From positions 291,725,765-291,789,764 of the forward strand of contig NC_133620.1 in the NCBI RefSeq assembly GCF_048593235.1: a stretch of DNA of 64,000 bases, in the 5' to 3' direction. How positions within the stretch are numbered: position 1 is the first letter of the stretch; each line of letters opens with the position of its first letter. This stretch comes from Sminthopsis crassicaudata (Eukaryota). Positions 1 through 64,000 of this stretch are shown one piece after another. A program made the position numbers and the translations under genes. The notes under the pieces are model-generated. The model was not told the origin of the DNA and made no database searches. It worked only from the letters and a program-made list of their open reading frames with translations.

Positions 1-33898: not shown

Positions 33899-34269
33899 TG
33901 TTTAAGTATCTCTAAGTTTCAGACTTTCTGTCTCTAGCTGACAGCTCTTTACTCCCAATTTATCAGAATTTATGGTCTTCACCCCCCAACCTATCAGAAC
34001 TGAGTTAATGGGACCTGCTTGGAAATTCCCGAATTTAGCAATGTTTGGACTCCACCCTTTGCCTTTGTCTCCCTGGATCATTTGGAGCCGTATATAACTC
34101 ACTGGAATCTCACATTTGCTGCTGGATTCTTTGAGACAAAAATCCAATTCAGCCCTGGAGGCAGAATGGATTCTGCTCTGCCTCCAGACTATCTCTCCCT
34201 CTCAGAAACCCAAATAAAATATTAAAAACTCTCTAATCTCTATCTTGCCTCAATTTCTTTGACATTACA
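33899..34269 (+). mobile_element. Probable solo LTR
   Basis: TG...CATTACA ends, AATAAA at ~34213; boundaries approximate. Confidence 0.5.
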
Positions 34270-34304
34270 CTTTGATGTCTGTCTCTTCCTTTCTATATCT
34301 CTCT

Positions 34305-34473
34305 CCCACCTGTATGGAATTAACTGAGTGAAGACACTCTCATGGGAATATAGCCTTAAACTATAATGTGACTTGAGACTATAATAACAAGTAAAGCTAT
34401 AGCTAAAAAAATTTCAGGTGTTCATCCCCTCCTTTCTACCACCTCTCAATTAGCATTTAAGTACCTCTTCTAA
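34305..34473 (+). pseudogene. LY6G6C: Probable LY6G6C exon 3 remnant
   Basis: Reads PTCME...NIALNYNVT*DYNNK*SYS...LLSTTSQLAFKYLF*, resembling PCQE...KLGL(T/N)YNTTCCNKDNCNS...FLTSLAGLGLWLLH*; the Ly6 CC...CN cysteines are destroyed. Degenerate, by-eye alignment. Confidence 0.4.
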
Positions 34474-35070
34474 AGACAATTTATTTTTTCATTTCTGGCA
34501 TAGATTTCCTTGATTAGAATGTAAGCCAGGATTCCCTCAACATTGGGAGAAAAGACCAGGGGTGTTTGTGGAAGAGGTAGGGGGTGGGGCTTCTGTATTC
34601 AGACTATTTAATCTTGTCTTTTGCAATTTTTACTTTGCACTCCTTTGACTGACAAACATCTTGTCAGATGGGAGATGCCCTTTCTCTTGAGATCGTTATT
34701 ATGATTTATTAACCCCTTCTTGCTTTTTCTTACTCTGAGAGTCTCTGATTATTTTTGTGGTCACTTTTGTGCCCCTCACAGCCCCATCCCCTCTGACTGT
34801 CCTGTGTTGTCTGAGACCTGCTCTACTAACTGGACTTTCTACCCCACCTGCTTAATGGTTCCACCATTACACTTGAACCTTTGCTCAGGTTTTGCTGTAG
34901 AAGTCCTTTGAATTTAAACTATCCCCTGAGTTTCCCTCTGTCCTCAACTCACCCCCTTCTCTTAGTCTCTTCTAGTTTTGACTCATATTCCTTTCTGTTT
35001 TCAGAGATAAAGATGTTGGGCTACTTTCCCCAGCTACAAACTATTTATTGGGAGGGGAGTTTCTATAACT

Positions 35071-35730
35071 TGTGGCCCTAGGGCTAACTGCACAGTTGAT
35101 ACTATTAAGAGATCAGAGTGGAGCCAAGCTGAGCTATAACCTCCTTGGTTTGAGTTTCACTTACCCTATCCCAGTAGACAGTAGCACTCCTCAATATAAT
35201 CTTGTAGATCCCCATCCTAATGTTCAGGTTACCTCAAAAGTTTGGGGTCACAGACCAGTGTTTTGGGGTGTCTCAAAAGAATTTGCAGTCTTGAACCCAT
35301 TTCCTAGTCAAGGGGCAAAGTTTATTGTAATTGTAACTCCATTAAAAGTGAGCTGAGTTCCAAAAGAAATCAGCAGCATGCTAAGAGAGAGGAGACCCCC
35401 TTATCCAGCATTCTATCATTGACATGCTAGTTCTGTGGCCCAGAGGAGTGGTCTCCCGAATTTGGTTATCACTGACCAACAGGTTGTCTATCTGACAGTT
35501 AGCAATGAACTGGGAGTGGTCTATTCACTATTGTCTCAGGAGTTTGATCTATGGAGTTTCCTGAGGCCAGAAGCTATCTGACCGAGGTGTGATCTACTCA
35601 GAATCAGACAGATTGTGTGTGGGAGTTTTCTGAGAGAGACTCAAAGCCAGAAGATTAGGACTACTGACAATATTGTTAAAACAGAAGCCCCCCTAAAATC
35701 ACGGGCCCTCAAAATCATTGTTATTTCAAT
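35071..35730. mobile_element. Old LTR-like repeat, with a second copy at ~58360-59470
   Basis: Colinear similarity 35235-35500 versus 58380-58635 (AGTCAAGGGGCAA...) and 35620-35725 versus 59370-59465. Confidence 0.5.
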
Positions 35731-35794
35731 CTCCCCTTCTTGCATTTATTATGTGCAGTGTATTCCTGTTTCTGCTTGTTTCACTCAGTCAGTA

Positions 35795-38690
35795 TGAATG
35801 CCCACTCTGCATTCACTACTGCCAGTCTCTCCTGGGCCCAAAGAGAAGTCTCCAGCCACTGTCTTTTGTAGTGTTTAAACCAATTTTACCAAGCTTATCT
35901 CATTTGGGGGTCTTCAGAGATCTCTGGCCACCATTTCATAAAAACTATGGTTTAGATACATGACAGAGCACTCAAGAGCAGTTGCATGCAAGCTCAGGAT
36001 CTTTATTCACATGTCCATATGCTACCCTCTGACCTCCTCACACTATTAGTTCCTACTCCCCAGCAGAGCTCCTGGTGAAAAAGGGCAAATTTCCTTGTAC
36101 TCACAGCTTAAATAGGGTCTATGAGGTCACACACAGCCAATCAGAGAAGGAGAAGCCTCCTGGTGATGTGGATCTCAATGTGACCAGAGTGCCCGTCCAC
36201 AAGGTGGTCCCTACAACTATACAGCAAACCCACTTCCAGGGATCTCAGGCAAAGCCTGTTTACTTCCTGTTGCACTGTATGTGACTCCTCCTCCGACCCT
36301 TATAATTCCCTTCTCTTGTATATTGGGGACCACTCATCACATCAAGCTAACTTTAACATCAACAATAGCTCGCTTAATGAATGAGATTACAGAGTGTCTA
36401 TAACAGAACAAAGGCAAACAAAAGTAAAACAGCAAGAACTAGGCCCAACAGGGGCCATAACCAAGCATGGGTAACAGTATTTAATCCACTCAATACATTC
36501 ATACTCCAGGAGGTAGGATGTCACAAGTCTGTAATCACAATTGTATGCACCTTTTGGTAAAGAAAGACACAGAGGAGGGTGTACACAAGAAAAGTCATGT
36601 CCTGTATCTCTGCCCCACTAACTTTGGCAGGTGGGCGTGTTGGTTCTTCACCCACTGATTTAGAGGCTTTGTCTATAAATGGAAAGCAGGGCGAAGCCTC
36701 TCCCCAGGTCACCATATGAGTCAGGTAGCCATGGAAAAAGCGCACAAGCCCATTGTCCATTTATCAATCTGTAGGTATTGCACGTACCAGCTACACTGGA
36801 GCTGTGTCTGCTGTCTCTGATGTCACGGTCAGGAGGGACATGGCTGCCATCAGTGACTGGAAAGCTGTTGACATCTGGCTGGTCTTTCTGGGTTGTCATC
36901 ATTAGCAACTGGTCCTCACCATCTGGTCCTTTTCTTCTTGGTTCCCCAGGTCATGGATGTTCCTGGTTAGGATCTTCTTTTCTGCTGTTGGGTCTGCATC
37001 TGGAACAACAAGAGCACACCCAGGTCCCCAAACCCTCACCCAACCAGGGCCCTTCCAGATGCCATCTAAGCCTTTCGTCATCACTGTGGAGAGAGGGCTC
37101 TTGTCCTTGTTGGCCAGTCTGTTAGTTTGAAATTAGGCAGTTAGTTAGTTAGGCAGAAGCTTGTTCCAGAAGCGCGTTGCAGGGGTAAGATCCAGGAAGT
37201 GAGAAAATTGTAAGTAATTATATATATATATATATACCACTTCTAAGCAGACCTGTGTGAGTCAGGTGGAGGGTCTTGTAAACCCCAATACCCCCATTTT
37301 TTTGCTTAGACAGGAGCATTGAGGGTACAATTAGCCCGTTCAACAATGGCTTGTCCCATAGTGTTACAGGGGATGCCAGTGGAATGGGCAATGCCAGATT
37401 CAGTGCAAAAGGACCTAAAGGCAGAAGATGTATAAGGTGGTCCATTATCTGTCTTAAGTGCACGTGGAACTCCTGCAATGGAGAAGCAATGATAAAGATG
37501 GCGGATCACATGTCTAACTGCTTCTCCTGATTGGGGTGAAGCCATGAGGAATTGAGAGTGTGTATGCACGGTTGCATGGATGCACTGCCTTTTAATATGA
37601 GTAACGTCCATTTGCCATAGGACATTGGGTGACTTACCACGAGGATTCGTGGCAGTATTGTGAAGAGCAGGACGAAAAGGAGCACCAGTAGTACAGCGGA
37701 GAACAATAGCTGCAGCTTCTGCTTTAGAGATGCCATACAGCCTCCGCCATGAGCGGGCAGATAAGTGAAACGAAGCATGTGCCTCATGGGCAGGGGAATC
37801 ACAGCACAGGCCACACAAAGGGTAAAGAAGGGCATTCTATCTTATCACACTCAACTATGGGACCAGTGCCTGACATGCAGAATAAAAAGGAGTGCGGCTC
37901 TGCTGTTCAATGCATCCTGAGCCTGATGGAGATCCGTGATGGTGGATGTATGTGGTAGCTGCTGGATGGCTTGGCAGGCATAAAGACTGTCTGTGATAAT
38001 ATTAATTAATAGCCTCTTTATACCATTGCATGGCATTATGAGACTTATAACTCACTTTTCTGTGTCGAATTATAGGGGGTGTCTTGAGTTTCCTCTCTGT
38101 ATATTGCGGCCCTGTGATTTTGGTAGCATCAGTATAAACACTGGGGCCTTGTACTGGCTCTGAGGAAAGAGATCCAGCGGTGATACTTACCTTTAATCTC
38201 TTGTATAACTGTTTAAATGGGGGAGAAGTATGCAAAGGTGCTAAGGGACAAAGCTGTAACAGGACAGCCTGCATTAAATCATCCTGGGCAATAGCAAGCA
38301 CCTGCTGTGCTGGTATACCAAGAGACAATTGAGGGGGTGGCCCCAAGATAAGTACGGCCTGTTGGCAACATCGCCACAAGAAGGAACCAAGTCCCTCAAT
38401 CTTATCAGTCAGAATGTGTGAAGGTCTAGTAGGGTACAGCCACTCTATGGGGTGCTCACCTCAGTGCAGTGCAGCGAAAAAGGGCTCATCATCAAATGCC
38501 GACAGCATCCGGGCTGTGAAGGATCAATGCTAGAGGTAGGACAAGGGCAAAGGAATAGCATTGCAGTGCTGCACGGGCCTCTGCAGATCACGATGATGGT
38601 GATGTCAGAGCAGAAGGGCCTTTCAGAATGTCAGAAAAGGGGTGCACAACAGAAGGGGGGTTCGGATGAGTGCATTTCAGCCATTGTAAA
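35795..38690 (-). mobile_element. Decayed class II ERV 3' half: RT thumb/RNase H/integrase, env TM remnant, PPT, 3' LTR (35795-36304)
   Basis: IN motifs LWQMDVTH, LKTDNGPPYTS, GQAIVERAN; C-terminal WKGPGWVRVWGPG; RNase H VYTDAT; hydrophobic WLWPLLGLVLAVLLLF at ~36410-36470; PPT AAGAGAAGGGAAT. Multiple stops and frameshifts; 5' part replaced by L1. Confidence 0.9.
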
Positions 38691-38694
38691 GTTC

Positions 38695-39090
38695 CCACCA
38701 ACTGATGAAAGTCAGGAAGTCAGCTCAGCATCAGTTCATGTAAATCTTTCCAGGCCTCTCTATAATCATCTTGTTCATCATTTTTATAGAACAATAATAT
38801 TCCATTACCTTCATGTACCACAGCTTGTTCAGTGATTCCCCAATTGATGGGCATGCACTCCTTTTCCAATTCTTTGCTACCACAAACAGAGCGCTACAAA
38901 CATTTTGCACATGTGGGTCCTATTCTGTCCTTTATGAGTTCCTTGGGATACAGATCTAGTAGGGGCACCTCTCCAAAATCAGGGGATTTCAAATGCTATA
39001 TTACATCACTAATGCACTGTCTGAGACCCTGGATATCCACACATATGCACATATGCCACCTCAGAAATCTAGAAATAACTATACCCTTCT
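38695..39090 (-). mobile_element. L1 3' region fragment
   Basis: Similar to L1 sequence at 40060-40320. Confidence 0.6.
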
Positions 39091-39100
39091 CATTTTTATA

Positions 39101-39252
39101 GATTTTTTTTGAGGGGGAGGAGGCAATTCAGGTTAAGTGACTTGCTCAGGGTCACACAGATAGGGAGTGTTTAGTGTCTGAGACCAGATTTGAACTCAGG
39201 TCCTCCTGACTCCAGAGCTGATGCTCTATCCACTTTGCCACCTAGCTGCCCC
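39101..39252 (-). mobile_element. SINE inserted into the TSD of the adjacent L1
   Basis: SINE body; TSD TATAGAT. Confidence 0.8.
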
Positions 39253-39263
39253 TATAGATAGTC

Positions 39264-41619
39264 TTTTTTTTTTTTTTTTAATTTTTAATAATATGTATTT
39301 TATTAATTAAAAAAGCATCTACATGTATTTGGAAAAAAAACTTTTAACATGTATATATGTCATTGTTTCTTTAATCTATTTAAGGTATCATCTTGTATCT
39401 CACATTGAATATTTTGTTTTGAGTTAGAGATCAGATTTACAGAATTTCATCATCTGTAAAATTATTATCTCTGGACTCCCTTCTAGCTCTAAATCCTAGA
39501 ATCCTATAAGTTTGGTATGTATATGGATTCATAGATAGTATGCAATAATTCCCTTTCCTAATATAATCTCTTCCTTTTACTTTTTTAAAAAAATATTATC
39601 CTTATTTTATTTTATTTTTATTTTTTATTAATTTTATAATTATAAAGTTTTTTGACAGTATATATGCATGAGTAATTTTTTTAATAACATTATCCCTTGT
39701 ATTCATTTTTTCCAAATTTTCCCCTCCCTCCCTCTACTCCCTCCCCTAGACGACAGGCAATCCCATACATTTTACATGTGTTACAGCATAACCTAGATAC
39801 AATATATGTGTGTAAATCCAATTTTCTTCTTGCACGTTAAATATCGGATTCCGAAGGTATAAGTAACCTGGGTAGATAGACCAGTAGTGTTAACAATTTA
39901 CATTCACTTCTCAGTGTTCCTTCTCTGGGTGTAGTTGTTTCTATCCAACATTGATCAACTGGAAGTGAGTTGGATCTTCTTTATGTTGAAGATATCCACT
40001 TCCATCAGAATACATCCTCATACAATATCATTGTTGAAGTGTATAATGATCTCCTATTTCTGCTCATTTCACTCAGCATCAATTGATATAAGTCTCTCCA
40101 AGCCTCTCTAGATTCATCCTGTTGGTCATTTCTTACAGAGCAATAATATTACCATAATTTACCCAACCATTCTCCAATTGATGGACATCCATTCATCTTC
40201 CAGTTTCTAGCCACTACGAAAAGGGCTGCCAAAAACATTTTGGCCATACAGATCCCTTTCCCCTTTTTAGTATTTCTTTGGGATATAAGCCCAATAGCAG
40301 CAATGCTGGGTCAAAGGGTATGCACAGTTTGATAACTTTTTGGACATAGTTCCAAATTGCTCTCCAGAAAGGCCGGATTCTTTCACAACTCCACCAACAA
40401 TGCATCAGTGTCCCAGTTTTCCCACATCCCCTCCAACATTCATCATTATTTGTTCCTGTCATCTTGGCCAATCTGACAGGTGTGTAGTGGTATCTCAGAG
40501 TTGTCTTAATTTGCATTTCTCTGATCAATAGTGATTTGGAACACTCTTTCATATGAGTGGAAATAGTTTCAATTTCATCATTTGAAAATTGTCTGTTCAT
40601 ATCCTTTGACCATTTATCAATCGGAGAATGGTTTGATTTCTTATAAATTAGAGTCAGTTCTCTATATATTTTGGAAATGAGGCCTTTATCAGAACCTTTA
40701 ACTGGAAAAAATGTTTTCCCAGTTTGTTACTTCCCTTCTAATCTTGTTTGCATTAGTTTTGTTTGTACAAAATATTTTTAATTTGATGTAATCAAAATCT
40801 TCAATTTTGTGATCAATAATGATCTCTAGTTCTCCTCTGGTCATAAATTCCTTCCTCCTCCACAGGTCTGAGAGGTAGACTATTCTCTATTCCTCTAATC
40901 TATTTATGATCTCATTCTTTATGCCTAAATCATGGACCCATTTTGATCTTATCTTGGTATATGGTGTTAAGTGTGGATCCATATCTAGTTTCTGTCATAC
41001 TAATTTCCAATTTTCCCAGCAGTTTTTTTCAAATAATGAATTTTTATCCCAAATGTTGGTATCTTTGGATTTGTCAAACACTAGATTGCTATAGATGTAC
41101 CCTTTTTTGTCCTTTGTACCTAATCTGTTCCCCTGATCAACTGGTCTATTTCTTAGCCAATACCAAATGGTTTTGGTAACTGCTGCTATATAATATAGCT
41201 TTAGATCAGGTACAGCTAGACCACCTTCATGTGACTTTTTTTTCATTAATTCCCTTGAAATTCTCGACCTTTTATTCTTCCATATGAATTTTGTTGTTAT
41301 TTTTTCTAGGTCATTAAAATAGTTTCTTGGGAGTCTGATTGGTATAGCACTAAATAAATAGATTAGTTTGGGGAGTATTGTCATCTTTATTATATTCGCT
41401 CGGCCTATCCACGAGCACTGAATGTCTTTCCAATTATTTAAATCTGACTTTATTTTTGTGGCAAATGTTTTGTAATTTTGCTCATATAATTCCTGACTTT
41501 TCTTTGGTAGATGGATTCCCAAATATTTTATACTCTAAACATTTGTTTGGAATGGAATTTCTCTTGTTGTTGCATTTTGTTGGTGATGTATAAAAATGCT
41601 GAGGATTTATGTGGATCCC
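39264..41619 (-). mobile_element. 5'-truncated L1 (~2 kb, ORF2 C-terminal region) with probable 3' transduction
   Basis: ORF2 fragments (KTIWYWLRNR, MQIKTTLRYHYTPVR, GTLMHCWW); L1 tail ~39600-39645; second poly(A) 39264-39279; TSD TATAGATA(G/T)TCTT at 39253-39265 and 41620-41632. Confidence 0.9.
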
Positions 41620-42125
41620 TATAGATATTCTTAAAGATATTTTAATCACCTCCTTAATCAATTAGGTTAATGGATTTAGGTAGAGGCTGGGAACGAGGGG
41701 TGGGGGTTGTGGTGGGAGGATTTGAGCTATAGAAAAAAGGGGGAAGGAGTACAGGCTTGAAAACAGCTCGTAAAACCCTTAGGAAGCTTGCAGAACCGCA
41801 AATGATTTCTGGATCTGGAGCAACTGGCAGAATTCTCAGAAGTGGGAAACACATTTCTCCAAGGAATAAGGAATGAGATTTATAATATATTGAGGAAAGG
41901 AAGATAACACAATCCAATTCCTTTATCTTCTCCAACCCCAAAGATTACATTCTCCTAGTAATATCCTCTGGGATCAGGTAACTAGAGAATGGGGTAACTG
42001 GGATGGAAGCAGGGTGATGAATAGAGACTCTAAAACTGTGATTCCCAACCTGAAGTATGCATACCCCCAGAGAGGTGGGAGAGGCTTGTTAAAGAATAGG
42101 GGGAATATCAATAGGTAACTATCAT

Positions 42126-42946
42126 TTTTTAAAATAGCTTTTTATTGACAGAACATATGCCTGGGTAATTTTTGCAACATTATCCCTTGCACTCACTTCT
42201 GTTCCAACTTTTCCCCTCCCTCCCCCCCACCCCTTCCCCTATATGGTAGGCAGTCTTATACATGTTAAAGTATATCTTAGATACAATATATGTGTGCAGA
42301 ACTGAACAATTCTCTTGTTGCACAAGAAAAATCAGGTTCAGAAGGTAAAAATAACCTGGGAAGAAAAACAAAAATGCAAATAGTCCACATTCATTCCCCA
42401 GTGTTCTTTCTCTGGGTGTAGCTGATTCTGTCCATCATTGATCAATTGGAACTGAATTGGATCTTCTCTTTGTCAAAGATATCCACTTCCATCAGAATAC
42501 ATCCTCATACAGTATTGTTGTTGAACTGTATAATGATCCCCTAGTTCTGCTCATTTCACTCAGCATCAGTTGATGTAAGTCTCTCCAAGCCTCTCTGTAT
42601 TCTTCCTGCTGGTCATTTCTTACAGAGCAATAATATTCCATAACATTCATATACCACAATTTACCCAACCATTCTCCAGTTGATGGATTAATTTTCCAGT
42701 TTCTAGCCACTATGAAAAGAGCTGCCACAAACATTTTGGCACATACAGGTCCCTTTCCCTTCTTTAAAATCTCTTTAGGATATAAGCCCAGTAATAACAC
42801 TGCTGGATCAAAGGATATGCACAGTTTGATAACTTTTTGGGCATAGTTCCAGATTGTTTTTCAGAATGGTTAGATTCATTCACAACTCCACCAGCAATGC
42901 CCAGTTTTCCTGCATCCCCTCCAACATTCGTCACTATCTTTTCCTG
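42126..42946 (-). mobile_element. 5'-truncated L1 3' end
   Basis: ORF2 end (LLGLYPKEI...WYMNVMEYY) plus 3' UTR; approximate TSD GTAACTAT(AT)CAT. Confidence 0.85.
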
Positions 42947-44459
42947 TCGTAACTATATCATATAATTGAAGTTATTCTGCTTTGTTTCTCCTGTATACAT
43001 GCATGGTAAACTCCATAATTTATTTTATTTATTTACAGTTTTCCATTGAATAAGTATATGGAGTTTTACTGAAAGCCAAGGTGTATAAGAACCCCCCAAA
43101 ACTTGAGAACGCCTACTCTGAACTGTAGATTCAACAGGTGAAACCAAGATTCAATCACTATCTTCCTCTCCTCTTCTCAGTAAGTAAGTCAGAGCAACAA
43201 CTAAACTTTTCCAAGGAGCAAGAACAGGAGAGAGGTAAAGTTTTACTTTTTTGTATGTTTCTTCTTTTCTAGAAGTCTTCAGGAGATAAAGAAAGTTGAT
43301 GTTACATTTTTCTTATCCTACCACAAACCCCCAGTTTGTTTCTCTGTTGCAGAAAAAAAAAAAAAGGGGGAAAGAGATATGAGAGAGTTGACTGGAAAGT
43401 GAGGCAGCAGGGTGGATATTATGGCTTACGAGACTGGGTTTAACTGGGTTTAACACTGGAAAGTAGCCAACTGTTAATCAACCTTTAAAGTCCTAGGAGG
43501 AAAGGGATAAAATGTTCCCTTTAGTCTAAATGTTTAAGAAAATGACCATAACATCTAATCCTTGGACCCACAATTACTCTAGGATGGTCACTGTCAGGAG
43601 ATATGGAGACAAATAGAGTGACTCACACAAAGAATACTCATGGGAAATGGAGAGTTGTGTAGCTAATACCCTTTCTGGAAATTGTGGTTTGGACATTTCT
43701 TTCTAGGAAAATAAAGTGAAGAGTGTGTGTGTGTGTCTCGGGTGAATTTATGAATAAGACTGCTGAATTTTTGCTCCCTGAAGCAAATTCTCTTTGTGGC
43801 CTGAATTCATTCATCCAAAAGGAAAATGACAATTCTCTCTAGCTATGTAATGCCATATTGCCAGATCCTTTTGATTTCTTTCATGACTCATTTTTAAGAA
43901 GATAAGGCAATGGGGGATGTGTCCATATTTAGGTTTTCATTTTTTAATATTTTTATTAGTTTCTATTTCTCACTGACCTTCATTCCTTTTCTTAGTCCTC
44001 TTACTCTTCTGTGGGTCCCCCTCCTTTCCTTGGTCCTATTTTTCTTTTTGTTTATTAGTCTCTTTTTTCTCTGTCTTTAATTATTACCTCATTCCTTCAG
44101 CAGTTTGCTCCATACCAAAGAATTGAAAGTCAGAGAACAACTTTATCTAGTCTTCTATAGCTTAAGACTAAATCTACAGATGAATTAAGGGAGTTTTCTG
44201 AAGCTAGAAGGTATCTTGGCTAAGGAATGGTCAGAATCAGGAGTTTCCTAAGACAGACTTCAAGCCAGAAGATTTAGCATTTCCTGACTCAGGCCCCTAA
44301 AAAACAGGGAGCAAAGAATCCTATTACATCAGATCCATTACCATGCAATAGAATTTCAGGAATGTATTCTCCCCATCCAAATTCTCACCCAAGGTGGGCT
44401 TTGTATAATTCTCCAGAAGGTTTTGGTTTTTCCTTCTCCCAATTTAAATTGTACTAGCA

Positions 44460-46256
44460 CTAGGGCCGTTTGCAGGAGCCATGTTGCTCGATTCCCCCGT
44501 TTCTTTTATCTTCATGCTCTGGATGAATTTGGATAGGGCAACTACATCTTCCTGGGATCCATGAGTCTCCTTCTGTGGAAATACAAAGAAAACCTCGACC
44601 CCGAGTTATTACCTTAACAGGGCCCCTCCACTTCCCATTAACATCCTTCCACATCACATATTGTGGGACGGGCCAGGCTACAGAGCTGGCCCCTTAACCT
44701 TTTGTGTTCCTCTTTGTTTGAGGAGGAATGATGTAGTGAAGAAAAAATTAAGTCAGCTGGGGTATGGGATATGTTATTCAATGTGAAGTAATTAATGGTT
44801 TATAGTGATTGAGTAAGTCTGTCCTTGGGGGATTTCTCCTCCCCCCCCCTTTTGTTTTTCATTGACTTTCAAAGTTTTATTCTTACCTTCTACTTCTGAT
44901 TTTGATAAGCAAATTTTTATAATATTATACAAAGAGAGGGTGATGTAAACTGTGTCCCCTTTAATCTTTGGGGGAAGGGTGGTCCTGAGTCTCAAATCCT
45001 CCAGGTCTCTGGGAAGGACTCCACCCTTTTTGTTTTTAGGGAAACTCCCAGATGGTAATCTCTTTTTCAATTGGTCAACTTGGCCAGAGGCATGATCACT
45101 AACCTCAATTGAAAGGTCCCCCAGCTCCAGGCCAAAACAACCCCCATTTAAAGGAAGGCCTGTCAATCCACCTCTGCTAATTCCTAATTAGGAATGCCCA
45201 CTGAGTTGCTTCTCAATGTAAACCCATCTTTGCAAAAATCCTAAACGGAATTTGCCCGCTAAAAAAGCTATTTTCTTAGTGTAATTGGGGTTTGCGAATT
45301 TCTTCGTAAAGCCTGTGCAATCAGCCAGGGAATGCCATTGCTTGTCAGGAGATTTCTCAACCCTCATTTCACACACCTCAACAAGGGTATCAGCAGAGAC
45401 TGCCTGAGGACCTTTTTCTTCACATGCTTTGTATAAAATTTCTTTGGAGACTTCCCATTCACTGATAGTGATTTTGGGGCCACAGGGGCACCAGGAGCAT
45501 TGTTGTAAACATCCTGTAGAAATGCTCTTATTTTTCTTAATCCTTACTGGCTATTTTAACATGATTAACTGTAAAAATTTAAGATCTTTCCCTTCATCTT
45601 TCAATCCTTTAACTATTTGCTCTCCCATTGTTATACATCTTCTTTTGCCCTGAAAAATGAAAGTAAAAGTGAGCAGGGCTGATGAGCAGCCCTACTGGAG
45701 CTTTCCCCTTACTTTTACTGAGGCCTTTTGTCCTCCAGCTACCCAGGGGGTACCAATCACTATAATACCATCTTCAGTATCATTCTCCTTCAGGTCTCTG
45801 CTTCCCTTGTGGGCTGCTTGACACTATCAATCTCTGTTATGACAGGACCAGGGCCCCATATTGGGAGCCATTTGTTGTGAGCAGCACAACATAAGTCATT
45901 TATGTTATTTAGTGGCAGTTGAAAATAAGGAAACAGAGTTGTTGATGATTCAACAGAGACTTTTAGTAAGAGAAATCATGCTGGATATATATTTTAAAAC
46001 CATAGGTTATGATGAAAAGAATTGCTCTGTAACCAATCCTGATTTCTGTTTTCTATGATCGAATTCTCTGAAGCATGTTGTTATTTTCTAGAGACTCAAT
46101 CTTGTGTAAGGTTCACAATGCCCTAGTAAATGTGCCAAGACTTTATGTTTTCTTATGATTTCAAGATTAAATGCACCCTTGATTAATCTTAGGAGGGGAA
46201 CATTCCAGTTACTGAATCTCTAGCTTCCTGGTAGTTCTCTAGTATCAGTGCACACA
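44460..46256 (-). mobile_element. Collapsed class II ERV: 5' LTR (~45873-46256), PBS-Lys1,2, gag matrix, foreign LTR, integrase C-terminus
   Basis: PBS TGGCTCCCAATATGGGGC (45853-45870) after ...CAACA AA; MA-like MGEQIVKG...QCSWCP...EWEVSKEILYKA; IN tail MWKDVNGKWRGPVKVITRGRGFLCIS. Confidence 0.8.
44661..45373 (+). mobile_element. LTR lying between the gag MA and IN remnants
   Basis: TG start at 44661; right terminus matches the 30253 LTR in opposite orientation. Confidence 0.65.
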
Positions 46257-46275
46257 AGTCCTTTCTTCTAATCTT

Positions 46276-46317
<42 letters not shown>

Positions 46318-46692
46318 AATTCATTTGGGGTTATGACTCACCTAGAGTCACACACCTAGGAAATGATAAGTGCTGGATTTGAAATGAAGTCCTCCTGTTT
46401 CCAGGGTTAGTGCACCATCTAGCTGCCCCCACACATTATCCTTTCTTTAATAGCAATTCTATCAGAAATTTCTTTTGCATGTGTTATTTTCTCCCCTTTC
46501 CATTCCTCTATCAAAAAGCATTGCCTTTGATCATTTTAGATTAGTAATAATTCCATCAAAGTACTTGAGTTTCATTGTCCTCCCTCCTCTATGAGTTATT
46601 CTTACAATTCAAATTTATATAGTGCTTTAAAGTTCTCAATGTGTTTGACTTACACTGACCTTGAAAGATAAGAACTACAGGTATTACTATCC

Positions 46693-49600
46693 TGTAATGT
46701 TCTTCTCTAAAATATATTGTTCAGGGGGCAGCTAGGTGGCGCAGTGGATAGAGCACCAGCCATGAATTCAGGAGGACCGGAGTTCAAACCCGAGTCTCAG
46801 ACACTTAACACTTCCTAGCTGTGTGACCCTGGGCAAGTCACTTAACCCCAGCCTAAGGAAAAAAAAAAATTAAAAAAAAATAAATATATTGTTTTCTGGG
46901 AGCAGGTTTCTTGGGGGGCTTCTGGGAGCAGCCTTTGTTTCAGTTCAAAGTAATAATCACCTCAAATGCAGCCAGGAGTTAAAGTCCAAATCCATTACTG
47001 TCTCTTTCCAAATCTTATCTCCTTCACTTGGGACTCGGCTAGTTTTCTGGAGGACTTCCAGATCTTGGTTTCACACACAGGACAGTGTTCTCCACTTCTC
47101 TGTCTTCCTATGTTCTTCCCAACTTGTGAATCTCCACAAATAAATCCTGGCTCTGAATCTCCCGAAGTGCATCCTGGTTGAGGCTCCTAGCTTATATATG
47201 TTCTCTTAAAATTATGAATCTTGCAGAACTCTAGTAAATACTAAGTACATAATCATTGCCTCTATCAATTCCACTGACTTAGCAATCAGTAAGAATCCTA
47301 ATATCTTCCACTTTCTTTTGATTTAGAACATAGGTGGCCATGACCTCCCTGACTTCTCAAGAAGGTGAGAACCCCAAAAAGAAGGTGATCACTCCTTCCC
47401 TGACTGCTCAAAAAAGGAGTGAAAACACCATAAAAGGAGGTGATCATGCCCTCCCTGACTTCTCAGGAAGGGAGATGAAAACACCAAAAGAAATGGGAAA
47501 TCAAATCAGATTAGCGGGTTTCTGAAGGGGCTCACTCCTAAAACAGGTATACATAAATCCATCAATATGGGGGGTATTACACATAATTATAGAAATTACA
47601 TAAGCACATAGTAACATAACACAGGCTAGTCGTGCTGTAACAAATAACATGAATCAACATGAGGAATTATACAGGTCCATAGGTCCTAGAAATAGTCCAA
47701 AAGGAATCTATTGTCCATTAGTTCATGTGCCAGGAATCCATTAATTCCTGCAAGTTTTGAAGTCCTGCAATAGTCTCATCTTATGTTAGGGAATCCAATG
47801 ATTCCTGATGGTTTTCAAGTCCTGAAACAATCTCATTATCAGTCATGCTCTTTCAGCGTCAAATGTTTCTTAGATCTTCTCCTTTGTTTTGTTTCTCTTT
47901 TCCTGTCTCTCTCCAGGTGCTTGTTGCCACCCATCTGTTTCCTTCTCAATCTGTAGGAATATAAGCAAACCCTCTCTCCCAAGCGTTAACCTATCTAGTC
48001 CCTTCTCTTTACCACTTTCTAAATCTCTCCTCATCATCTGGCAATTACATTGGAGCTGTTTGCACTGGACACTGCCCTTCTGTTGGGTTAAAAAGCCTGT
48101 ATTCTCCCCAATTGTAATCCCTTTCTGCTCTCTGATTACTTTTTGGCTGATAGATCAGGTAATCCATTTCTGCCATGTGATTGCTTTTCAGCTGATAGAT
48201 CACATCAGAATCCTGAACTTCTTTGGGTGAAAAGTCAGCTGCCATTATGCCCCACCTGTCTTAGGGCTGGGCCCTGCCTCTCATTTCCCTGGGTCAATCT
48301 ACATACTGAGGCCCAGTGGAAGCCCTTGTGGCATTTTGGACATAGGGTTTTGGGTTTTATTCTCTTACCCTGTCCTCTCACTCCATCTCTTTGCCCACAC
48401 TGAGCTCTTAGATGTCCAACTTTTCCACATTGAAAACACTAACAAGTTTCTCTAGAAGTCCCTTGCCAAGAGGGACCCTGTCTTCCCATGTTCATCATAG
48501 TCTGCGTGTAATAAGCATTTGTGCCCACTGTGGCACAGCGTCTTATGATCTCCTCTAAAGGAACATCTTTATGTAGTCCCCATATAATTCTTCTGCAAAC
48601 CTCATTAGCATTTTTCTTAGCCAGTTGTCTGGTCATTATTTCTATAGCTGCAATGGTTCTTGTGACAGCTGTTTGCAGACGTACCGCAAAATTCACAAAG
48701 GGTTCATTGGGATCTTGCTCTATTTTTGTGAAGGCTTCCCCTTGACCTTTTTGTCCATGGAGGGAACCCCAAGCTTTTTGTTGCAGCAGTGGCAATCTGT
48801 TCATAAGCTGTTGTGAGGTAATTCATCTGTTCTGAATTCTCTCCATACTGGTCTTTATCTGCTAGTTGGTCAAAAGTGACTTGTACATTAACTCCTGTTT
48901 GCCTATTGGGTCTGACTTGAATCCTGCATAATTCATGATACTCCGAAAGCCACAACAAGTTTTGACCTTGCTATGGATTTCCAGTTACTAGGGGTTAAGA
49001 TTTCATAAGCCAAATTATCTAGTAACATTTTAACATAAGACGATGTAGCCCCATAAAGAGTGCAACTTTTTTTCAAATTCTTAATTTTTTCTAGATCAAA
49101 GGGAGTGCATCTTCTCCTTTGTTGACTTGAAAGGACAAGCTCTTCAATCACAGGGTATGCATCTATAAAATCACTTATATCCTCTCCTTCATTTTTTGCC
49201 TTAACTAAGGCTTTTTCTTTTTTTTTTTTTTTCTTTTTCTGAGGCTGGGGTTAAGTGACTTATCCAGAGCCACACAGCTAGGAAGTGTTAAGTGTCTGAA
49301 ACCAGATTTGAACTTGGGTCCTCCTGAATTCAGGGATGGTGCTCTATCCACTGTGCCACCTAGCTGCCCCAAACTAATGCTTTTTCTAATTTTGTCATAG
49401 GCTGCTTAACAGGCAATTCTGTTTGTGTCACTGCCTCTTCCCCTCCTCCTTCTTCCTCCACCCATGAAGGGTTAATTGAAGGAGGTAAGTCAGGGGGTTG
49501 GGAAATGCTCCTGTTGTGAAGTGCCACACTCAGAATTGTACTTAACTCCATTCTTAACTGATTCTTCATCCTTTTCACCTACTTTATTTGGCACCTTTAC

Positions 49601-50330
49601 CTCCTGCTCTTTCTTCTTTTTTCTTATTTTTTAAAGCCAGTTGTATTAAATTATATGTATAAAGTATATTTTTGGAAATTGAGTTTGGATTGGAATTGTA
49701 ATATTCACCTAGTTGCTCTCCTACTAATTTCTACTCATCTGGATTCAATTCTTTTTCCTTAGAGAACCAAGGAGATGTGTACTGTACAGTCTCTAAAAGT
49801 TCAGTGATCTGCTCCCAAATTATAATCAAACCTTGGCTTTTCATAAGTCTGAAAATGCTCTCTAAACATTTTCCTTGAATTGAAAAAGATGGCTGTTTCT
49901 AAACATCTGTCCCATTTTAGCTGAAATTCTATCTTAGCTCTTTAACAAAGTTACTCACCCTAATTTCTGGGTCATAGATGAAGGTTCTTGGTCCAACATT
50001 CAGGTACCAAAATGTAATATTCTCTTCTCTAAAATATATTGTTTTCTGGGAGCAAGTTTCTTGGGGGGCTTCTGGGAGCAACCTTAGTTTCAGCTCAAAG
50101 TAGTAATCACCTCAAATGCAGCCAGGAGTTAAAGTCCAAATCCTTTATTGTCTCCTTCAAAATCTCATCTCCTTCACTTGGGGCTTGGCTAGTTTTCTGG
50201 AGGCCTTCCGGATCTTGGTTTCAATGTTCTCCACAAGACAGCCTGCCACCACTTCTCTGTCTTCCTATGTTCTTCCCGACTTGTGAATCTCCTCAAATGA
50301 ATCCTGGCTCTGAATCTCCTAAAGTGCATC
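46693..50330 (-). mobile_element. Older class II ERV, gag retained and pro-pol deleted; 3' LTR 46693-47303, truncated 5' LTR ~50013-50330
   Basis: gag ATG GGA CAG at 49915; MHR IEQDPNEPFVNFAVRLQ; Zn knuckles CFQCGKVGHLRAQC and CPKCHKGFHWASVC; jumps to IN tail (RLFNPTEGQCPV); decayed PBS TGGTACCTGAATGTTGGAC at ~49991-50009; SINEs inserted at 46722-46880 (TSD AAATATATTGTT) and 49215-49370. Confidence 0.9.
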
Positions 50331-50402
50331 CCAATCTAGAACACTCAAACAGCATCAAGTAGTCTTTGCTGATAGTTAGGAGCCTTTGAGGAAAAAAAGA
50401 GG

Positions 50403-51021
50403 TGTCAGAATGATGAGTTCTAGATTTGGGGTACCCAAATGAAAATGAGGTCTAGTGGCAGATTCAGGGTTCAGGGAGTCAAATAGAGTCCCTCTGAAAC
50501 CCCTTTTGATTCGGTACAAGGATATGGAGTTAAATGAGGGTTTAGTGGCAGTGTAAGAGTCCCCTATAAAGGAATTTACAGACCTGAAAACCTAGATTAA
50601 TAAAAATGGTTTATTATGGGGTTTGGAAATAAGGTTAAAGTCCAGTTAGTAAGAGGTGTTAGATAAAGAGAAGAGGGCATCAGAAACAGTGTTCCAGTGG
50701 GTAAAGAGTCCGTGCTGGCATGGTGCTGGCATGTTTCGACCCTCTTCAAAGAGAGGCCTCCAGTCTGGCTCTTTATATAATAGGGGGTTTTGGCTACAAG
50801 CTGAAGGGGGTTCGTAGGTGGAGTCCCAGGTTGACTCCTGGCTGGGTTTCAGCCAGGGTTAGAATTTGGATTGAATTCAATGGGTTTCAGGACTGAGCCA
50901 TCCCCACCCAGATAATAAAGATGAAACTGTTTGTGCTTGGAGTGGAGTCCCCTCACTGAGGCAAAGTCAAAGAAGGTTTTCTCCTTTAAGGATTTTTCAG
51001 AGTTTTGGAGTTTCTTCTTCA
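50403..51021 (-). mobile_element. Solo LTR in LY6G6F pseudogene intron 2
   Basis: TG...CA ends; TTTATT (~50611) and TTTATATA (~50773) on + give poly(A) and TATA signals on minus; TSD not confirmed. Confidence 0.6.
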
Positions 51022-51834
51022 AGAATATTATCCATGTTCACCAAACCCTTGCAGCCACCATGAATAATTGAGACAGTCACTTTTGTCTAGCTTCTTTCAT
51101 CCTCAGAGCCCATTGTTCTCAGTAAAATGGATGGTTGTGATGATTGAAGAACCTCTCATATGGCTCCCATAATCACATACTCTCTCTCTCTCTCTATCCT
51201 CTTCTTAGAGCTCTCCCCATTTGCTTTAATATTCCTTTGACTCCCTGGATCCCCTCCCTTCTCCCTATCCCCAAGAAATTCCATAAACCCCCTCTCACCT
51301 CTGATCACAGAAAGACCATTTACCCTCCAGTTCTAGTACTTGACATAATTGCCAAGCACAGTGGACCAGTCTCATCCTGCATCCTCCTCCTGAGCCTCTT
51401 CTAGCCAGAGAGAATTATTTCACAGCAAAGTCAGCCTGAATTTCCTTAAGATCTTCCTAGTCTTAGGAACATTGGTGGTCATGGGAAATCAGACTGATGC
51501 AAATAGTGTTCCCATCGAACTTTTGGGGAGGATGGAAGGAAAACTGAGGAGCTCTCCTCTGAGAGAGACCCACCCCAGGGATAAGTAGTTTCATTCTGTT
51601 ATCTTGGTGAGGACTGGCAACATCCTCTATTAATTAACTACACCCACTATTGAGCAGCTATACCCTCTATGGAATTGAAAATTAGTCCTGGACCACTCCT
51701 AGTAGCTTATTCAATTGAATAAATTAAAGACATACTTAAGGTAAATACATTAGTATGATGATTTCTGCTATTTACTACTCTGTTTTGACAAGTACTTTGG
51801 TATTGACAAACATCACAACTATTCTGTTGGTATT

Positions 51835-51972
51835 TTTTTCCTGAGGCTGGGGTTAAGTGACTTGCCCAGGGTCACATAGCTAGGAAGTGTTAAGTGTCTG
51901 AGACCAGATTTGAACTCCGGGTCCTCCTGAATTCAAGGCTGTGCTCTATCCACTGTGCCACCTAGCTGCCCC
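51835..51972 (-). mobile_element. WSINE1-type SINE in LY6G6F pseudogene intron 1
   Basis: 16-bp TSD CTATTCTGTTGGTATT. Confidence 0.9.
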
Positions 51973-53084
51973 CTATTCTGTTGGTATTGATGAACACTCT
52001 CCCTATCTGTGCAGAAAGAGGGTCAGTGATAAGTTATTCCAGGAAGAGGTAACAGACCCCTCTCTAACTTTACCTGACTGATTCCTTTCTTCATTTCTTC
52101 TAAGTGGGTTTTGTCATGTTCTTGGTTGTGCTAGGTGGCACAGTGAATAGACCTAAGTACAAATGTAGCCTTAGATAATAACTACTTGTGTATCTCTGGA
52201 TAAGTCATTTAATCTGTTTTGTCTCAGTTTCCTGATCTGTAAAATAGGGATAATAATTATATTCCAGCATTGTTGTAAGGTAAATTAAATATTAATTGTA
52301 AAGTGCTACATAGGATAGTGCTTGCCATGTAATAAGCATTATATAAATTTTAGTATTATTAATGTTACTTGTGGGAAGGTACTCTGCCTCAAGCTGTAAA
52401 ATAGAATCGGGAAGGAGAATGGAAAGAAAGTTTTTTTTTAATAGGAAGGAAGACATAGTGGGGGATATAACCAAGCTCTAGTTGGAAAGGGAGAAATTCA
52501 TTTGCTGTTATGGTGTCTCATCCCTCAACATTCAGGCCACCCTTCCTTCTCTACCCCTCATCTAGAGAAAAGTAAAAAACCCCTAATCCTGAGAACATTT
52601 TTAACTTTTTAAGTCCACCTGCTACTATTTGCCTGGTGACATCAGAGGGATGAATGGGAGGCAGGAAAAACAATAAGTCAAAGCATATGTAAACCATGGG
52701 TGTATATATACAAGAATGCTTTCATTGGGAGATGGGTGTCCTAAGAAGGAAATGGGGTCAAGATAACAGACCATAGTTCCATGGCTGTGGATGACTTGGG
52801 GCTCTGGATAATATAGTCCCCTAATGGGGATGAGAATACCAGCAATAATAAACCAACAACTAGTTTGTCCAATGGAGATAAGAGAATAGTATCCTATCTG
52901 GTATGTGCCTTCAGCCCTATGTCGTCCCCAGGGCTATCATATATGAAGAGATCCATTGACCATTTCCTGTAACCGCCAAAAGATTGTAGTGGATAGAACA
53001 TTATCCTGTATTTAAAGGCTTTCAAGCCTGTGCATAGTTTTTGGACTAAGAGCATAAAATTATTTTGACTATGTAAAGTATTTG

Positions 53085-53217
53085 GAAAAATAGGTGAAGA
53101 AGGAATCCTGCCAAATTCCTTCTGTGACACAAATATGATTGATATCTAAACCAGGAAGAGCCAAAACAGAGAAAGAAAATTACAGGCCAATCTCCCTAAT
53201 GAATATTGATGCAGGAA
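53085..53217 (+). mobile_element. L1 ORF2 fragment
   Basis: [22 protein letters not shown]. Confidence 0.8.
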
Positions 53218-53239
53218 ATGACTTCAAAGAGTTGATACA

Positions 53240-53950
53240 ATCTTTGAAAGAGAAGAGACTGTTAGGGGCCTTGTTGAAGGCTCAGCATGAGAAAATGAGA
53301 AAATACCAAGCTAGATTAGTGCAGGGTCAATTTATCAGGTTGATGGATAATAGCACTGAATAAGAATGGGTACAAGCAGGACTGGTGTTGGTACTTATAG
53401 ATCTCATTGTGCATGTACTCAGGGCCTGTTTTCCAGGCCCCTGAGACTATGATTATTGACAATTGCTGTTGCTGAGAACTTCAGAGTGTTTGCTGTTACA
53501 CATGAGAATACCTTGATAGAGGATGCATGTGCAGATGTAAGCACAAAGATCTGAAGAGACATTTCCCAGCTGTAATTTGGCGTAGTTCTTTAGGCTTTAT
53601 ATGTGGCATTGAGAGCTATAGGGTACAAAGAGGCAGGCAGAGAGGCAAGAGAGGAGTTCCTGAACATGTAACAGATTGGCACTAAAGCTATCTTCTATTT
53701 CCCGCTCCTCTGGCTCCTGATTCTTCTCAAGAACATGGCTGGTCATGTACTCTGATGACTGGTAATGGTAAAACCCCTGGCTGCCCCCAGTGGTAGGATC
53801 TGGACAGAAGAGTACCAGAAAGATGGAGGTCATTTCTTTTTTAAAGTTCCATTCAGTTATGGACTCTTACTTCTCAGTGGCCAATAAATAGATTGATACA
53901 TTATCCAAAAATGCCAATCCCTTTCAGTTCTTGGTTATCTCACATTGTGT
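53240..53950 (+). mobile_element. Degenerate RTE-like LINE reverse transcriptase fragment
   Basis: Frameshifted match to the RTE RT motif (H..M.AR...NGVKQGCVL) near 53285-53390; extent uncertain. Confidence 0.4.
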
Positions 53951-54605
53951 CCAAATCAGGAAAGATAGTTTTTCAAATGTCCTGTTGTTAAGGAGAAACA
54001 AGATTAGGGTTCACCTGGTCAGTGTCGGGTTTGGTGAAAGAATTTGCATACTGGGACAGCTAGGTGGCACAGTGGATAGAACATCAGCCCTGAAAGCAAG
54101 AATTTGACCCCAGACACTTAACACTTCCTAGCTATGTTGTTGCGAGCTGTCGTCTCCAGAAGCTGCTGGATCGCTCTCTGGGAAGAGATCTGCTGTGTCT
54201 ACTCAAATCTCTCAGACAGATTCTTCTTCCTGTAACGAACCGTTGTCTCCAGGCAGTTGCTGTTAACTCTTGTCCAAAGAAGTGACTTCCCTTCCTGCAG
54301 AGAGCCCCGTCAAGCCTGATGCAATTCAGAGTCTTCTTTTCTCTTGAATCCTGGCTCTGAATCTCCTCCAACTCTTATCCTTCTTCAGGCCGATCTGCTC
54401 TCTGCGCCCAGTGCTGTCTCTTTTTATCCTCCCAGAGAATGGGCGTGGGATAATGCAAAGGCTTCTGGGAAGAACCACCCCAGCCAATGAGCTTGCCCCC
54501 TCTATCAAGTCAACCTGAGTTCTCACCTTGTAATTGTCCAGAAAACCTGAATTCTCACCTTGTCACCATCCAGACAACCTCAGTTCTCACCTAGTAATCC
54601 CAACA

Positions 54606-54622
54606 TCTCCCCCTTTCTTTTG
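54606..54622 (-). other. 3' polypurine tract
   Basis: CAAAAGAAAGGGGGAGA abutting the 3' LTR TG. Confidence 0.9.
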
Positions 54623-54904
54623 ATTTAGAACATAGGACAGTCATGACCTTGAAACATAAATCCATCAATATGGGAAGTATTGCAGATAATTACATAAATT
54701 ACATAAGCACATAGTAACATAGTAACATAACACATGCTAGAAGTATATAACATAATCATAATCATAAATTGAAAATTTATAAATGTCCATAAGTCTATTG
54801 TCCATTATTCTCATCTTGTGTGAGGAAGTCCAATGATTCCTGCTGGTTTTTAAGTTCTTTAACAGTCTTCTTATTATCCATGCTCTTTCAGTGTCAGATG
54901 TTTC

Positions 54905-56425
54905 TTAGATCTTCTCCTTTATTTTGAGGTCTTTCTCTTTTTCTGTCTCTCTCTGATGGACAAGGCGAATATGACTTGTTGGCACCCATCTGATTCCTTC
55001 TCCTGCTGAAGAAATACAAGCAAACCCTCTCCCCCAGGCAGTTAACCTATCTGGTCCCTTCCATTCACCACTTTCTGGATCTCTCCACATCACCTGGCTA
55101 TTATCTAAGGACAGTGGAGATGCTCTCACTGGACACTGCCCTTCTGGTGGGTTATAAAACCTGTCTGCTGGAGCCAGCGCATCTTTGTCAAAAATTAGAA
55201 AATTAATGGTATAGAGAACTAAATTTAGAAGTTCCCTAGGGCTACCTGTGGCTCCCCCTTTCTTTTGTTTTTGGAGGAGTGTCTTAATATCTCTGTTTCT
55301 TCTCTCTACTATTGCCTGCCCTTGAGGATTAAAGGGTATGCCCGTGGTATGTAAAATCTTATACTGTGCACAAAAGTGTGTAAAATGTTTGGACGTATAT
55401 GCAGGTCCATTGTCTGTTTTTATTGCTTGTGGCACACCCATAATTGCAAAAGCTTGTATAAGGAATTCAGTGACCACTCGGGCTGTCTCTTTTGCTGCTG
55501 GCATTGCAAATGTGAATCCTGAAAAGGTGTCTACCACGACATGAATAAAAGATAGACGACCAAAAGATTTATAATGGGTCACATCCATTTGCCAGATTTC
55601 ATTGGGTCTCAAACCACGAGGATTCTTCCCTGGAGGGAGTGTAGGAGCATGGAAAGGAAGACAAGCTGTACAGTTTTTTACTATGCTCCTAGCTTCCTCT
55701 CTTGTGATTCCAAATTGTAAACGTAAAGCTCGAGCAGCCTGATGATATTTAGAATGAGATTCTTGTGCTTCCTGAAATAAAGGACTACTGGCTAACATGG
55801 TTAGAAGGCTATCTGCCTTTGAATTTCCATCAAAAATGGGACCTGGAAGTCCACTATGTGAGTGGACATGCAAGATATAAATCTTGCCTGGATGTTTTCT
55901 CACTTGCTCTTGAAGTTCCTTAAAGAGCTGATAAATATTGGAGGCTGCAAATTTTATTTGGGCTGTGGCAATTCTTTGTACTACACCTACTGAATAGGCT
56001 GAATCAGTAATTATATTTACGTCTCCTGGGTAATAAGTGAGAGCTAGCATGATAGCAAATAATTCATTCTGTTGAGTGGATTGAAAAGGAGTCCTGATTA
56101 CTCTCTTTATGGTTAAATCATGAGAGTATATGGCACAAATATTTTCTTTGGAGGCATCTGTAAAGATTGTTGGTCCTTTAAGAGGAACCTTAGAAACCTT
56201 TTCTTCAAAAATCCATCGCCAATTATGTAGTAGCCGGGTAATCTTTAATGGAGATCCATGTGCAAAATTTGGAGCGGTGGCCAATAAAATTTGCCATTCT
56301 GGGATGTTCTCACAGCATACATTAATCTGTGCGTTAGTATAGAATGTGTATATTTTTTCAGGACTTATCCCAGATAATTGTGTTACTCTCTTAATAGCCT
56401 TTAATAAAATCCTAGCCACAAGCAC
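54905..56425 (-). CDS. Retroviral pol fragment: RT connection, RNase H and complete integrase; open frame
   Basis: RNase H FTDAS/NELFA/TDSAY/NSKAD; IN HHCC (HSKYH...CTAC), WQMDVTH, KTDNGPAY and D(35)E to IVERRN; C-terminal WKGPDRLTAWGRG. The listed start is GTG; the first in-frame ATG is at 56050 (381 aa). Confidence 0.9.
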   Translation of the reverse strand: MLVARILLKAIKRVTQLSGISPEKIYTFYTNAQINVCCENIPEWQILLATAPNFAHGSPLKITRLLHNWRWIFEEKVSKVPLKGPTIFTDASKENICAIYSHDLTIKRVIRTPFQSTQQNELFAIMLALTYYPGDVNIITDSAYSVGVVQRIATAQIKFAASNIYQLFKELQEQVRKHPGKIYILHVHSHSGLPGPIFDGNSKADSLLTMLASSPLFQEAQESHSKYHQAARALRLQFGITREEARSIVKNCTACLPFHAPTLPPGKNPRGLRPNEIWQMDVTHYKSFGRLSFIHVVVDTFSGFTFAMPAAKETARVVTEFLIQAFAIMGVPQAIKTDNGPAYTSKHFTHFCAQYKILHTTGIPFNPQGQAIVERRNRDIKTLLQKQKKGGATGSPRELLNLVLYTINFLIFDKDALAPADRFYNPPEGQCPVRASPLSLDNSQVMWRDPESGEWKGPDRLTAWGRGFACISSAGEGIRWVPTSHIRLVHQRETEKEKDLKIKEKI

Positions 56426-56444
56426 TGGAATCAGGACTGTGTCT

Positions 56445-56462
56445 GTCCCTGTTCGGGCGCCA
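56445..56462 (-). other. Primer-binding site 2, tRNA-Lys3 (perfect 18-mer)
   Basis: TGGCGCCCGAACAGGGAC, identical to the HIV-1/MMTV-type Lys3 PBS. Confidence 0.95.
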
Positions 56463-56513
56463 AATTGCGAAGGTCTGGTCTAGCTCTTCTTGTCAGGATA
56501 AGCAAAAGTCCTT

Positions 56514-56532
56514 GCCCCACGTGTGGACGCCA
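56514..56532 (-). other. Primer-binding site 1, tRNA-Lys1,2-like (imperfect)
   Basis: TGGCGTCCACACGTGGGGC two bases after the LTR, versus canonical TGGCGCCCAACGTGGGGC (one mismatch, one insertion). Confidence 0.9.
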
Positions 56533-57550
56533 ATTGTTGCGAGCTGTCGTCTCCAGAAGCTGCTGGATCGCTCTCTGGGAAGAGATCTGCTGTGTCTACT
56601 CAAATCTCTCAGACAGATTCTTCTTCCTGTAACGAACCGTTGTCTCCAGGCAGTTGCTGTTAACTCTTGTCCAAAGAAGTGACTTCCCTTCCTGCAGAGA
56701 GCCCCGTCAAGCCTGATGCAATTCAGAGTCTTCTTTTCTCTTGAATCCTGGCTCTGAATCTCCTCCAACTCTTATCCTTCTTCAGGCCGATCTGCTCTCT
56801 GCGCCCAGTGCTGTCTCTTTTTATCCTCCCAGAGAATGGGCGTGGGATAATGCAAAGGCTTCTGGGAAGAACCACCCCAGCCAATGAGCTTGCCCCCTCT
56901 ATCAAGTCAACCTGAGTTCTCACCTTGTAATTGTCCAGAAAACCTGAATTCTCACCTTGTCACCATCCAGACAACCTCAGTTCTCACCTAGTAATCCCAA
57001 CACTATGTGATTCTGGGTAAATCTCCAATTGCCTCAGAAAAAAAAAAAAAAAAAAAAAAGAATTTGCACACTCAGTCTCCAAGTTAAAAGACAAAGATTT
57101 ACAGCACTGCTTGATAGTGGGTTATTGAAGGGAAATCTAGCTAAGACGAATCTAGAAGATAATTTTGCAGGAAAAAGAAACAAAGATTAGATTGATATGC
57201 TAATATTATGATTTAGAGGTACAATTGCAGAGTAGTAGGAGTAGTGTAGTTCTCATCATTTCGTTCTACAAGTTAGGAACCAACTGAATCAGTATTAAAT
57301 TACTACTATTGGCCAGTGTTGTTTGTGGTACTCCCAAGGCCAGCTAGCCTTCTCAGGCCTTGCAACTTTTTCAACTTCATCACTGTACAAGTTATATTGG
57401 TATTTTTCAATTTTTCTTCAATCAACCAAGAACCAATTGATTATGTTCTAATCACTGTATCCAACACTAGGAATACAAAAACAAAATGGGCACTTCCCAT
57501 CCTTAAGGAACTTAACATTCTAATGGTGGAAAAAAGTGTGTGTGTATGTG

Positions 57551-58071
57551 TGTAACATAAACTGAGATCTTTGGGGGAGAAATGGTGGTGAGGTGAACCC
57601 TGAAATTTACCCCTTCTTGGGGAAGTTCCTTTATTTCAAACTCTTCTCTGGGAGAGGCCCACCCTCAGGGAATCAAGATAAGTGGTCTCATTCAGTTGGA
57701 AATCTTGGCCAGGGATGTGGTCTCACTCTCTATTGGGTTGAAGATTAGTCTGGAACTGTTCCCAGGAATTTAAACACCCAGTTAAGTAATTTTATTCAAT
57801 TGGAGATCTTGGCCTGACAGTCAGCTCAAACTGCTCCCCAGCCCCTAGGCCAAAATTTATTCATATAATCAGTGGTTGGTCAAACTCTCTTTGCAGAAAT
57901 CCCAAACAGGATTATGCCCTCCCAGGACTTTTGCCCACTGGTAAAGATATTATCTTCTCAGTGTCAATAAATCCCTTTTGCCCCACAGATTTTGGGTTTG
58001 TAAATTCTTTCTCATTGGACCTGCACCTCCAATCAGAGGGCATTTCCCATCCCAATTCTCGAACCTCATCA
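57551..58071. mobile_element. Old LTR-like sequence(s)
   Basis: TG start, CA end, AATAAA at ~57966; possibly two fragments. Confidence 0.4.
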
Positions 58072-58089
58072 CAACTACCACTGACCTCA

Positions 58090-58091
<2 letters not shown>

Positions 58092-58137
<46 letters not shown>
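58092..58137. repeat. (GT)n microsatellite
   Basis: Perfect GT run of ~23 units. Confidence 0.95.
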
Positions 58138-58139
<2 letters not shown>

Positions 58140-58637
58140 TTTATGAAAGAAAGGGATTGCTAGGGAGACCAAGAAAAAGTTCATATAAAGATTTCAACAT
58201 TTTTTTGTCCTATGTACTCCTTGGCTTTCAGTAAGCATTCCTGTACCCTATATTTAATAAAAGGAAAGAAATGAATTTGCCATGTCCTTATATATGACTT
58301 AAAATAGATTAATTTTCATTTTTTTTTTTAGCATTTTTTTAAGAAAGCAGAGTCAAATTGTTGTGGTTGGAAAGGGACCCCAAAAGATTGGGGAGGTCAC
58401 AGACAAATGTCACAGGGTATCTCAAAAGAATCTGCAGGCTTGAACCATATCCAAGTCAAGGGGCAACATTTTTTGTCATTGTAATACTGATTAAAATGGA
58501 CAAAATTCCAAATGAATTTAGCAAAGAACCAGAAGCAAGAAGACACAGTTAGCTAGATCTTCATTTCATTGATATGCTAATTTTATGGCCTAGAGGAGAA
58601 CTGAGGTGTGATTTCAAGAATTTGGTTAATCAAGATC

Positions 58638-59133
58638 TGCAAATGCTTAACTTTGCATTTACTATTGCCAGTCTCTCAGAGAAACCTCTGATCACTCTTA
58701 AACCAGTTTTACCAAGCTTACCCCTTTCTGAGGTTTCAGAGGTCTCTGGTACTGTTGCATATGAACAGCAGTTGGAATACAACAATGCACAGGAGAGCAG
58801 TTGTATGCAAGCTCAGGATCTTTATTCACCTATCTACATCCTACCCTTTGACCTCCTGCATTCTCTTAGTTCCTACTCCCAACAGAGCTCCAAGGTAAAA
58901 ACAGAGTGAGCTCCTCCTCCTTACACTTTAAATAGGGTCTATGAGGTCACAAGAATAGCCAATCAGAGAAGGAGACACTCCCTGTTAAGGAAACTATTTA
59001 AATATGGCCAGAGTTCCCGCCCACAATGTGGTCTCTGTTTGATCATGGAAATTACTTCCAGGTATCTCAAGCATTTCCACTTGTTTACTTCCTGGTTGCA
59101 CAGAGCTGTGACCTTTGTCCTCTGACCCTTACA
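58638..59133 (-). mobile_element. Solo LTR of the same family as 35795-36304
   Basis: Colinear similarity (GCAAGCTCAGGATCTTTATTCAC, TTAAATAGGGTCTATGAGGTCAC, GCCAATCAGAGAAGGAG); no PBS found beside it. Confidence 0.8.
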
Positions 59134-60329
59134 CTGACCAGCAGATCTAAGACTATCCTAAAACCAGTAGATTTTTAGAATCATTGACAGATTGTTAGAA
59201 CAATAGCATCCTGAGTTTAGAGAGTCTCAGGATCACTAATATATCTTCCCTGAATTTTAAGGGAAAAAATATTGTTATATTTCCAATCCAGAAGATTTTA
59301 CAATCATTGACAAACAGATTGCCCGAACAATGGTATTTCAATGTTGGGAGTGGGGTGGGGTGGAGAACTCAGGATCACAGATTCCAAAGTCAAAAGATTT
59401 AGAATCACTGACATTGTTATGACAGAAGCTCCCTAAGATCAGGGGACCTCAAAATGATTGCTATATTTCCCCTAGAAGCTATAAAATATCATTATAAATA
59501 ATGAGACTATTTATAAATAAATGTATAAAATCATAACAGGGATAAAATTTGGTTGACAAAAAACATTGCTAACATTGTTTCTTGTCAGCCTTGTTATGAT
59601 TGAGATGCCTATATATTCTCATATTTCAATTTGTTTTCTGCTTTGGACTGGATTTGGACCAGTACTGAGAATCCTTTATTTACAAAGGTAAGTTTATAAA
59701 TGAAATGTAAAACCTTGTGGTATGAATGGGATGAGTTCTTCCAACAGTGTTCCAAAAATGTTGCACTTTTATTCCCTGGAAGCTGTTTTGGCACTTGATT
59801 ATCGGTTAGCCTGTATGAGTCTCTATTTCCCCTCCTATCTCCCCAGACTCACTATCTGGTTTTGGTGAACAGAAATTATTTCATATGTCTCTCACAGAAA
59901 TTTCAGATAACTTTTTATTTTTCCCACCCACCTTTCGCTGCCTCAGAATTCCTTCTCCAACTCATGGTTTCCCCTCCCCCCACTGTTATTTTTGAGATGT
60001 TTTTCAAGTTCCCTGTAACCTCTGGGAAGCACAGAGACCCAAGAGGGAGCCACTGATACGCGTGATGATAGTTGAGCTGAGTCTAGAAGGAAACCAGAGG
60101 GTTCCAAAAAGAGGTGAGGCAGAAGAATTTTCTAGAGAAGAGGTGCTTAATAGAAATGTTGTCTCCTTCCTGGCACCCCGTAAACAGTTCTGCACACAGA
60201 CGGATCTAACTAAACTCTGATTCTCTCCCAGTTCTTGTAAAGTGCTCAGCGTACAACTCTGCTTGATGGAAATTTCGCCTCAAAGCTCTGTGCAGACCCT
60301 GGTTTAAACTTTTCCGGCGGAACCTGAAC

Positions 60330-60720
60330 AGCCCCAAGCCTAAACCCAGGCCGCCCAGTCCAGTCTTCTTCAATCCTCCCTCCCCACCTGTCAGCCCTCC
60401 AGGAAGGACCAAGCAGGGCCAAATGCTTCCCCCGACGGATTTAAGTCCGGACTAAGAGTTTCTGGAGGATGCCGGCACTGTACGTGATGACGTAAGGAAT
60501 CACGCATCACCCAAGAGGCTAGGGAGAAGGCGGGGCGACTTGGCTGGGGGGGGGGTGGGGGGGAATTTGCCGCTGGAGGAGCCGCGGCTGGAACCGGGGT
60601 GATGGCGAAGCTGCTAAGCTGCGTCTTAGGCCCCCGGCTCTACCGGATCTATCGAGAGAGGGACTCAGGAAGAACCCAATCCAGCGTTCCCGGGACACCG
60701 GCTGCCATTGCCACCTCCCC
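60330..60720 (+). promoter_or_regulatory. ABHD16A CpG-island promoter
   Basis: CpG-rich; CRE-like TGACGTAA at ~60487; GC box GGCGGGGC at ~60530. Confidence 0.6.
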
Positions 60721-63337
60721 GACCGAGTCCTGGGTGAGTCTTGTTCTCCCTCTCCCCCAGCTGGAGTCATGGTATGGTCCAAACCCGTTGCTACTTTAGC
60801 TCCCCGGAAGCACCCATAATTGGAATTAGGGGGAGCGTGTTAGTCTGCCGATTTCCCCACAAATACTGACCATCTGGATCTTTCCGGTGCCATTTAAGTG
60901 CTTGTGGAGGGAGCGTTTTTCCTTTCCCTCCATCTGTCTGTTTACACCTTCCTAATTTCTCTTTTATCTCGTTTGCTTTTTTTAACCTTACTCCCCTCTC
61001 CGCCCCCCTCCCCGGTTCAGCACTCCACCCTACTCGCGCGGGTTCTCCTGGTTCCTGCCGAAGCGCAGATGCTATTGGAAAGGGTGTGTTCTGACGGTGT
61101 TTGCCATTAAACTCCCTGCGTCTCAGTTCGAACTGTCGCTTTGTCCTTTTCTCTCCAGGTGTTTCACCTATGTTTGGCTCTTCATTTCCTTCTCGTAACG
61201 ACTTCCCACCTACTTAGGCGCTGGTCCCCCGCCCCCAGAGTGGTGGTTGCCCCCTCCCACTCTGCCAGACCTGGAGAGCCCCACGAGGCAACTCTATTTT
61301 TAGAAGCAGGAGACATTTTATATTGTGTCCACTCATTGTGTCCACTGCCCCAGCCGCCCCGTTCTCTTTTTCTAATTTCTGCCATCTCTTCAGGCTTCCC
61401 CAGTTTGTTCTTCATAAAAGACTCCTTCCTTCTCCTGGGTCTCCCTCCCCCACCGTGTTTCATCCATCTCCAGAGGGGAGTTGCGAAAAAGGGGACAAAA
61501 GTCATTCATGGCTTTCTTCCCTGCTCTGGTGGTTTGGATCTTCCTTGGAGTAAGAGTGGGAGCGATGGAGTGGGGAGCCTGAGGTGGGCCTGTCCGGGAC
61601 AGAGGAGACCCGAATCTAGAGAGGTCCGAACGAGGTCCAGGCACCTACAGGCGGGGGGTGCTTTCAGGGGAGGCTCCAACTGACTGCACAGGGCTAGGGT
61701 GTTTTTTTTTCTTTTTTCCAGGAGTCTTATTATCAGCCCAGGGCCCTAGAGAAGCACGCTGACAGCATCCTGGCCTTGGTGAGTTGGTCCTCTGCACTCT
61801 TCCCTCCCCAGACTTGTTTATGGCCCCTTCCCAGTGCAGAAGACTGATTAGGTTCTGAGCACGGGCTTTGAGCCCCAGCTGAGGAATTCTTTTCTCCCGG
61901 CTGTTAAGCCATACATCTTCCTCTGAGACTGTACAGGGGGTGAGGAAAACATGTTTACTCCCAGTTGGGACCTTCCCCGGGTACTAACTGCAAATACTAC
62001 ATCTCCTCAAGCAACAGGCTTTCTTTGCTTTGGTGAGAGCTCTTCTCTCCACTGGAGTTTTCATGTCAACATTTTTTCATACTGTCATTTGGGGACCAGA
62101 ACATACCAAGTAGCAATGATGTAAAACATTCAGACAAATTGTATAGGAAGAAAATGCCTTTTAAGTTTGAAAAGATCATTTTTTTTTTTTTTTTAGATCT
62201 GTACCTGAGGAAGTTTCTTTTTGTATCAATATTCATTAGCAGTATTGATCATGACAGATGTATGATACAGTGGATAAAGGGCTGAGCTTTAAATCAGGAA
62301 GACTTGAATTAAAATCTATCCTTAGGCATTCCTTAAAGGGTGTGACAAGTCACTCAACCCTTTTCTGCCTTAGTTTCCCCATCTATAAAATGGGAAAAAT
62401 AATGGCACCCATCTTCAAGAATCTTGTGCAGATCCAATAGGATGATATAATTAATTAGGCTTCCTAGAAAAGCTAAGAAGAAAGCACTGTGCAAAGTGAG
62501 TTCAATCCTAGAAATTTACTACTTATGTAACCTGAGCAAAGAAAACAAATTAATTGTCGGACATACAGATCTTATTCATATTGAGGCTGGCTAACTTGGG
62601 GAAAAATGCATTCCCCCCCTATTTTTCCCCCACCCCTCCAATGCATTTCTCTACTGCCTTTTCTCCCATGTATATCTTAATTTTCCTTTCCTCTTACCCT
62701 TTGACTTCCCTGTTTGATAATTTGCAAGACACTTCCAGTCTTCTTATCACCATTATTAATCACCCTTGGAAGAGTGAATTTTGGCAGAATGGAACATGCT
62801 TTCCTTAAACTCCTCCTCCCTTTAATATGGTTGTTCCAAATTACTTTTCATGCCACTTTGGAATGCTTGACTTTCTCCAGATTGGTCAGAATCCAGTGTT
62901 GGAAATGGGGGAGCATTCAAAGCAAAAGGAAAAACCTGACTGTCTATTTGTCCATTTTCCTACCACAGGCCTCAGTTCTCTGGTCCATCTCTTATTATTC
63001 CTCCCCCTTGGCTTTCTTCTACTTGTACAGAAAAGGTCAGTGTGGAGTTAAATTACTGGGTTGGGTTTTGGATAGTACAAATTTTGATTAAAAAAGAGAA
63101 TCTTGTCTCAGGAGAAGGGTTCCTCTTGTGTTAGTAGGTATAGCAAATGCTCCCCAGAAAGACCAAGCAAATGCCCCAAATTAGGCTTTGAATAGAGGGG
63201 AAGAGCAACAGATGAAGGAAGAGCTTGAACTCAGCTTTTTCTCTTTTCAGGTTACTTGTGTATGTCAAAGGTGGTACCCTTCTCTCATTATGCAGGGACA
63301 TTGCTACTGCTTCTAGCAGGTGTGGCCTGTCTTCGAG
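60602..63337 (+). CDS. ABHD16A: Phosphatidylserine lipase ABHD16A (BAT5), first four coding exons; gene continues beyond the window
   Basis: Exons 60602-60733 (MAKLLSCVLGPRLYRIYRERDS...SW), 61722-61778 (ESYYQPRALEKHADSILAL), 62969-63035 (ASVLWSISYYSSPLAFFYLYRK), 63251-63337 (GYLCMSKVVPFSHYAGTLLLLLAGVACLR); canonical splice sites. Confidence 0.96.
62270..62450 (+). mobile_element. MIR-type SINE in ABHD16A intron
   Basis: CORE-SINE phrases (CCCCATCTATAAAATGGG). Confidence 0.6.
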
Positions 63338-64000
63338 GTGAGCAAACCAAAATAGGCAAATTTAATATGCAGATATTTATTAATCACTTCTTGTTCTGGG
63401 CTTGGGGAGCACAAAGTAAGATTCTTTCCTTGTAGAATTTAGAGTTTCAGTGGAGAGATAAAACATAGTTGAATGAAAGATAAATGTAAAAAGAAGCTTG
63501 TGATAAATGTTAATGAATGGTTTGGCTGATGAATGTATTGGTTAGAGAAATTCCCAGAAACGATAGAATTTGAGCTGGGCGGACCGGAACTAGATTAGTG
63601 GAAAGAATAGAAGAAGACATTATATTTCCTGGAAAAAATATGATCTGAGCATGGAAGGGCCTAGCAAATTTAGGAGACATTGAGGAAACTAGTTTGATTA
63701 AAGTGTTTTTAGGGAAGTGGTGTGAAATAAGGCCTGGAAAGGTAGTTTGAGATTAAACTAGATTCAAAGAAGGCTTTGAAATTCTAAATTGGAATTTATT
63801 CAGCCGACCAAGTAACAATAAAAGTGATGCTTTATGAAGATTTAATGTGATGGATTAGAGAAGAATAAGATTAGTGAGGAGATTGTCATAATGATCTTGG
63901 GATGAGGCGATAATAGACTTGAATTAATATTCTGGAAAAGAAAGGAATAAAAAGAAAGAGATGAGTGAAAGTAAGAAACGGTTTCAAAGGGAGGATGCAT

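Follow-up and report, generated by a model that had tools for sequence, protein, structure and literature searches.

[quoted passage not shown] From the translations of its open reading frames, it carries what we take to be MSH5 (minus strand, 1.7-4.3 kb), CLIC1 (plus strand, near 21 kb) and DDAH2 (plus strand, 24.6-27 kb). MPIG6B, the gene for G6b-B, lies at 26805-28636 on the minus strand and is intact: it was identified by the Pfam G6B domain (E 7.5e-43) and by tblastn with the Tasmanian devil G6b protein (P0022), to which it is 80-95% identical, and all five of its coding exons are open, namely those for the signal peptide (28636-28580), the Ig-V domain (28357-27995), the transmembrane segment (27795-27688), the cytoplasmic part (27256-27044) and, finally, the ITIM/ITSM (26900-26805). 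The first-pass annotation had proposed that G6b-B was kept in this lineage, and so it was. At the far side, the first coding exon of ABHD16A is found on the plus strand at 60608-60784 (tblastn with a piece of leopard ABHD16A exon 1, E 3e-20, 66% identity). SINEs and retroviral fragments are packed densely into the 32 kb that separate G6b from ABHD16A. A 506-aa open reading frame is retroviral pol.

Within this crowded interval, on the minus strand at 50332-52697, lies what is very probably the orthologous remnant of LY6G6F (the gene for G6f), and its sequence would no longer encode a receptor. It stands head-to-head with ABHD16A exon 1, as in other mammals (the gene order is that of the leopard locus, L005), and it occupies the LY6G6F slot of the MHC class III map, between the divergent ABHD16A and the LY6G6D/C-MPIG6B side.

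How does one read a gene that has decayed this far? The references that we used were reached stepwise. The open stretch of the G6b Ig-V exon led to marsupial and eutherian G6b proteins, and these led to the sugar glider (Petaurus) and devil loci. In the sugar glider, a called gene of 392 aa carries the precomputed domains PF28430 Ig_LY6G6F and LU, a G6f-G6d read-through; its LY6G6D exon, used as a query, returned LY6G6D proteins, and the leopard one led to locus L005, where the ABHD16A-LY6G6F-LY6G6E-D-C-G6B series is complete. Exon 2, intron 2 and exon 3 of leopard LY6G6F form a single open stretch of 262 codons, and this query matched 134 LY6G6F proteins, from all eutherian orders sampled and from two marsupials (primate matches were left out of the comparisons). 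Intact marsupial genes are those of Gracilinanus agilis (P0138, 297 aa, locus L008) and the wombat, Vombatus ursinus (P0139, 303 aa, locus L007). In both of these, the signal peptide, the two Ig cysteines, the YWC motif, the transmembrane segment and the YxN tail are retained; both are above the Pfam threshold for the V-set domain. Their ectodomain exons differ with a dN/dS of 0.32, summed exon by exon (exons were compared singly throughout, and no joined spliced model was used in any search). We infer from these sequences that LY6G6F was functional in the marsupial ancestor.

The Ig-V exon had been called a recognizable relic at the outset, and recognizable it is: residues 77-134 of Gracilinanus LY6G6F match 51464-51291, on the minus strand, with an E value of 7e-18 and 64% identity, and the same region is matched by wombat LY6G6F (E 2e-18) and by leopard exon 2 (E 3e-13; all tblastn). 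Pfam gave no match on the relic pieces, and the Pfam set that we used does not report PF28430 even for the intact proteins P0139, P0138 and P0028. The DNA around the exons is equally telling. By blastn, the relic is colinear with the wombat and Gracilinanus LY6G6F loci, introns 1 and 2 and the flanks included. Against wombat L007, the 5' flank and exon 1 (window 52527-53046) correspond to 10169-9654 (E 4e-115), intron 1 up to the exon 2 acceptor (52005-52503) to 11173-10625, the 3' half of exon 2 with intron 2 (51025-51485) to 11778-11315, the start of exon 3 (50353-50402) to 11844-11796, part of intron 3 (46437-46691) to 12725-12318 and the DNA downstream of the gene (43098-44098) to 15827-14820. 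That G6f was lost here, as the first-pass annotation proposed, is therefore borne out at the orthologous locus, given this colinearity and an ancestor that the dN/dS value suggests was functional.

Each surviving exon (1, 2 and the start of 3) bears at least one disabling lesion. Exon 1, which encoded the signal peptide, was delimited at 52633-52697 (minus strand) by a three-way alignment with the wombat and Gracilinanus loci. Its ATG is conserved at 52697-52695, which is also where the earlier reading had ended the feature. Its coding part is 65 nt long vs. 64 nt in the intact marsupial genes; the extra nucleotide, inserted near 52661, shifts the frame. The donor that follows, at 52632-52631, is now GC, the ancestral GT having been lost.

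Exon 2 (51299-52006, minus strand) can be aligned only in its 3' part, where 177 nt (51475-51299) run without a gap along the intact marsupial genes. Three in-frame stops had been claimed in this half of the Ig-V exon, and exactly three are there: TGA at 51422-51420, TGA at 51374-51372 (from CGA/CGG) and TAG at 51335-51333 (from CAG). The YWC motif has changed from Tyr to Asp at 51371-51369 and, in agreement with the earlier reading, from Cys to Ser at 51365-51363 (TGT to TCC); as a result, the DAGRYWC region now reads DAG-stop-D-W-S. Both splice sites of this exon had also been reported as present. The donor is indeed retained, as GT at 51298-51297; there is an AG near 51588, which is not the ancestral acceptor. 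The orthologous acceptor AG lies at 52008-52007, and the roughly 530 nt between it and the recognizable part downstream, with a SINE among them, stand in place of about 150 nt of wombat exon.

That SINE (51834-51972, minus strand) was delimited by sequence reading, alignment and self-blast; a 15-nt target-site duplication borders it on both sides (51819-51833 and 51973-51987), and it is 94% identical to copies at 46723-46865 and 2919-3061. As for the 5' part of the exon itself, local DNA alignment of the approximately 150 nt to the intact genes was no better than that of shuffled sequence, and the protein pieces gave no match of their own, so that the frameshifts that the first-pass annotation placed in this part have nothing to be read against.

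Intron 2 (50384-51298, minus strand) has grown to 914 nt vs. about 312 nt in the wombat. The extra sequence, some 620 nt at 50402-51025, had no blastn match in the reference loci or elsewhere in the window. Exon 3 was at one time placed by eye at 50649-50990, which the blastn map shows to be part of this window-specific insertion; a 70-aa open piece of that false exon gave four spurious matches to multi-domain proteins, uninformative on LY6G6F. The true exon 3 is a stub at 50332-50383 (minus strand, acceptor AG at 50385-50384), placed by alignment with wombat and Gracilinanus. It reads Gly-Ser-TAA, and the stop (50378-50376), at codon 3 as had been claimed, is a CAG in both intact marsupial genes. 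A small indel follows, and after about 50 nt, an LTR cuts the exon off; the position 50330, at which the earlier reading began, is the point of that cut.

What lies beyond the cut is a degraded provirus (46882-50331, minus strand), with LTRs at 46882-47174 and 50032-50331, both the N and the C domains of gag p24, a zinc-knuckle remnant and a nested SINE at 49214-49370. Its outer flanks, when compared, share no target duplication, and the stretch beside it, which in the wombat takes up about 450 nt and covers the remainder of exon 3 and the first part of intron 3, is gone; together, these point to a deletion that came with or after the insertion. A remnant of intron 3 survives at 46437-46691 (minus strand, by blastn), and the remainder of exon 3 is missing from between it and the stub. 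The earlier report of absent transmembrane and cytoplasmic exons stands as well: queries from wombat and Gracilinanus for the remainder of exon 3 and for exons 4-6 (the transmembrane segment and the cytoplasmic YxN part) found no match anywhere in the 64 kb, permissive thresholds included. The interval in which exons 4-6 would be expected (44099-46436, minus strand, bounded by wombat L007 12725 and 14820) holds retroviral fragments instead, among them an integrase C-terminal domain at 44463-44693. Several of these lesions were not in the first description: the exon 1 insertion, the GT-to-GC donor, the exon 2 SINE, the intron 2 insertion and the provirus.

What remains has changed much as one might expect of a sequence that nothing holds in place. 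We counted as a window-branch change any site at which wombat and Gracilinanus agree and the window differs. By this count, the alignable part of exon 2 has 23 changes in 177 nt (0.130/site), which fall 10:4:9 on the three codon positions, against 95 changes over 897 nt (0.106/site) for the introns together with the 5' flank. On the wombat branch, the same stretch gives 0.045 vs. 0.058, a sign of weak constraint. These values are consistent with an exon that evolved at the neutral (intron) rate on the window branch, 177 nt being too few for proof. The same rates bear on the idea that the relic lives on as a transcribed noncoding RNA or as a regulatory element common with the region of the divergent ABHD16A promoter, which we consider improbable. 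It is true that exon 1 with its ATG, together with the 350 nt upstream of it, can still be aligned to wombat at 77%, but that level does not exceed the one seen in neutral flank, and the window-branch rate of the 5' flank (0.095) is like that of the introns and gives no sign of added constraint.

The other rates concern age. The two LTRs of the provirus differ by a K2P distance of 0.099, and the window differs from the Tasmanian devil by 0.085-0.112; the noncoding DNA beside G6b is about 88% identical to devil and about 75% to sugar glider. By these values, the genome is that of a dasyuromorph-like marsupial, close to the devil and yet distinct from it. Since the LTR pair is about as diverged as the window is from devil, the insertion would be about as old as that split, a timing that comes from divergence values only, the devil loci that we compared ending at the equivalent of window position 42.7 kb or thereabouts. 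The loss of LY6G6F would then be old, which is what the first-pass annotation had supposed, and the intron-like rate of the exon agrees. The SINE in exon 2, whose family is younger (94% between copies), probably landed in a gene that was already dead.

Is the loss complete? One could hold that this locus is dead and that an intact duplicate or retrocopy elsewhere in the genome has kept the function, in which case the pseudogene would not be unitary. We regard this as distinctly unlikely. Nothing positive speaks for a second copy in a view that is limited to 64 kb, and two observations speak against it: the relic lies at the ancestral position with its introns, and the species listed in our protein matches show single LY6G6F names with isoforms and G6f-G6d read-throughs, with no family of paralogs. 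A unitary pseudogene is what the locus itself looks like, since it is an intron-bearing ortholog and not a processed copy, and its orthologs in relatives are functional.

A further alternative, that the gene works and that its lesions are artefacts of assembly or sequencing (or a rare haplotype of the animal sequenced), is scarcely credible. Although the single-base lesions rest on one assembly, there are at least 10 independent lesions of differing kinds: four stops, the +1 indel and the lost donor of exon 1, the SINE and its target duplication, a provirus with LTRs that are 10% diverged and the deletion of about 3.5 exons. Base-calling errors do not yield insertions such as the SINE and the provirus, nor such deletions. 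The exon's substitution rate is intron-like, and at their age, the lesions are most unlikely to be either polymorphic or artefactual.

LY6G6F did not go alone. The wombat, sugar glider, Gracilinanus and eutherian loci all carry the LU-domain exons of LY6G6D and LY6G6C, of which neither the window nor the 10 kb upstream of devil G6b has an equivalent. Nothing turned up when the bat LY6G6C/D region was compared in translation with the window, or when the window was scanned for the cysteine pattern of LU exons; both came back blank because the LY6G6C and LY6G6D exons have been deleted. The two sides of an interval of about 6.3 kb in the sugar glider abut in the window at 31236/31274. Whether the whole LY6G6C-LY6G6D-LY6G6F block was erased in an ancestor common to this species and the devil, possibly that of all Dasyuromorphia, is to us an evenly balanced proposition. 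If it was, G6b-B has been without its neighbor G6f for tens of millions of years, and dasyurids, the laboratory dunnart included, are natural G6f-null mammals in which one might ask what G6f does in platelets.

The probable course of events begins with the inactivation of LY6G6F early on the branch to this dasyuromorph-like species, at about or before the split from the devil lineage. The gene would then have decayed neutrally, within a broader erosion of the LY6G6C-LY6G6D-LY6G6F block, and the flanking MPIG6B and ABHD16A would have remained under constraint throughout.

What would such an animal do without? G6f is an Ig receptor of platelets and megakaryocytes that has a YxN motif, is phosphorylated downstream of collagen signaling and binds Grb2 (PMC3528668); a passage of PMC4839075, citing de Vet 2003, gives both GRB2 and GRB7 as its partners. 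Its physiological role is still unknown (PMC3528668), and PMC4839075 lists its cellular function as unknown, with no knockout. A lineage that has long done without G6f would mean that at least one mammalian haemostatic system can dispense with the receptor; with G6b-B intact in its absence, G6b-B would be independent of G6f, and such a lineage would supply natural null animals for comparison. Retroviral and SINE activity is heavy in dasyurid genomes (PMC11334065), and the case illustrates how the two can remodel a normally compact MHC class III segment.

Compared with the LY6G6F of other mammals, the relic has kept its address and its outline. It sits in the same slot in the order ABHD16A, LY6G6F, LY6G6 genes and MPIG6B; it has the same layout of exons 1 to 3 with phase-1 junctions, and it is still 64% identical along the 3' half of the Ig-V domain, the DAGRYWC region included. 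Unlike its counterparts, it has no open frame, neither the first nor the second cysteine of the Ig fold, a second ectodomain exon that ends after about 17 codons and neither the transmembrane segment nor the YxN tail that binds Grb2/Grb7. The named nonmammalian counterpart, the teleost G6f-like protein (G6fL), is a collagen receptor of thrombocytes (PMC3528668); it has a YxN motif as G6f does and, unlike G6f, four Ig domains and an ITAM, and it serves here as background on the role of the gene family only.

Our searches of the open-access literature turned up no marsupial in which LY6G6F has been described as lost, and every eutherian order sampled has the gene, as do three other marsupial lineages. 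Losses within the LY6G6 cluster are themselves familiar: LY6G6E is listed as a mouse gene without a human ortholog (PMC4839075, Table 3), and LY6G6D was not found in the 2006 map of the opossum MHC (PMC1351924). The present loss is a new example of that phenomenon, of modest interest and mainly as a natural knockout. Like the others, it belongs to a cluster whose members come and go between mammalian lineages as the flanking genes stay; unlike them, it has taken the Ig-superfamily member, G6f, together with LY6G6C and LY6G6D.

Wombat, sugar glider, Gracilinanus and eutherians have coding exons for the LU domains of LY6G6C and LY6G6D. The window lacks these exons (the region in question being 29000-33300), and a sugar glider interval of about 6.3 kb (positions 1879-8182 of the L002 locus) has collapsed here at 31236/31274. 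With those exons missing and that interval collapsed, the entire LY6G6C-D-F block therefore seems to have been lost in this lineage. Of that block, C and D are missing from the Tasmanian devil locus too: the 10 kb upstream of G6b (positions 1-10000 of L003 and L004) contain no LU-domain coding exons of either gene.

What, then, occupies the ground that LY6G6F once held? Exon 3 is cut off by a degraded provirus on the minus strand (46882-50331), which retains remnants of gag p24 and zinc knuckles along with a pair of LTRs that have diverged by 9%, carries a nested SINE (49214-49370) and is not flanked by a target-site duplication. One stretch of it, 47551-48100, resembles the pol region of a mini-provirus at 54.6-55.2 kb. 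The slot of exons 4-6 is filled by other retroviral fragments, one from the C-terminal DNA-binding domain of integrase (44463-44693; E 6e-9) and one a weak, gag p10-like match (45191-45550). Three copies of one SINE family (51833-51974, 46723-46865 and 2919-3061), about 94% identical to one another, postdate both the LTR pair of the provirus and the split from the devil.

Intron 2 of LY6G6F holds about 620 nt of extra sequence (50402-51025) that matches nothing in wombat, Gracilinanus, devil, sugar glider or the rest of the window. Its open pieces, none longer than 83 codons and including two of 70 and 83, were considered as exon 3 and rejected as chance ORFs.

A single open frame of 262 codons runs from exon 2 through intron 2 into exon 3 of the leopard LY6G6F gene (L005, the leopard locus, 3197-3982), uninterrupted because the short intron 2 is in frame and free of stops. 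The longest annotated products in hedgehog (360 aa; L006 1-887) and sugar glider (392 aa; L002 1-4378) both exceed G6f alone in length; the domains recorded for the former are G6f Ig only, and the latter combines G6f Ig domains with an LU domain. A G6f-G6d read-through thus seems to be present in at least one marsupial, and the sugar glider product, with its G6f Ig domains joined to an LU domain, is like the eutherian MEGT1 read-through.

Follow-up and report, generated by a model that had tools for sequence, protein, structure and literature searches.

The LTR-flanked element at 54138–57002 (minus strand, 2,865 bp) of the 64,000-nt stretch of DNA analysed here (the window) is an unexceptional, one-time by-product of an already described clade of endogenous retroviruses (ERVs), the env-less MEBrv3. 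The copy is unique in the assembly and internally deleted, and it probably formed when reverse transcriptase switched from one CCAGTG hexamer to another on a full-length RNA template, so that 3.6 kb was skipped.

Structure of the element and its target site

The element splits a SINE, the 5′ part of which (54053–54137, plus strand) ends in the left target-site duplication CTATGT (54132–54137), while the right duplication (57003–57008) opens the 3′ part with its poly(A) (57003–57059, plus strand); the SINE's own 13-bp duplication, with one mismatch, is found at 54040–54052 and 57060–57072. The 5′ LTR (56535–57002) and 3′ LTR (54138–54605), both on the minus strand and 468 bp long, have TG...CA termini and are identical at 468/468 positions. 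By comparison with long-LTR copies the 3′ LTR is of the short type, in which the end at U5 corresponds to priming at the first primer-binding site (PBS1). The identical LTRs, the CTATGT duplication and the insertion into a SINE, all of which had been described in the initial annotation, were confirmed. Tandem repeats of 32 nt were also observed in U3 (54505–54595 and 56902–56992), and the LTRs of relatives, of ~375–470 bp, vary widely in repeat copy number and in a central segment.

Reading inwards from the 5′ LTR, all on the minus strand, the element contains PBS1 (56514–56532), in a variant of the tRNA-Lys(CUU)-type site that is widespread in the family; a spacer ending in CA (56466–56513), which equals the extended-LTR end of PBS2-primed relatives; PBS2 (56445–56462), a perfect complement of the tRNA-Lys(UUU) 3′ end; 22 nt of leader kept behind PBS2; and the deletion junction (56423–56428), a 6-nt direct repeat, CCAGTG, common to leader and pol. 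A stop-free frame of 524 codons (54905–56479) runs from ~17 leader-derived codons through the end of the reverse transcriptase connection to RNase H and integrase, with its first in-frame ATG at 56050, and is followed by an env-less 3′ untranslated region (54622–54904), colinear with full-length family copies, and by the polypurine tract (54606–54621). The missing interior reported earlier, which includes the reverse transcriptase core, is a real deletion, but env does not belong to it, since the lack of env is a family trait; loss of env in the deletion event is ruled out by the stretch from pol stop to LTR, which matches that of full-length copies, where it measures ~300–350 nt.

Family identity, copy number and age

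Of the features established for betaretrovirus-like (class II) ERVs, the window copy has the tRNA-Lys PBS, the duplication of 6 bp and an integrase with HHCC and D,D(35)E, and relatives have Gag p10/p24 and two zinc knuckles. These class II features, the absence of LTR differences (0/468) and the existence of thousands of near-identical relatives bear out the earlier description of the element as betaretrovirus-like and young. Between HHCC and the beginning of the C-terminal domain, its integrase and the published MEBrv3 Pol disagree at 8 of ~225 residues (counted by eye), and on this sequence comparison the element is assigned to MEBrv3 (marsupial endogenous betaretrovirus 3), a published env-less betaretrovirus-like clade of dasyurids. 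In its description, this clade is env-less and IAP-like, has identical LTRs and has been amplified in dasyurids (Harding et al. 2024, PMC11334065). Its published representative measures 7.3 kb, has a different LTR sequence, is shown with one PBS in the leader and carries gag and pro in separate frames, whereas the full-length copies here are ~6.4 kb long, have two PBSs and mostly join gag and pro in one frame; the main text of that paper makes no mention of PBS, primer binding or frameshift (PMC11334065). In its supplement, the tail of the MEBrv2 record (~10500–11106) resembles, by eye, the reversed integrase end of the window element's family, apparently a neighbouring insertion.

A 26-nt pol motif has 2,939 matches at ≤1 mismatch in the assembly, corresponding to ~2,900 pol-bearing copies, and a 251-nt pol query returned, among the best 40 of 1,829 candidates scored, 39 further copies, which match at 249/249 positions and lie together on a single contig. 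L191 and L193, two near-identical loci whose flanks agree, lie 1.3 Mb apart and are likely to represent a segmental duplication, so that duplications of this type slightly inflate the motif counts. Full-length relatives, as sought in the initial annotation, are present; they measure ~6.4 kb and have no env, and in some of them the frames are open and the LTRs identical. Identical LTRs, an open frame and the loss of env are ordinary traits of this family and nothing special to the window copy: LTRs are identical in 15/42 pairs (found in 77 loci, among which young copies are over-represented) and the RNase H–integrase frame is open in 29/35 copies.

The identical LTRs indicate that the window copy is young, and its pol agrees, with 2 private substitutions in 1,523 nt and with the nearest of 38 copies 3 differences away. 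The finding of 0/468 LTR differences bounds divergence below ~0.64%, which, at a generally assumed substitution rate of 1–2 × 10^-9 per site per year, gives an age of up to roughly 1.5–3 million years.

The deletion junction and its origin

Compared with a natural full-length copy, the window copy lacks 3,598 nt, and CCAGTG, present at both parent sites in leader and pol, marks the join; a 6-nt repeat would fall at a random junction with a chance of ~0.001. This leader–pol junction has 1 match at ≤2 mismatches in the one 3.24 Gb assembly searched, by which a multi-copy junction is rejected, although a parent mini-provirus carried on a different haplotype would escape this search. A looser pattern gave 2 matches, the second being another mini-provirus with a different junction, and a 161-nt junction query was spanned in full at 100% by the window alone among the best 40 of 1,628 candidates. 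We then compared mini-proviruses at 29 loci (the window included), chiefly on two contigs and picked via chosen motifs; mapping succeeded for 28, and no two of these had the same junction string, even in two pairs whose pol-side points lie 1–2 nt apart. The closest analogue, L189, has the same leader breakpoint, on an imperfect repeat; its LTRs are identical, its frame is open and its junction, too, is single-copy, as is that of L031. Descent of the window copy from L031, which has a nearby breakpoint, was rejected, the junction being different and the pol 11 differences off, compared with 3 for the nearest copy.

The window copy has no tRNA marks and its PBS1 is still the variant form, so that the simplest route to it would be a switch of template at the 6-nt repeat on the minus strand. 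Full-length env-less RNA would have been packaged into an intracellular particle of germ-line cells and primed at PBS1 by tRNA-Lys(CUU); during minus-strand synthesis the enzyme would have left pol and re-annealed 17–22 nt behind PBS2, after which a normal second transfer and integration would have produced identical LTRs. The open frame would then reflect youth and not selection.

The window copy itself has no decisive mark of reverse transcription, its break lying away from the PBS end and no tRNA insert being present. Elsewhere in the family, 5′ breakpoints cluster at the primer sites and in the early leader. PBS2 followed by an unusual next base occurs at 164 loci genome-wide; among 30 sampled, the break coincides exactly with the PBS2 end in 17, and the rest comprise 11 variants of the leader and 2 other ERVs. 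A pattern of PBS2 plus tRNA continuation has 27 matches, 8 in tRNA-Lys(TTT) genes and 19 in ERV copies, and in the latter the tRNA-Lys(UUU) read-through, with the complement of the CCA end included, halts at or before the anticodon loop. Such read-through can arise only from copying a mature primer tRNA, and, as judged from these copies, deletions in the family are made during reverse transcription. Loci with read-through include L165, L167–L170, L174, L175, L177, L178, L180, L182 and L183, around positions 1500–1545. Defective HIV-1 proviruses that result from aberrant strand transfer have been described, including some with a tRNA-Lys3 insert behind the PBS at the junction; these resemble the MEBrv3 relatives in that internal deletions are made during reverse transcription, but are somatic and have one PBS, whereas the copies here are germ-line and have a second (Hardy et al. 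2025, PMC12657518).

A junction that lies on a 6-nt repeat and occurs once would equally fit a full-length copy that integrated at this site and later lost 3.6 kb by chromosomal microhomology-mediated repair, since such a repeat marks that process as well. The initial annotation took a single copy to mean a post-integration deletion; the single copy is real, but the implication is not forced, as many deletions in the family were made during reverse transcription. Little time has been available for repair since insertion (0/468 LTR differences, 2 private substitutions), and it would leave the crowding of breakpoints at primer sites and the tRNA read-through unexplained, so that we consider it unlikely.

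Still less probable is the proposal, put forward in the initial annotation, that a helper packaged and copied in trans an RNA from which the interior was missing beforehand, and that the window copy belongs to a mobile RNase H–integrase mini-family. Helper-like full-length copies with identical LTRs do exist, and gag-only elements of the family are trans-mobilised. However, the assembly holds one match to the window junction, the very outcome that the proposal had named as telling against it, the junctions of L189 and L031 are single too, no junction is repeated among the 28, and the leader and gag start are gone. Nor is packaging of a deleted RNA needed, as deletion during reverse transcription suffices. 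Compared with non-autonomous subfamilies of the IAP I-delta-1 or ETn type, we found no junction shared by many loci and a kept leader of 22 nt. In this assembly, the trans-mobilised mini-family is largely refuted. Retroviral packaging signals lie in the leader and gag start, and with the putative packaging region lost from there the window copy is predicted to be a dead end.

An assembly artefact, by collapse of LTRs or a false join between repeat copies, might be permitted by thousands of near-identical copies but is very improbable given the exact 6-bp duplication, the cleanly split SINE, the similar junctions at other loci and the differences in 27/42 sibling LTR pairs, which indicate that LTRs are not generally collapsed. 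Splicing was also rejected as the cause of the deletion, because the junction precedes the putative donor and the next base is not GT.

Coding potential of the remaining frame

The 524-codon frame matches RNase_H, Integrase_Zn, rve and IN_DBD_C and keeps H-x3-H-x23-C-x2-C, D,D(35)E and the four RNase H acidic positions; these domain matches and residue spacings confirm the stop-free frame and intact catalytic residues noted previously. An integrase-containing protein of 381 amino acids had also been suggested, and the ATG at 56050 and this length are correct. Its production is nevertheless unlikely, as the start lies inside RNase H, 8 out-of-frame ATGs precede it in the pol part and the family's putative splice donor is deleted in the window copy. 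A domesticated integrase gene is not supported, in view of the youth of the copy, the open frame common to 29/35 copies and the same 8 upstream ATGs.

Two primer sites and two LTR lengths

The family leader contains two primer sites, a tRNA-Lys CUU-like site followed by a tRNA-Lys UUU site, and the spacer before PBS2 ends in CA, like the end of an LTR. The spacer is followed by another next base at 388 loci genome-wide, and of 30 sampled, 15 continue directly as host DNA, 14 represent internal variants and 1 has been rearranged. At 14 of 20 loci, 14 of the 20 having been preselected for the pattern, the 3′ LTR is extended by 69 nt and a 6-bp duplication lies at the extended end, whereas other copies, including the window copy, stop at the short LTR and also have a 6-bp duplication. 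These two kinds of end, each with its duplication, indicate that both sites prime and both ends integrate, and it is very probable that either lysine tRNA can prime, each giving its own LTR length. The 69-nt extension consists of PBS1 and the spacer and was seen at the 3′ LTR ends of L141–L147 and L152–L154; further extended copies or apparent solo LTRs are L113, L115, L119, L125, L126, L132, L139 and L140, with 6-bp duplications where both ends were seen.

In the open-access literature (PMC, bioRxiv) we came across no natural ERV of a mammal in which two PBSs in tandem both work. Engineered HIV vectors with two PBSs were reportedly described by Voronin and Pathak in 2004; they share with the MEBrv3 lineage here two primer sites on one RNA, but are artificial. 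In the Drosophila gypsy element a single tRNA has both a 5′ and a 3′ site, and the 5′ site alone is needed, whereas the MEBrv3 lineage here has two tandem 5′ sites for two tRNAs, each apparently yielding integrated copies (PMC1635307).

The two primers may also meet in a single round of copying. All 14 of the tallied mini-proviruses that break at the PBS2 end have a short 3′ LTR; L220, a complex three-LTR locus outside this tally, ends long. Variant PBS1 was found in 2/33 PBS2-end junction copies compared with 21/47 intact-leader copies (Fisher p = 1.3e-4, an optimistic value as the copies are related; the window's leader was left out when the loci were drawn). L170 carries a tRNA-Lys(CTT) copy at the PBS1 site together with tRNA-Lys(TTT) read-through. 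On balance, these data favour a relay in which both lysine tRNAs can act within one copying round: priming would occur at PBS1, the plus strand would be extended on a short PBS2-primed strand, and a last, error-prone transfer would follow. Such a relay would spawn many mini-proviruses. A tRNA-Lys(CTT) copy was also observed in L182, beside tRNA-Lys(UUU) read-through.

The gag-only partner and the gag-pro fusion

A gag-only subfamily of ~3.5 kb keeps the leader and gag and has one common junction to the 3′ end, with 2,954 matches to its motif in the assembly; gag is open over 607–609 codons in 10/13 copies checked. To judge from these sequences, this is a real, multi-copy, non-autonomous partner of the family. 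The window itself holds an older gag-only copy (47294–50320, minus strand), and its ~79% identity to young ones points to an old origin of this form. Gag-only copies were seen at L141–L146, L152–L157, L221 and L223–L225. Non-autonomous ERV partners are known from IAP I-delta-1, ETn/MusD, cattle ERVK D-type and recKoRV (PMC1331978, PMC10924933). As these are described, they are deleted derivatives of an active clade, into which pattern the gag-only subfamily fits; they are also multi-copy, with a common structure and the 5′ part kept, whereas the window element is single-copy and has lost its 5′ part (PMC1331978, PMC10924933).

In nearly all pol-bearing copies in which the end of gag was seen, gag continues into protease without a change of frame (at least 800 motif matches), the exceptions being one young recombinant and one older copy. 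The single gag-pro frame was also observed in older copies that are ~94% identical. A second, divergent type of gag matrix region, seen in 9/30 leader-anchored copies (L007, L010, L011, L013–L015, L017, L025 and L027; ~1770–2200), points to recombination between gag lineages. It is possible, though doubtful, that the MEBrv3 lineage is a two-primer, two-partner retrotransposon in which the relay is combined with mutual dependence between members with fused Gag-protease and gag-only partners. The weak step is the hypothesised dependence itself, by which the enzyme-coding members would need free Gag from the gag-only partners and the partners would need enzymes; alpharetroviruses make a fused Gag-protease and replicate alone, which argues against it.

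Genomic setting and significance

The exons flanking the element are MSH5-like, CLIC-like, G6B and ABHD16-like; they support the MHC location given in the initial annotation, and we take this gene set to be MHC class III from the gene order. The element looks intergenic: the ABHD16A-like gene starts ~3.5 kb away, and a position inside a gene was rejected, as none of 66 ORFs between 50.0 and 60.5 kb gave a credible exon match, although short exons could escape such a scan. In eutherians, LY6G6 genes lie between G6B and ABHD16A. Here, no LY6-type match was found in 32 cysteine-rich ORFs at 29–47 kb, and the longer or cysteine-rich ORFs of the whole G6B–ABHD16A interval (29000–60400) gave no LY6-type or Ig exon match. 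This interval is ERV-rich and includes further decayed ERV pieces on the minus strand at 37309–37836, 44463–44693 and 45191–45550 (integrase core, integrase C-terminus and a weak Gag p10 match).

As a young insertion in MHC class III, the window copy is a possible population marker, but carries little weight by itself. Its left flank is present in two samples of the same organism. What matters more is the family, with its apparently two working primer sites, two LTR lengths and by-products of failed transfer. LTR annotation and dating that assume a single LTR end will mis-cut the MEBrv3 lineage, and in its thousands of young copies primer choice, PBS repair and the stops at tRNA modifications may be counted in the germ line from sequence.

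Follow-up and report, generated by a model that had tools for sequence, protein, structure and literature searches.

Retroviruses are usually described as having one primer site, which fixes the end of the LTR. Laboratory retroviruses carrying two primer-binding sites (PBSs), as studied by Voronin and Pathak in 2004 and by Li et al. in 1997, reportedly show dual initiation and lose the stretch that separates the sites. In a marsupial, co-packaged retroelements have recombined to give recKoRV, a subset of copies in which an unrelated element takes the place of the internal region. Among endogenous viruses, the betaretrovirus SERV is described as having Lys3 or Lys1,2 sites, many of the latter with an extra nucleotide that its authors read as an escape from tRNA fragments (PMC8775094), and Drosophila Gypsy as having two tRNA-Lys binding sites, one near each end of its RNA (5' and 3'), the 5' one alone being needed for cDNA synthesis (PMC1635307). 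Marsupial endogenous betaretrovirus 3 (MEBrv 3) is reported to be very abundant in dasyurid genomes as envelope-less gag-pro-pol elements of ~7.3 kb with identical LTRs (469 nt in the representative) and, in section 10 of the paper, a degraded env immunosuppressive domain after pol (PMC11334065); the terms PBS and tRNA do not occur in its main text, nor PBS, primer and tRNA in the text of its supplement. In the literature searched, which took in top-ranked results and few subscription papers, no natural family with two tandem working PBSs was found, and two-PBS behaviour was found described only for laboratory viruses. Here we analyse an endogenous retrovirus of Sminthopsis crassicaudata that carries two tRNA-Lys sites in tandem.

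Results

The window element and its family

The window (the whole 64-kb stretch of DNA analysed) holds a 2.87-kb element on the minus strand, in the order 5' LTR, AT, PBS1, spacer, ATT, PBS2, leader remnant, part of pol, polypurine tract and 3' LTR:

57003..57008, minus strand: target-site duplication ACATAG, upstream copy, inside a repeat that we take to be a host SINE; its partner is at 54132-54137
56535..57002, minus strand: 5' LTR, short form, 468 nt, TG...CA, identical to the 3' LTR and ending at the first CA
56514..56532, minus strand: PBS1, 19 nt, TGGCGTCCACACGTGGGGC, a variant of the tRNA-Lys(CUU) site, 2 nt after the first CA
56466..56513, minus strand: spacer, 48 nt including a terminal CA (the second integrase end), a shortened U5 end of an older LTR family
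56445..56462, minus strand: PBS2, the exact tRNA-Lys(UUU) (Lys3) 18-mer, 3 nt after the second CA
56423..56444, minus strand: remnant of the family leader, 22 nt, the last 6 nt (CCAGTG) being the deletion microhomology
54905..56422, minus strand: 3' part of the family's own pol (RNase H and integrase; Pfam PF00075, PF02022, PF00665, PF00552), without gag, pro and RT
54606..54622, minus strand: polypurine tract
54138..54605, minus strand: 3' LTR, short form, without PBS1 and spacer, ending at the first CA
54132..54137, minus strand: target-site duplication ACATAG, downstream copy

The tandem sites lie base for base as the original prediction had drawn them, with a spacer of 48 nt counting the terminal CA (about 47 had been given). 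PBS2 matches the Lys3 18-mer as printed in PMC8775094, and each PBS-like 18-mer occurs once in the window even when three mismatches are allowed, which speaks against chance matches. As the 3' LTR lacks PBS1 and the spacer, the minus strand of this copy would have been primed at PBS1, imperfect though it is; this had been deduced from the locus alone and is now backed by the target duplication at the first CA and by relics of tRNA-Lys(CUU) found there in other copies.

A further claim, that pol came from a second virus, did not hold. The open frame of the window encodes RNase H and three integrase domains (Pfam), and on the pol side the element is 98.8% identical in nucleotide sequence to a full-length copy of the family. 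The junction between leader and pol is CCAGTG, a motif that the full-length copy has at both places, ~3.6 kb apart. The window copy is thus a deletion derivative, its ~3.6-kb internal deletion being private and lying at a 6-nt microhomology; since its pol is the family's and abuts the leader through that deletion, it was not brought in from another virus.

An exact pattern search of the genome (3.24 Gb in 8 contigs; reversed-pattern controls gave no matches) returned 2,457 5' ends with the exact spacer and PBS2. The first 100 of these on contig C1 all had PBS1 upstream, canonical-like in 64 and of the variant type in 36, and the same layout was found in 29 of 30 loci, window included, fetched from the best 40 of 1,817 candidates. 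It is also present in older subfamilies with several LTR types and three spacer lengths. The dual PBS is a fixed trait of the family and not private to the window copy. Because sampling was anchored on exact motifs, old or decayed copies are under-counted; the 100 proviruses and the 90 long LTR ends considered below were the first on one chromosome and include a few segmental duplicates.

Full-length members of the family are ~6.4 kb long and have frames for gag-pro and pol but none for env; a second class, gag-only and ~3.4 kb long, is commoner. Its LTRs measure ~375-480 nt in copies other than that of the window, and near-identity of LTR pairs (100% in 25 of 87 proviruses, at least 99% in 61) indicates that it is young. 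Its proteins contain the domains Gag_p10, Gag_p24, zf-CCHC_5, RVP, RVT_1, RVT_thumb, RNase_H, Integrase_Zn, rve and IN_DBD_C, and the best match to a solved structure was 7sr6, which we take to be the HERV-K RT. With TG...CA LTRs, a tRNA-Lys PBS, a polypurine tract, a 6-bp duplication and beta-type Gag and Pol, this is an envelope-less class II (beta-like) endogenous retrovirus.

Two LTR ends and two primers

LTRs extended to PBS2, which the original prediction had proposed to look for along with copies bearing a canonical PBS1, exist as well. When 11 proviruses without a 3' LTR and two tandem 5' ends were set aside from the 100 sampled, 87 remained, in 80 of which the 3' LTR ended at the first CA and in seven at the second, by way of PBS1 and the spacer, a long share of 8% (interval 3-16%). 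Duplications of 6 bp were flagged by script in 56 of the 80 short and five of the seven long proviruses; 24 short calls have no flagged duplication, and a few of these may pair the wrong LTRs. Genome-wide, the second CA is followed by a flank other than a PBS at 398 places and the first CA at 3,835, the latter count including older subfamilies. The first 90 long ends comprised 35 solo LTRs whose 6-bp duplication lies exactly at the second CA, 33 3' LTRs behind a polypurine tract, four 5' LTRs and 18 that were not classed; PBS1 lay inside 89 of the 90, and none had a duplication at the first CA. In two proviruses (L153 and L203) the long 3' LTR shares a private PBS1 mutation with the 5' end, as would be expected if PBS1 had been copied as U5 from the RNA. 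On a tree of leader and gag sequences the seven long proviruses required seven changes (6.8 in shuffles); such scatter marks the long LTR as an outcome and not a subfamily. This and the other trees were quick ones, with three long-branch rows of 106 left out.

The primers themselves have left traces where reverse transcription ran past the PBS into the tRNA. Antisense 3' ends of tRNA-Lys with CCA, running past the PBS, occur 198 times in the genome, and the first 30 were read. At the family's first CA there were nine relics, eight of tRNA-Lys(CUU) and one with a Lys(UUU) body; the CUU relics start 2 nt after the CA, and several are full length and called tRNA-Lys(CUU) by ARAGORN. At the second CA of dual elements there were 11, nine of Lys(UUU), of which two are duplicates, and two of Lys(CUU). 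The latter UUU relics are too short for ARAGORN; they were assigned by the 18-mer of the PBS, the hairpin of the T arm and the sequence expected of the tRNA, and the body beyond the PBS is presumably that of tRNA-Lys(UUU). They break off at 34-40 nt, close to position 37, which is modified, a soft bound as the reference was only 40 nt long. With a duplicate dropped, tRNA species and CA position were associated (Fisher p 0.005), and the exceptions suggest that cross-priming occurs at a low rate in both directions. Six of the nine first-CA relics have a base other than T (A or C) opposite tRNA position 58, which is described as an m1A stop site (PMC8599865). The A or C at that point suggests mature, modified tRNA as the template.

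The variant PBS1 had no matching tRNA gene in the genome at one mismatch, one pattern having been searched and a more divergent gene being possible; a variant tRNA gene as its source was set aside on this count. Forerunners of 20 nt in older subfamilies indicate that the variant is old. Short LTRs dominate whichever type of PBS1 is present (variant 30 to 2, canonical 50 to 5). Of the 80 short-LTR proviruses 30 had the variant, as did 34 of 65 classed long ends (Fisher p 0.09): correction of PBS1 by the tRNA goes in the predicted direction, is not significant and lies between none and half. The two types are mixed on the tree much as in shuffles (26 changes against 27.6). Weak correction may reflect repair that favours the RNA-derived strand, or selection in favour of the variant. 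Folding of the U5-PBS1-spacer-PBS2 RNA was no better than that of shuffled sequences (z 0.39).

Spacer-less copies

We found 44 copies with the short LTR, the family leader and one PBS, but no spacer, about 1.5-2% of 5' ends. The remaining site was canonical Lys1,2 in 25, Lys3 in 18 and a patchwork in one (18, 16 and one once clustered copies were collapsed by position), and the exact PBS1 variant was absent from all 44. A single clade of spacer-less copies was rejected (18 rows, p-AU 1.5e-7), although three of them, L363, L364 and L367, form a small supported clade. Twenty of the 44 were read at full length; 11 of these had a duplication, with a short 3' LTR in ten and a long one in one. The last, L356, is not a product that a simple same-RNA model yields. 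That the products carry either PBS and never the variant fits the prediction from dual initiation, and for the Lys3 type a DNA-level deletion between the shared 8 nt could be an alternative. In addition, eight of 100 5' ends break at or within the 3' end of PBS2, the pattern that faulty plus-strand transfer after priming by tRNA-Lys(UUU) would be expected to leave.

Origin of the spacer

The spacer end had been read as the U5 terminus of a different LTR family, and this stands: an older, abundant family, here called donor-type, has a spacer homologue at its end, not preceded by a PBS, in 30 of 30 loci (2,021 candidates in the search). The accompanying expectation of a Lys3 site behind that terminus does not, as the PBS of the donor type is Lys1,2-like; among 30 donor-type 5' ends, 22 had a single Lys1,2-like PBS and eight were old dual elements. 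The donor-type family was first met via a tRNA relic. The median closeness was 0.87 both between the oldest dual spacers and the donor U5 and among donors; the value for later spacers, of 69 nt, is 0.77, and the young spacer, at 48 nt, has arisen by deletion, 20 nt having been lost between the older and the young subfamilies. Gag of the donor type is ~66-74% identical to that of the young family and gag of old dual copies 83-85%, so that only the U5 patch is foreign. The spacer thus appears to be the U5 end of an older single-PBS LTR family, acquired as an ancient recombination patch that is now fixed. The patch is joined precisely where the 18-nt PBS ends on its 3' side, and this suggests that plus-strand transfer between co-packaged RNAs was misplaced. 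In one old copy, L324, both sites are of the Lys1,2 type; PBS2 may therefore have become a Lys3 site by a later switch.

The other parent, with this LTR type, one PBS and its own leader, was not found in this analysis. A search for a young donor with the spacer and without PBS1 gave 14 matches, all rearranged or truncated family copies. Nine matches to a triple PBS were eight older LTR types of dual layout and one rearranged young copy, with no true triplication.

Discussion

We consider it very probable that in this young, beta-like family reverse transcription starts at either of the two tRNA-Lys sites, and likely at the first about nine times in ten. Each site is used by its own tRNA, to judge from two classes of LTR end with duplications and from site-specific relics, and the evident function of PBS2 beside PBS1 is a point that the original prediction had not raised. 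All of the support for two-site priming comes from genomic fossils rather than from observed cDNA intermediates or primers, and none of the sequencing runs listed as containing the stretch (20 of 23 rows, all from one organism) was of RNA.

We propose that the RNA has the order R-U5-PBS1-spacer-PBS2-leader regardless of the LTR form from which it originates. Priming by tRNA-Lys(CUU) at PBS1 would give short LTRs that end at the first CA, and priming by tRNA-Lys(UUU) at PBS2 a strong-stop DNA that includes the spacer and PBS1, hence an LTR ~68 nt longer that ends at the second CA. With PBS2 also functional the family would make two LTR lengths, and as either product again gives a two-site RNA, the trait would be inherited. 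Should both sites fire, the 8 nt with which both begin could let the plus strand from one primer pair with the other site, at the cost of the spacer, and Lys1,2 and Lys3 sites would remain with about equal frequency; a plus strand that copies tRNA-Lys(CUU) would anneal at PBS2, and the mismatch would be resolved either way. PBS1 is likely dominant, even if imperfect, because the upstream primer would be done first and its RNase H would remove the template of the downstream one. The arrangement likely arose once, long ago, when a ~68-nt U5-end patch was taken up from a co-packaged older element. The layout and its prevalence, the two classes of LTR end, the site-specific relics, the spacer-less products and the homology to the donor are observed; from these outcomes we infer the order of events in the particle, the reason for the dominance of PBS1 and the formation of the patch.

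Why the second site has been kept is a separate matter. One explanation is that both sites prime and that the second persists merely by descent from a few source copies, without benefit. This concerns maintenance only and is compatible with the mechanics of two-site priming; we regard it as plausible, if somewhat short of probable. Spacer-less copies can replicate, as the clade of L363, L364 and L367 indicates, their labels cluster slightly more than in shuffles (13 changes against a minimum of 14), and the spacer tolerated the 20-nt shortening. Loss is, however, recurrent and one-way, yet spacer-less forms have stayed below 2% of 5' ends, and the two-site layout has persisted across the several LTR types and three spacer lengths. 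Another possibility, which we put forward tentatively and think rather unlikely, is that the tandem sites are a selected two-primer device, in which the imperfect PBS1 would evade silencing by tRNA fragments or KRAB zinc fingers and still prime, PBS2 would recopy PBS1 faithfully and act as a back-up, and a switch of primer tRNA within one cycle would be built in. Such a device may have aided the spread of the family in dasyurid genomes.

The original prediction had seen in the locus a private or recent chimera of two viruses resembling recKoRV, with the LTR and PBS1 from one, U5, PBS2 and pol from the other, and PBS2 as a passenger. It is true that another LTR family supplied the spacer, from the end of its U5, and that the joint is at the 3' end of PBS1. 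However, both sites are present in all 100 sampled copies, full-length members among them, and in older subfamilies with other LTR types, which makes them a family trait, the very finding that the original prediction had named as its refutation; the pol of the window is the family's own, the gag of the donor type is more distant than that of old dual copies, the donor-type PBS is Lys1,2-like, and PBS2 primes. A private chimera is very unlikely on these grounds, and the idea survives only as the ancient 68-nt patch. It is more unlikely still that PBS2 is the sole primer, the long LTR being the true one with a dead PBS in its U5, and short ends arising by integrase at an internal CA or by later deletion. 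PBS2 is indeed perfect in the window copy, and PBS1 is imperfect in 36 of 100 copies, in a form with no tRNA gene match at one mismatch, but short ends outnumber long ones ~9 to 1 and have clean duplications, full copies of tRNA-Lys(CUU) are attached 2 nt after the first CA, and the canonical Lys1,2 18-mer of spacer-less copies is best explained as copied from the tRNA. Hardly credible either is a spacer that began as tRNA-Lys(CUU) primer sequence, copied by read-through, and then decayed: the 3' part of the spacer is similar to the tRNA 5' end in antisense, five older spacers gave shuffle p values of 0.006-0.06 and relics L280 and L291 have a full tRNA copy in place of the spacer, yet the young spacer gave p 0.25, the donor U5 has no PBS before the spacer homologue, and the whole spacer is much the better match to that U5 (score 33, where shuffles reached at most -10), which rules out a tRNA copy as its direct source. 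The 9-nt complementarity between spacer and tRNA may be an older U5-primer contact.

With priming from both sites as the preferred reading, the interest of the locus lies more in a mechanism shared by the family than in a scar. A natural germline family with two working sites leaves thousands of dated outcomes, from which the primer that wins, the frequency with which both fire and the surviving strand of a mismatched PBS can be counted by sequence, and the read-through relics preserve a record of how the primer is modified in germline cells. In what is likely the commonest ERV of dasyurids, the LTR boundary takes two values, with consequences for annotation, for counts of solo LTRs and for LTR dating. 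A PBS motif, which in other mammals is a silencing target, is spread through the genome by roughly 500 long LTR ends.

The family is likely MEBrv 3, beside which we set it by description only: gag, pro and pol are open, env is absent and the LTRs are near-identical. The LTR of the window copy is 468 nt, with ~375-480 nt in other copies, against 469 nt in the MEBrv 3 representative, and our full-length class is ~6.4 kb against ~7.3 kb. As described, SERV has one PBS per provirus (PMC8775094), whereas here both sites stand in tandem in one leader; the spacer-less copies provide a one-step route between the two site types that SERV switches between, so that a change from Lys1,2 to Lys3 can occur within one cycle. 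Gypsy resembles the family in having two tRNA-Lys sites in the RNA of one endogenous retrovirus, but as described it uses one tRNA species and has no alternative LTR ends. In the bipartite PBS of the Gypsy/Ty3 type one tRNA bridges a 5' and a 3' site and there is one LTR end; here there are two tRNAs, tandem 5' sites and two ends. Recombination of co-packaged marsupial retroelements is common to recKoRV and this family, in which the genes are its own and only ~68 nt of U5 are foreign. The laboratory two-PBS retroviruses behave similarly, with two functional primer sites in one leader and dual initiation, and the deletion between sites that is expected of such genomes is found here in 44 spacer-less copies that do not form one clade. 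Those viruses were engineered vectors or one cultured mutant, whereas this is a natural germline family of thousands of copies, and its two integrase-competent U5 ends and two LTR lengths set it apart from them.

Primer use and tRNA relics

Either primer-binding site (PBS) position is able to take either primer, as shown by L270, an older element with both sites in which the first-position site is of the Lys3 type. At two other loci, L280 and L291, the spacer is replaced by a full antisense tRNA-Lys(CUU), the copy joining at the last 7–8 nt of the spacer, a stretch of it that can pair with the 5' end of the tRNA.

Antisense copies of the primer tRNA-Lys extend past position 58 at many LTR ends, some of them at full length, and the base opposite tRNA position 58 is T, A or C. 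These relics, drawn from the genome-wide set of 198 places (G000; loci L234, L258 and L264–L293), preserve, as fossils, both the read-through of the primer and its modification.

LTRs and coding organization

Two further features lie in the window:

46882–50362, minus strand: older relative (LTRs about 93% alike, gag broken)
56628–56650, minus strand: internal look-alike of the LTR's own U5 end

The older relative has one decayed PBS, 3 nt past the LTR end, and the spacer is absent from it. The U5-end look-alike lies inside the LTR, with the first CA about 95 nt downstream of it; joints near 56631 occur in contigs from sequencing runs, and young copies differ in LTR length, between about 375 and 480 nt. 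The LTR of the window copy (56535–57002, minus strand) showed no AATAAA; GATAAAAAG near 56827 is the only candidate in its place.

Several independent deletion derivatives (L002, L111, L174, L182, L207, L210 and the window copy) retain the 3' part of pol alone behind the leader or PBS2, and in L002 the PBS2–pol joint is no more than about 20 nt away from the breakpoint in the window copy. The majority of copies have gag alone, in an open frame some 600 codons long. In the full-length class (among L111–L210), the gag–protease frame gave no match to dUTPase. Whereas gag–pro of typical betaretroviruses is frameshifted, gag and protease in this class share a single frame of about 795 codons without stops.
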